DNA of 64,000 bases. Origin: a virus. The translations under genes and the position numbers were made by a program. A model generated the notes under the pieces. That model saw nothing but the letters and a program-made list of their open reading frames with translations, did not search any database and was not told the DNA's origin. Location: positions 64,001 to 128,000 of IMG/VR virus record IMGVR_UViG_3300022213_000237; one strand, 5' to 3'. Positions within the stretch are counted from its first letter, which is position 1. Every line of letters starts with the position of its first letter. This document shows, piece by piece, positions 1 to 64,000 of the stretch.

Positions 1-94
1 CGTATCGCTGTGAGTCGTGGAGCAGCTCCGCGAATCTTCTGGCCGCCTGTACCTTGTTATCGAATTTCACCATGTTCTCTATTAGCTGGTGGAT

Positions 95-313
95 CTAGTA
101 ATAGTCGTAAGGGTCGCGAATATACTCTTCGGCCAGGTCTCGAGCGAATTGTTTGGGTTCCACGTCTTCAGGGCAGTGTCCAAATTCAAAGCATTCGTAG
201 CCCGAGTCATCGTCTTCAGGATGAAACTCGATTCTGTGACCACAACAGCCGGTGTCGCAGCCGTAATAGGAATGGTAGACCAAGATTTTCATGAGTTGGA
301 TCCCCTTTTGCAT
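95..313 (-). CDS. Hypothetical phage protein
   Basis: ORF in a co-oriented overlapping gene array; YGCDTGCCGH motif. Confidence 0.55.
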   Translation of the reverse strand: MQKGIQLMKILVYHSYYGCDTGCCGHRIEFHPEDDDSGYECFEFGHCPEDVEPKQFARDLAEEYIRDPYDYY

Positions 314-537
314 TCATCGCAAGGGGCGTAACCGCTGCAATAGCACGTACGTAAATCGCTAAAATGACTGTGTGGCGCATTGCCACTGTTCTTGCACTTG
401 TTACAAAACGGAAGCCGCACGTATTCTTTCCAAAACTCTGCTGAATGTTCAGTACAGTAAATAGGCCCGTCGCCTGGCGGGACCATGTAGACGAGGTGTT
501 TGCAGACCTCGCAGCGGTTCTGTCCCGAATTCCTCAC
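289..537 (-). CDS. Small Cys-rich (Zn-finger-like) protein
   Basis: Several CxxC pairs. Confidence 0.5.
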   Translation of the reverse strand: MRNSGQNRCEVCKHLVYMVPPGDGPIYCTEHSAEFWKEYVRLPFCNKCKNSGNAPHSHFSDLRTCYCSGYAPCDECKRGSNS

Positions 538-813
538 TCACTTGCCTTCAAACTTTTTCTTGCAGTAGAGGGATTGTTCGATTTTGAGCTTAAGCCACTC
601 GTCGCGTAATCTATGGGTTTCGTTCTCGAGCCTGTCGAACTCGGGGTCGGGGGATTCGATTGTAGGGTACATACGCGACTCCATGCCACGCATTGCTTCC
701 CACCATACGAGATCGGCTGCGTATCGTTTCGCTCTTTCAAGCAACTGTTCTTTAGTTAATAGTTTCATGTTCTTAGCCTTTGAGCACGATTTCAAATTCG
801 GTGGTCTGTTCAT
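538..813 (-). CDS. Hypothetical phage protein
   Basis: ORF abutting neighbours on the same strand. Confidence 0.5.
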   Translation of the reverse strand: MNRPPNLKSCSKAKNMKLLTKEQLLERAKRYAADLVWWEAMRGMESRMYPTIESPDPEFDRLENETHRLRDEWLKLKIEQSLYCKKKFEGK

Positions 814-1970
814 CTACGCGAGGCGCACACGGGCCATAGATACGTCGATAGTCATTTTGCAATTACGGCCTTCGCCTACTTTTGAGACCGAGAGCAGGTT
901 CATTTTCCTAAGCCGGGTCAGATATTTAGACACTACCGACTGAGGACGTCCCAACTGTTTAGCGAGAGCACGCGTCGATATCTGTACCGTCTTACCGGGG
1001 CCGGTGGCGTTTGCTAGGTGTGTAAGTGTCGTGTTCAGGCCGAGTTTCAGGTCCAGGTCTCGAACGTCTTCAAGCTCGGGGAATGGGTTTGTATCTTTGT
1101 CTGTCATAAACCTCCTTTTGGGGGTGTTGGTCTGAAATCCAAAGTAAGAAAAAATTTGATTGTCTTCTTTTAAAATTTTTAATTTTTCGCCTTCGAACGC
1201 CGCTTTGCAAGCTTTAAGCACTTTTTTGAAAATGGGTTTGGCTTCAGTTTTTGCTTTGCTTGCTGATGACAACCCGTTGATGTAGTTATGGAGCGCCAAT
1301 TCCGGGGAATTTTCTGAAAGGTTTGCTCCCGAACTAGCCTTACGAATCAACACCTGAACTCTAGCGGGATTTTGAGAATAGGCAACCGCGAGAGCGGCCT
1401 GTACAGGTGCACGCGACCATCCGGATCCGCTACAGTTTTGAATTACAAAGTCGATTCCATCGCAGTATTTCTCACGTACTTTTTCTTGCTCCAAATACTC
1501 GACCACTCCTACATGGCTCCCTGGGTTGGTGGCTATGAGAATACATCGGGTAATAGCAGCTTGTTTTGATGGAGCAACTAAGCCAGGATTTTTAATGGCC
1601 ATACGTTGTGACGTGCTTCGAGACTGGCCAGAATCAATTACATCGATGGCGTCAGGAACGGCGTTAAAAAGAACCGGCATGCGAACGGCAACTCCGGATT
1701 CTACTATCGCCATTAGCCGGTGTTGGCCATCTTCCAGAAGCCCGGAAGAACTGAACGTAACCCCTTGGCCCGTAGTTAAGAAGCCTCCGGTTTCCATTTT
1801 TTTCGATATAGCGCAACCCGATCGGGTTGAATCCGGCGATTTCTGGTGTTTCGCAGCAGCCAGGATTCAGCTATATCTGGTGTTACTAAAACTAAATGAG
1901 ACTGAAGCTCCTTGGTTTTGAAGACTTCATATGTCCACTTCTGGTACTCTTCTCTTATGACAGATTGCAT
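814..1970 (-). CDS. ParB/DGQHR-motif protein with C-terminal winged HTH, interrupted by a -1 frameshift at an A7 run (1797-1803)
   Basis: Upstream ORF VTPDIAESWLLRNTRNRRI..RVALYRKK joins downstream METGGF..LLEDGQHRLMAIVESG to give the usual ParB-like N-domain; C-terminal STRALAKQLGRPQSVVSKYLTRL HTH. Confidence 0.75.
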
Positions 1971-1998
1971 TGATTTTCCTTTTAAGGGGTTTCTTGTA

Positions 1999-2319
1999 TT
2001 AATCGGCTTGATCTCTAGTCGTGTCAACCACCGGATACAAGAAATCCAAAACCCTCTCCGTATCGAAGGTGCTTAGTCCCGGCTTAGGACGTAGACTGCA
2101 GCTCACGGTATTGCCTTCAATTTTCACATCCACATCGAGCAAGCTCAACACGTCGTTGCCGTATTGAAAAATAGAATCATATAGAATCTGCTTAATGACA
2201 GCCTTTATAGTATCAGCAAATACAGTACTAACCTTCTGACCTACAAAACGCTCCCGTAAATGCTCGTTGAATCGAGCCTCTAGTTCCTTCTTAAGAAAAT
2301 CCGTTTCTTTACGCGTCAT
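1999..2319 (-). CDS. Hypothetical phage protein
   Basis: ORF in coupled array. Confidence 0.6.
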   Translation of the reverse strand: MTRKETDFLKKELEARFNEHLRERFVGQKVSTVFADTIKAVIKQILYDSIFQYGNDVLSLLDVDVKIEGNTVSCSLRPKPGLSTFDTERVLDFLYPVVDTTRDQAD

Positions 2320-2549
2320 GACACATCATCCTCAATCTCTTTAACTAGAGTCCGATTCTGAACCACATCATCAAGAGCCTCTTCAGGCCCCATGGGGTGG
2401 TATCCGCTTTCTACCTCGTCAAGCATCGATTGCAAATATTCCTCGGCGCGGTCATCACACTGGCCATCGTCCCACGATGCGGGCATTGAGAGGATGACAT
2501 ACTCATTCGCCACCCACACCATACGAAATTTACGGTTTTCTAGGTTCAT
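2316..2549 (-). CDS. Hypothetical acidic protein
   Basis: ORF with 4-nt overlaps to neighbours. Confidence 0.6.
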   Translation of the reverse strand: MNLENRKFRMVWVANEYVILSMPASWDDGQCDDRAEEYLQSMLDEVESGYHPMGPEEALDDVVQNRTLVKEIEDDVS

Positions 2550-2767
2550 AACATTTCGTTGATTTTGCTACCAATTTCGCGTATCATCATAATCACAGCC
2601 GCCGACCCCACAATACACGATAACCCAAGAAAGAACGCGATGTAGGGTTCGGACTCTCCAAGTAGTAACCCCACGGCCACACCTATTCGGTAAACTATGA
2701 ATGCGGTTGCGAAGGCCAGAAACAATGCGAGCACACCTAGACTGAAATCTTCTACAAAGTCTTTCAT
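2546..2767 (-). CDS. Small membrane protein (2 TM)
   Basis: Two hydrophobic segments; ATGA-type overlaps. Confidence 0.6.
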   Translation of the reverse strand: MKDFVEDFSLGVLALFLAFATAFIVYRIGVAVGLLLGESEPYIAFFLGLSCIVGSAAVIMMIREIGSKINEML

Positions 2768-2952
2768 TGCTCTGGTCCTATTTCGTCTACTTGGGTAACG
2801 ACCCAGTCGGAAGCCTGTGAGCGCGCCGCCTCAGCCATTGCCTCTTGCTCTTCCTTCCGCGTGAGGTCAGTGGGGTCAGAATCCTCGTCGTGCTCGACCA
2901 CGATTTCTACTTCTCTAATGGCTGTAAGTTCTACGCGTACACGTGTTTTCAT
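2764..2952 (-). CDS. Hypothetical acidic protein
   Basis: Likely start MKTRVRVEL at 2952, overlapping the upstream stop. Confidence 0.55.
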   Translation of the reverse strand: MKTRVRVELTAIREVEIVVEHDEDSDPTDLTRKEEQEAMAEAARSQASDWVVTQVDEIGPEQ

Positions 2953-3215
2953 TCTAAATCCCTTTGCAATACCAGCGAGGGTGCAAGCACCGCCTTGGCT
3001 TCTAGCACATAAAAGGATTGGCCTGAAAGTTCGGCGCATTTGGTGGCGCTAGCAACCGCATCTTGAAAAGAAGTATATTTTCTGACGGGAGGGCTATGAG
3101 AGTCAGGATTCCAGAGGATCCAGAACTTCTTGTCTTTGGACTCACGTCCCTCTTCTTCCGGCCACTTCTGACCGGGAAAGTCGTTGCCTAGAATATCGTC
3201 GTAGTAATTGCTCAT
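2949..3215 (-). CDS. Hypothetical phage protein
   Basis: Likely start MSNYYDD after a purine-rich RBS. Confidence 0.55.
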   Translation of the reverse strand: MSNYYDDILGNDFPGQKWPEEEGRESKDKKFWILWNPDSHSPPVRKYTSFQDAVASATKCAELSGQSFYVLEAKAVLAPSLVLQRDLE

Positions 3216-3388
3216 TTCTTTCTCTTTAGGGTTAGTTGTTATTAAGTGAGTATCTTCGCCAACCCGCGAATAAACATAAAAATAATGAATGTTACTGTAA
3301 AGGCTCTGGCGTAGAAGAGAAATAGCTCCCACCATGAGAACTCAATCACTTCTCCTTCATCGGTTCTCATTTTAACCTTCTTCATAAT

Positions 3389-3772
3389 TCATTTCTTTCC
3401 TTTGGCCTTATCGCTGTATCTCAACATCGACATCAAACTGGAGAGGTGGGCATGATTCCCAGTAAGGTTACCCTCCTTCTCTATACGCGCTGCCGCCTGC
3501 GTCGGCGTCATGTTCCACTCGGTGCGCGCAATGTCCTTAATCATTTGCTGTACCTGCTTCTTAGTAAGGTGCACGATTTTTGGTTGTGGCGATGGCGTAG
3601 GAGGGTCAAGCATTTCGCCGATTTCGTCTTGGATCAAGGCTAGATCGATAGCCAGGGAGTTAAGGGAATCAATCTTTTCTCTTAAAGCGCCGCGAATAGA
3701 TTTGAGGTCTGCACCCAAGTTGTACAGGGTCCGGCGTTTGAGCGTTACCACTTTTTCTGTGTATTTTTTCAT
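3389..3772 (-). CDS. Hypothetical coiled-coil protein
   Basis: ORF with ATGA overlap. Confidence 0.6.
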   Translation of the reverse strand: MKKYTEKVVTLKRRTLYNLGADLKSIRGALREKIDSLNSLAIDLALIQDEIGEMLDPPTPSPQPKIVHLTKKQVQQMIKDIARTEWNMTPTQAAARIEKEGNLTGNHAHLSSLMSMLRYSDKAKGKK

Positions 3773-4212
3773 TTGTCTTCCGGGTCAGGTGCAGTGTGCT
3801 TGTCGAGTAGCGCCATCAGCTGGTCGGAGGAGGACAGGAACTCCAGGTGAAAGAACTCGTCTTTTTCCGTGAAGGAGTTGCGAATCTCCTCAATCTTCTT
3901 GATGAGGCGCCACTTGCGGTTGTCGGCTTTGATGCGGATGGTATCGATCCGGATGCTCTTGGTGACTTCAGCGGTCACAGGCTCCAAAAACGACAGGCTC
4001 CACCCGCTGCCTTTTTTGCCCCAGTTCCATTCCGTGGAGTCTGGGCACAAGGTGACGATTTTCGCCCTGGTCGGAGTGATTCTCTTCACGGTGTGAATCT
4101 GGTAGCCGTAGTCCCGGCTATGGGGCCCATAACCCAGTTGACGGGTCTTGGCAGCTACTTTGTCGCCTGGCTTCAGGCAGTCAAGAAACTTCTTTCTTTC
4201 AGAGAAATCCAT
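3769..4212 (-). CDS. Hypothetical phage protein
   Basis: Likely start MDFSERKK after GAGG RBS. Confidence 0.6.
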   Translation of the reverse strand: MDFSERKKFLDCLKPGDKVAAKTRQLGYGPHSRDYGYQIHTVKRITPTRAKIVTLCPDSTEWNWGKKGSGWSLSFLEPVTAEVTKSIRIDTIRIKADNRKWRLIKKIEEIRNSFTEKDEFFHLEFLSSSDQLMALLDKHTAPDPEDK

Positions 4213-4219
4213 TATGACC

Positions 4220-4465
4220 TCATTTTGCGAATCTGCACCCAATGCTACAAAACGGGGACCAGCCGTTAAATAGCGGTCGAAACTTGCGTCCACATTCGAT
4301 ACAGACATCGCCGTTGCGCTCCAACCATTCTTCGGCTTCACGGCGATTCCGCTCTTTCGTGTCCTCCAACACCTTAATGGCGGCACCCAGAGCTTCATCG
4401 TGGTCCACGTGGGCACGGGCCAGCTGGACAACCGTCTCCATGAGAGGAATGGTGGCGCGGGGCAT
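4220..4465 (-). CDS. Small protein with C-terminal CxxC..CSxxC Zn finger
   Basis: CIECGRKF..FCSIGC. Confidence 0.55.
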   Translation of the reverse strand: MPRATIPLMETVVQLARAHVDHDEALGAAIKVLEDTKERNRREAEEWLERNGDVCIECGRKFRPLFNGWSPFCSIGCRFAK

Positions 4466-4710
4466 TATTTGCCTTCTAGGCGATTTGAGCAATACTCTGC
4501 GAGTCGTACTTTAGCTTCATAGGCTTTGACGAAGGCCTTGACGATTTCGTTTTCAAGCTCGTTGAATTGTGGATCTGGAGTCGGGTTTTGTTGCAATAAT
4601 TCCTGCTGAATAAGTTTGTATTTCCTGACGTCTGCCTGGCAGTATGAAAGGTCTCCGGCTTGTTTTCTGACGAGCTTCAAAAAATCTTCTTTGCTCATGG
4701 GTTTTGTCAT
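4465..4710 (-). CDS. Hypothetical phage protein
   Basis: ORF in array. Confidence 0.55.
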   Translation of the reverse strand: MTKPMSKEDFLKLVRKQAGDLSYCQADVRKYKLIQQELLQQNPTPDPQFNELENEIVKAFVKAYEAKVRLAEYCSNRLEGK

Positions 4711-4719
4711 GGTCTAATC

Positions 4720-5238
4720 CTATCGTTTTGATCTTGTGGATACACAAGAAGGTGAGTGGCCTGTAGACATCAAGTCCTTCATGTCGCAGCGGCAGGTATC
4801 GGATGCGGAAGGAGCACTCGCGTTTTTGGATTCTTTGTACTCCATGTAACCTTTGTATTTTATAGGATCTACATCGATATCTGGCAGTTGAAATTTCAGA
4901 GTGTCTTGCCAGTGCTTGAGGTTAAAGTTGCTGATACCGCCATAGACAATGCGACTGATTTCGAATGTGACGTACGGTAAGGATCGATTCGTTAGACCCT
5001 CACGGGAAATTACATCAACCAATTTTCGAGCACAACTCATTGGCACGCTCAAAACGCCTTGGTCCGTCTGGAAGACCGCCAATCTCCCCATGCCGTACGT
5101 GTCGGAGAAATACGATACAATTTCTTTTGACTCCAACAACCGGAACCTCAATTTACCGTCCTTGGGGACGGTGATAACTTTTTGTCCTGATTCTCTTTCG
5201 ATTTTGGCGATAAGCTCTTTGTAAGTTGGCAATGTCAT
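4720..5238 (-). CDS. Hypothetical phage protein
   Basis: Likely start MTLPTYKE after GGAG; ends in CRCDMKDLMSTGHSPSC, a motif also ending ORF 5729-5971 (CSCDIKNLLSTGHDDGC). Confidence 0.6.
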   Translation of the reverse strand: MTLPTYKELIAKIERESGQKVITVPKDGKLRFRLLESKEIVSYFSDTYGMGRLAVFQTDQGVLSVPMSCARKLVDVISREGLTNRSLPYVTFEISRIVYGGISNFNLKHWQDTLKFQLPDIDVDPIKYKGYMEYKESKNASAPSASDTCRCDMKDLMSTGHSPSCVSTRSKR

Positions 5239-5501
5239 GATCTCACTCCGGTCGGGGTCCAAGAAGGTTGACACCACGTTTACGCGCGACCGCGTAGATA
5301 ATGTCAATAGCTTTGGTGGCTTTAAAGATCATGCTCACTCCCTTGTTCGCCGTGCGTCTATCGCCCATGTTCGCATACATGGTCGTAATTTTGTCCGCGT
5401 TGGCGAGGAATCCGCGTTGGACCCTGTATTCATCCCACAACTGCTGATTCGTCATGTTCTTGATGAGCATGTTGTCTTTATACTTTATTCGGATCTGGAA
5501 G

Positions 5502-5732
5502 TCAAGGCAGGGTCTGTAATTTTTCCGGCAGCATTTTATAGATGCCGAAACCAAGCGGGACCGCGAGGACGAAGATGGTGGCAACCAAAGAAGCGATGTA
5601 ACCGGTTCCATGTGGGCCGCCACCAAACATTTGATCCGCGAGGATCATTACCGCGTATATTGTCACAATCCCCATAGCAAAGCAGACTGTGACGCGGACA
5701 AAGAATTTGGCCAATTTTAAAAGAGTGTTCAT
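5502..5732 (-). CDS. Small membrane protein (2 TM)
   Basis: Hydrophobic segments; GAGG RBS. Confidence 0.55.
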   Translation of the reverse strand: MNTLLKLAKFFVRVTVCFAMGIVTIYAVMILADQMFGGGPHGTGYIASLVATIFVLAVPLGFGIYKMLPEKLQTLP

Positions 5733-5971
5733 CGCTTCCTCTCGCAACATCCGTCGTCGTGACCTGTCGACAATAAGTTCTTGATATCGCAAGAGCATTT
5801 GGCCGCAAGTGGTTTTAGGTGGTAAGTGTACACCTCAGGCGGAGACAGAATCGTTACCCATTTGATGGATTTGTCCACAATAATAGACCGTTCCCATAGG
5901 TCCTTAAAGGACGCGGGATCAACAGGATCGACGGTGAAGTATTCTGAAAAATGTTTGGTCGAAGTCTTCAT
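5729..5971 (-). CDS. Hypothetical protein with C-terminal CxC..GH..C motif
   Basis: ORF in array. Confidence 0.55.
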   Translation of the reverse strand: MKTSTKHFSEYFTVDPVDPASFKDLWERSIIVDKSIKWVTILSPPEVYTYHLKPLAAKCSCDIKNLLSTGHDDGCCERKR

Positions 5972-5978
5972 GGTTCAC

Positions 5979-6500
5979 TCATTCCGGCTTGATCAGCAAA
6001 TCCGTTCTCATCACATACTTGGAACCGGATACGACGGTAGTGGATTCATGTAGGCGTGCATGTGGGAATATCAGACATCTGCCCGGTTCCGGCCAAACCG
6101 TCATCTTTCGGCCATTGTCGTCATCCTCGTACAAGACGGTTTTTCCGCCTTCAAAGTCGTTGTTCAAGTAAAGTAGGAGAGTGTGCGTGCTCATACCTCC
6201 AGGCGTGCTGCTGGCGCCGTCACGATGCATTTTAAAGTAGTCGTCGACGTCATAGCGGTAGGCCCGCCATACGGGACTGTATGCGTCACAATGGAAACCT
6301 TTAAAATGTAACTGATCAAATACAAATTCGGTTACATGGTGCCAATCGGTTATGATTTGACGCTTAGCTCTCCTAATGTCTCTACCGTACGCCTTACCAA
6401 AAGGCGCGTCTTGAAGTTGTGTGAGTTGATCTACAATCCGATGACAGAGTGATTCGTGAGCAATTTGGTCGATGACTCTAGTCGTGGCGTAAATTGACAT
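5979..6500 (-). CDS. 2OG-Fe(II) oxygenase (prolyl-4-hydroxylase-like)
   Basis: YRY..F.MHRD (HxD), TLLLYLNNDFEGGKT, LIFPHARLHE (distal His), KYVMRTD. Confidence 0.9.
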   Translation of the reverse strand: MSIYATTRVIDQIAHESLCHRIVDQLTQLQDAPFGKAYGRDIRRAKRQIITDWHHVTEFVFDQLHFKGFHCDAYSPVWRAYRYDVDDYFKMHRDGASSTPGGMSTHTLLLYLNNDFEGGKTVLYEDDDNGRKMTVWPEPGRCLIFPHARLHESTTVVSGSKYVMRTDLLIKPE

Positions 6501-6583
6501 GGACACATCCTATCAGTCGGTAAAGCTTTTGACCAGACCCCAACAGGCAGCACCCATTAAGACAAACACTATAAGCTGAGCAA

Positions 6584-7279
6584 TCACGGCTTCACGTTCC
6601 GAACAATAGGGCCTTTGGTCTGCTGTGTGACTCGAATATATCCGGCTCCAATATCTTTAAATCTTAGCCATTCTCTATCTACCATAGCCATGTTGTAAGA
6701 ATGATCGATATGGACAGGTCTCTTGGCGTACAGGTGATAGCTGTTGTTGGTTTTGAGGAAATTAAAATCCTCGAGAGCCGCTTTCGGAATCTCGGTAAGA
6801 AATGGATGGCCATCGTAGAATTGGAGTTCGCGTTGCCCCACCACTCCGTTGCTCCAGCCAATAAGAATGGTGGCGTTCACACCAAGCTCCTGGTCAGGAC
6901 TTAGGCACGCGGCTCTCGCCTTTAAGATTTGGGGCACAAGCTCTACGTCGCCAATATTACGCAAATATATTGGTTCTAATACTTCGTTACGAAAGTCGTA
7001 GCGCGATTTGGCGCCGGGAACATAAGCCGATACCGGTACAATGATCCAGGCGGGTTTAACGGTGTGTGGATTGAGACCATTGTCGATGGGCGTTCCAAAA
7101 ACATCTAGCAACATGCGTTGAATTTCTGTCACAGAGTCTTTTGAGAGGATTTCCATATTCTTTTCCATTTTGTTAGCTGCGTGTACGAATTTTTCAACTG
7201 CGGCTAAATGTTCTGGAGAATTAACTTCTTCGAGTTTTTGTTCCCAGAAATTAGGGCTTACGCTATTGATGAATTTCAT
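6584..7279 (-). CDS. Hypothetical phage protein
   Basis: 231-aa ORF. Confidence 0.7.
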   Translation of the reverse strand: MKFINSVSPNFWEQKLEEVNSPEHLAAVEKFVHAANKMEKNMEILSKDSVTEIQRMLLDVFGTPIDNGLNPHTVKPAWIIVPVSAYVPGAKSRYDFRNEVLEPIYLRNIGDVELVPQILKARAACLSPDQELGVNATILIGWSNGVVGQRELQFYDGHPFLTEIPKAALEDFNFLKTNNSYHLYAKRPVHIDHSYNMAMVDREWLRFKDIGAGYIRVTQQTKGPIVRNVKP

Positions 7280-7294
7280 TTTTATGTCGTTTGT

Positions 7295-7561
7295 TTATAC
7301 GCAATAACAATGAGTTGGAGTACATTTATGAACTACACACAGAGACATTTTGGTGCAAACCTTCTGGTTTTCGCCTGGATCCATAAATCCAGTACATTCA
7401 CTTTCTGTCAGAACCGGTGGCCACAAAGGGGGTGTTTCGTGTGGATCAGGAATCTTTTTAGGCTCCGGCTGTTTGTATGCGTCCTTCGGGAGGCAACCAT
7501 TACAGTAGGGAACGTTTTTGTACTTAACGAGTGCCTGAGCGCTGCAGACGTAGCATCTCAT
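7295..7561 (-). CDS. Small Cys-rich protein
   Basis: CYVC..CNGC and further Cys/His. Confidence 0.5.
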   Translation of the reverse strand: MRCYVCSAQALVKYKNVPYCNGCLPKDAYKQPEPKKIPDPHETPPLWPPVLTESECTGFMDPGENQKVCTKMSLCVVHKCTPTHCYCV

Positions 7562-7566
7562 GAAGC

Positions 7567-7722
7567 CTACTCTCGAGTGGCTAGGTCAATGAATTGATGG
7601 ATAACAAAACCAAAGAGGAGAGCGGTCCCCGTTTGTATGGAGTACATGCCCGTAATCTCAGCAACGAGGTTGAGGCCGATAAAAGCAAGGCTGGCAATAA
7701 ATTTTGCGGTTGAGCGTTTCAT
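7567..7722 (-). CDS. 51-aa membrane protein (not in ORF track)
   Basis: MKRSTAKFIASLAFIGLNLVAEITG..; preceded by TACAGT-6nt-ATG. Confidence 0.55.
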   Translation of the reverse strand: MKRSTAKFIASLAFIGLNLVAEITGMYSIQTGTALLFGFVIHQFIDLATRE

Positions 7723-7743
7723 GTCTTGACTGTAGCCACGAGA

Positions 7744-8934
7744 TCATTCTTCAAAAAACTTAGCGATGTCGAAGCGGGGCTCTTCGGAGGCGCTAAACCC
7801 TAAAGCCTTCTTCTTCGGCGAACCCTTCCATCCGGCATGGCGGGCATACTGATAGACGTCCGCGAGTGTGGCCCCACCTTGATTGATTTGTCCCGGGATG
7901 CCATTGCTACCGAGAACTGTCGTAGGTTGTGCTTTCGGTTGGCCAATAAGCTTCAGATAGAGCTTGGTCCCAGCCTCTGACGATAGATTGCCGATATGGA
8001 TTTTACGCGAGAGCCGCCCAGGTCGTACCACAGCGGGGTCAAGCTCTTCGTTCTTCAAGTTAGTGGTGCAAACCAACCTGATATCCAGGGCGGAGCCAAT
8101 AATACCATCACCAAGATTGAGTAGAGCCGATACGGCGTTGACGTTGCTGGCGTCGCGGGAACCAAGACAATCGTCGGCGTCCTCGACTAAGAACACGGTC
8201 GGAGCATTCGCGTCATGGCGACCCGCACGCGTATTCAGCAGCGCGCTCACCATACTTGGATCCGAAAGATGAGGTACGAGCCCCACGGGCACGAGAACGA
8301 ACAGGGCGTTGGGGCAAGCATCGATTAGACCGCGCACCATGTAGGTTTTACCCGTACCTGGAGGTCCGTCGAAGATGGCCAATCTACCCGATGGAGCATC
8401 GCTATTGAGGTCGGAGACGACGGCGTCAAAGTCGCTAACCACCTCTTCAGAGTAGTTATCACGCTCGAGTGGGACCGCCGTACGGCCAATGGATTGGAGC
8501 TTGATTCCGTCCTGGGTCGAAATCAATACGTACGCCCTACCGGACGAAACCTTTGGCCCCACGACTTCGTCGAAGAGGGCGAGAAGTTTCGTCTCCATTT
8601 CGGTAGAAGTAGTACACGCATCGAGGCAGACATCTCCGTCGCCATCCCAGCGAATACTTACCGCCGCGTCGTCTCTAACATAAAAAGAGAATACGCTTTC
8701 TTCTTCGGCGGCGGCAACAGAATCGCGCTTTACACATCTAAAGCCTTCTGCCCCTAACCGGCTTACGACTTCTTGAAACTCTATGCGGGCTGTTCCGTCC
8801 TTAGTCATCTCAATAAGAGGAGGTCCGCCCGCGAGAGCGTCTTCAGCCATGGAATAAATCGCCCAAAAAAGACTTGGGCCCGAGTAGTTCCAGAATTCTT
8901 TACGACCGTGCCACCAAGGTAGAGGATTTTGCAT
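7744..8934 (-). CDS. AAA+ ATPase
   Basis: Walker A GPPGTGKT, Walker B FLVEDAD, sensor TTN, arginine finger DPAVVRPGR. Confidence 0.92.
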   Translation of the reverse strand: MQNPLPWWHGRKEFWNYSGPSLFWAIYSMAEDALAGGPPLIEMTKDGTARIEFQEVVSRLGAEGFRCVKRDSVAAAEEESVFSFYVRDDAAVSIRWDGDGDVCLDACTTSTEMETKLLALFDEVVGPKVSSGRAYVLISTQDGIKLQSIGRTAVPLERDNYSEEVVSDFDAVVSDLNSDAPSGRLAIFDGPPGTGKTYMVRGLIDACPNALFVLVPVGLVPHLSDPSMVSALLNTRAGRHDANAPTVFLVEDADDCLGSRDASNVNAVSALLNLGDGIIGSALDIRLVCTTNLKNEELDPAVVRPGRLSRKIHIGNLSSEAGTKLYLKLIGQPKAQPTTVLGSNGIPGQINQGGATLADVYQYARHAGWKGSPKKKALGFSASEEPRFDIAKFFEE

Positions 8935-8957
8935 TACTACCCATCTACCGGGTAGAT

Positions 8958-9290
8958 CTACTTGCCGTCGATAAAGTCTTCTAGTTTTACTTTTGACAAC
9001 GCGCCCACCGAAATTCTATCCGATTTCCCCGCCTCTATGGAGATAAGCGTCGGCACGGAACGAATACCGTATTGGGCCGTAACTTCTTGGGCCTCATCGA
9101 CATCGACCTTAATGACGACGACATCCGCACGGGCCTGTGCCACCGACTCTAACACTGGATTCAGGGCCCGGCATGGACCACACCAAGTGGCGCCAAAATC
9201 CAATAAAACCTTCTTACCGGAAGCCACAGCTTCGGCAAGCATTGGTTGTAAAGTTTTGTCGTCAGCTTTCTTGGTGTATTCGATTCCCAT
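8958..9290 (-). CDS. trxA: Thioredoxin
   Basis: DFGATWCGPC, KVDVDE, GIRSVPTL. Confidence 0.95.
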   Translation of the reverse strand: MGIEYTKKADDKTLQPMLAEAVASGKKVLLDFGATWCGPCRALNPVLESVAQARADVVVIKVDVDEAQEVTAQYGIRSVPTLISIEAGKSDRISVGALSKVKLEDFIDGK

Positions 9291-9613
9291 GGAGACCCTC
9301 AGATTTGTGGTGTTGACGGAAAGATTCCTACCGAAAGGCGCCTATCTAGCACCCTGAGAGCTGACCTGAGCATAAATAGCTTGATATTCGGCCTTAATTT
9401 TTCAATCGCGGCCAACCTTTTTCGTATTGTCCTCGTGCTTCAGCGTAAGCCGTAATCCCCTGAACACAATAGTCGCGGCTATGTGGAGCACCACGCCTAA
9501 GGGCCTCAATAAGGTTATAAAGAGAGATATTTATTTCCTCTAGTTGGGCTAATAGTCCTTCTTTGCCTGTGCCGTTTAGCGGTTCCATCAACGCACTTAT
9601 AAATTTTGGGTAG

Positions 9614-10192
9614 TCATGCGGTTTGCGTTACCATGACCAACGTAGGAACGAGTTCGAGATCGAATTGTGATTCCTTCATTTGAAAGAGGATCGGCTCCAC
9701 CTTGGGCCAAAATTCCGAAGATGTTAGCAAGATCGTTGCTCGCCCCTCGTGGTTGCCAGTGCCGACCTGCTTTAAACGCACCGCGTGCTTGTTTGATCTA
9801 AGAACAACATGTGCCCCGAGCCTAAACTGCCACTCAAATGAGGGCAGTCTAATGAGCACGCTCTGTTTTGCTGGAAATACAAACAAATCTTCAGGATGAA
9901 CACGCATCACGGCGACTCCGGTTTGGTTATTTTGAGCAATCCTTTGTAGGAGAGTCAAAGAATTTTGTTGAGCGTCGTTGCGGTTTTTGACCAGAGCCAA
10001 ATAAAATTGCCTGAGGACCTCCACATCATCTTTCCGAAACCAAACAACCGAATGCCCGTTACAGCTGTAACGGGCGCGATCCACTTCCCAACTACCGGTA
10101 ACTACATACAAAATCGCCTGACGTAGGCGCTTCCATAATGAAGCGTGGTGTCCCGAAGAGACTAAGATTATTGGGTCTTTGATTTCATTCAT
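9614..10192 (-). CDS. Hypothetical phage protein
   Basis: 192-aa ORF. Confidence 0.6.
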   Translation of the reverse strand: MNEIKDPIILVSSGHHASLWKRLRQAILYVVTGSWEVDRARYSCNGHSVVWFRKDDVEVLRQFYLALVKNRNDAQQNSLTLLQRIAQNNQTGVAVMRVHPEDLFVFPAKQSVLIRLPSFEWQFRLGAHVVLRSNKHAVRLKQVGTGNHEGRATILLTSSEFWPKVEPILFQMKESQFDLELVPTLVMVTQTA

Positions 10193-10258
10193 AGAGTTTT
10201 CTTTATCCGTAAGATCAGACTTAATCTAGGTACCGAAACCCCATTTTTGGAGTTAAAC

Positions 10259-10609
10259 ATGGCAACCTTATCTCAAGCAGCGTCGAAAGCAATCGCGGTC
10301 GCGCTCGCCAACAACGTAGTAGCACCCGAAGTTATTCAGGCCGTAGCGGATGCCCGCGCTGTCGCAGACCAAGGTGCGGTGATCATCGCCGCCACCATCG
10401 TGGCCACCAGCGTCAGCCAGACCACCGATTTCGGTGCTTTGCTTGAGAACGACATCGTTCTCGTAATCGCAGCCTCTGCCGGAAACGCACATTTCGTGGA
10501 AATCGCCACCGCAGGTGACCTAGGCGAAGCCGCTGTTGTGGGCAGCCTCTACGTTGTGCTTCGCGCGGCTTCATTGCCTGCGGCAGCTGACGTCGCTCCT
10601 ATTTTCTAA
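10259..10609 (+). CDS. Small Ala/Val-rich protein, probable virion (head decoration-like) protein
   Basis: GGAG RBS, isolated plus-strand gene with upstream TAATCT motif and downstream terminator; composition typical of structural proteins. Confidence 0.65.
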   Translation: MATLSQAASKAIAVALANNVVAPEVIQAVADARAVADQGAVIIAATIVATSVSQTTDFGALLENDIVLVIAASAGNAHFVEIATAGDLGEAAVVGSLYVVLRAASLPAAADVAPIF

Positions 10610-10634
10610 TTAAAAAGGTTGAACACAACCTTTG

Positions 10635-10666
10635 GCCGGCACCCTTGTGGGGTCGCCGGCTTTTTG
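10635..10666 (+). terminator. Rho-independent terminator
   Basis: GCCGGC-ACCC/GGGT-C-GCCGGC stem followed by TTTTT directly after ORF 10259-10609. Confidence 0.8.
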
Positions 10667-10969
10667 TGTTTTATTTCATGTTTCGTTCTTGAATATCGGA
10701 GCGATGCCGGCGCAGTTTGAGCATCAGATGATCGAATGCGACGCGAATGTGCGCGCCCGCGACCCCAAAGAACTGGACCACCATCTGGATCTCGTCTTGG
10801 CAGATATGGAAATGCATATCGCCTTTCTAGCACGATCGGATCAAGCTGTCAAGCTTGCTACCAAATACGGCATTAACCGCATAAGAGAACCCGATACTAA
10901 GAACTAGGCCCACAAACAATGCCACGAAGGCACCCAGCATCAATAGGTTGTGGATAGCTTCCACAAGAC

Positions 10970-11275
10970 TCATAGACATTTACCGTGCTTGACGAGACCT
11001 TTCTTTAGACCACGTCCGGCATCACAACGACCATTCTCATTGCTTTTCCCAGGTAAATCGAGACCAGCGTCGACGCCCTCGACACTTCCGGAGTCCGGAA
11101 CTTCAGGTTCTCCGGCGTCAACCGGTTCCATGACGATAATTACACGACCATCCTCAACTTCTACCCGAACAGGTATGTACTCAAAGACATCTGTGGCTTC
11201 CGTAGGAATGGAGTGAATAGCAGGATCTCTACCGCACGAGACGAAGAGCAGAGCCAACAAAACGAGTTTTTTCAT
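10970..11275 (-). CDS. Putative lipoprotein
   Basis: MKKLVLLALLFVS-C lipobox; acidic DAG-rich body. Confidence 0.7.
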   Translation of the reverse strand: MKKLVLLALLFVSCGRDPAIHSIPTEATDVFEYIPVRVEVEDGRVIIVMEPVDAGEPEVPDSGSVEGVDAGLDLPGKSNENGRCDAGRGLKKGLVKHGKCL

Positions 11276-11405
11276 GCAATGATTCTAGCTTCCAGATCAA
11301 TGCATGTCGTCACGCGGGCGATACTGCTCCCATTTGGTATAATGTACTGAAGGATGACGAGCCGCAAAGCACCGCCACCCTAACATGGGCATTATCGCTC
11401 GCAAG

Positions 11406-11672
11406 TTAAAATATCTGTCTACCGTATGCGTCGTATTCGTTGGTCCAAAGATTCTCGATGCCGCACGTTTCTTCTAGCCCTCTAGAACGACAATAGGTCT
11501 TACTTTCTGCCACACACGACTTTTCGTTAAAAGGTCGGTAGGGAGGTGAACGTAAACATGCGTGAAGCGATGACCCGGCCTGACGTCTAACACCAGCCCT
11601 TTCTTGGAGTCGAAGGGTTTCGGCATTAAAGGCACAACCGGAGAGCAATGCGGCAAGGAGGATTGTTTTCAT
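11406..11672 (-). CDS. Putative lipoprotein
   Basis: MKTILLAALLSG-C canonical lipobox. Confidence 0.75.
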   Translation of the reverse strand: MKTILLAALLSGCAFNAETLRLQERAGVRRQAGSSLHACLRSPPYRPFNEKSCVAESKTYCRSRGLEETCGIENLWTNEYDAYGRQIF

Positions 11673-11826
11673 CCACCTTCCGTATCCGGTGGATCTTTTG
11701 CTTCCTCTTTTGGAGCGAGGAGCCGCTCTAGTCGCGCGACTCTGACCCTTAATTCTTCCAGATGTTTGTATAGTTTTTGAATTTGATTTAAGGGTCTGCT
11801 TGGTGGATATTCATTTTTCATAGATA

Positions 11827-12141
11827 TCAACGGAGATACGCAACACCGTATGGTCCGCAGCCTTCAATTGGGTTGATGGCATGGATATTGCCGCGAGGAT
11901 GACGTTTAGGCTCCGGAGCCTTCCAGCTAGCGGGCTTGAGGATGTTGCCGGTCTCGACTTCGATGAAGCAATAAACCGAAACGCTGACCCCATGCCTCTT
12001 GACGAGGCGGATAAACTTCTTACCGCTGGGGTCGATGGTGACGGTGGTTGCGTCTCCGAGAGCATTTTTCAGCATGACCGAAAGTTGATTCACGAAGTTG
12101 ACCAGTGCGGGGTAGATTTCGGTATTCTCGATTGCGTTCAT
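11827..12141 (-). CDS. Conserved-looking phage protein
   Basis: GKKFIRLV..SVYCFI..TGNILKPASWKAP..RGNI pattern recalled from phage early proteins; start set by promoter geometry. Confidence 0.7.
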   Translation of the reverse strand: MNAIENTEIYPALVNFVNQLSVMLKNALGDATTVTIDPSGKKFIRLVKRHGVSVSVYCFIEVETGNILKPASWKAPEPKRHPRGNIHAINPIEGCGPYGVAYLR

Positions 12142-12147
12142 AACTAC

Positions 12148-12176
12148 TTTATAGCAAATCACTTATCGTCTGTCAA
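12148..12176 (-). promoter_or_regulatory. Sigma70-like promoter (leaderless transcript)
   Basis: TTGACA-17nt-TATAAA-6nt-ATG. Confidence 0.75.
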
Positions 12177-12487
12177 TAGGGCCTCAAACCCAGCTCGATC
12201 TGAGTCAAATACAACCTGAATTCGGCGGCTTGAGACTTTAAGTCTCTGATTTCTTTATATATAGAGTCCCGCCTTTCCTTAATCGCGAGCAAAGTAGCAT
12301 CGACATCCACCTCTGAGGAGAGGGATTCGCGCTCGTCAACTAAGGCTCGTTGGGCGTTATCCAGATTGAAAATGACGTGATACTCCAACCAAGTTATCCT
12401 GTCTCGAATCAGACGAAGTTGTAGTCTAGCGTTCCCGACTTTACGCCACCGTAGCCACCACGTCTTTAAATTTTCCCATCTACTCAT
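12173..12487 (-). CDS. Hypothetical coiled-coil protein
   Basis: ORF overlapping the AAA gene end. Confidence 0.55.
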   Translation of the reverse strand: MSRWENLKTWWLRWRKVGNARLQLRLIRDRITWLEYHVIFNLDNAQRALVDERESLSSEVDVDATLLAIKERRDSIYKEIRDLKSQAAEFRLYLTQIELGLRPY

Positions 12488-13382
12488 CAGTCAAATCCTT
12501 ACCACGAAGACGTTTGATTTCGGCCTCTAGGTCTCCATCTAGGATCGAAACGGCCACAATCAATTCCTTCAAGTGTGCCATGCTTAGCCCTTTAGACCTT
12601 CTAACCCATAGGTCCAAGGTCAAGTCATTTTTGCATACACCTCGGCTCTTAAGGTATTCCCGACGCATTTCCGCGTTGGGAGCCCCAATTTCAATAATCT
12701 TATCGAATCGAGAGGGCCTATTAGAAATTCGTTCTGGAATACGAGACAGGTAGTTGGTGGTGGCAATATACACTACTCCACCAATTGAGGTGTCGCCGTC
12801 AAGCAGGGCCAAAAGCTGGGATTCGCCAAACCGGAGAAGATTGTCGAGATCCTCCATCACCACCACTAATTGGCGAGTGGGTTCGATGGCACGGAAACTT
12901 GTTAACATCAAAGATAAGCCGTTTGGGTCTTCGGGGGCCATAATAACGACTCCATCTTTTTCGATGGTATCACTCATAACGTGATTAAGCGTAGATGTTT
13001 TACCCGTACCAGGAGGCCCATGAAGCAGGAACCCGCGCTTGTGGATAAAACCGTACTTACGGTATTTTTCTTCTAGGGTCCAGAAGCGGTCGATTTCGGA
13101 AATTACCTCCTTAGCCGACGAATTCCCAGAACGGATGAGGGTGTCGGTGCTGATCGACACCGGCTGGAAGCCAAGATCGAATCCCACTTGACTTACCTTA
13201 TAGACACCGGCAGGTAATTTTGGGGTTGCGGACACGGGCATAGACGGAACAAAGCACCCGCCTCTAGTGTGGTACTCAGACACTTCTTGTATTGTTTTCT
13301 TTTTGTTGATCATATCGTTTTCGGTCTCTTCGTTTTCGTCGTAGTATTCACAGTCGTCAGAGAAGGTTATTACGTCTCGCAT
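12480..13382 (-). CDS. AAA+ ATPase
   Basis: KRGFLLHGPPGTGKT, VVMEDLD, ATTNY, RPSRFD. Confidence 0.92.
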   Translation of the reverse strand: MRDVITFSDDCEYYDENEETENDMINKKKTIQEVSEYHTRGGCFVPSMPVSATPKLPAGVYKVSQVGFDLGFQPVSISTDTLIRSGNSSAKEVISEIDRFWTLEEKYRKYGFIHKRGFLLHGPPGTGKTSTLNHVMSDTIEKDGVVIMAPEDPNGLSLMLTSFRAIEPTRQLVVVMEDLDNLLRFGESQLLALLDGDTSIGGVVYIATTNYLSRIPERISNRPSRFDKIIEIGAPNAEMRREYLKSRGVCKNDLTLDLWVRRSKGLSMAHLKELIVAVSILDGDLEAEIKRLRGKDLTDE

Positions 13383-13730
13383 GATGGTATCATACCTGCT
13401 GATCGTCGCCCTTACCTTGATGGTATTTATCCCAAAGCTTTTTGGCGATTACGCATAAGCTCCACAAAACCAGACCTCCCGGTACCAGGATTATGAGGAT
13501 TGCTAGAGCTATACGCCACCATTTCATGCTACCTCTTACCCGACTGATCGGTATCAGCATCCGCCCGCTTACTTCAAAAGCGGTTTAACGCAAACGATAA
13601 ATCGCTAAACCCGCCACAATCGCGATAGAAGGCAGAGCCAAAATTACGGCCACGCCAATTAAACATTTTACCGCCAATCTCTCTTTCATTTATTTTTCCG
13701 ACTTTTTGGTTGTGTTGGGGTCAAAAATGT

Positions 13731-14054
13731 TTAAAGCTCTTCTGCTGTGATTTTAAGTCTTTCTTCGCGTTTGGCTTTGGATTCATCCATGCTCTTCGAG
13801 CGTCGTAGCCCCGTGGCAAGGGTTCTTTTGGGCTTGATTTTACCCGCACGACAATCGACGCAATACGATTGAGACGAAAAACGGTTCGGTCTACCGTATG
13901 CGTCTTTATGGGTACGAACACCAAAGAACTTAAACCTTCGGATACGTTCGCATTTTGGACATCGCTTAGTTGAGGGAGCCTGCGCAACCACCCGCTTGCG
14001 TTGAGAGGTAACGTATGCTGCTACTCCGCGAGTCATCTTGAATTTTGTTGTCAT
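13731..14054 (-). CDS. Basic Zn-finger protein (CPKC..QSYCVDCR family)
   Basis: Motif shared with 50194-50418 and the C-terminus of 48576-50186. Confidence 0.7.
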   Translation of the reverse strand: MTTKFKMTRGVAAYVTSQRKRVVAQAPSTKRCPKCERIRRFKFFGVRTHKDAYGRPNRFSSQSYCVDCRAGKIKPKRTLATGLRRSKSMDESKAKREERLKITAEEL

Positions 14055-14061
14055 AATGTTC

Positions 14062-14091
14062 CTTATAGCAGATCTAGATCCAGAAAGTCAA
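14062..14091 (-). promoter_or_regulatory. Sigma70-like promoter
   Basis: TTGACT-18nt-TATAAG-7nt-ATG. Confidence 0.6.
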
Positions 14092-14639
14092 GAAACTTTG
14101 GTGATATTTGCTTCGCCGATGGCGGGAATGGTGTAAAAGTCACCATGCGGATCCAACATGGGATAGCCCGGAAACGCAGTCCGCAAAGCCTTCCAGAGAC
14201 GATTTTTGGACGTCACCGGAACTTCATTGACGTGAAGGCTTGCGTTCCATCTTCTGCCGGGCACGGAACCTAGTTGTTGGACTCCGATTTCAGTATATGG
14301 GGTGGTGACCAACAGCACTTCTGGACGGTTTGGGTCTTGAAGCACTCGAATGGACATGATGCGGATAGCGATTTTTGACGCCAGTGTAGTAAAGCCAAGA
14401 TGCATGAGTTGGCGGCAAGCATCAACGGCATCCAAGCCGCTTTGTTTATCAGCAATTTCAAAAATAAGGGCATTCGCGAGGGCTCTGTTGTCGTCATTGA
14501 TGAACCCGTCGTATCCGTGTTTTTCTCTACAATCCGGGCCAATGCCCAGCTCCACAGACACAGCGTCTCTTAGGGGCCGAGCGCAGACTGCGCAGTGAGT
14601 GGCGAGAAGTTTAGTGCTTCGAAGGTTCTCGTAGGTCAT
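14088..14639 (-). CDS. DUF6011-like Zn-binding protein
   Basis: CAVCARPLRDAVSVELGIGPDCREK. Confidence 0.7.
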   Translation of the reverse strand: MTYENLRSTKLLATHCAVCARPLRDAVSVELGIGPDCREKHGYDGFINDDNRALANALIFEIADKQSGLDAVDACRQLMHLGFTTLASKIAIRIMSIRVLQDPNRPEVLLVTTPYTEIGVQQLGSVPGRRWNASLHVNEVPVTSKNRLWKALRTAFPGYPMLDPHGDFYTIPAIGEANITKVS

Positions 14640-14646
14640 GTGGATA

Positions 14647-14676
14647 GTTATACACTTAAACAGATCCGCATGTCAA
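14647..14676 (-). promoter_or_regulatory. Sigma70-like promoter (leaderless transcript)
   Basis: TTGACA-18nt-TATAAC-7nt-ATG. Confidence 0.7.
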
Positions 14677-14689
14677 GGCCTAAAACGAT

Positions 14690-14938
14690 TTACCGGTTCC
14701 GCCTCCTGAACTCACGCCTTTCTTGTTTAAGCCTAGCCTTTTCCAGCCTCTTCTTGAGTACCTCGGCCTTGATAACGCGTTCGGCCACAATTTGGGCCAC
14801 GAAAGCTAACGGTAGCTCGTAGCTTTGATGTCGTCGGTACGGTCGGACAGTGAAGGTGCCCGCTTCTCGGTTTATAAACACCGTAACGCTGTCTGTGCCG
14901 TCAAAACTCCAATCCACTTGAAATTTAGCTGTAGTCAT
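14690..14938 (-). CDS. Hypothetical basic protein
   Basis: AAGGA RBS; upstream promoter. Confidence 0.65.
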   Translation of the reverse strand: MTTAKFQVDWSFDGTDSVTVFINREAGTFTVRPYRRHQSYELPLAFVAQIVAERVIKAEVLKKRLEKARLKQERREFRRRNR

Positions 14939-14981
14939 ATTTATCCTTTTTATTCAATAGCTTATTGTCTGCCAGCTTAGT

Positions 14982-15010
14982 CTTGTACCTTTATCGGCAG
15001 ATCTTGTCAA
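14982..15010 (-). promoter_or_regulatory. Sigma70-like promoter
   Basis: TTGACA-17nt-TACAAG. Confidence 0.55.
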
Positions 15011-15026
15011 CCACAATCTTGACATC

Positions 15027-17480
15027 ATGCCCACAGTTCAGATCCAGGCAACCAATTCGGTTCCTGCCAATAAGCACAAATTTTACAGCTCGGACTACGC
15101 AATTAATGCGCAAAATTGGGACCAGTACATGCCTTACCAATTAATCATGGTCAAGGCCTCTGACCCAGATCCACAGACCGGAGAGGTGCAATACACGGAA
15201 CTGCCTATGCGTTTTACGCTACCAATTCCCCCGCAAGAGCTAACAAATGAAATGGCAATAGCGACAACGTTACAAGCGACTCTGACAGGCGTAAGCGCCC
15301 AGCATGGTGGCGCGCCATTTCGGGACATATCTCTTTCTGGCACTACGGGTATCAATCCATCCAAAATCCGTACCGATGAACGTCGCAACGTAGTAGCTGC
15401 GGCGGCAGAGAGCATTTTTGCGGGTACTATCCAAAACGCTTTGCTCGCACAACAATCAGCACAACAAGCCATTTTAGGCGGCTCGTTTCAAAACAACTTC
15501 TATCAAGGGATTACGGAGGGAGATGCGGACGAACCAGATCGCATAGACCGCACTTCCACCGGCTTCTATCAGATGCAGCTGATGGAAAGATTCATCGAAT
15601 CCTACATCGCTCTCAAAACCGATGGACCTGGCGTATTGGTCTCTTCAAAAGATTCACAAGCGGACGCGACCTTAAGAGATTTAGATCCAAGGAAGGTGCG
15701 GCTCGCTTTCTGTATCTGGAGAGAAGAAGCTATTTATTTGGTAGAACCAATGCGGTTTTCGAAACGTCGCTCGGCGCAAAGTCCCATGGAGTATATGTTC
15801 ACACTCCAGCTACGGGCTTATAAACGAATTCGCTTCGAGCGTGCTCCCGAGACATCAGCTCACCATCAGTTTGCTGGTCGTCGGCCATCTATCATTGCCG
15901 AGATTTTTAATCGCGTACGAGCCGCTCGTCGTCTGCTTACGAATCTGAATGACTCTATCGAGAGTATGATTTCCGACCCCGCCAATGTCGTTGGTGAAGC
16001 CATTCGAGAAACTAGTTTGTTCCTCGCCGAAATCTCCGGAGTCAAAGCCTCGCTTGCGGAGCTACCCACGAACATCACCGACGAAATGATTCCTGCCATT
16101 AGGTCTGACTGGGCGACACTTCGAACACGGTATTTGGCGGCAATCAGTCCATCGGTGGACGCTGCTTTGTTACAAACAAATGGATTGGCTCAACTCAAGC
16201 AACCATTAGACCAAGACATTAAAGACGAGCTATACACAAACGTCTTCCCGAATTTAAAGCCCGATCAACTGAGGCTGTCTCCCACCACTCGGACTAAAAT
16301 CAACAACGAGATTGAACGCGTGAAAAAATTTGGAAGATATGACTTCGAGAAAGCGCGCGACCTAGTACTTAAAGCCTCCGCCGACTTTGCAGATAGGGCC
16401 GGGGCCGGGAGCGTTACTTACGCCGAAGTCTATGGGCGTGAGGTCCCGACCGTGTTCACTACCCCCACTAGCACCACAATGGATGTGATTTTTGCCTTCA
16501 ATGAAATGGCAATAAACTTGGACCGTCTCGCTGTAAGCTCAAAAATCGACCCACCGGCACCGACGAGCTTAGAGTATATTGCGGGTCTCGCCGAGGCATC
16601 TGGTATTGCTTTCACGACTCCACGGTCAAAGTTGGCGGTGCCATTTCCTTACGGATTCACTCTCGAGCGCTTGTCTGCATTGTACTTGGGTGACCCCAAC
16701 CGTTGGCACGAAATAGTAGCCCTCAATGGATTGCGTACCCCATACGTAGACGAAGAAGGATTTCAGCTCAGTCTATTAGTGAATGGCGACGGAAACATCG
16801 TTGTCGTGAATGACAGGAAAAACCTTTATATTGGACAAACTGTTTGGCTCGCCGCCAATGCGGTACGACGCGAGAAACGTCATATTGTAAACATAACTGA
16901 AGTCACTGCCCAAGAATACGAAGTAACTCTTGATGGGGCAGCAGACTTAGAGCGCTTTACCGTATCGGATCAAGCAGTGCTTGAAGCTTTCTTGCCAGCC
17001 ACAGTGAATAGCCAACAGTCTATTTATATTCCATCACAGAATGAAGCTCCAGATGACCCACTCACTAAACAGATTCCAGGCGTCGATGAATTCGATGCGT
17101 TGCTACAGGTATCGGGCGTTGATCTGCTCCTGACTCCCGACGGTGACCTTGCAATTACTCCAGATGGAGACTGTAGACTTGCTTACGGATTGGCTAATAT
17201 TGTTCAAACCGTTAAGTTGGCTCTATCTACCCCAAAAGGGGCTCTGCTTCAGCACCCAGAATACGGGCTTGAGATTGTAGCCGGTACCTCTACTGCGGAC
17301 ATAAACGCAGACTCTATCCTTCAGTCCGTGGAGCAAATGTTTAATCGCGACCCCATGTTCTCGGGTGTGCGTTCCGCTTTTGTGGCCAAAAACGGTTCCA
17401 CGTTAACAATCACTCTCGATGTTGGTATTGCCGGGACTTCCAGCTTTATACCAATCACTGTGGCGATAAAGTCTACGTAA
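15027..17480 (+). CDS. Baseplate/tail assembly protein: tube-initiator-like N-terminus, LysM-like module, C-terminal gp25-like sheath initiator
   Basis: FTLPIPPQEL..ISLSGTTG; TLERLSALYLGDPNRWHEIVALNGL (LysM/gpX-like); DGDCRLAYGLANIVQ..LSTPKGALLQHPEYG (gp25-like). Confidence 0.75.
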   Translation: MPTVQIQATNSVPANKHKFYSSDYAINAQNWDQYMPYQLIMVKASDPDPQTGEVQYTELPMRFTLPIPPQELTNEMAIATTLQATLTGVSAQHGGAPFRDISLSGTTGINPSKIRTDERRNVVAAAAESIFAGTIQNALLAQQSAQQAILGGSFQNNFYQGITEGDADEPDRIDRTSTGFYQMQLMERFIESYIALKTDGPGVLVSSKDSQADATLRDLDPRKVRLAFCIWREEAIYLVEPMRFSKRRSAQSPMEYMFTLQLRAYKRIRFERAPETSAHHQFAGRRPSIIAEIFNRVRAARRLLTNLNDSIESMISDPANVVGEAIRETSLFLAEISGVKASLAELPTNITDEMIPAIRSDWATLRTRYLAAISPSVDAALLQTNGLAQLKQPLDQDIKDELYTNVFPNLKPDQLRLSPTTRTKINNEIERVKKFGRYDFEKARDLVLKASADFADRAGAGSVTYAEVYGREVPTVFTTPTSTTMDVIFAFNEMAINLDRLAVSSKIDPPAPTSLEYIAGLAEASGIAFTTPRSKLAVPFPYGFTLERLSALYLGDPNRWHEIVALNGLRTPYVDEEGFQLSLLVNGDGNIVVVNDRKNLYIGQTVWLAANAVRREKRHIVNITEVTAQEYEVTLDGAADLERFTVSDQAVLEAFLPATVNSQQSIYIPSQNEAPDDPLTKQIPGVDEFDALLQVSGVDLLLTPDGDLAITPDGDCRLAYGLANIVQTVKLALSTPKGALLQHPEYGLEIVAGTSTADINADSILQSVEQMFNRDPMFSGVRSAFVAKNGSTLTITLDVGIAGTSSFIPITVAIKST

Positions 17481-17486
17481 ACTGAG

Positions 17487-18041
17487 TTACGGTTGTGGTA
17501 CGACTCGGTCGACGAAACCACGTGCTAGCGCTTCATCCCAATTCATCCACCACTGGAGACCGCCCACCGTGTTGGCATGCGCTTCTTCAAACGAGGCGTT
17601 TGTTCGGTGGATAGTGTGTTCGAGGAGGGCACGGTTGAGCGCCTTCATCATGGCCACCACCGCTTGCCAATTATTGGGATTACCTTCCATTACACCCGAA
17701 AGCGAAATCTCATGCGCCATTAACGTTGAGCGTTTGGTCATCAAACGGACGTCACAGCTTTGGAGGATGTATAAGGCCATGGACGCGGCCATGCCATCAA
17801 CCACGCACGCGACCGTGCCATCATGCTGTTCGATTGCTTTCGAGAGGGCGAGACCTGCGGGTACTGAACCACCGGGGGAGTCGATTACGATTACGACGTT
17901 ACCGGGAGACTCAAGGGCTTCGATTAGAGGGTCTACAGATTCGTCTGTGACCACGGTATCTAGGCTAAGGTAGTTTGTTTGATTGGCGTGGGCTGGTGTC
18001 GTACACGCGAACAGGAGCAGTAGGGCAAAGAGCTTTCTCAT
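17487..18041 (-). CDS. ClpP/crotonase-fold serine protease with signal peptide or lipobox
   Basis: IDSPGGSV, GMAASMA, LMAHE, EALARGFVD; N-terminal MRKLFALLLLFAC. Confidence 0.85.
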   Translation of the reverse strand: MRKLFALLLLFACTTPAHANQTNYLSLDTVVTDESVDPLIEALESPGNVVIVIDSPGGSVPAGLALSKAIEQHDGTVACVVDGMAASMALYILQSCDVRLMTKRSTLMAHEISLSGVMEGNPNNWQAVVAMMKALNRALLEHTIHRTNASFEEAHANTVGGLQWWMNWDEALARGFVDRVVPQP

Positions 18042-18493
18042 CTAGATGGAGATTGTGGCTCGATCTGGGCCTTAATCTCGGCTTTGCCCCTGCCAGCTAG
18101 AGAATCCGCCCTTTCGTTCCAGGTGTTCCCCTGATGCCCTCGTACCCATCGGGTCCGGACTTTTAGTTCGTCGTGCAGGTAACGTATTCGTTCCGCCAAT
18201 TCCAGATTAGCAGAAGGCGTGTATCCTCCAGATGCCAGGCCTAAAACATACTGAGAGTCGGACACCAACTCGATCATTTCTTCGGGCCCAATTTCGCCAA
18301 AGGCTTTGCACAATATCACCGCCTCAAGACCCTTAATTGCGGCAGTTAACTCCATGCAATTATTAGTGGTTTTTGGATCTCCACCGTAGTCCGCGTACAG
18401 CACCTGGGTCTCGTCTCGCACCATCACCCAGGCCCAACCTCCAGGCTTACCACCCCGAGAGGAGCTACTGCCGTCAGAATATACGGAAATCAT
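18038..18493 (-). CDS. rnhA: Ribonuclease HI
   Basis: YSDGS..GGWAW, TTNNCMELTA, SDSQYV, WVRGHQG..NERADSLA. Confidence 0.93.
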   Translation of the reverse strand: MISVYSDGSSSSRGGKPGGWAWVMVRDETQVLYADYGGDPKTTNNCMELTAAIKGLEAVILCKAFGEIGPEEMIELVSDSQYVLGLASGGYTPSANLELAERIRYLHDELKVRTRWVRGHQGNTWNERADSLAGRGKAEIKAQIEPQSPSR

Positions 18494-18500
18494 AAGAGTA

Positions 18501-18788
18501 TTACTGGTTTTCGCGCATCCACAACGTGCCCCCGTCATACTTAACAATACCCAAAAAACGCAAATTCTCTGGATCAAAACTTTCCCCAGACGAGTATCGG
18601 TGAAGCGTTATTGTCTCCGTCTCACTTAATTCACCTAACGGTACGAGCACAATCAGACACAAAAAGGAATCAAACATAGATTCTACTGTGTGCATCTCCA
18701 AGACTTTGCTTCCTTTTGGAAGGTCCAATTTGGTCTCCGACGCCATTGGTTGTGGCAGCCGGTAAGTAAAAATTGTATGTTCAGCCAT
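18501..18788 (-). CDS. Hypothetical phage protein
   Basis: GGAG RBS; ORF in array. Confidence 0.6.
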   Translation of the reverse strand: MAEHTIFTYRLPQPMASETKLDLPKGSKVLEMHTVESMFDSFLCLIVLVPLGELSETETITLHRYSSGESFDPENLRFLGIVKYDGGTLWMRENQ

Positions 18789-18800
18789 ACTCCGTAATAG

Positions 18801-19100
18801 CTAGGCGATCGCCTTGCGACTCACGATCCAAAACTGCTGTTCAATTTGGATGACATCGCCGTCGTCCATGGTGTCGAAGATGTAGCGTTCGCACATTTGC
18901 AAATCCACCGGCTTCTCGTTCTTCTGGAAAAATTGCTGGAGCATGCGATAAAGTTCCTGGACGGTATCCTCTTTGCTCCATCCACACTCTTCGTTCAGGT
19001 GCTTAAATCGAGCCGCGTACTCGCTTTTAGAGACCAAGTCTCGGACATAAAGGTCGTACGTTCCATTATCCCTACGCTTGACAAGGTATTGAGAGGTCAT
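18801..19100 (-). CDS. Hypothetical phage protein
   Basis: Own promoter directly upstream. Confidence 0.65.
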   Translation of the reverse strand: MTSQYLVKRRDNGTYDLYVRDLVSKSEYAARFKHLNEECGWSKEDTVQELYRMLQQFFQKNEKPVDLQMCERYIFDTMDDGDVIQIEQQFWIVSRKAIA

Positions 19101-19106
19101 ACTTCA

Positions 19107-19135
19107 TTATTATCAAAAACCATAACTACTGTCAA
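19107..19135 (-). promoter_or_regulatory. Sigma70-like promoter (leaderless transcript)
   Basis: TTGACA-17nt-TAATAA-6nt-ATG. Confidence 0.6.
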
Positions 19136-19327
19136 TACATGGCCTCTTCGTATATCTCATCCAGAGAATCAACTTCAGCGATTCTACGGTCAGAAACCTT
19201 ATTTTGTTTACGCATTTCGGCCTGATGCTCAAGCAGACACTCTTGTGCTTCATCGCGTGTCTCGTGTTCGTGTTCACAGCAATCAAGGCCTTTGGACGTG
19301 AATTTTCCTACGGTAATGAACATAATT

Positions 19328-20584
19328 TCAACGGCGTTTCGGGTTTGTGAAACCAAGCTCCTCGTCTTTGGGTTGCCACACAATAGATACATTCTCTTTT
19401 GCTCTAGTCACGGCAGTATAAATCCATCTTCTACCTTCTAGCGTGAAGGGTTGGACCGAGCGCTCAATGACCACGAGCACGTCGCTATATTCCGAGCCCT
19501 GACACTTATGCGCAGTCAACGTGTATCCGAACGAACAATGCAAATACGGAATGTCTCTACCGATTTTGAAGTTACTTACTAATTCTAGGGCGGCGATTCC
19601 TACGTTTTCGCATCGACCAAAGACTGCTTGCGGTGATAGCGAGCACTCTTGGCCCTCAACAAGTCCGACACCAAACGACGAAGAAGTTTCCTGCTGCTTC
19701 CAGTGGTCCCAGACCTTCCACTGCTGGCCGGGGCTGCGCTTCCATTCGTCGAATCGCAGTACTTCGCCATTGAAGCGCTGTAACTGATAGCTGTTGCGCA
19801 ATACCAACAAAGGCTCGCCGTCGTGTAGACTTCGGTCACTTAATTTTTTGTGCTCGCGAATTCTTCGGTTGAGTTCGAGGCGGGAGCTGTTGCGATGACA
19901 AATAGCTACCCCATTTTTAGGTAATATCTCTAAATGCTTTTCCAGCATTTTATCTGTCGAAACTCGGGGCAGCTCCATGACGGCATCAAGGACGTTGCCT
20001 TCTCGTAGTCTCGCTCCCGCACGAATAATAGGGCTTTCTAGCGCTTGGCGTGTAATTTCGGTCAAATCGGATTGAAGGTCGAAGGTGAAGTCCGGAAGGA
20101 GCAGACCAAATGGTTCACTGCTGTCGGTTTGAACCGGTGGCAATTGGAAAGAGTCTCCGACGCAAAGAATATGGCAGTCCAAATTCTTGGCCACGTCAAC
20201 AATATCTTCCCACACTTGAAGACCTACCATCGAAGCTTCTTCTACGACTATCAGACCGCTGTCGGGACGTTCGATATCGTCAACCCCCTTGCGTTGATAA
20301 CGTATTTCGCCAGACAGTGGATCTTGCTTGGGAAGATAGATGAAGCTGTGAATTGTTCGAGCCGGTAGTCCCGTAGCTTCTGTAACACGTACGGAAGCTT
20401 TACCCGTGGGAGCAATGATAGCCATTTCGCCAATTTCGTGCCCGAAGACCCGAATCATGGACGTCTTTCCTGTGCCAGCGGGTCCGCGTAAGACCCCAAT
20501 TTTAGGACGGTCGTGAGGAAGCTTTACGAGCTTCTTGACCATGGCCAGAGCTTCGTGTTGGCCCTTTGTTAGCTCGAAACTCAT
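19328..20584 (-). CDS. SF1 (Dda/RecD-like) DNA helicase
   Basis: GPAGTGKT, APTGKA, VVEEASMV, VGDSFQLPPV, YTLTAHKCQGSEY, WIYTAVTRAK. Confidence 0.92.
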   Translation of the reverse strand: MSFELTKGQHEALAMVKKLVKLPHDRPKIGVLRGPAGTGKTSMIRVFGHEIGEMAIIAPTGKASVRVTEATGLPARTIHSFIYLPKQDPLSGEIRYQRKGVDDIERPDSGLIVVEEASMVGLQVWEDIVDVAKNLDCHILCVGDSFQLPPVQTDSSEPFGLLLPDFTFDLQSDLTEITRQALESPIIRAGARLREGNVLDAVMELPRVSTDKMLEKHLEILPKNGVAICHRNSSRLELNRRIREHKKLSDRSLHDGEPLLVLRNSYQLQRFNGEVLRFDEWKRSPGQQWKVWDHWKQQETSSSFGVGLVEGQECSLSPQAVFGRCENVGIAALELVSNFKIGRDIPYLHCSFGYTLTAHKCQGSEYSDVLVVIERSVQPFTLEGRRWIYTAVTRAKENVSIVWQPKDEELGFTNPKRR

Positions 20585-20733
20585 AGATCTACCCAGACAG
20601 GGTGACCGCAACGAGCACAGTTGAAGTCTTCTGGATCTTCATTAAGGTAATGACCTCTAAAGAGGCAAATCAAACGGCGCCAAAGGCTAAATGAGGTGGC
20701 TTCTTCCACCACCCCATTTAGCAGTTAGATCGT

Positions 20734-21714
20734 TCACGCGATACGCGTCATTTGCATCACGGTCTGGAACGCTTGAGCCTTCATGGCCACTCCGGAACCA
20801 AACCAGGCGGAGGTAGCGCGAGTAGATTCTGCGGTAGCGTCATTGAAGGTACGGGTGCCGCGCTCGTAGTCAACGAACTCAACGACGGCGTTCAGTCCTG
20901 CCCAAGCCGTCCCGACTATGCCTGATTCCTGGTGACCGCGACCTTGAGTAAACAGTTCCACCACTTTCTCGCGATTGGATTCAGTCCTTCCCGACAGCTC
21001 TTTCGTTTCCCCGCTTTCATCTACTTTATTGGGGAACACCGTGGCGGCAAGTTCCTTCATCTGATTATCAGAGAATGGGGTCCGCGCCATCTTGTCGGCG
21101 AGAATCTCGAATTGAGAGTAATAGCTGTTGGCCGCGCCCAGTGACTTGCGAGCCTCATTTAGCTTATTCATTCCCTTCACGGTGTGACGGATTGCAACCG
21201 ATTCGCGAAAGCGATTCATCACGGCCCGGATTTGGTTAGAGCAATACAGGCGGAAGGGTGAGAACAGGGACCGGTACATCTGGCTTCCATCGTGTGAATT
21301 GATGATGGTGAGAAACTTGGCGACTTCGTCACCCGTGGGTCCGATTTTCATCCTCCCAGGTAATTCAAGCGAGAAGAAGGTGGCTGCGCCGCCATTAAAG
21401 GTGCCGGCTCGAATCATCTTGCACCCGCCTTCGTTCACAAAGTCTTCGACGATAGCCAGTGCGTCACGGTTCTGGAACGGTTGGTACTTGGCGCCGACAA
21501 TACCTAGGGGTGCAAGCGTGTCGGTGCGGACGATGGTTTTGAAGTCTGGAACCTCGACAATACGGTCTCCGACCATGGTTTGCACCGGGCCGGGCGCCAC
21601 ATTCCAGTCGAGTCCAGCCATACTTATAGCCGTTTGAAAGTCCCCGGCTTTGCTGATGTCTTTACCAAAGCCGCCTAAGCGGGGTCCAAGTTGGGTGAGA
21701 GTTTGCTTCTGCAT
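20734..21714 (-). CDS. DUF932-family protein
   Basis: AGLDWNV, LGIVGAKYQPFQN, NSHDGS..RLYCSNQ, IRHT, GTAWAGLNAVVEFVD. Confidence 0.85.
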   Translation of the reverse strand: MQKQTLTQLGPRLGGFGKDISKAGDFQTAISMAGLDWNVAPGPVQTMVGDRIVEVPDFKTIVRTDTLAPLGIVGAKYQPFQNRDALAIVEDFVNEGGCKMIRAGTFNGGAATFFSLELPGRMKIGPTGDEVAKFLTIINSHDGSQMYRSLFSPFRLYCSNQIRAVMNRFRESVAIRHTVKGMNKLNEARKSLGAANSYYSQFEILADKMARTPFSDNQMKELAATVFPNKVDESGETKELSGRTESNREKVVELFTQGRGHQESGIVGTAWAGLNAVVEFVDYERGTRTFNDATAESTRATSAWFGSGVAMKAQAFQTVMQMTRIA

Positions 21715-21749
21715 TGTGTTCTCCTATTTTGCTGCGGTTGATGTTCCTA

Positions 21750-21778
21750 CTTATACAGTACCGTTTAAGTGCTGTCAA
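21750..21778 (-). promoter_or_regulatory. Strong sigma70-like early promoter
   Basis: TTGACA-17nt-TATAAG upstream of AGGAG RBS of the DUF932 gene. Confidence 0.8.
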
Positions 21779-21812
21779 GTGGATTGTTTTAACCGTGCAA
21801 TATAGAAGTAAC

Positions 21813-22103
21813 TTAGCGGCCCGAGGGAGTCTCTGGATCCGGCATTAAAGCTTGTTGTTTTTTGACTGTGGGTTTCGGTGGAGACTCTTCTTGTGGCCCG
21901 TTTTTAGCCGACATCCATTTGACGGCGGCGTTCCCTGAAACGTACAGACCAGCGGCGCCAAGCAGGAACATAAACAACTCTGCCAGAGTCACAGCCAAAG
22001 CAGGATATTTGGCCGTAAGTAACCACGCACCTAGACCTAAAATCATGACGATGTACGCCATGACGAGCTTCCTGCTCTTGTATCCACCGTCTCTTCGGTC
22101 CAT
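21813..22103 (-). CDS. Holin-like membrane protein (2 TM)
   Basis: KSRKL followed by two TM helices and a charged tail. Confidence 0.55.
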   Translation of the reverse strand: MDRRDGGYKSRKLVMAYIVMILGLGAWLLTAKYPALAVTLAELFMFLLGAAGLYVSGNAAVKWMSAKNGPQEESPPKPTVKKQQALMPDPETPSGR

Positions 22104-22105
22104 TT

Positions 22106-22462
22106 TTATGATGTCCAACCCACGAGCTTCGCGATACTGGCCGCAATGCCAACCAAGACACCTATGAAGGTCATAATTTTTGCGATTGCTCCCACCACAG
22201 CCACATGAGTGGAGATGGGTTTGACCTCGCTTCGAATTTGTTCGAGATGTTGTTCTACTTCGTGACGAAAGGCGTCAAAATGTTGACTGACTTCGGAACG
22301 GTGCTGTTCAAGATTTGCTTCCTGAGTGTCAGACCTTTTGATATGATGTTCGAGCTGAACCGCTTGTCGACCTAGCGTCTTGTCTACACTAGCAAGATGC
22401 TCTGACTGTTTGTCGATTTTAGCTTCTAGGCGGATAACGATGTCTTTGAGCGGGCTCTTCAT
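22106..22462 (-). CDS. Coiled-coil protein with C-terminal TM (lysis-cassette type)
   Basis: Heptad repeats then a hydrophobic C-terminus. Confidence 0.55.
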   Translation of the reverse strand: MKSPLKDIVIRLEAKIDKQSEHLASVDKTLGRQAVQLEHHIKRSDTQEANLEQHRSEVSQHFDAFRHEVEQHLEQIRSEVKPISTHVAVVGAIAKIMTFIGVLVGIAASIAKLVGWTS

Positions 22463-22475
22463 CGGCTACCTCCCC

Positions 22476-22781
22476 TTAGAACCAATTCCAGGTACGAGCG
22501 TACATGTCGGTTTGTTCGTTCTGGGTGAGCATCGCGTTCTGAGCCACGGTGTACGCACTGCAATTGTAGAGCGATAGGAGGCTCTCGAGTCGGACAGTTA
22601 GAACCGTAGCGGAAACGATTTCATCGATAATCAATTCCACGGCATCGGTGTTGTCGTCTCTCAAAAAAACACGGGCACCCTTACGAAATCCAGCAGTTGA
22701 AGCAAAAGTTAATCGACCGTTTGATCCGCCATCAACGCTTAATGCTGTACTCTGATAAGGGGTTTGAAGATCTGTCGCCAT
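22476..22781 (-). CDS. Small probable virion protein
   Basis: Beta-rich composition (LTFASTAGFRKGARVFL); upstream TAATCT motif. Confidence 0.55.
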   Translation of the reverse strand: MATDLQTPYQSTALSVDGGSNGRLTFASTAGFRKGARVFLRDDNTDAVELIIDEIVSATVLTVRLESLLSLYNCSAYTVAQNAMLTQNEQTDMYARTWNWF

Positions 22782-22847
22782 AGAGAGCCTAACTCCGGTG
22801 AGTTACAATTGTCACCGTGTAGATTACCGCTCTCCAATTTTGCTCAA

Positions 22848-23348
22848 TTACCGGCGTTTCAGGCCGCGTTTCTTCTTAAGTTTAAGCGCCTTGGGTGCAT
22901 CAGGACCCAAAGTCTTCTGGAGTTCAGTTCGTACCAATCCAGGAACGATGTCGAGCCCTTTAGTCAGAGTCTTTTTAGCCTCATGTCGCGCCACGATCCC
23001 AATTTGATTGGCTATTTTAGCTTCCTGCATGAACTTCTCATCTTCGTCAATCCTGTCTGTCTTTTGATGAAGTTGCGATTCAATGCCCAATAATTTATTG
23101 GCCTGGTCAACAGAGTGGGCGTGAAGTCCGTTCACTCTACCCTCCAGCACCACCAGCTGGCCGCGCATTTCCCCAATACGTTGCCCCAATGACCCGAAAA
23201 GTTGAATAATTTGGTCGATCTTTGCGACTTCGTCTGCGTCCCGCGCTTTGCGGGAACAGTAATTTGGGAAAATTTTCATCAACAAACGGGACTTGACGCC
23301 AAGCATTAAATTGAAGAGATTAAGGATAAAAAGTTTGATTTTAGTCAT
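22848..23348 (-). CDS. Hypothetical coiled-coil protein
   Basis: 166-aa ORF. Confidence 0.6.
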   Translation of the reverse strand: MTKIKLFILNLFNLMLGVKSRLLMKIFPNYCSRKARDADEVAKIDQIIQLFGSLGQRIGEMRGQLVVLEGRVNGLHAHSVDQANKLLGIESQLHQKTDRIDEDEKFMQEAKIANQIGIVARHEAKKTLTKGLDIVPGLVRTELQKTLGPDAPKALKLKKKRGLKRR

Positions 23349-23369
23349 AGACTCTAATTAGCTGGGAGA

Positions 23370-23933
23370 TCATGTTTGTTGGTCAGTTACTGATGCGGTG
23401 CTCCAATAGTCTTCTCCAAACCATATTTTCCACTCAGCGGGCATCCACGGCTTGTAGCGTAGGCCCTTACGGAAATTCTCTGGAAGACTGTCGGGTTTGA
23501 TTGGTTTGGAACGCAGTCTCATTCCCGCTTCTTGTGGTGTGCGGTCTCTCTTTTTGCCGTTACACTCTACACAGGCAACAACTATGTTGTCCCAAGTTGT
23601 TTTGCCGCCACGAGATTTTGGGATAACGTGGTCGTAAGTGTAGGTGGATCGAGGTACATCTCGTCCGCAGTACTGACACTTCCCAAAATCTCGAGCCCAT
23701 ATGTGGTCTCGTGAAAATTTGAGTGCTTTCTTTTTGGTCTTGCTAAACTTCACGTGGCGAACCACCGAGGGCATACGGTGAGTGGCGTTAGCCGACCGCA
23801 CCACCCTGTCTTCGTAAGTGGATATTATTTCTACTCGTTCCGAGGCCTGCTCCGAATAGAGCTTAATGAATGCGTCTTTCCAGGATACGATATTTACAGG
23901 CTGATAGGCGCTGTTAAGCACTAACACGTCCAC
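23370..23933 (-). CDS. HNH endonuclease (McrA-like)
   Basis: VLVLNSAYQP; RDFGKCQYCG..TYDHVIPKSRGG..WDNIVVACVECNGKK. Confidence 0.92.
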   Translation of the reverse strand: MDVLVLNSAYQPVNIVSWKDAFIKLYSEQASERVEIISTYEDRVVRSANATHRMPSVVRHVKFSKTKKKALKFSRDHIWARDFGKCQYCGRDVPRSTYTYDHVIPKSRGGKTTWDNIVVACVECNGKKRDRTPQEAGMRLRSKPIKPDSLPENFRKGLRYKPWMPAEWKIWFGEDYWSTASVTDQQT

Positions 23934-23975
23934 GACGCAACGCCCTTTCTTGAGTGTGTATCCAGGTTTAGTAGC

Positions 23976-24236
23976 TTATTGATCTATAATCAATTCGTAG
24001 GTGCTATTTTCTGTATTGAATACGATTCGTTGTCCGTTATGTGAAGTGATTTGCTTCACTGGAGAGGTTACCACGACACGAGCCCCTACTCCCGTCAGAG
24101 GCTGATCATTAGCCAGTTGAAATGGCCAACCCACTTTTGGTTCGATCAAAAACGAACCACGCACAGAAGCGGTTCGCAACGGGTTGGCGCTTTTGGCTTC
24201 GGTGATGTTCCCGAGCTTGGTGAGTGTGCCAATCAT
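23976..24236 (-). CDS. Hypothetical phage protein
   Basis: TSPVKQI..FNTENSTYEL; ATGA overlap with dut. Confidence 0.6.
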   Translation of the reverse strand: MIGTLTKLGNITEAKSANPLRTASVRGSFLIEPKVGWPFQLANDQPLTGVGARVVVTSPVKQITSHNGQRIVFNTENSTYELIIDQ

Positions 24237-24688
24237 TTGGTGCCGCTGCTCCCGAATCCGCCAGAACCTCTTTGAGTATCAGAGAGTTCCACAACTTCTT
24301 CGACAATGGGCTGAATCACGGGCGCGATCACCAACTGGGCGATTCTATCTCCATCAGAAATAACAACCGGTTCTGTTCCAGTATTCTGAAGGATTACGCA
24401 TACTTCGCCTCTGTAATCGCTATCGATGGTGCCGGGACTGTTGAGAACCATCAGACCTACCTTGAGAGCTAGACCGCTACGCGACCGCACCTGCGCCTCG
24501 TAGCCTGGTGGGATTTCGATGGCGATGCCAGTGGGGATAAGAGCGCGGTTAAAGGCTCTTATCTTCACCTCTTCGTATAAATTTGCGTGAAGGTCCATCC
24601 CCGCGCTACCAGGAGTAGCGTATTGGGGGATTTTGGCTTTTTCTGTCAAGCGTTTAATCTTTACTATGGGTCGTGTATTTATTGTCAT
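24233..24688 (-). CDS. dut: dUTPase
   Basis: GSAGMDL, RSRSGLA, NSPGTIDSDYRGE, GDRIAQ, RGSGGFGSSG. Confidence 0.97.
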   Translation of the reverse strand: MTINTRPIVKIKRLTEKAKIPQYATPGSAGMDLHANLYEEVKIRAFNRALIPTGIAIEIPPGYEAQVRSRSGLALKVGLMVLNSPGTIDSDYRGEVCVILQNTGTEPVVISDGDRIAQLVIAPVIQPIVEEVVELSDTQRGSGGFGSSGTK

Positions 24689-24785
24689 ATTTTATCCACT
24701 GGCACTTCATATCGGATTGATCTACCAAGCATAATCTTGAATACGTGGAAGGTGTGCAAAACCCACCACATACTAAGGATAATTC

Positions 24786-27700
24786 ATGGCAGGCGAAATC
24801 CCCACTCCCAGATCTTACCAGAGTCTCCTTGGAGATATGATTGATGGCTTTTTGAGCCGTTTCGGTCTTCGAGGCTTACGTGTTGGCGGCCCGATTTTAA
24901 GTATTCTGGAAGACGCGGCCCAAAGCGATTTGCGCGGTTCCCAAGATATCTTTAATCTGCTAGACGCCACAGACATTGACAGAGCCACAGGCTTAGCGCT
25001 GGACCGTAAAGCACTGGACGAAGACCTGTCTCGTTTTCCCATAAAGGCGTCGACCGGTTTTTTAACCATCATCGACAATTCTTTTACCAAAATTTCGTCC
25101 AAAGTTTACCCCGGTGCGGCAGCACCTAATGCCGGTACGACTGTCCTGAAGGTATCTGATGCCTCGGACTTTCCATCCACGGGTCAAGTCTATATTGGTC
25201 GCAATACTTCAAATTTTGAAGGTCCACTTTCGTATACGTCACCAGTTGCAGCCGGTACTTATTGGACCATCACTCTGACGAGCCCCACACTCAGATTCCA
25301 TGATGTGAATGAGACCGTGACCGTGGCTCAGGGCGGTGACCGCGTGGTCGCTGCAGGTACCATCGTACGAACATCACTCAATAATGTGGGGCCGAGCGTA
25401 AACTACAGCATCACGAACCCCGCAACCCTAGTAGACGGCGAAACCGAAATCGATGGGGTATCAATTATTTGTCAACAGCCGGGTACGATTGGCAACGTCA
25501 TTGCCGGCGCAATCAGCGAATTCTCCTCGCCCCCATTTGTGGGTGCTACCTGTACTAACCCTTTACCTATCGACAACGGCCAACCCACGGAAAACGACAA
25601 TTCGTTACGTGAACGTATTAAGGCCACGCGCCAATCACGCGCACGAGGAACTCCGTTAGCTCTCATTACTAACGCAAAAGGAGTTGTTGCCCCAGACGAA
25701 AACAAATCTGTCGTTAGCGCCAACGTGTTTCAGCCCGAAGGCGAGCCCGCGATTTTGTTTATTGATGACGGTACGGGATACGAAGAAGTCGATGAGTCTG
25801 TGGCTCTGGACGTTATCGTCGACGAGGCCTTGGGTGGTGAACAATACCTTAAGCTTTCTACCACGCTGCTACCCGTTACTCAAGCATTTGTCACCTCCAC
25901 TAGCACTACACCGTTTGCGATATCGCCTGGAGCCAAATTGGCGATCAAAGTAGCCGGTGTTTTATCCGAACATACTTTTGAAAACAGCGAGTTCAGGAAT
26001 ATATCCAACGCCACCGCTTACGAAGTAGTTTCGGCAATTAACGGCGACCCGGATCTACTATTCTCTGCTCGTACTGCCAACAATGGGACCAAAGTAGTTT
26101 TATTTGCGCGTACTGACAGTAACGAAGACATTGAAGTTGTAACGCCTGATACCGGTATTGACGCCAACACGTATTTCAATTATCCGGTAGGTACTAATTA
26201 TACTTTGCGTCTTTACAAGAACGACCAGCTTCTTTTCAAAGACGGCAAGACCGCAATCGTAGTTTCTGCGCCACAAAGCAATTGGAGCCCTACCATAGCC
26301 TCTGGAGTTTACCTCAAGCTTAAGGTCGATAGTACACCTGCAATGGTCTACAAAATTGTAGACGCGGATTTTATTAACGCAGGCACTGCATACACGACCG
26401 TCGATAAAGACAACTCCCTTGAATCCTGGGCAAGCGTTCTGAATTCTAGAATACCTGGCATTGATTGCACGGTATCCGCTGGACGTTTGCAACTTGTATC
26501 AAACCGTGGAGCTTCTGGCGTTGCAGCCATCACCATTAGTCAACCCTCAGGCGGTGACAAGGATACCGATGGCGTAACCGTAGTTAACCCATCCAACAAC
26601 TTAGTCCAGAAGGGAGTGTTTACCAGCACCATTGGCTTGACGGCCTCTGGTCGTAACAACGACTACACCCTTAATCGTAATACTGGTGAACTTAAGCTTT
26701 CGGTACCTCTCGCCGAAGATGATGTCCTTTCTGCGGGCACGCTCTTCACGCGCGCATACATCCAAAGCGATGAAATCGCGTCTGGTGTTATTACGTTGGC
26801 CTCAAACGCTAACCTGTTTTTTGTCGTAGATGGGGACGCGTCTATCGTTTCGACGGGTTTGACGGCAGCAACGGAGCTGGATTTGACTAACCCCGCAGGA
26901 GAAAGAAGGCGTTATGCTACCAATCCAAGCGTGGCAATTTTTCAAAACGTTCAGGTTGGCGACTGGCTAGCCTTATGGGACCCCGCGTTTACTGTTCGCG
27001 GGGCGTGGCGCGTTTCTTTTGTTGACCCCGCGTTCACGTATTTTGAAGTCGAACGCAACGTCGCTCACGTAAACGAACTCGGAATCGCCCCCGCTGCTAA
27101 CGGCATGGTGTTTGTTCGTACAGCCGCGCCACTACAACAAGTTGTTGTTTCGTCAGGCGCTAATCGCTTGCTTTCGTCCATTGCGACAGACATTACTGAT
27201 GGTCTAGAAGGCGCCACCGCCTCAGCATATCGTTCCACTTATTTGCGAGTGACAACCGACACCTTTGGATCCAACGGTTCTATTTTCCTCGCTACCGCCG
27301 ATACCGTGGGTCAACAGCTTCTGCTGCCTCGTGGTACTTTGAAGGTGAACTCAACTAACCATCTACCCGCAATAGAATCGGCAAATCGCGAGGCGGGAAC
27401 CCCTAATTTTACTCTGGGTACTATTAGTACGTTGCCTGGCACTCTAGGAACTCAACTAACCCAAGCTGGCGCCACGCTCGATATCGGTGGTCTAATTTAT
27501 TGGCCCCGCCGTCTTTATGGCACAAACGGTGGTTTTGGTAATCTGGTAGACCAGTGGACTCCAATTGATAGTGTCGCTGCGGGTACATACGATTTACGTA
27601 AAACCATGGCCGGTGCCGCGCTCAGCGATCCAATCATTTCGGTTTCTCCATACTCTATAAGCTACGAAGATAACTTAAGCGTCATCCTCGACAGGCAAGA

Positions 27701-30410
27701 TGTCAGCAAAAATTACAATATTCCGTTGTGGCGTAAATCTTCTCCAGTACCTGGCCAAAACTACACCGCCGTAAATTTAGAGCTGCTCGACTCAGATAAC
27801 GGAGACGCAGATTTTTCTGCTGCGTTTGGTGACGACGATGCCTTGTTCTTCCAAGACTGGGCGGTGTTCATGCACGCGCGAGCAAAGTCTCATGGTGGCG
27901 ACGGCGGCTCAGCTCCTCCTGGGTATTCCGATAATAAGGCCCTTTTGTGGAGATATACACTCATGGGAGCGGCAGGTAATCGTGCTACCGTGGCTTACGC
28001 CAACCCCATTGCCGCCAACCAACCCATTACGGCCACAACCAGTAATGGAGCTTTGGCTTCGGTTGAAATTAGATTGCCGAGTGGAGCTGCTCGTGGCGGT
28101 CTCAGTCTTCAAGACAACACCCGCTTTACGACCGCTATTGTGGTTGGTGTACCAGACGATGATGTTACCTATTCGTATAGCGATCTAGTTGCTTCTTACA
28201 CCCGCGTTTCTAATGTCGTTACCGTCACCACCACGGGTAATCACGGTTACGCCGCAGGGGATACTGTTTACACTACCACTGCTGACGTTAACTTCCCTAA
28301 CGGACCCAAAACAATTGTTACCACCCCGGCTGGCAACACCTTTACTTACAATGAGGCGGGAATCAATGCCGGCCCGGTAGCGGGAACTTGCTCGAGTGCG
28401 TCCGCCGCTCCTGACTTTTCAAGTGTAGTTGTTGGTGATGTCGTCAATATCGGAGAAAATACTGGATTCGATGAATCGGCCTTTGGTGCCTTCAGGGTCA
28501 CGGCTAAGACGTCGACCACTTTTACAGTCAAGCGGGTGAGCGGTGAGCAGGTAGCAAATGCAACTCCGGTGTCATTAAATGGAGCAAGCAATTTACAATT
28601 CTATCCAATTGATACGGCCAATAGTAGCGCGGCTCAAATCGCGACATGGGTGAATGCAAATATTCCCTCTATAGTAACCGCAGCGGCGGTAGAGAATGGT
28701 GGCGGTAATCCAGGAATTGGGGTCATTGATAGGTCTACCGAAGCCGAATATCTTGAGGGGTACGGAAATACGACTGCCGGAACTCCTGTCCTGTATTATT
28801 CTCTAGTTGACGGAATAAATTGGGTGAAAGACTGCGATATTACTCTAAGTCCGGCCATCTTTTCGTTTAAGAATGATGTCAATACAGATTTAGTATCAAA
28901 CTCGGATTTTGATAATGAAGAATTCCGTCTCGTTCCTATCTTAGCTAAGGGCATTGTCAATTGCCTCTCAAGTCCAGGCACCAGCGGTTTTTATGCTGGC
29001 AGTGAGGAAAAGCGTTCGAGCCGCGCCGCGTACGTTCAATTAAGCTCTCTAACGGCTGGGTCCGACGGAAGCGTACAGGTTACCGGAGGAACGGCTAATT
29101 CTGTAGGCCCTACGGTAATGGGTTCAGGTTCTCAGGTCGATTCTACTTACACCAAAGTGTCAATACCCGCGACACAGGCAAAGGGTTTGGTTGGAGACCA
29201 GTGGTGCGCTCTTCAAGGTAGTGCGGTACAGCCAAAAGATACGCTACTAACCAGTGCGTCGTCAATTGTTTCTATCCAGCCGGACGGAAATGGTAATTGG
29301 GAAATTAAATTTGATGTGGATCTTTGGAATCACGTACACCAGGATTCTGGTGCTGTTAAATTCCAAATCGACAAAGTCGGCAACTACGCACTCGTTACCC
29401 GCTTCACCGGTACTTTTGGCACGGTTGAAGATGGCATGTGGGTACGTTTCACTTGGACTACGTCTAATTCCGCCAACGCGGGTACCTTTAGAGTTGTGCG
29501 CCAGGTAGATACTACCCACATTTGGATTGAAAATCCTGATGCGGTGGCAGAAACCTTCACGTCTGGGGTATCCGATCAAGTAGAAATTTTCTCTTACGAT
29601 GACATCATGCCCGGCGACACTCTGACCATCGACACGTCAGCATACGGGACCAAGAATCGCGGCACGTTTACAGTAGTAGCGAATTCTGAACTCTCAAACG
29701 ATACTACCCAAGTTAGTATTGCTGGCGACATGGAAGCGTATACGGGGCCCACAGTGCTAGGAGGTAATGTCCAGCTGATTCGGTTCCTGGAAGCTGAACC
29801 TGTACGCATCATCAAGCGTATTTGGACTATGGGTCAGAATACGAACAGCTCTAGCGTGATGGATGTTATATTTGTTGGTGAGACGCTTGCGAATAAGCTC
29901 ACAAGCTCGGCTGGGGTTTCAATCCAACCTCTAGACAAGTTTGAATTTACCACGGACTTAGTTGCTGGTGCAGACGCTTACAGCTACGCAGTAGGTCTTA
30001 TCGGCGAAGTCAATAGAGTTGCTTACGGAGATCCAGCTAACCCATCGGTCTATCCTGGTGTTGTTGCAGCCGGCGCTCAAGTTAATATCTCAGGTCCACT
30101 CATTAAACGAGTAACCGTCTCTTTGGCTGTGCGTTTGCGAACCGGAAGCGCGGCGTCGGTGGCTTCTGATACTATCAATCGCATCAAGAGCGCGGTAGCT
30201 AGCGCCGTGAACCAGACCCCCATCGGGACCTCAATTGCTATTTCCAGTCTTGTCTCGGCTGCTCAAGGTGTTGATGGCGTGACCGCTGTTACTGTTCTCA
30301 GTCCTACTTATGCCTCCGGCAACGACTTAATCGCTGTGGGGTCAAACGAAAAACCAAGAGTCTTGGATCTGGACAATGACGTTCTTGTCGTAACTGTCGG
30401 AGGACAGTAA
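24786..30410 (+). CDS. Giant baseplate-J-like wedge protein (1874 aa)
   Basis: N-terminal ATGLALD..ASTG..CQQPGTIGNVIAGAI..ENDNSLRERI..RGT; C-terminal IKSAVASAVNQTPIGTSIAISSLV..VDGVTAV. Confidence 0.88.
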   Translation: MAGEIPTPRSYQSLLGDMIDGFLSRFGLRGLRVGGPILSILEDAAQSDLRGSQDIFNLLDATDIDRATGLALDRKALDEDLSRFPIKASTGFLTIIDNSFTKISSKVYPGAAAPNAGTTVLKVSDASDFPSTGQVYIGRNTSNFEGPLSYTSPVAAGTYWTITLTSPTLRFHDVNETVTVAQGGDRVVAAGTIVRTSLNNVGPSVNYSITNPATLVDGETEIDGVSIICQQPGTIGNVIAGAISEFSSPPFVGATCTNPLPIDNGQPTENDNSLRERIKATRQSRARGTPLALITNAKGVVAPDENKSVVSANVFQPEGEPAILFIDDGTGYEEVDESVALDVIVDEALGGEQYLKLSTTLLPVTQAFVTSTSTTPFAISPGAKLAIKVAGVLSEHTFENSEFRNISNATAYEVVSAINGDPDLLFSARTANNGTKVVLFARTDSNEDIEVVTPDTGIDANTYFNYPVGTNYTLRLYKNDQLLFKDGKTAIVVSAPQSNWSPTIASGVYLKLKVDSTPAMVYKIVDADFINAGTAYTTVDKDNSLESWASVLNSRIPGIDCTVSAGRLQLVSNRGASGVAAITISQPSGGDKDTDGVTVVNPSNNLVQKGVFTSTIGLTASGRNNDYTLNRNTGELKLSVPLAEDDVLSAGTLFTRAYIQSDEIASGVITLASNANLFFVVDGDASIVSTGLTAATELDLTNPAGERRRYATNPSVAIFQNVQVGDWLALWDPAFTVRGAWRVSFVDPAFTYFEVERNVAHVNELGIAPAANGMVFVRTAAPLQQVVVSSGANRLLSSIATDITDGLEGATASAYRSTYLRVTTDTFGSNGSIFLATADTVGQQLLLPRGTLKVNSTNHLPAIESANREAGTPNFTLGTISTLPGTLGTQLTQAGATLDIGGLIYWPRRLYGTNGGFGNLVDQWTPIDSVAAGTYDLRKTMAGAALSDPIISVSPYSISYEDNLSVILDRQDVSKNYNIPLWRKSSPVPGQNYTAVNLELLDSDNGDADFSAAFGDDDALFFQDWAVFMHARAKSHGGDGGSAPPGYSDNKALLWRYTLMGAAGNRATVAYANPIAANQPITATTSNGALASVEIRLPSGAARGGLSLQDNTRFTTAIVVGVPDDDVTYSYSDLVASYTRVSNVVTVTTTGNHGYAAGDTVYTTTADVNFPNGPKTIVTTPAGNTFTYNEAGINAGPVAGTCSSASAAPDFSSVVVGDVVNIGENTGFDESAFGAFRVTAKTSTTFTVKRVSGEQVANATPVSLNGASNLQFYPIDTANSSAAQIATWVNANIPSIVTAAAVENGGGNPGIGVIDRSTEAEYLEGYGNTTAGTPVLYYSLVDGINWVKDCDITLSPAIFSFKNDVNTDLVSNSDFDNEEFRLVPILAKGIVNCLSSPGTSGFYAGSEEKRSSRAAYVQLSSLTAGSDGSVQVTGGTANSVGPTVMGSGSQVDSTYTKVSIPATQAKGLVGDQWCALQGSAVQPKDTLLTSASSIVSIQPDGNGNWEIKFDVDLWNHVHQDSGAVKFQIDKVGNYALVTRFTGTFGTVEDGMWVRFTWTTSNSANAGTFRVVRQVDTTHIWIENPDAVAETFTSGVSDQVEIFSYDDIMPGDTLTIDTSAYGTKNRGTFTVVANSELSNDTTQVSIAGDMEAYTGPTVLGGNVQLIRFLEAEPVRIIKRIWTMGQNTNSSSVMDVIFVGETLANKLTSSAGVSIQPLDKFEFTTDLVAGADAYSYAVGLIGEVNRVAYGDPANPSVYPGVVAAGAQVNISGPLIKRVTVSLAVRLRTGSAASVASDTINRIKSAVASAVNQTPIGTSIAISSLVSAAQGVDGVTAVTVLSPTYASGNDLIAVGSNEKPRVLDLDNDVLVVTVGGQ

Positions 30411-30412
30411 TT

Positions 30413-31522
30413 GTGGCCACCTGGAATTCAGTCGTAAGCGGTACGGGCGAAGATTTATATAGCGTCTGGGGTGCTTCCGCAAATGATGTATGGGCAGTGG
30501 GTACAAATGGCACCATATTACACTGGGATGGAGTAAGCTGGTCTTCGGTTGTCAGCGGTACGGCTGCATCTTTGTTTGGTGTCTGGGGTTTTGCGTCTAA
30601 CGACGTATGGGCCTGCGGCACTGGTGGCACCATATTACACTGGGATGGAGTAAGCTGGTCTTCGGTTGTCAGCGGTACGGCCTCAACGCTATTCCGTATT
30701 TGGGGTATTGCCGCTAACGACATCTGGGTTACCGTCCTTGGGTTTGACGCCAATGTTTATCATTGGGATGGTGTATCGTGGTCTGCTGTTCCTGCATTTA
30801 CGAATACAATTAGCGTCTGGGGAGCAGCATCTAACGACGTCTGGATGGGCAGCAGTGGTGGTAAAATTTACCATTGGGATGGCGTGAACTGGTCTCTGGA
30901 TACTACCATAGGAGCCGCCACCGAATACCTTCGACGTATGCATGGTCAAGGACCTAACGACGTCTGGGTTTCCGGAAGTCTTGATATTACCAATACAACC
31001 GGTTTAGTCTATCACTGGGATGGCGTGAACTGGACGTCCTCCTACGCATCACCTGTGCCGCCAGGATCTCTTGAAGGTGTCTGGAGTTTTACCGCCAACG
31101 ACGTTTGGGCCTCTTCAACCGATGGTTATGTCGTGCACTGGGATGGCGTCAGCTGGACACCAGACAACATTTCGGCTCTACAACTAAAAGGTATTTGGGG
31201 TTTTGCCGCCAACGACGTTTGGGTAGTGGGCTCATCTGGAGAAATATTACATTACACAGATGTAGTTAGCCCTCTTACCTTAGTTCATGCTCAAGCTCCA
31301 GATACTAGGCACGTGGACGTAATCTTCTCATTGCCTGTGGTTGAGCCCGAGGCTTTACTTCCCGAAAATTACGAAATCACTGGGGCCGGCGGGTTAACGG
31401 TTTCGGCGGTGACTAAAAACAGTGCCACAAGTTACAGACTCACTACTGAACGCCATGTTCCCGGCGGGGCCTATACCGTTACAGCCTCCAATATTCATAG
31501 CCTCGACGGGGATCTAATCTAA
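30413..31522 (+). CDS. Beta-propeller protein (xVWGxxxNDVWxxGxxGxIxHWDG repeats) with C-terminal Ig-like domain
   Basis: About 7 repeats of roughly 39 aa; within the baseplate operon. Confidence 0.85.
   Translation: MATWNSVVSGTGEDLYSVWGASANDVWAVGTNGTILHWDGVSWSSVVSGTAASLFGVWGFASNDVWACGTGGTILHWDGVSWSSVVSGTASTLFRIWGIAANDIWVTVLGFDANVYHWDGVSWSAVPAFTNTISVWGAASNDVWMGSSGGKIYHWDGVNWSLDTTIGAATEYLRRMHGQGPNDVWVSGSLDITNTTGLVYHWDGVNWTSSYASPVPPGSLEGVWSFTANDVWASSTDGYVVHWDGVSWTPDNISALQLKGIWGFAANDVWVVGSSGEILHYTDVVSPLTLVHAQAPDTRHVDVIFSLPVVEPEALLPENYEITGAGGLTVSAVTKNSATSYRLTTERHVPGGAYTVTASNIHSLDGDLI
30508..30681 (+). repeat. Perfect 57-bp direct repeat (30508-30564, 30625-30681)
   Basis: tggcaccatattacactgggatggagtaagctggtcttcggttgtcagcggtacggc twice, period 117 nt. 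Confidence 0.9.
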
Positions 31523-34500
31523 TGCCATCGTCAACAACATTTACCGGCGCTTCCTTCGCCCTCCTCAGCGTATCTCAACAAGCCCCGGCGGCGCTGCGTC
31601 TTAATTTTACAGATGAGCCTTTGCAAGCGAGTTCGTCCGGTGCCAATGACGGTCTCAATCCTCTAAACTATTCACTCAGTGGGCCCGCTATCAACAGAGT
31701 GAGCAGCGTGCAGACTATTGGTGGAGAACCCCAGTCTCTGTATTTAATTCTCGCCGCCCCCTTGATTCCTGGGACCTGGGAAATATCTGTTTCGAACGTT
31801 GAGACACCTTTGGCGGTTGGTCTTAATAGCCCTTCGGCTCTAACTTTTACGGCTTCAGCTTTATCCTCAATTCCACCGCTTTCGCAAGGCAGTATTAACG
31901 ACGATGAAGAAACTCTGCTTCGTAAGCACTTGCCTATGTCCATGGTTGGACGCGGCTGGGACGCCTTAATTGCGGGTCTGGCTGTTGGTGACCGGTACCG
32001 AAACCAACAAGCTTTACTTGCCTTTGACCAGTTATTCAAAACAAGCGCGAGCGGTATCTATCTCGATCGACGTGCTGCGGATGATGGATTTACGCGGCCC
32101 CCAGATATTGGAATGGGCGATGATGTTTTTCGTAAGTTGGCAATAAAAACAACTGCGCACAAGCAAATCGTGCAAGTAATGCTTGAGACTCTCGAAGCCT
32201 ATTACGGCAGCGACTCTACCCGCGCTCATATCACCACGACCACAGTCGAACCATGGAATATCGAAGACGGAGACACTCTTTTAGTACAGATAAATAACGA
32301 TGTAGTTACCATTACTTTTAGAGACGACGATTTTTCTCTCCCCACTGGAGCTAAAGCAATTGAAGTGGCAGCGGTTATTACCAGAGAATTAGCACGCGTG
32401 GGAGTATCTGGGTACGCAATACCATTTACCGACCCTACAGTAGGAGCCGCCTTCGTCAAAATCTATTCCGGAGCTTTAGGTCTCTCCGGGGCTGTGCGCA
32501 TTCGTGGCGGAAAAGCTCAAAACGAGCTGTTATTCCCTACAGAAATTCATAATTCTGCCGAAGGTCCTCAGCCAACTACGGCCTTCACCATTACTGAAGG
32601 CACAGACCTCAACGGGATCGAAGCAGGACGGGTACGTTTTATTTTTAATAGCGGTACAAATCCACAACTGGTACGTGTTCGAGCAGGCGATTATGTCAAC
32701 ATTTACGGTCCAGTGTTTGCTGCTGGATTTCGTGGCACCTACGAGGTGACCGACGCTTCTCCAGAGTATTTTGAAATCTCTAACAGCCTGCTTACTTGGC
32801 CGGCGTCGGTGACTTTAACGGATTATAACGATATACGGTTCTATCGTCCTAAACGCTATACCATCCTCTCGGAAGAGAGTTATGCTCTAGCCACTCAAGC
32901 AGACCCACGAGTATTGAATGTACTCTTGCCTGCTACGACCGCTGCCGTTAATCGTGAACGCTTCACCGGAGCGTATCTACACGATGGAGAAGCTCTAGAT
33001 ATCTCGAGCGCTACGAGAGACACCACAGGTACTCTCACTATAAATACCGCATCAAACCACGGTCTTGCGGAAGGAGACTGGATATTTATTGACGGGCTAT
33101 ACCCCACTATTGGTGGTGTAGTCGGACTTGGATGGAATGATGCCGACGTCACAACAGACAGTCTGCCTCACCAAGACTCTGCGTCCATAAAGCTGGCGAG
33201 CGGCCAAGTATTACAATGTGGTGGATACACGGTCGGGCCCGTATCACAAACAGATGCACGACTTTTTGATCCAAGCATAGATACATGGACTGTGGCCGCG
33301 AGTATGAGTATTGCCCGCGCAGGCCACACTCTGACGATGTTAAATAGCGGTAAGATTTTGGTCGTTGGTGGTACCGCATCTAAAATAGCAGAACTTTACG
33401 ACGTCGAAGACGACGTCTGGACCGAGACGGGCAGCACAACCGATTCTCATTCTTACCATACAGCTACCTTATTAGCAGACGGCAAGGTGCTGATTACTGG
33501 CGGAGGAGGAAGTGCCGAGTTATATAATCCGGCAACTGGTACGTGGTCCGTGCTTATGAATCAACCAACGGGACGGACCAACCATACAGCAACTTTGCTT
33601 GGCGACAATCGGGTATTGATTACTGGCGGTGCCGGTGGTGGCGATACTGCCGAAGTCTACAATCACGTCAACGGGACTTGGATGGCGACCGGCAACATGA
33701 CGATTGAGCGCGAAAGCCATGTGGCAATTAAGATGCCTACGGGTACGTCCTCGAATGTGTTAATTGTTGGTGGCGTAGATAGCTTAGCAAATCTTCTTTC
33801 GAGCGCGGAAGTATTTAATCCCGCGACTATGAGTTTTACTGCCATCGACCCCATGGGAACCACCCGCTCTGCACCCGGTATCGCTATTCGTTCCGATAAT
33901 AAAATACTGGTGGCTGGCGGCATATACACTGGTGTATCGGTTTCAGATACAGCGGATCTATATGACCCTATTCGTAATAGATGGACGGCGGTAACTGGTA
34001 CCTTCAACACCGCGCGTTCAAATCCCAACACCATTAATTTGGACGATGGTCGTGTTTTATTGGTTGGTGGCACTGGAGCACAGGCGGTAGCACACAAATA
34101 TACCGGTGCTCCCGTAAACTCCGGTTGTCTCAATGGTTTATTCCGAGTAGATTCAATTGTCGATCCCAATACATTGACGGTACTTACGCCCGACACCGCA
34201 ATAGAAGTGACTTGCGGGGCCGTAGGCACGGTGACTCCTACAACGGCAATAACGGACACCACTCCGGGACCATTTATTTTTGATCCTTCCGGCTTGAGTC
34301 CGGCAATCACCGCTGTTTCTACGACTTTGAACCAACAGCTGGTGATTGGTAACAACTACACCTCCATAACACTGACAGACGCTTCTGAATTTCCGGATCA
34401 ATCTGGATGGTTAGTGTTTGGTCATGGAACCGAATCACAGATTGCACCCGTTAAGTATTTGGGACGTATTTCAAACACCGTTATTTTGCTTGACCCCAGC

Positions 34501-34827
34501 TTTGTCTTACCTGAGACATTAGATATCGGCACTGACGTAACCCTGCTCTGGGGTCGAGGCGCGTTTGAACCAGCTGAGGCTGAGTCGGTGGGCGCGTTTT
34601 ATATTACTGCCGCAGCGGCGGGCAGGATAGCGGCGGCCAAAACCATAGACAGTTTAGTCGCAGCAGGAGTACAAGTCGACAAAACCGTTATCTATCCCTC
34701 CGATGTGGGGTTGGGCAACGCCGGATATCCGATATTAGACACAGTTAAAATCTCAGACAAATTACAAATTTGGGGCGGTGACGATATCGACATTGAAGTC
34801 GAAGACGCTCGGGACGGTAAACACTAA
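31522..34827 (+). CDS. Baseplate/tail protein with inserted Kelch beta-propeller
   Basis: ASGIYLDRRAADDGFTRP..DDVFRK (wedge gpI-like); six Kelch repeats (HTATLLADGKVLITGG..AELYNPATGTW). Confidence 0.85.
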   Translation: MPSSTTFTGASFALLSVSQQAPAALRLNFTDEPLQASSSGANDGLNPLNYSLSGPAINRVSSVQTIGGEPQSLYLILAAPLIPGTWEISVSNVETPLAVGLNSPSALTFTASALSSIPPLSQGSINDDEETLLRKHLPMSMVGRGWDALIAGLAVGDRYRNQQALLAFDQLFKTSASGIYLDRRAADDGFTRPPDIGMGDDVFRKLAIKTTAHKQIVQVMLETLEAYYGSDSTRAHITTTTVEPWNIEDGDTLLVQINNDVVTITFRDDDFSLPTGAKAIEVAAVITRELARVGVSGYAIPFTDPTVGAAFVKIYSGALGLSGAVRIRGGKAQNELLFPTEIHNSAEGPQPTTAFTITEGTDLNGIEAGRVRFIFNSGTNPQLVRVRAGDYVNIYGPVFAAGFRGTYEVTDASPEYFEISNSLLTWPASVTLTDYNDIRFYRPKRYTILSEESYALATQADPRVLNVLLPATTAAVNRERFTGAYLHDGEALDISSATRDTTGTLTINTASNHGLAEGDWIFIDGLYPTIGGVVGLGWNDADVTTDSLPHQDSASIKLASGQVLQCGGYTVGPVSQTDARLFDPSIDTWTVAASMSIARAGHTLTMLNSGKILVVGGTASKIAELYDVEDDVWTETGSTTDSHSYHTATLLADGKVLITGGGGSAELYNPATGTWSVLMNQPTGRTNHTATLLGDNRVLITGGAGGGDTAEVYNHVNGTWMATGNMTIERESHVAIKMPTGTSSNVLIVGGVDSLANLLSSAEVFNPATMSFTAIDPMGTTRSAPGIAIRSDNKILVAGGIYTGVSVSDTADLYDPIRNRWTAVTGTFNTARSNPNTINLDDGRVLLVGGTGAQAVAHKYTGAPVNSGCLNGLFRVDSIVDPNTLTVLTPDTAIEVTCGAVGTVTPTTAITDTTPGPFIFDPSGLSPAITAVSTTLNQQLVIGNNYTSITLTDASEFPDQSGWLVFGHGTESQIAPVKYLGRISNTVILLDPSFVLPETLDIGTDVTLLWGRGAFEPAEAESVGAFYITAAAAGRIAAAKTIDSLVAAGVQVDKTVIYPSDVGLGNAGYPILDTVKISDKLQIWGGDDIDIEVEDARDGKH

Positions 34828-35249
34828 TGACACAACCAAAAGTATTGCGTGGTGCCGATATAAAGGTTTACATCAATGGACAACCCATTGGCGTAGCCAC
34901 TGCCGTTCGTTGGGAAGCTTCAGACGGACGTCACGCCATTTATGGCATTGATCAATATACGCCATTCGAACTCGCGCCCGGACAAACAGAGATTAAAGGC
35001 ACTGTTGAATTGGTACGACTACGTATCGACGGAGGACTTGAGGGTCGAGGTATTCACGCCCCAGAGAGCAAGATCATGCTTGAAAAGTATTTTGCCCTAG
35101 CTTTAGTTGACCGCTCTACCGATACGGCCATACTAGTAGTCGATAATGCTGCTGTAAATCAGCAGAGTTGGCAAGTTATGGCCAAGGGCGAAGTCACCGG
35201 ATCTTTTACCTTCGAAGGAATCGGGTGGACGAACGAAACCGGTCTTTAA
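34827..35249 (+). CDS. Tail tube-like protein
   Basis: KVYINGQPIG..IYGIDQYTPFELAPG..FTFEGI, 140 aa, in the tail operon. Confidence 0.6.
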   Translation: MTQPKVLRGADIKVYINGQPIGVATAVRWEASDGRHAIYGIDQYTPFELAPGQTEIKGTVELVRLRIDGGLEGRGIHAPESKIMLEKYFALALVDRSTDTAILVVDNAAVNQQSWQVMAKGEVTGSFTFEGIGWTNETGL

Positions 35250-35314
35250 ATCATAATCTTACATTCGGAAGGTGGAGCTAAGCGCCCGATTCCACACCAC
35301 TAGGAAATACTAAA

Positions 35315-38149
35315 ATGGCAATTAAGCGACAACAACTGTTTTTGGGTCAGGAGCGTGTTGACGTCTCCGACTTACGCTCAATCGAATCAGCTATCTCCAA
35401 CGATTTCGATGTTCTCGGCGGTAAGATGCTGTCGGGCCGGGCACCTCTTGTCCTACGTGGATTCACCATTTCCACCACCAATACAGTCGGTACTCCCGCC
35501 GACAGTCTCTCGCTCTCAGTAGCTGGTGGCGTGCTCATGCACTATGGTGCGGCAGAAAGTGGTACTCTGTTCGCTGTAGACGACAACGTTACAGCCGAAG
35601 TGCTTGCGGCCACTAACACGAACGTTGAGGGGGCCTTCACAGCCAGCTCTATCAATTATATCGGACTAGACCTTCGCCGTTCGATTGACGCCACCACGAC
35701 TTCACTCAAGCAGTTCCTGGACGCAAATACGAATTTAGAAATACCTAGAAGCGTGCCCGTGGCCCGCACCCTAAATTATGTAATTATTGTTTCCTCACAG
35801 CCATTCAGCGTATCGACCAATATATTGCCAATCGCTGAAGTAGAGACAGATAGCTCTAACTCTGTAGTCACTATCACTGATTGTCGACCGCTAATGTTTC
35901 GTCTTGGGACAGGAAGCGATAATCCTAATCCTGTGGCAGCGTTTTCTTGGCGTGACACCACTCGCAAAGAGAATCATTCACCATACGACCCCGCAAACGC
36001 CTATACTGATGATCCTTTTGCTGGTGGCGACAAAGAAATTAGATCCCTTAAAGAATGGATGGACGCTATTATGTCCGTGCTCTGGGAATCTAAGAGCGGA
36101 GAATATTGGTACAGTCCGACCACCCGCGACGACGTGAAGATGGTTTTTGGTCCCAACGTGTTTATTGCCACTGGAGACAACTTCATCTGGAATTCGACGC
36201 CCGACACTCTCGAGTGGCAGGGGCTGTTTATCGCCTTCGGCAATTCCACTGGTTACTATAACATCATTGACGACGGTACGGCGCTGCTTGATACCGACGG
36301 CCAGTGTCTGTATGTGGACATTCAGCGCGATACGAACGGTGCCACCATCGTTCCTGCCGTAGGCACTTTAACTTCTCTTGGTACGCCTGAATTACCGGGA
36401 TCGCGTTTCATCATTGCGTGGCGTATTGACGGTGAAATGCAGATTCGCGATAAAGCTTACGAAGTGGGCCGTACTTTCCCGATAGCGACAACCACGACCA
36501 CAGGCGATGTGCGGCTAAATGAAGCTGCTGCTACTCCATCGACACCTACGGTAATCACCGTTGGTGTAAATAATCAAGTTCATATCGGTCAAGGCGCTTA
36601 TGCCGCCACTGGCAACAACGACGCGCTGATCGTTGAAGGTAGCGGTACCGGTCGAGCCATACGTGCTGTAGGTGATACTGGGACAGCAATTAGTGCTGTA
36701 GGTGGTGGTTCTGCGGGTGTAGGTGGTGTTGGTGTCGCGGCTGAAGGCGGCGCTTCCACTGGCGCTGCTGGTGGTATTGGCGGCGACTTTTTGGGCGGCG
36801 GCACCTCAGCTGCTAGTGCTGGCGGTGATGGCGTCCACGCTACTGGCGCTGACCATGCTGGTGCAGGTAATGGCGGCAAAGGTATAGTCGCGTTAGGTGG
36901 TACTTCCGACAACGCTGACGGAGGTATTGGTGGAGATTTCACAGGCGGCTTAGCGGGTCCAGGTGCTGGTACGGGCGGAGCCGGTATCGTCACAGTAGGT
37001 GGCGAAGCCGATGTAGGTGCTGGCAACGGTGGCAACGGAATCACCGCCACTGGTGGTGTCTCTGCCAGCGGCATAGGTGGTAACGGTGTTTACGCTACTG
37101 GTAGTACCGGCGGACACGGTGTTGTTGGTACTGGTAGTACCGGCGGACACGGTGTTGTGGGCATCGCCGTCGACGCTACAGGATACGGATTACAGGGCGT
37201 TGGATTCGACAATAACGCCGGTAATGGTTCTGACGGTGCGTCCATCAGCGCAGGCGACGCCACAGGAGCCAACGGCAATGGCGGTGTCGGTATTACTGTA
37301 GTCGGAGGTGATGGTGCCGGAGGCGTAGCCGATGTTGGTGGCAAGGCCGGGGTATTTACCGGTGGTGCAGGTACGACACAAGGCGGTCATGGTATAGAAG
37401 CTACAGGTGGTGCTGCTTCTGGTGGTACCGACGGTGTTGGTGTCGCGGGTACTGGTGGTGGCACAGACGGTATTGGCGTAACCGGAAACGGAGTAGGCAC
37501 GGGCGCTGGTGTAAGTGGAACCGGTGGAGCTAGTATTGGCACTGGTGTTCGTGGGCAAGGCGGTGCTGGTGGAGGAAAGGGCGTAGAAGGTACTGGTGGG
37601 AACGCTGGTGGGCCTGGAGTTTCAGGAATTGGCGGTGCTGGCAACGGTACTGGAGTCGCAGGAGAAGGCAACGGTACTGGGATGGGCGGTGCATTCTATA
37701 ACGGTACTAACGCGACAGGAGCTACTCCACAAGTAGCGTTAGAAGCAGTTAATGGTAATTTTAAAATGTCCGGGACTACGCCTAATAGCGACGTAGCTCC
37801 AGGGGCAAACACTTTGACTCCAGGACTGATACCCAAAGCTTGGGTGGTAATTAATCATAATACGCTTACTGGTGCCAATACTGTAATTGCTGGGCAAAAT
37901 ATACATAGCACCATAGGTGCCAGCGGCAATAACATTACAGTAACACTCCAACAAGCTGTTACTTCCAACAACGTATGTACGGTCGTTACAGGATCATCTC
38001 CTGGTGGGACGAAAGCTTTTTTCTGGACTGCTAGTTCCGGCGCTAATCCAATTACTATTGGAGCTTGGACTGCTACAGGTACTCCTTACAACTTAAATGG
38101 TACAGGCGATGCCTTTACCATTCATGTGGTTGTGTTTGGTCTACAGTAA
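35315..38149 (+). CDS. Tail fibre/adhesin with long Gly-rich repeat region
   Basis: N-terminal RQQLFLGQERVDVSDLRSIES attachment-type domain; about 370 aa of GxxG/GGxGV repeats; C-terminal PKAWV tip domain. Confidence 0.8.
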   Translation: MAIKRQQLFLGQERVDVSDLRSIESAISNDFDVLGGKMLSGRAPLVLRGFTISTTNTVGTPADSLSLSVAGGVLMHYGAAESGTLFAVDDNVTAEVLAATNTNVEGAFTASSINYIGLDLRRSIDATTTSLKQFLDANTNLEIPRSVPVARTLNYVIIVSSQPFSVSTNILPIAEVETDSSNSVVTITDCRPLMFRLGTGSDNPNPVAAFSWRDTTRKENHSPYDPANAYTDDPFAGGDKEIRSLKEWMDAIMSVLWESKSGEYWYSPTTRDDVKMVFGPNVFIATGDNFIWNSTPDTLEWQGLFIAFGNSTGYYNIIDDGTALLDTDGQCLYVDIQRDTNGATIVPAVGTLTSLGTPELPGSRFIIAWRIDGEMQIRDKAYEVGRTFPIATTTTTGDVRLNEAAATPSTPTVITVGVNNQVHIGQGAYAATGNNDALIVEGSGTGRAIRAVGDTGTAISAVGGGSAGVGGVGVAAEGGASTGAAGGIGGDFLGGGTSAASAGGDGVHATGADHAGAGNGGKGIVALGGTSDNADGGIGGDFTGGLAGPGAGTGGAGIVTVGGEADVGAGNGGNGITATGGVSASGIGGNGVYATGSTGGHGVVGTGSTGGHGVVGIAVDATGYGLQGVGFDNNAGNGSDGASISAGDATGANGNGGVGITVVGGDGAGGVADVGGKAGVFTGGAGTTQGGHGIEATGGAASGGTDGVGVAGTGGGTDGIGVTGNGVGTGAGVSGTGGASIGTGVRGQGGAGGGKGVEGTGGNAGGPGVSGIGGAGNGTGVAGEGNGTGMGGAFYNGTNATGATPQVALEAVNGNFKMSGTTPNSDVAPGANTLTPGLIPKAWVVINHNTLTGANTVIAGQNIHSTIGASGNNITVTLQQAVTSNNVCTVVTGSSPGGTKAFFWTASSGANPITIGAWTATGTPYNLNGTGDAFTIHVVVFGLQ
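37096..37158 (+). repeat. Tandem 30-bp duplication (period 33 nt) in the fibre gene
   Basis: tactggtagtaccggcggacacggtgttgt twice (TGSTGGHGVV x2). Confidence 0.85.
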
Positions 38150-38235
38150 GGAAATATATGTCGACTTTTGAAGAAGCGGTTTCTATAAAGGTACGAGGAA
38201 GACGGACTCGTTTTTGAGTAATTTGGGAGAATCCA

Positions 38236-38781
38236 ATGTCATCTAATTTTGATGAGGCAATAAAAGTAGTATTAAGCCATGAAGGCGGTTGGTGCGATAC
38301 GGAAGGTGATTTAGGTGGAGAAACAAACTGGGGTATCAGTACCTTGATAATTAAACGCGCCAATATTACAGCCGAAGAGTTAGGGATTGAACCTAGCACT
38401 ATGTTTCAAAAAGGCTATCTTAAACCAATGAAAGTAGAAGCAGCCAAGGCCGTCTATAAACGGCTTTTTTGGGACCCAGGCCAGTACGCCATGATTGACG
38501 ACCAGACCTGCGCCACCAAAGTTTTTGACTTCGCCATCAATGCCGGCCCAGGCAACTCCGCCAAAGTCGCACAGCGTGCGGCCAACGACTGCGGTCATCA
38601 GCTAGTTGTGGATGGAGACCTAGGACCAAAGTCTTTTGCGGCCATAAATGCTTGTGGTCCGGCATTCGTAGGTACCATGGCCTACGAAATGGGAAAATAT
38701 TACCGTGCGGTTGTTGCCAACAGGCCCGCGAGCGCCAAATTCTTAAAGAATTGGCTCAAGCGTGCGGCCTGGGGTATTTAA
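38236..38781 (+). CDS. Endolysin, glycosyl hydrolase family 108 with peptidoglycan-binding domain
   Basis: HEGG..D.GGETNWGIS, VFDFAINAGP, VDGDLGPKS, KFLKNWLKR. Confidence 0.92.
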   Translation: MSSNFDEAIKVVLSHEGGWCDTEGDLGGETNWGISTLIIKRANITAEELGIEPSTMFQKGYLKPMKVEAAKAVYKRLFWDPGQYAMIDDQTCATKVFDFAINAGPGNSAKVAQRAANDCGHQLVVDGDLGPKSFAAINACGPAFVGTMAYEMGKYYRAVVANRPASAKFLKNWLKRAAWGI

Positions 38782-38784
38782 ATC

Positions 38785-39003
38785 ATGCAATGCTATAGAT
38801 GCAAATCATTAAACACCGGCTCCAGTCCGACTGGATGGTGGTGTAATGAATGCGGTGTGTCCGATCCATGTCCATGTTGGCAAATGAAATATTGTGCCGG
38901 ACACAATCCAGACCACATACACGTTTGGAGTATTTTTGGTGAATGTGAGGCCGTAGGTCTTGGTTGTGCAGCCAAAAAGAATTCTACTTCGACAGAGACT
39001 TAA
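38785..39003 (+). CDS. Small Cys-rich protein
   Basis: Multiple CxxC/CxC motifs after the endolysin. Confidence 0.45.
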   Translation: MQCYRCKSLNTGSSPTGWWCNECGVSDPCPCWQMKYCAGHNPDHIHVWSIFGECEAVGLGCAAKKNSTSTET

Positions 39004-39571
39004 CCATTTGGTTAAATTTTCTCTTCGCGAGCTTGTGCTTCTGGAGAGCGCGCTGACGTTCTGCGCTCGATAATCTGTCGAGATAGGTCTTGCCATCGAG
39101 GTGGTCGATCTCGTGGTAGATGGCGCGAGCCAATTGGTCATCAGCCTTCAAGCTCACAACGTCCCCGTTCTCGTCAAAATAACTAATCTCTACACGCCTA
39201 GGTCTTTTGATGTCCAGGAACAGGCCTGGAAACGAAAGGCATCCTTCTTCTTTCCGCTCAATCTCTTTAGAGACGGAAACAACGGTGGGGTTAATTACCT
39301 TCCGGGGTTCGCCCGTAGAGGGGTCGAGTACTATCATTACTCGCAAGGCAACACCCACCTGGATACCCGCTAAACCAAGGCCTTTCATTTGTTCCATGGT
39401 CATAACCATGTCGTCAAGAAGATTCTGAAGACGAGCATCGCTCTTGATATCTCCTATGACCGGCATAGATACTTGTGTAAGTACTGGGTCAGGGAAACGA
39501 AGAACGCTCAATGTCTTTGGTTGGCGCTGCGGCAGTTGGGACGTAATATTGTCGGTAAAGAGCATGTACAC
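38984..39571 (-). CDS. def: Peptide deformylase
   Basis: GLGLAGIQVG, EGCLSFP, HEIDHLDG. Confidence 0.96.
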   Translation of the reverse strand: MYMLFTDNITSQLPQRQPKTLSVLRFPDPVLTQVSMPVIGDIKSDARLQNLLDDMVMTMEQMKGLGLAGIQVGVALRVMIVLDPSTGEPRKVINPTVVSVSKEIERKEEGCLSFPGLFLDIKRPRRVEISYFDENGDVVSLKADDQLARAIYHEIDHLDGKTYLDRLSSAERQRALQKHKLAKRKFNQMVKSLSK

Positions 39572-39574
39572 CTT

Positions 39575-39907
39575 TTAGCCGGGGATCTCTTCGGTTTGCC
39601 GCCAATGACATTTTTGGCAAACTTTAAGGCGTTTACTTCCGAGATTGACCATTTTCAACGTACCTTCGCAGCCATTTGGGCAAGCGAATACGGGCTTAGT
39701 GGGTTCTATCTCTGCTAATACAGGTGCTTCAATGGGGTCGGTTACGCCCTCACGGTCGTATAGTTCTTGAGTCTTGCGTCGTAGCCGCGCGTTCTCGCGC
39801 CGAAGCTTTTGATTCTGAGCCCGTAGCTCCTGGATTTCGTTCTTAAGCTCGGTGGCTTTAGATTCGGTACGGATACGATGCTGAACCTTGTGGTTCTGTC
39901 GTGTCAT
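39575..39907 (-). CDS. Coiled-coil/Zn-ribbon protein
   Basis: Heptads plus CPNGC..CQKC; likely start MTRQNHK. Confidence 0.55.
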   Translation of the reverse strand: MTRQNHKVQHRIRTESKATELKNEIQELRAQNQKLRRENARLRRKTQELYDREGVTDPIEAPVLAEIEPTKPVFACPNGCEGTLKMVNLGSKRLKVCQKCHWRQTEEIPG

Positions 39908-39914
39908 GGTGCCT

Positions 39915-40160
39915 TTATGACTTAGGAACAACGCCTTCGAATTCGGCGACCCATTTCTGACCATCGTGCCAGATTCGGGCTTTTTCAAAATCTAGGCCTC
40001 CGCATTGGGAGAAAAAGGGGTCGTCAGCTACGTAACGTAACAGTTCTTGTCGCACCATTCTGGATTGGATTGTGCCTTTAATACACTCGTCAGTCTCAAC
40101 CACGGTTCGGTGGCGGACCAACATCTCTCCCACTGGGGTCTTGAAGCGTTGGACGTTCAT
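39915..40160 (-). CDS. Hypothetical phage protein
   Basis: ORF in array. Confidence 0.5.
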   Translation of the reverse strand: MNVQRFKTPVGEMLVRHRTVVETDECIKGTIQSRMVRQELLRYVADDPFFSQCGGLDFEKARIWHDGQKWVAEFEGVVPKS

Positions 40161-40731
40161 AGTCGAGTTTTTCCCATTCTTCTAGGCCGATTGTATCGGT
40201 TATAGCCTTTAAGATTGTGGCCTTAACTTCATCTACCTGGGAGATCTCCATATTCGGTAGCTCGTCCAAGGCTATATGCATTCCACATAATTCGCTTGTA
40301 GAACGCCGCTTAATAGCGCGTAAAAACTGGGGATCTGGCTCCTGAACATGCAGTCTCTTTGCGGCCTTCAGAATTCTTGTCCTGTATCCATGTCGTCGCG
40401 ACGGAAAACCGTAGGTCAGTACCCCCGCTTTAGGAAATTTCTCTCGCAAAACCTCTACGGTTTCTGGCCCTAGTTCTGGCGGAACCATAAAATAGAAGTA
40501 ATTTGGAGCCCAGACCGTGTAGTGCTTATAATATTCGTGCTTGGTCTGCTTGTTACGAAACTCAGCAAGCAGATCCGCTTTAGAAACCTTGACTTCGACT
40601 TCGACGATGCTGTTATCGTTGGCGCCTAGAACGTCAGCACTCCATCGCCCACCTTCGGTGCAAACCCAATCAAGCTGTTTCGCGTACCGTAAGAAGCAAA
40701 GTGCCTCGGTTTTAAGCGTACCCGATTTCAC
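40096..40731 (-). CDS. PD-(D/E)xK nuclease, MmcB-like
   Basis: ADVLG..VEVEVKVSKADLLAEF..K..NYFYFMVP. Confidence 0.7.
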   Translation of the reverse strand: MKSGTLKTEALCFLRYAKQLDWVCTEGGRWSADVLGANDNSIVEVEVKVSKADLLAEFRNKQTKHEYYKHYTVWAPNYFYFMVPPELGPETVEVLREKFPKAGVLTYGFPSRRHGYRTRILKAAKRLHVQEPDPQFLRAIKRRSTSELCGMHIALDELPNMEISQVDEVKATILKAITDTIGLEEWEKLDYERPTLQDPSGRDVGPPPNRG

Positions 40732-40887
40732 TTAGTCCTCGTCGGATTCGAATTCAAAAGCACCTTCTTCTTCCATGCGGTCGATTAAGGCGTCAGTAAT
40801 CTCTTCGATTTCGGAAACATCATAATCGTCAATCATATCTATCAAGTTAGTCTCAAGGAAGGACCGCATCTGGCTTTTGGACATCAT
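40732..40887 (-). CDS. 51-aa highly acidic protein (not in ORF track)
   Basis: AGGAG RBS; MMSKSQMRSFLETNLIDMIDDYDVSEIEEITDALIDRMEEEGAFEFESDED. Confidence 0.65.
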   Translation of the reverse strand: MMSKSQMRSFLETNLIDMIDDYDVSEIEEITDALIDRMEEEGAFEFESDED

Positions 40888-40910
40888 TATATATCTCCTA
40901 GGTTAGGATC

Positions 40911-42005
40911 TTAAGAATTATACCCTATCGATCTTAGGGATGCTGCCAGAGCTTCACAGGCATCGCGTGTGTATTTGTTATTGTTCCCCATCGACATCCG
41001 ATACCACGCCATGCCGTTGGCTCCAATTTCATATGGCCACAAAGCCCCGCAAGCGTTTCCGGGAATAACTTTCACTTTTGAATCAGAGAGCGCTCTGTCC
41101 ATGGTCGCGGCGTCGGATTTAAACCAAGAAAACATTCCGCGCCCATCGGTGGGTACGCCCCGAATTTCGGAGCAAAACGAAGAGAGGGTTTCGCCGAAGA
41201 TTTTGCCATTATCCAACAAAACATTTCTGGCTTTAGCGTAATCCTCTGCGACTCTATCTGGTGAAGTCGCCATAGCGTCCAGGACATCGGCGAGACGCTT
41301 TTGGCTGTCGTTGGGTACACCGCTAGTGGTTTTCTCTACGTATTCGCGTGCGTACTGTGCGATGTCGTCGTCGTCGGTAGTTAGGAAACCAACCCGGATA
41401 CCACTCAGACCTAAAAGCTTTGCCGCACTCCAAATACTGACGGTATGTTGGGGCACGACTTTGGCGCCATAGAGCCAGTGATAATAAGCGGCATCCCAGA
41501 CGTCGCAGTTCTCCATTGATTCCGACCCATCGGGGTTGTTGGGTGAGGTAATGACACGCATGTACTTTGAGTACCCATATTCTTTGGTGTGATTTCGTTC
41601 TTGAGGGGTACGTTCGATAAAGGAGCTGGCAATCGACATCGTCGTTGAACGCATTCCGCTTAATCGAGCCAGTGTTGGGTAACTGGGCCAATATGTGTTG
41701 TCGAGTACGATGTCGCTTTTAGGCTGGAAACCGCGTTCTTTATAGCCGTGAAAGGCGGCGAGGAGAGCTTGTTTGGCTCCCATGGTAACGACGACATGTT
41801 TTTTAGCTTGCTTGATGTGATGTCGAATTAAGTCGATGAGACGTGGATCTCCACCGAAGGGTGGATAGCGAGGCTCCGCCGTCATCACCGATTTAGGAGC
41901 ACACCAGAACGCGGTTTCCTGTAAGAATACGGGTTCCCCGACGGCGAGGTTATAGTAACCAGAAGTTTCTCCACGAAGCATCAATAAGTCATTGGACATG
42001 TACAA
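40911..42005 (-). CDS. PLP-dependent aminotransferase, class I/II
   Basis: NLAVGEP, TMGAKQAL, SPNNPDG, DAAY, SAAKLLGLSGIRVG (PLP Lys), VIPGNACG..YRMS. Confidence 0.88.
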   Translation of the reverse strand: MYMSNDLLMLRGETSGYYNLAVGEPVFLQETAFWCAPKSVMTAEPRYPPFGGDPRLIDLIRHHIKQAKKHVVVTMGAKQALLAAFHGYKERGFQPKSDIVLDNTYWPSYPTLARLSGMRSTTMSIASSFIERTPQERNHTKEYGYSKYMRVITSPNNPDGSESMENCDVWDAAYYHWLYGAKVVPQHTVSIWSAAKLLGLSGIRVGFLTTDDDDIAQYAREYVEKTTSGVPNDSQKRLADVLDAMATSPDRVAEDYAKARNVLLDNGKIFGETLSSFCSEIRGVPTDGRGMFSWFKSDAATMDRALSDSKVKVIPGNACGALWPYEIGANGMAWYRMSMGNNNKYTRDACEALAASLRSIGYNS

Positions 42006-42013
42006 TTCGTAGC

Positions 42014-42457
42014 TTACAGATCAGTAATCAAACTAGATGAGCCTTTTGCTTGAGCCCCTGCTGCCCCAGGGCATTCTAGTTTTTCTAGTGGGATAAAGGC
42101 CTTGTATTCTGTCTGAGCACCTATTACTTCAGAAACCCACGACACCAAAACTCCACAGACCCTACACTTTTTAGTGAGGTCTTCGAGCTGAACCATTTGG
42201 TGTGGATTTTGAGGTTCAGGTAGCGAGTCATACAGAGTTTTGGATTTAAGTCGTGACTCTTCTAGCTGCTTGGTTTTAATCTCAACGCGCTCTTTGGCCA
42301 TCTTGGATGCGACCTCAATCAACTCCATAAAATCTGCGCCCGAGACTTGAACAAAATTGCCGTCCTGGCGAATCATAATGTCGACAAGATCGCCACTTTC
42401 GGTGAAGGTCAGTCGTGCGTTACCACACATCTTCAAGTAATATTTTTCGTCACTCAT
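42014..42457 (-). CDS. Hypothetical phage protein
   Basis: 147-aa ORF overlapping the ligase end. Confidence 0.55.
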   Translation of the reverse strand: MSDEKYYLKMCGNARLTFTESGDLVDIMIRQDGNFVQVSGADFMELIEVASKMAKERVEIKTKQLEESRLKSKTLYDSLPEPQNPHQMVQLEDLTKKCRVCGVLVSWVSEVIGAQTEYKAFIPLEKLECPGAAGAQAKGSSSLITDL

Positions 42458-43775
42458 CTTCTTTTTCCTTTAACTGAATATCGTCCTCACTTCGTAAGCC
42501 TCTATAGACTGGGAGACGTGGGACTCGATCATTTGTAAGCTCAAAAAACTTATATGAGCATTTCTTGCCCGGCAGCTCCGCGCGCATCTCCCACAATTCA
42601 GCGCGAGCTTTATCGTCCAGGCCGGTTCCTATTTCGAATTCTACACCTTCGTCCGTCTTGCACTTTAAAGCACCTAGAGTCCCAGCACCCTTTGCGTCGC
42701 GTTGAAGTTCGGCTACTCCGGTGATTACCGCCTCAGCGTCAGAGAACAGTTTAACCTTCAGTAAGGATTTGGAACGCTTATTTTCGACAGGATGATAGTA
42801 CCTTCGAATCATGGCACCTTCATATCGGCGCTCTACGAACTTGGCGCACTCTTCTCTCAGTTTTTCTGTCGTTGGGTCTATAATTACTTGTGATTCTACG
42901 ACACTAATTTTGGTCCCAGTGTAGTATTTTGTTAGTAGGTTTTGAGCAAATTCGAGCCTTAGCGTGTACGGGTCAAGAGGTTTCTTCCATTCGAAGTCAA
43001 AACACGCATCAAAGACAACAAATTTTAAGTCTCCAACTTCGATACCATCTTTTCTCATCATCGTCTTCTGGATGGACTGAAAATCGATACGCCCATCAAC
43101 AATGGATACTACTTCACCGTCGAGATACAGCAACCCAGTATAACCAGCTTCTGCGGCCTCACGCCGTAAGACTTCGAGTTCACTTCTAATGCTCTCAAAA
43201 TTTCCCCACTCTTTGCCGGTGCGAGAAAGCAGGCGGATTGGAGAATCTGAATCAAGGGGTATAATTGCGACGCAGCGCCCGCCATCCAGCTTGGGTTGTA
43301 AACACCATCTACCTTTAAGGTCTTTTTCTTTTACTTTAGCATAGTCTGTAGCTAGCGGTACCTCAAACAGGTAGATGGTATTCTTGCCTAAGGCCTTGTT
43401 TATGTCCTTTGCTCCGATATTGATCCGTAAATCTTGACGAAGAATACGAGTAAACCATTTAAGCTGGGTCTCGTTGCATAGACCCATGTGGGTCGCAACG
43501 GCGTTTAGAGCTTCATTCCCGGTTAGTTTTCGGGCGGCCAATTCGATTAAGATATTGTTCGTCGCATGTAACCATTGTTCGTCGTCTTTAAAGACACACG
43601 GAGCAAGTGCCGGCTCTGGGAGCTTTTTGACCCCAAAGGTTACATCAGGCGATAGAGCAAGGAAAAGGATTCCAACGAGGGATTCGCATTGGGAGTGCGC
43701 TTCTTTAAGCGCCTCAAGTCGGGCATTACCTTGGGCCGCAGCTTCAATCGATTCTAGAGCTTCAATGATGTTCAC
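42450..43775 (-). CDS. ATP-dependent DNA ligase
   Basis: QPKLDGGR, LDGE, FVVFD, YEGAMIR, LLKVK, OB domain RLPVYRGLR. Confidence 0.93.
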   Translation of the reverse strand: MNIIEALESIEAAAQGNARLEALKEAHSQCESLVGILFLALSPDVTFGVKKLPEPALAPCVFKDDEQWLHATNNILIELAARKLTGNEALNAVATHMGLCNETQLKWFTRILRQDLRINIGAKDINKALGKNTIYLFEVPLATDYAKVKEKDLKGRWCLQPKLDGGRCVAIIPLDSDSPIRLLSRTGKEWGNFESIRSELEVLRREAAEAGYTGLLYLDGEVVSIVDGRIDFQSIQKTMMRKDGIEVGDLKFVVFDACFDFEWKKPLDPYTLRLEFAQNLLTKYYTGTKISVVESQVIIDPTTEKLREECAKFVERRYEGAMIRRYYHPVENKRSKSLLKVKLFSDAEAVITGVAELQRDAKGAGTLGALKCKTDEGVEFEIGTGLDDKARAELWEMRAELPGKKCSYKFFELTNDRVPRLPVYRGLRSEDDIQLKEKEDE

Positions 43776-44275
43776 TGTGTACCGATAGCCTCATGATCTG
43801 CAAGATGAACGGCGGCATCGATACCGTACTTGTCCCAACCAGCATGTCCCAATTCTCCGTCCGCATCCTCACATCCTTGCACCACGTGAGCTAGCTCGTG
43901 GGTGAAGGCGCTGCCTTGGACATTAGGTCTATTGGCAACTAACGTTGTATGTGTCGGACAGTCTGTTTCCCCGGTGACGCCCTTTTGGCCACTGTATGGT
44001 GATGTGTAAGTAGGTCCGGTATCATGAAGATACACAGAATGACCTGACAGATATTTACATGTATTCCCAAAATCACCAGCCGCTGGGTCCACAGACTTAA
44101 AAGCTTCTACGGCCCTATCTTCTTGGCGTTGGATATCCTCGCAAGTCCACCCAGCAGGTATGTCCGCATAATGCGTAGCCCCTTCGAACTTAAGTCCGCA
44201 CGTGGTTACGCACAAGGGCTTACCGCAAGCCGTCAACAACAGGAAGATTATCGTACTTTTCTGAAAGGGTGCCAT
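43772..44275 (-). CDS. Putative lipoprotein with HExxH zinc-metallopeptidase motif
   Basis: FLLLTA-C lipobox; AFTHELAHVVQ. Confidence 0.65.
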   Translation of the reverse strand: MAPFQKSTIIFLLLTACGKPLCVTTCGLKFEGATHYADIPAGWTCEDIQRQEDRAVEAFKSVDPAAGDFGNTCKYLSGHSVYLHDTGPTYTSPYSGQKGVTGETDCPTHTTLVANRPNVQGSAFTHELAHVVQGCEDADGELGHAGWDKYGIDAAVHLADHEAIGTQ

Positions 44276-45066
44276 GATAGAGACGCTCCAAAATAAGGAG
44301 AAGCGCCGTGATCAACAACAACCCAAGCACGTGGACCTACATCGAACTTTCCGATTTCGACATTGACTCCGCCGCCGGCCAGCAGTCCGGGATTAGTTCC
44401 TACACCGACCTCGGCTGTAAGATCTAGTTTTTCATACCACTTTTCTTCAATGACGGCAGGATTTACGGCACCAAGGGCTATATCTACTTGGAAGTTCTTC
44501 TCTGACGAAGTAGCAGAGGACCGCCAGGCACCGTCTTTGGTCTGAGACACAATGATATTGAGCTTAAGGGGTCTAATTTGAGAGAGCCTGATGCCGTAGG
44601 TGGTTGGACCTGGGTCTGTAACAGAGCAATCAGCAATAGTTTGGCCCACAACTCGAAAAGGCTCTAGGTCCATTCCGGTATCAAAATCGACTTTCACCAT
44701 ATTACCGTGCGGGTCTTTGGTCACACGACCGTTGCCCTTGGATTCAAGATCGTGACGCAGCTTGACGATAATGGTATTTGCGGTGAGAAGTTGGTCCCCG
44801 CTCTTCTTCAGCAATGCCTGTAACTCACTCAATTCTTTGTCTTTTGAATCGAGTAAGCTGCGTAGGTCGTTGGTCTGGATAGCAAGCTTTTGATACACCC
44901 CTTGCTGGACTTCAATTGTTTTGTCGCGGAGCGCTATTTCGTTTTGAAGACGAACAATCCTCTCGTTCGTCTGATGTTCGCGAAAGGTAAAGGCGCCGAC
45001 TACAGCTACCAACACCAACAAGAAAACGCCTACGGCAGCAAGCAATTGCTTGATTGAGATATTCAT
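44248..45066 (-). CDS. Membrane-anchored coiled-coil protein with beta-rich C-terminus
   Basis: N-terminal TM, about 80-aa coiled coil, amphipathic beta strands ending YFGASLSWHPF. Confidence 0.65.
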   Translation of the reverse strand: MNISIKQLLAAVGVFLLVLVAVVGAFTFREHQTNERIVRLQNEIALRDKTIEVQQGVYQKLAIQTNDLRSLLDSKDKELSELQALLKKSGDQLLTANTIIVKLRHDLESKGNGRVTKDPHGNMVKVDFDTGMDLEPFRVVGQTIADCSVTDPGPTTYGIRLSQIRPLKLNIIVSQTKDGAWRSSATSSEKNFQVDIALGAVNPAVIEEKWYEKLDLTAEVGVGTNPGLLAGGGVNVEIGKFDVGPRAWVVVDHGASPYFGASLSWHPFRKVR

Positions 45067-45599
45067 TTCTTTTTGTCCTTCTTTTTGGGTTGTCCGAGAA
45101 TTCTATCCGCGAGTCCGCGCTCAATTGCTTCTTCAGGTGTAAGCAAAGTCTCATCCACGCACATCTTCTGGATATCAGCCGGGGTAAGAATGCCACCGCT
45201 GCGAGAGGATAGAGCTTTGTTGTACACGTGCAGTCGCTCGCACTCCGCAACGGAACGACGCATATGGGTTACTGGGCCTTCGCCATGCAAAGACATCTCG
45301 TGCAAAAACAACGAAGCGCTGGGTCCAATCCACCTTTCTGTCCCAGCTTGAAAAATAAGCACGGCAATGGAAGAAACGGCACCTAATCCGGTAGTTACTA
45401 CCTTATTGTTAGCGTTCATCAGAGCGTCAAAAATCGCCATACCGCCTTGAGACCAACCACCATCGGAGGTAATCACAACGTTGATGTCCCCAGCATTTTC
45501 TTCAAGAGAATCAATCACATAGAATTCTCTAAGGAATTCATTTACAAACGCTGGATTTACTTCCTCTGGAGGACAACAAATGATGGAATGTTTGGTCAT
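45063..45599 (-). CDS. ClpP-like protease
   Basis: ITSDGG..GMAIFDAL, GAVSSIAVLIFQAG, FLHE, LTPEEAIERGLAD. Confidence 0.85.
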   Translation of the reverse strand: MTKHSIICCPPEEVNPAFVNEFLREFYVIDSLEENAGDINVVITSDGGWSQGGMAIFDALMNANNKVVTTGLGAVSSIAVLIFQAGTERWIGPSASLFLHEMSLHGEGPVTHMRRSVAECERLHVYNKALSSRSGGILTPADIQKMCVDETLLTPEEAIERGLADRILGQPKKKDKKK

Positions 45600-45624
45600 T
45601 TACTGTCTTTAGCTAGTCGATCTT

Positions 45625-48261
45625 TTACTTCATCATGGTCATCACCAGATTTGGCTCAATTATTTTCCCGTTGTAAGAGCTGTCCGGCTTGAGGTAGTTT
45701 TCAATAGGGCCTTCAATAGTATCTTCGCCCATGTATCCGGTATTGGGCAACAATCCATCTAAATCCTCACCGTGTGTGAGGCCGTGCTTAAAGTTAGTAC
45801 GAGAAACAATAGCTCTACCAACCTCAGCACTCCTACTTTTGGCCACATACAAAGTGATTCTCTTGTTTACTTGGGCCACAGGTGACCGATTAAGAGTGAT
45901 TACGTTGCTGGCTGCCGTCATCGGACCCCAAGCCTCAAGAACGTCTTCCATTCTAAGCAAGCGATGTGTGGTGTCACCGCGATTAACCTTAGAACCTTCG
46001 CGATTGGTTTGAATAGCCAATAGGGCGTGGAAATCGCACTCGAGTGCCAGCTGGACGTAGTGCTCGTATACGATTTCGATGATGGAACGCATAGCAAGCG
46101 CGCCTTTACCAGCTAAAGCTTGATTGGTGGTCAATTTAGCTGGATAGTCGGAAACCAGGAGATCAAATCCTTTACCGGTTCGGGCTTTGCGTTCGTCCTG
46201 GACGCGACGAATTATGGGCATTATTTCCTCGACCGCCATTCCCGCTTTATTATATGGAATGTAGACGCAATTTTTCGCGATAATGTTCGCGACATGGTTC
46301 AGTAATTGAACCCCCTCAGGGGTTTTATAAAGGCGGAAAAGATCTTCTTCGGACCCCTTCAGACACGCCTTTAAGAGTTTGTTGCGAATATCGTGAGGGC
46401 GGCCTTCATGCGTCATCAATAGCACGCTATTGCCGTTCATAATGTTGTGACGAGCAACTGTAAGAAGGAAGGTGGTGTTGTGTGTAACCGTTAAATCGCC
46501 GAGCAAACAAAGACGGTCGCCATCAAGCGTAAATCCATAATAGTCGCCCTCACCGCAAGGCTCAACTCTAAATCCAGATGTATCGCACGGTTTACTGCCA
46601 TCTTTGGCGCGTTTACGTTCTAATCTGACGGGAATTTCGGATAAAGCTCCGCTTAGACTCAGCGATACATACTGACCCTCGGTTCCGTTTTGATCGGATT
46701 TTGTAATAAGCCTCTCTCCAACTTTAAGACCTAAGCTTCGGGCCAAGAAGGCGATGTCTGCTGCCAGACGTTTGGATTTTTGGGTAATTTCTATCACTTT
46801 ATCTCCTGCCCATCCGTCAGTATCTACGATTCCAGCCAACAACTCTAAACGTTGTTGACGAGATCCAGTAAGATATAAATGAGGGATATGTTTACATCCT
46901 AAAAGGTCTAGGCCTCTGAGACTAGAATGGGCGGTGCCTGACCCGATCGCCCGTATCAACCAAGCTCTATTGTGTGAATTGCCCACTACAGAGATGCCGT
47001 GACCACAGGACCTGATCCATGATTCCCACGTTAACGCCAATTCGTCATCCATAGTGGTTAGCACGGCGCCGGACGAATGCCCATCACCCAACCACATCCC
47101 CAGAACGTAAGCCGGAATCGGCTGATTTTGCTGCTGGAAATCTAACCCAACCCTCCAGAGCTTCATTCTGTTTTTCCAGTTGTTGGATTTCTCTAAATAT
47201 TCATTAAGAGGAATGTTAACAATATCCCCCTTCCATAAGCATGGCTCTCCGTTCCCGCTAGTTGACGAATATCTGCCCCTTTGCCTTTCTTTGGGTTCAT
47301 CGTCTGCACTACATTTTAAGCTTAAGATGTGGACATCGTTACAGATCCACGGATTGCCCCCAGTTTTGGGGATAATCTTAAATAATGGACCATGTCCTTT
47401 GGTGGTGGACAACACTTTGCGAGGTGCCCCATCCGGGCCCATCAATAAATCCCCCGACTTAATGTCCTCTACAGGAACTCTATGTCCCGAAAACATCAGT
47501 ATTTCTGTACCTTTACCCCAGCATTTCCCAACGTTAGATGGAGCGAGAACAACAGTGGTGTCACCGCGTTGCAGTCCACCAGTCGTCTTAATAATACGAC
47601 CTGTACCGGGCAGACCTTTAGCTTTTTCATCCGCATTTTGTTCCCGCTCGACGGCGCCATCGAGCAATGCCTCATCAAGCAAAGGCAGTCCCGTCGACAG
47701 AGCCGCTTTCACGTCGTCGTACTTCTGCTGTAAATAGACTTCTGGATTGAGAAACGAAACCTCACGACCTTCTTCGAAAGAAGCGACACCAAATTGCTTA
47801 ACCGCGTCTTCCATGACGGCAGCGACTTCGCTCCATCGTTGGCGATTCCAGAGGTTTGAGGTCTTGAGAATGGCGTTCTGTAAAACTTTCGATTGTAGCC
47901 ACGCAGTCAACTCCAATCTGATTTTATCCCATCTGATATCGGCTGTACGCTGCAGAGCGATATTCAGACGCGCAGTGAGTCTTTGAGCGGTATCGCTACC
48001 CTCGATCACCCACTCCCTGGAGCCGGTCAACTCGCTCTGGGTTGGTGGTCTTCCAAGTGGGTGACTTATGGACTGGATTATTTTGTATAATTTTTCGTCA
48101 TACGGATTCACGAACCAGTCCGGCTGAACCCTGTGCCCCACCTGCATGAAGATCTTTGGGTCTTGAATGAGGTGGCCGATGAAGGCCGACTGGTAGGCGT
48201 CGCTTAGCGGTAGGGTAGCGCTTACAGGTATTTCCACTTTAAGGGTTTCAACTGACGACAT
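45625..48261 (-). CDS. Replicative DnaB/gp41-like helicase with intein
   Basis: LSTGLPLLD, Walker A LAPSNVGK|TT split by intein, LVSDYP, AIQTNREG, VAKSRS. Confidence 0.9.
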   Translation of the reverse strand: MSSVETLKVEIPVSATLPLSDAYQSAFIGHLIQDPKIFMQVGHRVQPDWFVNPYDEKLYKIIQSISHPLGRPPTQSELTGSREWVIEGSDTAQRLTARLNIALQRTADIRWDKIRLELTAWLQSKVLQNAILKTSNLWNRQRWSEVAAVMEDAVKQFGVASFEEGREVSFLNPEVYLQQKYDDVKAALSTGLPLLDEALLDGAVEREQNADEKAKGLPGTGRIIKTTGGLQRGDTTVVLAPSNVGKCWGKGTEILMFSGHRVPVEDIKSGDLLMGPDGAPRKVLSTTKGHGPLFKIIPKTGGNPWICNDVHILSLKCSADDEPKERQRGRYSSTSGNGEPCLWKGDIVNIPLNEYLEKSNNWKNRMKLWRVGLDFQQQNQPIPAYVLGMWLGDGHSSGAVLTTMDDELALTWESWIRSCGHGISVVGNSHNRAWLIRAIGSGTAHSSLRGLDLLGCKHIPHLYLTGSRQQRLELLAGIVDTDGWAGDKVIEITQKSKRLAADIAFLARSLGLKVGERLITKSDQNGTEGQYVSLSLSGALSEIPVRLERKRAKDGSKPCDTSGFRVEPCGEGDYYGFTLDGDRLCLLGDLTVTHNTTFLLTVARHNIMNGNSVLLMTHEGRPHDIRNKLLKACLKGSEEDLFRLYKTPEGVQLLNHVANIIAKNCVYIPYNKAGMAVEEIMPIIRRVQDERKARTGKGFDLLVSDYPAKLTTNQALAGKGALAMRSIIEIVYEHYVQLALECDFHALLAIQTNREGSKVNRGDTTHRLLRMEDVLEAWGPMTAASNVITLNRSPVAQVNKRITLYVAKSRSAEVGRAIVSRTNFKHGLTHGEDLDGLLPNTGYMGEDTIEGPIENYLKPDSSYNGKIIEPNLVMTMMK
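46477..47523 (-). mobile_element. Contiguous 349-aa intein with LAGLIDADG homing endonuclease
   Basis: Block A CWGKGTEILM, block B CNDVHILSL, YVLGMWLGDG and LLAGIVDTDG, block F/G DYYGFTLDG..TVTHN|T. Confidence 0.95.
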
Positions 48262-48575
48262 GTATGTCCTTAGTCCTTTATCGGGGATACCGACATATAC
48301 CACCCCGATCTTTTCGATCTTTTCGATAATATTAAAGCCAAGTTAGCTCGTTGAGGAAGATCACACGCTACCTGTTCAAACAGATGGCGTCTTCGCTTCT
48401 AACAGATAGCTGCTCGATCGTGTGCGCTTCAGTGCTCTATCTCCTTCCTAAAGTGTTTGACACCGACAGAATATCGTGTCATTATGTCACAGCAACTCAA
48501 TCCAGCTTTATTTCTCGTCGCACCTGAACACATACAGCCATTAACACTGAACAAACGAGCAGTTTGGAGACCATT

Positions 48576-50186
48576 TTGAAAACCGAAAACGCCAATCCCC
48601 GCAAAAACCCTGAACTTCAGGGCGCACATATCCTGAAGTCGTACCTCAAGAGTTTGAAGATCCCCTTCGAAATTGGAGGCTCGGAGAATTCTGTTGAAGT
48701 CAAAACCGTTGACGGACAGAAGACCGTCTCTGTGGTGGTTGGCTCCGGCTCAGGTCAGATTCAAATTGATCCTCTAATCATTACCTCTTTTGAGCTATCT
48801 AAGTCTTTGAGTGCCCTGCATCTGGTTACTGAAGCCGCTGGCTATGGGCGACCAAATCCAATTAGCCGTGGTGCTCAATCGACCGGTCGAGTTAACTATC
48901 TCGACAACTTCGAAGACGTGTATTTGCGGCACTCAATTTTTCGTCGGTCCCCGAATCAAAACGATGCCGACTTAGAGCCATTCTTACCAACAATTAAACG
49001 TTGCGCCCGCAAAGCCATGTTTCGTTACAAGAACGTTTTCCAAGCCATGGGCTTTAGCGAGGGAGATCTCATCACCACCGGCATGGTCTACACCGTTTCT
49101 TATCTCCATCACTACAGTTACGCTCCCGACCATATTGATAACGTTAAATTGCTGACAGACTTTCTGAAACAGCGCTTTGGCGAGATGGCTAAAATCACTT
49201 ACAAGAAAGCCCTGAACGCAACCTGTTTGCCGCAAGCCGTGAGAGCTAACGCGCTGAATCACGAAGATGAAGAAACCTCTTACATCGATACCTACGCAGA
49301 ATCCGAAGAATCGTCTCCTGACGACGAATATGGAGAAGATGAATTCCGAGTCACGTTCGCTGGCGGTATTGTCCGCACTCTCATCGTGAAAAACGACGGC
49401 ATGCTCGGCCTCGACCTTTATCTCGACGGCAGGAAGTTAAGACCTTCGGAGGCGCGGAGCTTGACCGAAGATATGCGGCAAGGTCGTGTTAAAAAGGAAC
49501 GAGTACACGATGTTCTCCCCGAACCGGAAGAATCGGAAGCCTCTATGCAAGCCCGTGCCCTTGCTGCCCGCAAGGAATTGATTGAAAAACTTAGGGCCAT
49601 GGATACGGAAACCAGAACCGTGGTACTCGGTTACGCGGCCCTGTCACGAGACTATGCTCCGGATGCTCGACGAGAGGCACGGAATCTTTGCGAAGAATTG
49701 GTGTGTCCGCAATGCGAACGTAAAGTTCCGTCAGGTGCTTATTGTCTGCGATGTGAAGTTGGTGTCGTACCGCTACTCGGCGTGGATTACATGGCTTTTC
49801 GGGAAAAACTGGAAAAGGAGCATCACCCCATGGCAGAAGCTATGTCTGCGCACGTGCCTGAATCGGAAATTCGAGCCCGCGCCAAGAAACCGGTTGTTCA
49901 AACTACGGTGTCTCTTGCTGACGCCACCGAAGCCAAACCGATCGAAATCGTCAAAGTCGTACCCATTATTTCCGCAATCGATCGAGAAGCTCTCAAAAAA
50001 CAGTTGGAAGATGACTTACTTAAGCGACTACCTGCCACCGGGACTTGTCCTTTTTGCAAGAGGGTCTTGCCACAAAAAGATTTTGGTGTTAGGGTGGCCA
50101 ACGACAAAACAACGGGTCTACCCTCGCGTGCATCTAGACAATCCCGTTGCCACCCTTGTCGAGGCAAAAAAGCAAAGAAAGGATAA
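48576..50186 (+). CDS. Orphan protein with sigma-70 region-2-like segment and Zn fingers
   Basis: FLPTIKRCARK..MGFSEGDLITTGMVYTVSYLHHY; CPQC..CLRC; C-terminal CPFC..QSRCHPCR; GGAG RBS before TTG. Confidence 0.6.
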   Translation: MKTENANPRKNPELQGAHILKSYLKSLKIPFEIGGSENSVEVKTVDGQKTVSVVVGSGSGQIQIDPLIITSFELSKSLSALHLVTEAAGYGRPNPISRGAQSTGRVNYLDNFEDVYLRHSIFRRSPNQNDADLEPFLPTIKRCARKAMFRYKNVFQAMGFSEGDLITTGMVYTVSYLHHYSYAPDHIDNVKLLTDFLKQRFGEMAKITYKKALNATCLPQAVRANALNHEDEETSYIDTYAESEESSPDDEYGEDEFRVTFAGGIVRTLIVKNDGMLGLDLYLDGRKLRPSEARSLTEDMRQGRVKKERVHDVLPEPEESEASMQARALAARKELIEKLRAMDTETRTVVLGYAALSRDYAPDARREARNLCEELVCPQCERKVPSGAYCLRCEVGVVPLLGVDYMAFREKLEKEHHPMAEAMSAHVPESEIRARAKKPVVQTTVSLADATEAKPIEIVKVVPIISAIDREALKKQLEDDLLKRLPATGTCPFCKRVLPQKDFGVRVANDKTTGLPSRASRQSRCHPCRGKKAKKG

Positions 50187-50193
50187 AGACAAT

Positions 50194-50418
50194 ATGCTTT
50201 GGAGAGCGATGCAAGCGAAGATGGTTCGCAAGACGGCTGAAAAGACACCAAAGATGAAAGAGTGCCCAAAATGCTATCGGAGGCGCAGTGTCGAAAAGTA
50301 TTTTGGATTTCGGACCCAGCACGGACTAGATGGTAGGCCTCAGAGATCTATGGTCCAGTCCTACTGCGTGGACTGTCGCAAAGAAGCTTCAGCGGGCTCA
50401 AAACTACACACTAATTAA
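50194..50418 (+). CDS. Zn-finger protein (CPKC..QSYCVDCR family)
   Basis: AAGGA RBS; motif shared with 13731-14054. Confidence 0.7.
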   Translation: MLWRAMQAKMVRKTAEKTPKMKECPKCYRRRSVEKYFGFRTQHGLDGRPQRSMVQSYCVDCRKEASAGSKLHTN

Positions 50419-51461
50419 TGCCCTAAGAGACCGCCAAGCGAGATATAAATCTTCCCCCTAGGTTCTGGCTTGGCGGTCTTGAAGGCTTCGTAAACCCACT
50501 CTTCAGACATGTCTCCCAAGTCTTTTTCGTTAGCTTCAGAATCAAGATTTAAAAAGTCTTGTGGCGGCTGCAACAAGTAAATTTCCAAGTCTTCCGACAG
50601 GTCGTATGCCAACTTAGTGATTTCGGCTCCGGCATCGGGATCAAGAGCGATATAAAGCTTTTTAACTGAGCGCTTAATCGTACCTATTTGTTCCGCCGAC
50701 ACGGCCTTACCCATGGATGCCACATTCCCACCACATTTATGCGCCTTGATGGCGGTAATAGGACCCTCGGTGAGAATGCAATGCTCTGAACCCTTAAGAC
50801 GGTCCTGGAACATGAGCTGTCGCTGCCCCTTGCCCACAAGACTCTTGCTTGTCAAAATCTTCGGCACCTTGATGACGCGTTGCTGTTCTTCGTCCCAACG
50901 TTCAGTAGGGCCAATAAAGCGGGCTTGCCAACCTATCAGTTTGCCGTCTACCTTTACAGGGAAGATGACACGTTGATCTACGGGACTGTATTTAAGGTCA
51001 TAGGTGGTAACATGTTCGGCACGTAAGCCGCGAGAGTGCAGATACAAAGCACCCTTCCTGAATTTCTCCCACTCGTCCATGCCACAAAAATCAGGCGCCC
51101 AAGAAACTTCGGTGCATGTGGTGACAACGGCTGGAGGCGGGAATGCGTCCTCGTCTTCGTCCCATACGTCATCTAGTTGGATATCTAAAAAGGTAGCTGA
51201 CGAAGGAGTGTAGCCGTAAAGCTTCTTACAGATTTCACCGATGGGTATTCCCAACAATTCGGTGAGCGCGTACTCAGCTTTTCCCTTAAAACCTGTAGCC
51301 CTACAATAGTAGCAGACGAATCCGCCACTATCTTTATACATTGCGAGCTTATCCTTTTTAAGACAGCGGGGACAGGTGAATACATAACTAGTCGCATTGG
51401 ACCTGTAATGTACCCCGCTGTCTTCAATGAGCTTGGCTAAAGCGCTTTGGTCTATTGCCAT
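50415..51461 (-). CDS. DNA primase (Zn ribbon + TOPRIM)
   Basis: CPRC..CYYC, RVIFPV..GWQAR, ILTEGPITA, IALDPDAG, KDLGDM. Confidence 0.9.
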   Translation of the reverse strand: MAIDQSALAKLIEDSGVHYRSNATSYVFTCPRCLKKDKLAMYKDSGGFVCYYCRATGFKGKAEYALTELLGIPIGEICKKLYGYTPSSATFLDIQLDDVWDEDEDAFPPPAVVTTCTEVSWAPDFCGMDEWEKFRKGALYLHSRGLRAEHVTTYDLKYSPVDQRVIFPVKVDGKLIGWQARFIGPTERWDEEQQRVIKVPKILTSKSLVGKGQRQLMFQDRLKGSEHCILTEGPITAIKAHKCGGNVASMGKAVSAEQIGTIKRSVKKLYIALDPDAGAEITKLAYDLSEDLEIYLLQPPQDFLNLDSEANEKDLGDMSEEWVYEAFKTAKPEPRGKIYISLGGLLGH

Positions 51462-51475
51462 GGGCCAATTCTTTT

Positions 51476-52651
51476 TTAGTCTTCTTTACCTTGAAGACTG
51501 TTGTCTTCTCGCAAACCAACTTCAGAATCGCTTTCGCGAATACCGCTAGGCGCAGGTCGCCCAGATTCCATGGCATCAAAGTCCAGACCCCGAACCCTCT
51601 TAAAAATCTCGTTGCAAAGGTCGGGATTGCCTTTTAGCGCGAGAATGAAGTCTTCTCGGGAACCAAATTTTGTGTTCTCTCCCTTGGTGGGATATTCGGG
51701 AACCAAATAAGTGCGGTTATTGGGACGCAACACGATTCCTTGGCCTACGCCTAGCAGGAAGGCTTCTTCGTAAACATTGGTAATGCCTTCGTAGTAGTCG
51801 AGAGTGAACTGTCCTACACGACCGGGAACGCCAGTAGAATTCCCCTTCATTGTGACCCTAATTTTATGCGCAGTTTTCTCCGCATGACCCATGACGTCGG
51901 TTTTTGATTCGTCTTCGAACTTCTGATCAAGAAGGTCTGTTTTCCCGTCTTTTGAACGATTTTGTTCTACGAAGATAAAGTACTCGGCAAAGTGCTGAAG
52001 CGCCCAAGCCCCGGCCATTTTGAGCTTGTTGCCACGCATGATTTCGGTTTGGTCCAACTCCGCTCGGGCCTGGGCAACAAGCGACAAAGCTACTTTGTGG
52101 CGACGTAGGGTGCCCTGCACCATAGCGAGACTGTCTTGAATAGTCTTCGCTTGGTCTCCGATTTGCTGAGTCATTATGGAATCTGCATTAAGGGTTCTGC
52201 GTCCAAGGACGTTGGTTATCGAATCAATGGCCACGTACTTGAGAGGCATTCCGTCCTGAAGGTCTTTTTTGATGTCACCTTCAATGTGGTCAAAAATCTC
52301 GTCAGGCTTATTGGTTTCGTAAATCACCAATCGGTCATCATCAATACCGTATTGCTTGCGCATCAATGGCGTTAATTGGAGCCCGGCGCGCATTTCAGTG
52401 GAGAATAGGATTGCGATAGCATTGGGGTCGGACTGATGAAGTTGTCCAATCTTCATGTACACAGCCAAAGACTTGCCTCCTTTGGGAGGACCCCAAAACA
52501 CCTCGCTGTACCCAAGTGGTAGACCGTGAGTCTTACCGTAAATGTAATCGAAAGACGGCGAGCCGGTACGAAGTACGTGGAGAAATGGATTGTATTCCCA
52601 TTTAACGGCGTTATCTTTCTTAAGTAATCGAGTCATCCACTTGTTAGCCAT
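51476..52651 (-). CDS. RecA/UvsX-like recombinase
   Basis: RTGSPSFD..GLPLG, WGPPKGGKS, VAIDSIT, MAGAWALQH. Confidence 0.88.
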   Translation of the reverse strand: MANKWMTRLLKKDNAVKWEYNPFLHVLRTGSPSFDYIYGKTHGLPLGYSEVFWGPPKGGKSLAVYMKIGQLHQSDPNAIAILFSTEMRAGLQLTPLMRKQYGIDDDRLVIYETNKPDEIFDHIEGDIKKDLQDGMPLKYVAIDSITNVLGRRTLNADSIMTQQIGDQAKTIQDSLAMVQGTLRRHKVALSLVAQARAELDQTEIMRGNKLKMAGAWALQHFAEYFIFVEQNRSKDGKTDLLDQKFEDESKTDVMGHAEKTAHKIRVTMKGNSTGVPGRVGQFTLDYYEGITNVYEEAFLLGVGQGIVLRPNNRTYLVPEYPTKGENTKFGSREDFILALKGNPDLCNEIFKRVRGLDFDAMESGRPAPSGIRESDSEVGLREDNSLQGKED

Positions 52652-53228
52652 AATGAGGTTTTCCTATAATTTTTTGTTCATCTTCCGATGTGTAAGTAGA
52701 AGCGCTTTGGGGTCGGTTAATGCCGTTAGATAGAGCGTTTACGCTGCTCAAACTGTCGTATACTTTCTTGACGGACATGTAACTTTGCTCGAAAGACTTC
52801 ATTTTAAGCTTCAAAAACTCTACTGCCGCCTCGATCATAGCCACTCGATCCGATAGTTTTTTGTACTCGGCATCTCTTGCAAGCACGGCCCGCCGCATAT
52901 CCTCGCTGCCGGACGGATTGCTAGTTCGTACAAGTCCATGGTCTTTGAAATATTGAGGTGCTATTTCGAGATAAACAATCGCCTTACGTTCTTCAGCGGC
53001 CTGATATGCTTGTTTTAATTCCCATTCCAGTTGCATATGGGCTCTTCCGGATCGCCCATAGCCGTCGATCATAGCCTGCATAAGGTCTGGAGCAGTTACT
53101 TTGTTCACGTGCGCAACTTCTGGCTGCCTAGCTTCAAGGCGGTAGATTTCGTGCATTTCAATCGTAATTGGATCTCGACCCGGTGTACCTGCAGGACAGG
53201 TGAGAATATTACCTAAAGATAGTTCCAT
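52644..53228 (-). CDS. Helical protein, possible UvsY-like recombination mediator
   Basis: Sits between SSB and RecA; helical DAEYKKLSDRVAMIEAAVEFLK segment. Confidence 0.45.
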   Translation of the reverse strand: MELSLGNILTCPAGTPGRDPITIEMHEIYRLEARQPEVAHVNKVTAPDLMQAMIDGYGRSGRAHMQLEWELKQAYQAAEERKAIVYLEIAPQYFKDHGLVRTSNPSGSEDMRRAVLARDAEYKKLSDRVAMIEAAVEFLKLKMKSFEQSYMSVKKVYDSLSSVNALSNGINRPQSASTYTSEDEQKIIGKPHYG

Positions 53229-53239
53229 AGTGGCTCCCA

Positions 53240-53292
53240 AATAGAAAGAGGTCGCGTTAAATTGTGTGATAGAACGCGACCCCTTCTTATTT
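53240..53292 (-). terminator. Long hairpin after SSB gene (terminator/attenuator)
   Basis: GGTCGCGTT/AACGCGACC stem (53250-58/53273-81) followed on the minus strand by TCTTTCTATTT. Confidence 0.6.
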
Positions 53293-53299
53293 CTTGGTT

Positions 53300-54445
53300 T
53301 TATTTAGTGACCGAAAAACCAAAACTCTTGATAAACTCGTCGTCACTAAGAGTCTCTGCCGCCGGGGCACTAGCCGTCTTGGAAGTTTCGACGGGTGCGG
53401 ACATACTAGGTGGCACGAAATCGCTGGTCTTAATCCGCTCTGGAGTATTAGCCTTCTTTGCGGCCTCAAGTTCAGCTTTCATCCTGTCCATTTCTGCCTT
53501 CATGGCTGCCATTGGATCTACTACAGCGGGTGTAGTCGGAGCAGGCTGTGTCGAGACAACGACATTGGTGCTTTTGGCTGTGGCGCCCGGTTCCGGTTCA
53601 TCAGCATCAGGCATTGCGGCATTGCTGATTTCGCCAGTAGAGAAAACGGCATCCACTACTTCGGGGTCGCCACCGCTGGTAACGAGGCGGTTGATTTCTT
53701 CGTACGTCAGGGTACGTCCAAGCTGCGACAAATTATGAGCTTCGGAGCCTAGGCGCTGAAGAACTTCTTGGGTCAATGGCGCCGGCTTAATTAGCTGGGT
53801 GTTGACCTTACGACCTCCAACATCCGCAACAACAGTCTCGGTTACTACCGTAACCGTATGCAGCGTCTGGTTGCCTTTGCCTGAACGATTAAAGTTAAAC
53901 CAGACTCCGCCTTCAACACCGATGGGGTCTACGGGAACGCCGCCATTCGACTTACCACTAACCAAGTCATTGATGACAAGCTGTAAAGCCGCGTAAGCCT
54001 TGTGTGGCAGGACCAGGCGCGTAATTTTGCCATCTGCGGTCAGGGCGTTAACATTCCACTTTTTGTCCAAATTATGAGAAAAAAGCCAGTCGGAAAGTGG
54101 TTGTACCGCCTCCTCGATTTCTTTGTCTGACTTACCCTCTTTCTTAAGAGCTTCTTTTCGAGCTTCTTTGCTCGCAGTGTATTGTGCGATTTGGTCGCAC
54201 TCAGGACACTGAACCTTAATCATCTTCGTCTTGTAGTCTTTCTTTTGGATACAACGAAACGGGCGCATGCCCTTAGTTCCCTTGAATCCCCAATGCAGAC
54301 ACTCATAAACGGCCCAAATCCCTTCCTGCGCTAAATCGAACATCGGAGGAAGGATTCGATAAATATTGTCGCCATCTACAAGACGTGAATTGTTCTTCTT
54401 CTTGGCGCCGTATTGCGGAGCCCCAATTGCTACATTCGTACTCAT
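53300..54445 (-). CDS. gp32-like single-stranded DNA-binding protein
   Basis: DGDNIYRILPP, Zn ligands H..C..CPECD, flexible linker and acidic/aromatic tail LSDDEFIKSF. Confidence 0.75.
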   Translation of the reverse strand: MSTNVAIGAPQYGAKKKNNSRLVDGDNIYRILPPMFDLAQEGIWAVYECLHWGFKGTKGMRPFRCIQKKDYKTKMIKVQCPECDQIAQYTASKEARKEALKKEGKSDKEIEEAVQPLSDWLFSHNLDKKWNVNALTADGKITRLVLPHKAYAALQLVINDLVSGKSNGGVPVDPIGVEGGVWFNFNRSGKGNQTLHTVTVVTETVVADVGGRKVNTQLIKPAPLTQEVLQRLGSEAHNLSQLGRTLTYEEINRLVTSGGDPEVVDAVFSTGEISNAAMPDADEPEPGATAKSTNVVVSTQPAPTTPAVVDPMAAMKAEMDRMKAELEAAKKANTPERIKTSDFVPPSMSAPVETSKTASAPAAETLSDDEFIKSFGFSVTK

Positions 54446-54477
54446 ATTGTCTTACCTTTTGCTGGTGAGTTTGCTCG

Positions 54478-55257
54478 TTACTTCTTGTTATATACTTTAA
54501 GGATCTTTTCGTTTAGTTCTTGAATTAGATCTTCGTCAGTGCTCTGTTCAGTTGCTTCCAATGAAATCGTTGGCGTTGATCTGCCAAAGAGTTTCACCGA
54601 TAAAGATTGCTGCTCATCTGCCGTCAAACCGGTCAAAATACATGGCATTGCGGTAGTAGCGGCCTTGACCTCAAGGGCTTTGGTAAGGATCCGATTCGTG
54701 AGGTCGAAAGCAAGAAGGTCGTCTCCGTTGCTGTTACGAACCGCCTTCTGAACGATATTTTCCACCTCAGCATCGCTTCGGAGCGTCAAATCCATATCCA
54801 TGGAATCTAGTTTGGGCATTTGCAACGTGTGGATCCCGTGCCCTTGCATATATCGCTGCATAACCTGAGTCAGTAGAATCAGCTGCGCCGACATAAACTG
54901 AGGATTCTTTTCATCTAAAGAGGGCCTAACCTGGGCCGCGAATTCCTTGTAAAGAGAGTGACCGTCCACCACCACTGCCCCTTCTTTTCCGGCTCTAACG
55001 GCAAAACTTTCGGCACGAGGTCCGGTCAAAAACACTTTAATGACTGAATTGCTAATCAGTGTCCGATAAGCTTCGGTCAGACTTTTTACCTGATCTTCGG
55101 CTTCCCGCTGGCGAATAACAGCACCGGCACGAGTTGACGCATCCCAGCCATCAAGTGGGGAGTTAAGAACCTTAGTAAAGGCTTCAATATCGTTGAGAAT
55201 GGCTTGAAGTCGTTCTTTTGCTACTTTTGCTTGTTTTTGTTGGTCTGTGAGTTCCAT
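54478..55257 (-). CDS. Hypothetical phage protein
   Basis: AGGAG RBS before MELTDQQK. Confidence 0.7.
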   Translation of the reverse strand: MELTDQQKQAKVAKERLQAILNDIEAFTKVLNSPLDGWDASTRAGAVIRQREAEDQVKSLTEAYRTLISNSVIKVFLTGPRAESFAVRAGKEGAVVVDGHSLYKEFAAQVRPSLDEKNPQFMSAQLILLTQVMQRYMQGHGIHTLQMPKLDSMDMDLTLRSDAEVENIVQKAVRNSNGDDLLAFDLTNRILTKALEVKAATTAMPCILTGLTADEQQSLSVKLFGRSTPTISLEATEQSTDEDLIQELNEKILKVYNKK

Positions 55258-55261
55258 TATA

Positions 55262-57355
55262 TTACTCCTGGGAGGTTTCTTCCGGCTCTTCTGAGAGTGG
55301 GGGTGCAACTACTAATATCGCGTCGATCGCAAAAGGTCTGTTGGATTTGTATCGCGTGAGATGCAGTATCGCGATCGACCCAGCCATATCCTTAGGAGCT
55401 TCGAGATGTCCTGATTCTCGATCCGGCCACTTAACGAATAAGAATTGTTCACCATCTACGTCAAAAATTACTTCTACGGCAGATTTAGTTCCACCCTTGT
55501 AGCTGAATCGTCTTTCGGAAATGATATATCCAGCTACCGTGCAGGCAACATGCTGGCCATCATAAATCTCAAATTCTTCGTTATAGTATCTAAGCTGTGC
55601 GCCATCAACCAGCGGCACGGCTTCAAGTTTACGGTCGCTGCCGATACCCATCTGACGCTTCATGTCCGCAATACTTTCTGCAGTACTGGGCAGATACCAA
55701 TAGTTGCCTTTACCGTCGCTAGTGACACCGTCGATCCGCATATCAACCAAAATAGGCACCACGCTGTTGGTGTAAATTGGCAAAATGTTTTTCTGCATCT
55801 GGAATCTAGTCAACGGATTTAAGTCCACGTACTTTTTATCGACTTTACCTTTTTTAGCTTTCTTTCCTGTAAGGGCCTGAGTTACATTCGCCACTTCTTG
55901 TTCGTAATAATCAAGTTTGTCGTTAACGTGTCTCAATTCTGACGGGAAAAGGCTGTCCATAACGCCAGAAACAATTAGCTTGCCGACTACGCCTCTATTT
56001 AGGGCGCTGAGTCCGGCTTTAACTTTTTGCTTACCTTTGGCGTCAAGCATTGGAGTACCGTCTTCGTTTACTCGCAATGTGGCTCCAGCCATCTTTTTGC
56101 GGACTATTTTTTCAACAAAATCGGTGACGCTTAAATATGGGCGACCAGCGCAAAGTTCGGCATGAGCTGTGGGACCAACGCCGTTAATAAAGCTCAAAGG
56201 CGCTCGGATTCTATCGCCCTGGATTTCAAATTCGTCGCCCGAATACCGCACATCCGGTAAGTCGATCCACTGTTTGCAATAACGCCAAAACTTTTCAGCA
56301 ATTTCCTTCTTGTCGGCGTTTTTTAGCACCGCACACCACCACTCGTTGGGGTAGTAATGTTTTAGATAGGCGCAAGCATAGGCGGTGACGGAATAGCAGA
56401 TTGAGTGACTTTTGTTAAAGCCGTATTGTCCAAAGGTGACTATCTGGTTCCAGACCTTCTCCGAGTCTTCTTTACCGATTTTCTCGGAAGCTTTGGCAAT
56501 AAAGTTTGGATACGCTTCCAATACCTTAGCCATCTTCTTCTTCGCAATGTTAGTGCGAAAGGTATTGGCTTCTATGCCAGTGCAACCAGTCAAATGCTGA
56601 TACAACTTCTGTAATTGTTCTTGGTATACAATTACGCCGTAAGTCTCTGGAAGCAGTGCGTCTAGTGCTTTAATTGGATCGGATGGAGGAAGGCCTTTAG
56701 CTCTGTTGGCGTATTCAACCAACATATTATGTTCTCGGCCAGTAATCGGGTCCTTGACCTTAGCATCCAGAGGACCTGGGCGATCTAGAGCCGTGAAGGC
56801 GCTTATTGCTTCAATCGAGTCAATAGCTTTCACACCCGCCGATTTGTCGTAGTTAAATTGAGTCAACCATTGTTTGGCGGAGTTGGTATTGAGCTGGAAT
56901 ACGGTTTCTGTTTTACCTTCGGCAATGTCGTTGAATACGGCTTGGTCTTCGGGAAGGTCCCAAATATCCATTGGCACACCAGTCGTGGGATTGGGTACGA
57001 TACGAAATCCTGGAACTCGGCGACCATTAAGTTTGATATCGGATTCAAAGTCTCGGTCTGGGTATTTTGCTTGAATGAGCTTAATTGCGGCACCGATGTC
57101 CTTCAGGGAATTGAGCCCGAGGAAATCCATTTTCAAACCACCTACGGCCTCAACACTCCCCGCCGTGTATTGGGTGGTACGAAATCCGCTGATAGTGGTC
57201 GTGGGTATGAAATTACTGATGGGCTCATTTGCGATGACAAAGCCGCAATTATGCATTACAACGCCAGAGGCGTGAACGAAACTATGGTGTTCGTGATTAA
57301 CAGATAAATCATATACCTGTTCTGGTTCTTTTATTCGTGCTGATATTATCTTCAT
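55262..57355 (-). CDS. dnaE: DNA polymerase III alpha, C-terminal fragment with N-terminal split-intein IntC
   Basis: MKIISARI..VYDLSV..GVVMHN|CGFVIA; GGLKMDFLGL, TALDRPGPL, TYGVIVYQEQ, YGFNKSHS. Confidence 0.95.
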   Translation of the reverse strand: MKIISARIKEPEQVYDLSVNHEHHSFVHASGVVMHNCGFVIANEPISNFIPTTTISGFRTTQYTAGSVEAVGGLKMDFLGLNSLKDIGAAIKLIQAKYPDRDFESDIKLNGRRVPGFRIVPNPTTGVPMDIWDLPEDQAVFNDIAEGKTETVFQLNTNSAKQWLTQFNYDKSAGVKAIDSIEAISAFTALDRPGPLDAKVKDPITGREHNMLVEYANRAKGLPPSDPIKALDALLPETYGVIVYQEQLQKLYQHLTGCTGIEANTFRTNIAKKKMAKVLEAYPNFIAKASEKIGKEDSEKVWNQIVTFGQYGFNKSHSICYSVTAYACAYLKHYYPNEWWCAVLKNADKKEIAEKFWRYCKQWIDLPDVRYSGDEFEIQGDRIRAPLSFINGVGPTAHAELCAGRPYLSVTDFVEKIVRKKMAGATLRVNEDGTPMLDAKGKQKVKAGLSALNRGVVGKLIVSGVMDSLFPSELRHVNDKLDYYEQEVANVTQALTGKKAKKGKVDKKYVDLNPLTRFQMQKNILPIYTNSVVPILVDMRIDGVTSDGKGNYWYLPSTAESIADMKRQMGIGSDRKLEAVPLVDGAQLRYYNEEFEIYDGQHVACTVAGYIISERRFSYKGGTKSAVEVIFDVDGEQFLFVKWPDRESGHLEAPKDMAGSIAILHLTRYKSNRPFAIDAILVVAPPLSEEPEETSQE
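57248..57355 (-). mobile_element. Split intein C-fragment (36 aa)
   Basis: Block F VYDLSV and block G HN followed by +1 Cys. Confidence 0.92.
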
Positions 57356-58236
57356 GGATCTATCTTACTAAGTAGCTTTCCGATCTCCAACATCACTTCG
57401 TACGATACATATCTTCCACGCATCCAATTACAGCGTAAACAAGACGGTACACAGTTTTTCTTAATGTGACCTATGTCATTGTTTTTACGATCCAGACCGG
57501 TAGCAGGTCTTCCGCAATAACAACAAGGAGAACTGCGAGCCTCTAACACGTCATCCACGGTAAGATCAAAATCCCTTCTTTTGTCTTTATCTCTTCTAAC
57601 GTAAGAGTGAAGAAGTTTTTTAGCTGCCCGAAGAGTGTTTTGAATTGGGGAGTCTTTAAATCTAGTAGACTTTACACATTCTTTACACCAATAATTCTGT
57701 AGACGTATCACTGACCAACGCTGTTTCCAGCGATGGCCTACAGCGCATTCCCAAGTCGAATGGCATGAAGCTTTGTCGGACCATTCAATCAACTTACCTC
57801 CCTTGAGCTTAACGTATTCGATTGCCTCCTTTTTTAGTGGGCGTTGGCGACGAGAACAAATCCTACATGGATTACGCGGCGGTTCAACCGAACGATAACT
57901 TCCTAATATTGTACTTCCACATTGGATATGGGTAAGTTTCAGGTTAGGTTCTGAAACCCCCTTGTAGTCTCCAGGATTTTCTACTCGATACCCCCATGAA
58001 AACAACTGAGATTCTATGAATTCTTTACTGTGCTTGGTTCTACCAGATCCACGCCTAGCTCGAATGCCTTTTGAATTCCCATCCACCCCTCTACGGTAAG
58101 TATTTGGTGGTCTGGAGTACAACATAGCTTTGCTCCATTTTCTAATGTGTATTCCGTTATCGTTCGAACCCCCTGATTTATTAAAAGGGCCGTGGCGTTG
58201 GCGCCTTGTCCTGTATTTATTATTTGTTCGTTGCAT
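57352..58236 (-). CDS. Free-standing HNH homing endonuclease (start uncertain)
   Basis: Zn-ribbon repeats (HIQCG..PCRIC; CAVGHRW..WCKEC); CCYCG..GLDRKNNDIGHIKKNCVPSCLRCNWMR. Confidence 0.85.
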   Translation of the reverse strand: MQRTNNKYRTRRQRHGPFNKSGGSNDNGIHIRKWSKAMLYSRPPNTYRRGVDGNSKGIRARRGSGRTKHSKEFIESQLFSWGYRVENPGDYKGVSEPNLKLTHIQCGSTILGSYRSVEPPRNPCRICSRRQRPLKKEAIEYVKLKGGKLIEWSDKASCHSTWECAVGHRWKQRWSVIRLQNYWCKECVKSTRFKDSPIQNTLRAAKKLLHSYVRRDKDKRRDFDLTVDDVLEARSSPCCYCGRPATGLDRKNNDIGHIKKNCVPSCLRCNWMRGRYVSYEVMLEIGKLLSKIDP

Positions 58237-58295
58237 TCGACAATATCCTTTATTTGTCCGTCAGAAAGTAAGATTGCCTCCCGCGCCGGAAGACA
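58014..58295 (-). mobile_element. Split intein N-fragment (93 aa)
   Basis: Block A CLPAREAILLSDG, block B LCCTPDHQILTVEGW, then stop. Confidence 0.92.
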
Positions 58296-60188
58296 GGCGT
58301 GGCGGCTTTTTTGTCGTGCGATACCCAACATTTTCTTAACGATTTCCCATTCTTGTGGGTATCTCTGAATATACTCCTTAAGCTCCTGAGATTCGTCAAT
58401 CAAACCTCTTATTTCTTTTCCGTCGTCACCCGTGTACCCAAACACAAAATCGGCATCATCAACACCCTGAGGCGGCATCGGAAGCTTTTTGCATAAGACT
58501 TCAATCTCAGCATCTACGTGGCCATGTAGTGAACGATGAACATCTTTGATAGATGACTTGAGACGTAGCATCGTATTCGTTGAAATTGCGGCCACGCAAT
58601 CGGCAAAGCGATTAAACAACCACCCGCGCTCGGGGTCGATAAGGGGGTCTCTATCCGGAAAATCCATGTCAATGTCCGGCAGCTTCCCGTCCTCGATACG
58701 GTCCTTCGTCAGAAAGCGGTCTTCTGAGAGGTCGTACTTGAGTGGGTCGACGTGAGTGACACCAAGATAGTAAACTGCGGATAGGCCGCCTGCGGAGCCA
58801 CGACCCGCACCGCTAAGTAATCGTTGTTGTTCGTAAAAGGAACAAACTTCTTCGGCAATAAACAAGTAAGGCAGGAGATCTATTTTGCCGTTGTGATGTA
58901 ACAGTTCTACTTCTTTCTTTAAACGGGATACGCGTGTCGGATTACCCCAATCCATGCGCCCGTGTTTGTCGAGCAGGATCTTAAAATACTTAAGAGTATT
59001 TGATGGATAGAATGACGCAGGTAAGGATTTGCGATCTGTGAATTTGAAGTCCTTGAAACGCTGACTCCATTCAATATTTGAGTCTACCATGGATTCGAAG
59101 TCGCTCTCCGACATCCCCATCACACCTTTAAAGTAAGACCATGCTTCAGCAGAATCGAACCTGTGATACGAATTTGCGAATTTCCACGAACCACCAGAGC
59201 TTCCGAGACGGGAATCCTGGACAATCTTTTCATCTTTGGTGGCGAAATGCGCATCGTCGGAAAGCAATATTTTATCGCCACGAGTTCTAGCGAGATGCAA
59301 CATGAATCGATTGGCGGCCAACTGAACATCGCCATCAGGACACCAAGGCTGGCATTCATTCTTTAGAAAGTCCTCAACGAGCTTGCACTCGACAATGACT
59401 TTGGGTTCGCGTTCCTCCCATTTACGGTTATTCATTACCGCAACCAACAAGCCAACATCCTTACCCCGTGAAACAGCTTTGGCTAAGTCTTCGGCACTGA
59501 CGCCATCCGAGAATTTAGTGGTCTTAAGCTTTTTCTCTTTCCAGAACTTAAATTTCTCTCCGCCTTCAATAGTAACAAAGACACCATTGACCCAGTATTT
59601 GTCACAAACATGCGGAAATACTTCAACGTAGAACTTGTTTCCAAACATCGACTTGAGACGTTCGTAGTATTTAATGGCAATGTCTGGGCGATCCGAAAGC
59701 AGGTGGCGTTGCACCATGCCGATTAGACATCCGGAAGTAGCGGTAATGTTGTATTGTGAGAGTCTTTCTAGATTTTCCCAAGAGAACAACGGCTTCCTTT
59801 CGGAGCCGTGCTGCTCTGCGCGAGCATCAGCTAAAGAAAGTTCTTTGACTAACGCCTCGTATCCCTTTTGGTCTTGGGCGTGAAGCGTAATGTGGTAGTA
59901 TTTGTTGTAGGAGGCGAAAGTTCCTTTAGCGTCCTTTTCGATACCTGCTGCCTTGAGAATCGGGCAATCATCATCTCTAAAATAGCCCTCGACACCCAAA
60001 ATAGGAATAATGTTGTTCTTTTTGGCAAGGTCGTACACTTCACGACATGCGCCCATAGAACCGTGATCAGTACACGTTGTCACTCCCGTACCAAGCTGTA
60101 TTTCTCTTTCTACAAACGCTTCTGGGGTGGAAGCCGTATCTAATGATTGTTGGTGACAGTGAGGAGTTGGAAAATTCTTAAAAGCCAT
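58014..60188 (-). CDS. dnaE: DNA polymerase III alpha, N-terminal fragment (PHP + palm) with C-terminal IntN
   Basis: HCH..TDHGSM..GVEGY (PHP), GAGRGSAGG, PDIDMDF, RQKSRHA|C. Confidence 0.95.
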   Translation of the reverse strand: MAFKNFPTPHCHQQSLDTASTPEAFVEREIQLGTGVTTCTDHGSMGACREVYDLAKKNNIIPILGVEGYFRDDDCPILKAAGIEKDAKGTFASYNKYYHITLHAQDQKGYEALVKELSLADARAEQHGSERKPLFSWENLERLSQYNITATSGCLIGMVQRHLLSDRPDIAIKYYERLKSMFGNKFYVEVFPHVCDKYWVNGVFVTIEGGEKFKFWKEKKLKTTKFSDGVSAEDLAKAVSRGKDVGLLVAVMNNRKWEEREPKVIVECKLVEDFLKNECQPWCPDGDVQLAANRFMLHLARTRGDKILLSDDAHFATKDEKIVQDSRLGSSGGSWKFANSYHRFDSAEAWSYFKGVMGMSESDFESMVDSNIEWSQRFKDFKFTDRKSLPASFYPSNTLKYFKILLDKHGRMDWGNPTRVSRLKKEVELLHHNGKIDLLPYLFIAEEVCSFYEQQRLLSGAGRGSAGGLSAVYYLGVTHVDPLKYDLSEDRFLTKDRIEDGKLPDIDMDFPDRDPLIDPERGWLFNRFADCVAAISTNTMLRLKSSIKDVHRSLHGHVDAEIEVLCKKLPMPPQGVDDADFVFGYTGDDGKEIRGLIDESQELKEYIQRYPQEWEIVKKMLGIARQKSRHACLPAREAILLSDGQIKDIVECNEQIINTGQGANATALLINQGVRTITEYTLENGAKLCCTPDHQILTVEGWMGIQKAFELGVDLVEPSTVKNS

Positions 60189-60197
60189 TACCCCTGA

Positions 60198-60419
60198 CTA
60201 TATCGAGGGATCTGCTAACTTAGCTCTCAACCTCATGACGATATCGTTATAGATCCGATGAACGTCTTCAGCGGTAATCATAAGAGCCTGGGCGACGGTT
60301 CGGTCGGGTGCGCCCTCAGGAAAGCGCTCAATCACTCTAGTCAGACTGTAGTCCAATCTCTTGAGGTAAACAAACTCTGGGTCATTGTTGATACGAAACA
60401 AAGCTTCTTCAGTCGTCAT
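60198..60419 (-). CDS. Small HTH protein, sigma-70 region-4-like
   Basis: PDRTVAQALMITAEDVHRIYNDIVMRLRAKL. Confidence 0.5.
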   Translation of the reverse strand: MTTEEALFRINNDPEFVYLKRLDYSLTRVIERFPEGAPDRTVAQALMITAEDVHRIYNDIVMRLRAKLADPSI

Positions 60420-60777
60420 GTGGGAACCTGATGATACGGCCCAAATTAACTTGGGCGGCTTGGACTCTAACGCTCTCTAGGTTCTCTTCATGTTCTCGGA
60501 TTTTTTCTTCTATGGCCTTAAGTTTTTCGTCGTCGTTCTTAATTTGTGTCTCGATGTGATGAAGAAATGTTTCCACAGACCTCCATTCCGAAAGCAAACA
60601 AATTTTGGCCGACTTCATACTCTTCAGGTGCTGTCTGTATTTTCTTCTATGCTCTTTAAAATTCTCAATACTTTCTAGAAGCGATGACCGTTCTTTACGT
60701 GCATCCCATATCTTGGTCTTAATTCTTTCGTATTCGCTTTCGCTATCAAGGGCGATAGCCTCGTTATCTCGACTCAC
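60409..60777 (-). CDS. Coiled-coil protein
   Basis: Heptad repeats. Confidence 0.6.
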   Translation of the reverse strand: MSRDNEAIALDSESEYERIKTKIWDARKERSSLLESIENFKEHRRKYRQHLKSMKSAKICLLSEWRSVETFLHHIETQIKNDDEKLKAIEEKIREHEENLESVRVQAAQVNLGRIIRFPHDD

Positions 60778-62061
60778 TTAGAAACCATCAAAAGCCTTGA
60801 TGATTTCATCTAACGATTCATCTTTATCATGAGTGCTATTTACGTTAATAAAGCGGTAGTCTCCGACAACAAAACCAGGAGACGATTCCCACATGCTCTG
60901 TCCACACGCACTCTCAAAGAGGCCGATGGAAATTGAGTATTGGTCGGAGGGAATGAGGGCGCCGTTGGTGATTAAGATGGCGCCGTTACCCATATGAATT
61001 ACCGTGCCTACGTGAACGTGGCCGATAAAAAAGAGCTTGTATTCGTCGGCGTTAGGTAGGCTGGCGTTAATGCGATTGATTTGGGCCTCAAGATTTTTGG
61101 CATTGATGACACTGCCAGGATAGCCTGGATTCAACACCGTGTCTCCGTGGGTACCAAAACACCGCTGTCCAAAAGATTCGTAAGTCACGTATGGTTTTAA
61201 GGTGATGTCGAACTTAACGTTTTTAAGATTCTTAGCAGCGGTCTTAAGCGAGTAATAGATAATAGTAGCAAGGCTGTCTGTTTTTTCGTAAGTGGCACGA
61301 TCTTTATGACGTGAAGTAAAGCGATCGTGATTACCGGGAGCACAATCAACAATCACTTCCGAGAATTCCCCAGAAAAATATTCAATTGCTTGAAGTAGGA
61401 GGTGGATAGCACGAGCCACCTGTGCGGCGAGAATATCTCCATCTCGTAAATCATGAAGCTGGCCCTGGATGATGTCTCCAGCAAGATGAACACGCAATCT
61501 CGTCTCGCTTCTGTGGTCGCGTTTGTAATTACATACGGACTTGACCACATGGGCTAGCCGTCTAGCTTCTTCTACAGTCCCGTATTTAAGTGGACCATAT
61601 TTGGGGTCTAGATCGCTACCAAAATGAAGATCGCTTAGAAGTATGTTCAGCTCCCTCGTTATGCCTCCACGAGCTTTTTTAGGAGGCTTTACCGATAAGG
61701 CCTTCGATTTTGCGGCACCAATTTTATTCGATAACCCCTCAAATCTGTCCCAAAAGGCTTGTTCGCGTGCAGCCGTCTTTGCTTCTTTTCGATTCGTCGA
61801 GGCCGTGTCTCGTACTTGGACAGCACGTACCGGTATCTGTTTTCTGTCAGATAAGTCTCTAGAAAATGCGGCATCACGCAATGCTGTGAAGCCCCCAAGT
61901 TCTTTTATACGAGGAGCATTGTCTGATAACCATTTGTCTTCGTTTGCTTTCATGTACTTCTGAAGCTGGTTATATGCGAGGTCGTATTCTTTTACACCTA
62001 GATGTTCAGAGGCTTCTTTTATGTAGGTAGAAAGCTCTGTCTCAATAGACTCATCTGACAT
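60778..62061 (-). CDS. Calcineurin-like metallophosphoesterase
   Basis: LSDLHFG, AGDII, PGNHDR, THGD, GHVH. Confidence 0.88.
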   Translation of the reverse strand: MSDESIETELSTYIKEASEHLGVKEYDLAYNQLQKYMKANEDKWLSDNAPRIKELGGFTALRDAAFSRDLSDRKQIPVRAVQVRDTASTNRKEAKTAAREQAFWDRFEGLSNKIGAAKSKALSVKPPKKARGGITRELNILLSDLHFGSDLDPKYGPLKYGTVEEARRLAHVVKSVCNYKRDHRSETRLRVHLAGDIIQGQLHDLRDGDILAAQVARAIHLLLQAIEYFSGEFSEVIVDCAPGNHDRFTSRHKDRATYEKTDSLATIIYYSLKTAAKNLKNVKFDITLKPYVTYESFGQRCFGTHGDTVLNPGYPGSVINAKNLEAQINRINASLPNADEYKLFFIGHVHVGTVIHMGNGAILITNGALIPSDQYSISIGLFESACGQSMWESSPGFVVGDYRFINVNSTHDKDESLDEIIKAFDGF

Positions 62062-62072
62062 TATTCAAATCC

Positions 62073-62645
62073 TTACGACTGCGCCACAGGCGCTTGCTCC
62101 GTAGAAGATTCGGGCCCAGATGTAACTTCTGGTGGTTTGGGAGTTACCATCCTGAATGCCTCTTGAACCTCGAAACGACTTCCGTTTAAATCCAAGATAA
62201 AGCCGGTAGCCTTACCGAGCATCTGTTCTTGGGCCTGGGGCGTAAATTGATCAAATCGTACCTGCACATAGCCGGGAGGAATTGGGTTTCCGTCTTTGTC
62301 GAGTTCTCGACCCACAACTATGCAATTGGATTCAAGAGTCGTGAGAGGTTCGAGAATACCTTTGGATTTGAGGTCTTCCAACATTTTCTTTTCCCGCTCA
62401 ACGGCTTCGGCTGTGCGCTTATCTCGAGCAAGCTGAATTTGCTCCTGTACTTTGGCGTCAAAATCAGGCCCGCTAACGGTAATAAGGGCGTTGATTACCT
62501 CAACCATGTTACGCATGGCGCCAGTTACCTGAGCAACCCGCTTGTCAACATCGTTTTCGATATATCCAGCAAGTCCGTTGGCTAGCTTCTCTAAGTCACT
62601 AAGGCGCTCTACAAGAGATTTTGGTTTGTCGTTTTCTGCGGTCAT
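62073..62645 (-). CDS. Hypothetical phage protein
   Basis: AGGA RBS; 190 aa. Confidence 0.7.
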   Translation of the reverse strand: MTAENDKPKSLVERLSDLEKLANGLAGYIENDVDKRVAQVTGAMRNMVEVINALITVSGPDFDAKVQEQIQLARDKRTAEAVEREKKMLEDLKSKGILEPLTTLESNCIVVGRELDKDGNPIPPGYVQVRFDQFTPQAQEQMLGKATGFILDLNGSRFEVQEAFRMVTPKPPEVTSGPESSTEQAPVAQS

Positions 62646-62646
62646 T

Positions 62647-63519
62647 TTATTGTCCTATTGTGTGGGTTGGAGTTACGATATGTGTATCCGGATTTCGGAT
62701 CTCGGAATTAAAGTTTCTGAGACCCATTTCGCCGTGAGCTTGAGCTTGAGCAATCATCTCGTCGGGAGAAGGCATTGGTTTTGGTCCATTACGATCATAA
62801 GGATTAGGCGGTTCTCTAACTTGCCCCCTCTGAATCGAAACCGTACGCACTTCCCCATTAGAGAGGGTTACGTCCTTTAACTTTCCGGCAGGAGCTTGGT
62901 TTTGTGGCACGGCTGGTGTCGGAGCGTGTTGACGCTGCAGCGGCGCAGGCCTTACACTTTGTTCCGTCTGGGCAGCGGCTGCGCGCTGATGCTTGCCCGT
63001 ACCAGGGGGTCGACCTCGACCACGCTTGGGGGCAGCTAATTGGCCTAGCGGCTGTTGAACCGGGGCTACAGGTTTGGGGGCAGCCAGACGTGCGGGTTGT
63101 ACATCTGGTCGTGGTATAGAAGCAGGTTTACCTAGTAATTTGGCCGCGAATAGTTTGAGGACGCCCATTTCGTCGATATCAAACTTTGAACCCTTTGATC
63201 CCTGAGACTCGGTGTCGATACCCAGAAGAATGCGAAGACGTTCTTCAGCAAAGGTCTTGAATTCTTCTTCTACTGACAACGTTACCGGATCGTCACCCTC
63301 AAAGAGGGCACCCTGAATAATTTGCTCATAAAGCGCTGCCTTTGCGAAGCGAATGCGTGCTTCGGTCATGAGGTCGACTTCTTGTTGAACCTCTTCGGCG
63401 ACGCCACCGTCGCTCATAGCCTCAAAAGCGGCGTCTACGCGCTGCTGTTGAGTAAATTGCTGACTAAGTGATTCTATTCCTGTAGGGCTAACGGGGTACG
63501 CTTCTGGATCAAATGGCAT
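62647..63519 (-). CDS. Hypothetical protein with AT-hook-like motif
   Basis: PKRGRGRPPG within a Pro/Ala/Gln-rich linker. Confidence 0.7.
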   Translation of the reverse strand: MPFDPEAYPVSPTGIESLSQQFTQQQRVDAAFEAMSDGGVAEEVQQEVDLMTEARIRFAKAALYEQIIQGALFEGDDPVTLSVEEEFKTFAEERLRILLGIDTESQGSKGSKFDIDEMGVLKLFAAKLLGKPASIPRPDVQPARLAAPKPVAPVQQPLGQLAAPKRGRGRPPGTGKHQRAAAAQTEQSVRPAPLQRQHAPTPAVPQNQAPAGKLKDVTLSNGEVRTVSIQRGQVREPPNPYDRNGPKPMPSPDEMIAQAQAHGEMGLRNFNSEIRNPDTHIVTPTHTIGQ

Positions 63520-63542
63520 AACGACATTGTAGCCACTGGATC

Positions 63543-64000
63543 TTACTTAATTGGACACGCACCCGACTCACACTCTGATCCGTCAATGTCGACACCACCA
63601 GAGATATCGCCTTCTAGGTCTTTGACTTTAGAGCTTAGTGTCTCGTATTGCTCTCGAGATATAGCTTCTTTGGGAGCCTGGACAAATCCGTGGTCGTTGT
63701 GACACAAAAAGCTAATGGTTTTGATATATTGAAGATTATCTGCAAGCCATGACTTAAGTTGCGGAATCTCTTCTTTTTTGTAGTAAACGGTAACACTCAC
63801 GCTTTGGTCTGCCCAATGCTTTTGTGCAAACTTGACAGTATCTAACTGTTTCCACGTGTTCCAGTCTTCGTCGGCTACCGGGGCTCCATCTGGAGCTTGT
63901 TCGTAAAAATCTACGACGACAGTATTGTGGTCCAGGCTGCCATCAAAACGCACCACGGGTTCAATATGATGACCGGCAGCAAGCAATTGAGATACAATAG
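63543..64000 (-). CDS. nrdJ: Class II (B12-dependent) ribonucleotide reductase, C-terminal part (truncated by window)
   Basis: QKHWADQSVSVTVYY, KTISFL, FVQAPKEAISREQY, terminal CESGACPIK. Confidence 0.85.
   Translation of the reverse strand, partial: IVSQLLAAGHHIEPVVRFDGSLDHNTVVVDFYEQAPDGAPVADEDWNTWKQLDTVKFAQKHWADQSVSVTVYYKKEEIPQLKSWLADNLQYIKTISFLCHNDHGFVQAPKEAISREQYETLSSKVKDLEGDISGGVDIDGSECESGACPIK

Follow-up and report, generated by a model that had tools for sequence, protein, structure and literature searches.

A fractured dnaE gene in an Mx1-like phage, with a predicted trans-splicing split intein and an HNH endonuclease gene that appears to begin within the intein coding sequence

The stretch of viral DNA analysed here (64,000 nucleotides; hereafter the window) comes from an Mx1-like (Myxococcus-phage-like) phage of ~170 kb. 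Its dnaE gene, for the alpha subunit of DNA polymerase III, is in two pieces on the minus strand, an N-half at 58014-60188 (724 aa) and a C-half at 55262-57355 (697 aa), with the ORF of an HNH endonuclease between them, and the three ORFs occupy three different reading frames. ORF analysis bore out the layout proposed in the initial annotation, in which a 631-aa extein is followed by a 93-aa N-terminal intein fragment (IntN), a 36-aa C-terminal fragment (IntC) opens the C-half, and the endonuclease gene and IntC overlap in an ATGA (Table 1).

Table 1. Features of the fractured dnaE locus (positions in the window)
Feature	Position	Strand	Remarks
DnaE N-extein, 631 aa	58296..60188	-	PHP domain and first part of the palm, with the two-aspartate motif
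IntN, 93 aa	58017..58295	-	Cys1 codon 58295-58293; block B TPDH; stop TAG 58014-58016
Putative internal HNH start	58234..58250	-	AAGGA (58246-58250), 9-nt spacer, ATG (58234-58236)
HNH homing-endonuclease ORF, 294 aa	57352..58236	-	from ATG 58236; two zinc-ribbon-like modules and an HNH core
Zinc-ribbon-like modules of the HNH ORF	~58035-57862 and 57834-57664	-	
HNH core	57558-57355	-	
ATGA overlap, HNH stop and IntC start codon	57352..57355	-	4 nt
IntC, 36 aa	57248..57355	-	blocks F and G, His-Asn end, then Cys+1 of the extein
DnaE C-extein, 661 aa and stop	55262..57247	-	begins with Cys+1; third catalytic Asp motif, fingers, HHH

The N-half matches the Pfam families PHP (E = 4.7e-23) and DNA_pol3_alpha (9.7e-27), and the C-half matches DNA_pol3_finger (3.1e-21), HHH_6 (1.7e-8) and the C-terminal end of the palm (6.1e-8). 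The active-site motifs are divided: the N-half holds PDIDMDF, the C-half KMDFLGL. The C-half also contains, unbroken, the site at which the cyanobacterial protein is split (QYGFNKSH). Two further claims of the initial annotation, namely that the catalytic aspartates are shared out between the halves and that the insertion site differs from the cyanobacterial one, thus held. The polymerase would be made as two polypeptides that share one active site.

In the nearest relative, phage Mx1, DnaE is continuous (1289 aa) and reads RHA/C across the same junction (the slash marks the insertion site). The N-extein of the window is collinear with Mx1 DnaE as far as RHA, and the C-extein is collinear with it from the Cys right after RHA. 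Because Mx1 DnaE runs through this junction continuously, it fixes the extein boundaries exactly and shows that Cys+1 belongs to the polymerase itself; the RHA-C motif that splicing had been proposed to restore is the one found in the uninterrupted gene. Two other relatives are likewise uninterrupted at the site, L010 reading RHA/C and L009 KHA/C. In a tree of C-exteins the window pairs with Mx1, whose site is empty, as its sister (support 100/99), and the distribution of the element on the extein tree is patchy.

The intein of the window has all of the class-1 splicing residues (Cys1, TPDH, His-Asn and Cys+1), as had been suggested for a Cys1/Cys+1 split intein. Among the nine IntN sequences compared, Cys at position 1 is invariant, as is the Thr-Pro of block B, and the block B His is present in eight (in L020 it is replaced by Gln); among the eight IntC sequences compared, the C-terminal His-Asn is invariant, and the residue at +1 is either Cys, as in the window, or Ser. 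Identity between the IntN sequences of different lineages is only 42-55%, yet the splicing residues are conserved. Comparison with solved inteins identified Npu DnaE (2keq) as the closest (phmmer E 1.2e-5), with a match that stops at the Npu split point; Pfam Intein_splicing scored 17.2 and 16.9 bits, under its 35.8-bit cut-off. In a model of the IntN-IntC complex, docking was predicted with an ipSAE of 0.66, compared with 0.01 for the best of three controls; of 80 solved complexes, 58 attain the ipSAE mark, as do 2 of 110 mismatched pairs. The model runs agreed in 94% or more of their contacts, and the pLDDT of the partners was at least 74. Note that this outcome may stem from the model's memory of, or the likeness of the pair to, solved split inteins. 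IntN and IntC would be expected to assemble into a class-1 HINT fold capable of trans-splicing, which would join RHA to Cys+1 and yield a full-length Pol III alpha of ~1292 aa.

We also entertained the idea that the intein halves no longer splice and serve only as a non-covalent clasp, in the manner of the Aeh1 NrdA genes-in-pieces or of dead-intein clasps. Such clasps are known (PMC3045599), the block B His is lost in L020, and L013 and L015 have a second, non-canonical break upstream. That the full set of splicing residues is intact in the window, and conserved across lineages that have diverged so far in IntN, makes this reading very improbable indeed.

At least nine other lineages from metagenomes have dnaE split in the same way (the split is present in the independent contigs P0005-P0008 and L011-L023), and among them the element is found in four states. 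In the first, IntN is fused in frame to the HNH endonuclease and IntC is separate; in the second, as in the window, a separate HNH ORF overlaps IntN; in the third, the HNH gene is deleted, with a remnant of it left and the intein still split; and in the fourth, the intein has been re-joined into a contiguous mini-intein. Six clusters of relatives have IntN and HNH in one frame, and L011 is a variant without endonuclease. In a phmmer search of 1.84 billion proteins, the six that match the IntN-HNH query over its whole length all stop precisely where HNH ends, and in the 15 sequences read, an intact HNH never runs on into IntC. (No gene is called at the HNH position in L013 or in the P0005 contig.) These lineages may represent the life cycle of the element, from a fused form to an overlapping separate ORF, with loss of HNH that leaves a remnant, and re-fusion to a mini-intein.

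Since each of the three ORFs is out of frame by a single base, two single-base errors of assembly or sequencing in one contiguous, HNH-containing intein could in principle produce the arrangement. However, at least five other lineages, assembled independently, have identical offsets, three of these lineages were each recovered from two different samples (L013/L014, L015/L016 and L017/L018), and the stop-start overlap is conserved. Moreover, among the best 150 of 3656 HMMER matches the sole protein that runs from IntN to IntC is P0041, which has lost HNH. Recurrence of the split in independent assemblies rules out two sequencing errors, which had been thought unlikely from the start; an artefact of this kind is extremely unlikely, and the fractured dnaE is genuine.

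The endonuclease is of the HNH fold, as judged from its predicted structure. With Foldseek, the model matched PacI best (3ldy; E 6.8e-4, probability 1.0), followed by the Gme HNH nickase, Cas5-HNH, McrA and the HNH domain of Cas9, all with E > 0.1; the pLDDT is 90-96 over residues 201-270. The protein also matches PHROG 1035 ('endonuclease VII'; 2.4e-11) and PHROG 559 ('HNH endonuclease'; 7e-6). Pfam and NCBIfam profiles gave no HNH match for the window protein, and relative P0021 matches PF01844 with an E of 0.026, below threshold. In an alignment of 12 HNH sequences (33-47% identity), the CxxC, GH, N and CxxCN columns are invariant (C238, C241, H257, N261, C266, C269 and N270). The two zinc-ribbon-like modules may form the DNA-binding part of a homing endonuclease.

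The initial annotation had placed a free-standing HNH ORF after IntN. A separate ORF is indeed present between the halves, but it is not cleanly free-standing, because it extends, in the -1 frame, over the final 223 nt of the ORF for the N-half, being open back to ATG 58236. This ATG is formed by GAA/TGC of the Glu-Cys codons of IntN and lies behind an AAGGA motif. All six lineages whose HNH ORF is separate, and L011 too, retain an ATG at the corresponding Cys codon; a GGAG or AAGGA is found 8-9 nt before it in five of the six and in L011, L013 having only a weak AAAGA. In three fused lineages, neither the ATG nor a Shine-Dalgarno motif is present at that position. Of all the stretches of the N-half that are open in the -1 frame, the one at its end (72-90 codons) is the longest in each of the six separate-HNH lineages. 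Over 70-85 codons, each of these lineages has no -1-frame stops, where 2.7-5.5 would be expected from resampling of synonymous codons (per-lineage P 0.001-0.037; the six P values are not fully independent since the lineages share element ancestry). By contrast, fused lineages have 12, 1 and 4 such stops where 11.5, 0.5 and 2.1 are expected. Conservation of certain IntN residues (Lys/Gln-Glu/Asp ... Glu/Lys-Cys) accounts in part for both the Shine-Dalgarno-like motif and the ATG. Folding of the region around motif and ATG gave no significant hairpin (z -1.14).

The HNH gene might instead be a plain free-standing one that starts near the IntN stop, at TTG 58005 or at ATG 58125, with the -1 frame upstream left untranslated. 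ATG 58125 has a GGAG 7 nt upstream, P0017 starts at the equivalent of TTG 58005, and gene callers place junction-proximal starts in four relatives (GTG in L015, TTG in L017 and L019, ATG in L020), of which those in L017 and L020 are usable; in addition, residues 1-65 of the long form, which are overprinted on IntN, are predicted to be disordered. However, there is no ATG just after the IntN stop. TTG 58005 is the only start there, it has no Shine-Dalgarno motif, and its use would remove a modelled helix (residues 71-80, pLDDT 87) that is encoded across the IntN stop; ATG 58125, for its part, is not conserved in L017, L019 or L020. These observations, together with the open -1 frame in six lineages and the conserved upstream ATG and motif, render a junction-proximal start unlikely. 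A different possibility is that ribosomes slip into the -1 frame late in IntN and make an IntN-HNH fusion product, such as those encoded in frame by the six clusters of relatives. An A-AAG tetranucleotide right before the IntN stop of the window could slip by -1, but no X-XXY-YYZ heptamer is found at the junction in either the window or L013, and with so late a shift there would be no need for the -1 frame to stay free of stops over almost the whole of IntN, or for an ATG and its Shine-Dalgarno motif to be conserved at the start of that frame; we regard frameshifting as highly unlikely. On sequence grounds, then, ATG 58236, within the part that codes for IntN, is the most likely start of the HNH ORF. 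Taken together, our findings make it probable that the locus is a genuine fractured dnaE with a trans-splicing split intein and an HNH homing endonuclease that is started inside IntN in the -1 frame and ended on the start of IntC.

At its other end, the HNH gene shares four bases with IntC, and the same four-base overlap (ATGA, TTGA or GTGA) is found in L013, L015, L017, L019, L020, L022 and L023. With its probable start inside IntN and its stop overlapping the start of IntC, the nuclease gene would be interlocked with both intein halves. A start within a translated ORF would hold nuclease expression low, and translation of IntC may be coupled to the HNH stop. During co-infection, the nuclease would cut intein-less dnaE alleles such as that of Mx1, so that the whole cassette is copied in; the patchy occurrence of the element on the extein tree lends such homing indirect support. 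On balance, we favour the view that this interlocking on both sides (a conserved internal Shine-Dalgarno motif and ATG with ~75 IntN codons overprinted, and an end on the IntC start) throttles the nuclease and hinders its clean loss, and that the fused, overlapping, deleted and re-joined forms are natural intermediates between contiguous and split inteins.

The class of arrangement was already known, as the initial annotation had recognized. In the fractured genes described by Dassa et al. (2009; PMC2677866), two neighbouring halves of a gene carry a split intein and are separated by a free-standing gene for a homing endonuclease; three dnaE loci from ocean metagenomes are among them. The present locus resembles them in its adjacent same-strand halves, with IntN ending the N-half, IntC opening the C-half and the endonuclease gene between, and in its phage origin. 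It also resembles them in that the 3' end of the endonuclease gene overlaps the downstream half (by 4 nt here and by 6-69 bp there), and in that a variant without endonuclease exists (gp41-7 there and L011 here). It differs in that the endonucleases there are GIY-YIG or Vsr-like, with HNH predicted but unseen, and in that their genes have 5' UTR hairpins, whereas here there is no 5' UTR because the HNH ORF reaches 223 nt into IntN. Gosselin, Arsenault and Gogarten (bioRxiv 10.1101/2025.01.02.630785) described non-canonical inteins of actinobacteriophages in which an endonuclease VII-like HEN is encoded out of frame, in frame 3. As in the window, the endonuclease there is of endoVII/HNH type, shares the coding strand of the intein but not its frame (-1, equivalent to frame 3) and was missed by automatic annotation. 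Those inteins are contiguous, whereas here stop codons split the intein into halves that are separate ORFs, and the HNH ORF overprints ~80% of the coding sequence of the IntN splicing domain.

The cyanobacterial DnaE split intein (Ssp, Npu) interrupts the same host protein, is also class-1 and is broken at the canonical endonuclease-insertion point, into 102 + 36 aa compared with 93 + 36 aa here. In contrast to it, with its Tyr/Cys-Phe-Asn-Lys-Ser-His site and separate distant loci, the present intein lies at another site, has adjacent halves, retains an endonuclease gene and is only ~30% identical to Npu (phmmer alignment). In Aeromonas phage Aeh1, nrdA is likewise an essential replication gene cut by an HNH-type gene (mobE) that overlaps the downstream half (PMC3045599); there, however, no intein is present and the halves assemble non-covalently, whereas here the splicing motifs are complete. 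Within this known class, the present endonuclease gene stands out in that it appears to start, in another frame, inside the sequence that codes for the intein itself.

The four states of one element at one site correspond to intermediates proposed by the 2009 gene-breaking model, and the HNH nuclease is of the type predicted, and not found, in that study (PMC2677866). The conserved -1-frame overlap offers testable evidence for a selfish nuclease encoded within the codons of an intein, and it accounts for the failure of annotation pipelines to call such HNH genes. The IntN/IntC pairs, only distantly related to Npu DnaE, are candidate orthogonal trans-splicing tags, with at least eight diverged versions that have Cys+1 or Ser+1.

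Myxococcus phage Mx1 (169,621 bp) was the only phage record with DNA similarity across the region of the window, which comprises bases 64001-128000 of a 169,567-bp IMG/VR virus record. The two are 64.5% identical over dnaE and have in common the gene order RecA, SSB, dnaE, phosphatase, and ribonucleotide reductase (RNR). In the window, the dnaE locus consists of three minus-strand ORFs, each in a different frame. Pfam assigns a PHP domain and the larger part of the DNA_pol3_alpha palm to the N-half; the palm is completed in the C-half, which also holds the fingers and HHH_6. Mx1 DnaE is a single 1289-aa protein that reads RHA and then Cys exactly where the window N-half becomes intein-like, and this fixes the boundaries of the N-extein, the IntN and IntC halves of the intein, and the C-extein. 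Cys+1, the first residue of the C-extein, is present in the uninterrupted Mx1 protein and is therefore a native extein residue. The initial annotation had described the aspartate motifs as divided between the DnaE halves and the cyanobacterial split site as intact; both can be seen in the translations of the window. We take the aspartate motifs to be equivalent to D401, D403 and D555 of E. coli.

Features of the fractured dnaE locus in the window
Feature	Positions	Strand	Length	Boundary taken from
N-half	58014-60188	-	724 aa	
Middle ORF (HNH)	57352-58236	-	294 aa	
C-half	55262-57355	-	697 aa	
N-extein		-	631 aa	Mx1 DnaE
IntN	58017-58295	-	93 aa	Mx1 DnaE
IntC	57248-57355	-	36 aa	Mx1 DnaE
C-extein		-	661 aa	Mx1 DnaE

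Cys1, the Thr-Pro of block B, and the His-Asn at the end of IntC do not vary among the family sequences that were compared, the block B His is present in 8 of 9 IntN sequences, and the +1 position is either Cys or Ser. (The block B His is replaced by Gln in the IntN of locus L020, at L020:1894-2178, and Ser stands at +1 in L017, L019, and L020.) Judging by these residues, members of the family may not all splice by the same chemistry or with equal efficiency. Among solved sequences, IntN is nearest to that of the Npu DnaE split intein (E 1.2e-5), and the alignment stops where the Npu intein is split, the canonical position of endonuclease insertion. When IntN and IntC were modeled as a complex, the ipSAE was 0.66 versus 0.01 for the best of three controls, a result that shows likeness and no proof of binding, since split-intein structures have already been solved. 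Of the solved complexes, 58 of 80 reach the ipSAE mark, as do 2 of 110 mismatched pairs; contact agreement between runs was at least 94%, and partner pLDDT at least 74. We infer that the window DnaE halves are joined by trans-splicing.

A search with the IntN region turned up four further DnaE N-halves with a homologous IntN at their end and the C-half gene adjoining on their contigs; more relatives came from searches that used IntC or an IntN-HNH fusion as query. In all, the element occurs at the same RHA|C site in at least 10 lineages, and in four states. In the first, IntN and HNH share one frame and the stop overlaps the IntC start (P0007/L012, P0008, P0013-P0016, L022, and L023). In the second, IntN has its own stop and HNH lies in the -1 frame (the window, L013/L014, L015/L016, L017/L018, L019, and L020). 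In the third, HNH has been deleted (L011), leaving between IntN and IntC a 126-nt spacer (L011:7053-7178) that still encodes the last HNH residues followed by stops, the scar of the lost endonuclease gene. The fourth is a contiguous mini-intein (P0041), where an in-frame deletion has brought IntC directly behind the beginning of the HNH region.

We considered whether two sequencing errors had produced the split. Among the matches listed, six proteins align with the IntN-HNH query over its full length, and every one of them stops precisely at the HNH C-terminus; of 15 sequences read, none runs on from an intact HNH into IntC; moreover, three lineages were each found in two different samples. 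Together with the recurrence at RHA|C, these findings exclude sequencing error and argue that the split of dnaE is genuine, as first proposed. A search of proteins of 1268-3620 aa for a contiguous ancestor yielded only one unrelated LAGLIDADG/HINT protein (E 3.9e-6). Back-translated patterns from the end of IntN recovered two relatives with an empty site from IMG/VR; those derived from HNH gave only distant C-terminal matches there (34-37%, partly in giant-virus bins), which were uninformative.

No Pfam or NCBIfam family was found for the HNH protein, and a PDB sequence search gave no meaningful match. PHROG matches were to 'endonuclease VII' (2.4e-11) and 'HNH endonuclease' (7e-6), and two CxxC pairs, a Gly-His, and two Asn are kept in 12 family members (33-47% identity). 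An AlphaFold2 model has a pLDDT of 90-96 over residues 201-270, most of the C-terminal HNH core, and among PDB structures it matches the HNH restriction enzyme PacI best (E 6.8e-4, probability 1.0), with further HNH nucleases coming next. Upstream of the core the model contains two strand-rich modules with Cys/His pairs, which would plausibly be zinc-ribbon DNA-binding modules; their number in relatives ranges from one to three.

Where the HNH gene starts is less obvious. A start proximal to the junction is one candidate; in the window no ATG follows the IntN stop, TTG 58005 is without a Shine-Dalgarno motif, and a confidently modeled helix (residues 71-80, pLDDT 87) is coded across the IntN stop codon, upstream of that TTG. 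(Residues 1-65 of the model are disordered.) Production of HNH by a -1 frameshift is another candidate, with no canonical slippery heptamer found in its favor at the IntN/HNH junction of the window or L013. The HNH frame, -1 relative to IntN, is open back to ATG 58236. In all six lineages whose HNH is separate, no open -1-frame run of the N-half gene is longer than the terminal one, at 72-90 codons, versus a typical stop spacing of 10-17 codons elsewhere in these genes. Each run opens with an ATG whose A is the last base of one codon and whose TG comes from a Cys codon conserved in IntN, and in five of the six a GGAG or AAGGA lies 8-9 nt upstream (L013 has a weak AAAGA). When synonymous codons were resampled with each phage's own usage, 2.7-5.5 stops were expected in the -1 frame and none was seen in any of the six (per-lineage P 0.001-0.037); the product of the six P values, 2e-14, is too strong a figure, given the common ancestry of the elements. 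In contrast, three fused lineages with DNA, used as controls, contain 12, 1, and 4 stops against 11.5, 0.5, and 2.1 expected, and have GTG or TTG instead of ATG and no Shine-Dalgarno motif. Thus, HNH translation probably starts at 58236, in which case about 75 codons would be dual-coding. A second in-frame ATG (58125) has a GGAG 7 nt upstream and was ranked below ATG 58236 because it lacks conservation in three lineages. No significant RNA hairpin was found across the internal Shine-Dalgarno motif and ATG.

The HNH region was left uncalled by gene callers in L013 (L013:4556-5000, a 446-nt gap) and in the P0005 contig (a 659-nt gap), likely because no start follows the IntN stop in this ORF; endonuclease genes of this kind are probably annotated too rarely. 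The L011 IntN keeps the -1 frame, the ATG, and the GGAG despite its HNH deletion.

Fractured genes have been defined previously, with three dnaE loci already listed (Dassa et al. 2009, PMC2677866). The endonucleases of the fractured genes in that study were GIY-YIG or Vsr-like, with HNH cases predicted; overlaps of the endonuclease 3' end with the downstream half were noted, and one locus had lost its endonuclease gene (PMC2677866). The window element joins that layout to the out-of-frame endonuclease of Gosselin 2025 (bioRxiv 10.1101/2025.01.02.630785), and adds the overlap with the splicing domain. What is new is this overlap and the putative HNH gene start within it, the class of fractured dnaE genes being already known.

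In a C-extein tree, the window is sister to the empty-site Mx1, and the fused L012 to the contiguous mini-intein P0041 (support 100/99 in both cases); the tree has 11 rows only and is unrooted, so no direction of change was inferred from it. L009 and L010 are also empty at RHA|C. This patchy distribution of the element fits gain and loss by homing and decay.

Other interruptions occur in relatives. In L013 (3700-3920) and L015 (3250-3420) there is a second dnaE break, upstream, directly after the two-aspartate motif. The first piece ends with an extension of ~45-60 aa that lacks a nucleophile, and the next ORF opens with ~14 extra residues and then a duplicated Gly-Trp; this break may be a non-splicing clasp. 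P0014 and P0016 have a contiguous insertion at the same point. P0066 and P0130 are middle dnaE pieces: at its start each has an IntC that belongs to another split intein, located at a different site and ending HN|S or HN|C, and at its end each has the RHA|C-site IntN, which implies a three-piece polymerase with two split inteins. The endonuclease-like region fused to IntN in P0130 is a different one and much larger. The 1700-aa DnaE of a related phage (L010:3279-8381), empty at RHA|C, carries a contiguous LAGLIDADG intein elsewhere, in the conserved Tyr-Gly-Val-Met|...|Tyr-Gln-Glu-Gln motif, and the P0008 contig has a LAGLIDADG intein in the ribonucleotide reductase alpha gene upstream of its split dnaE. 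Inteins seem to accumulate in the replication module of this phage group.
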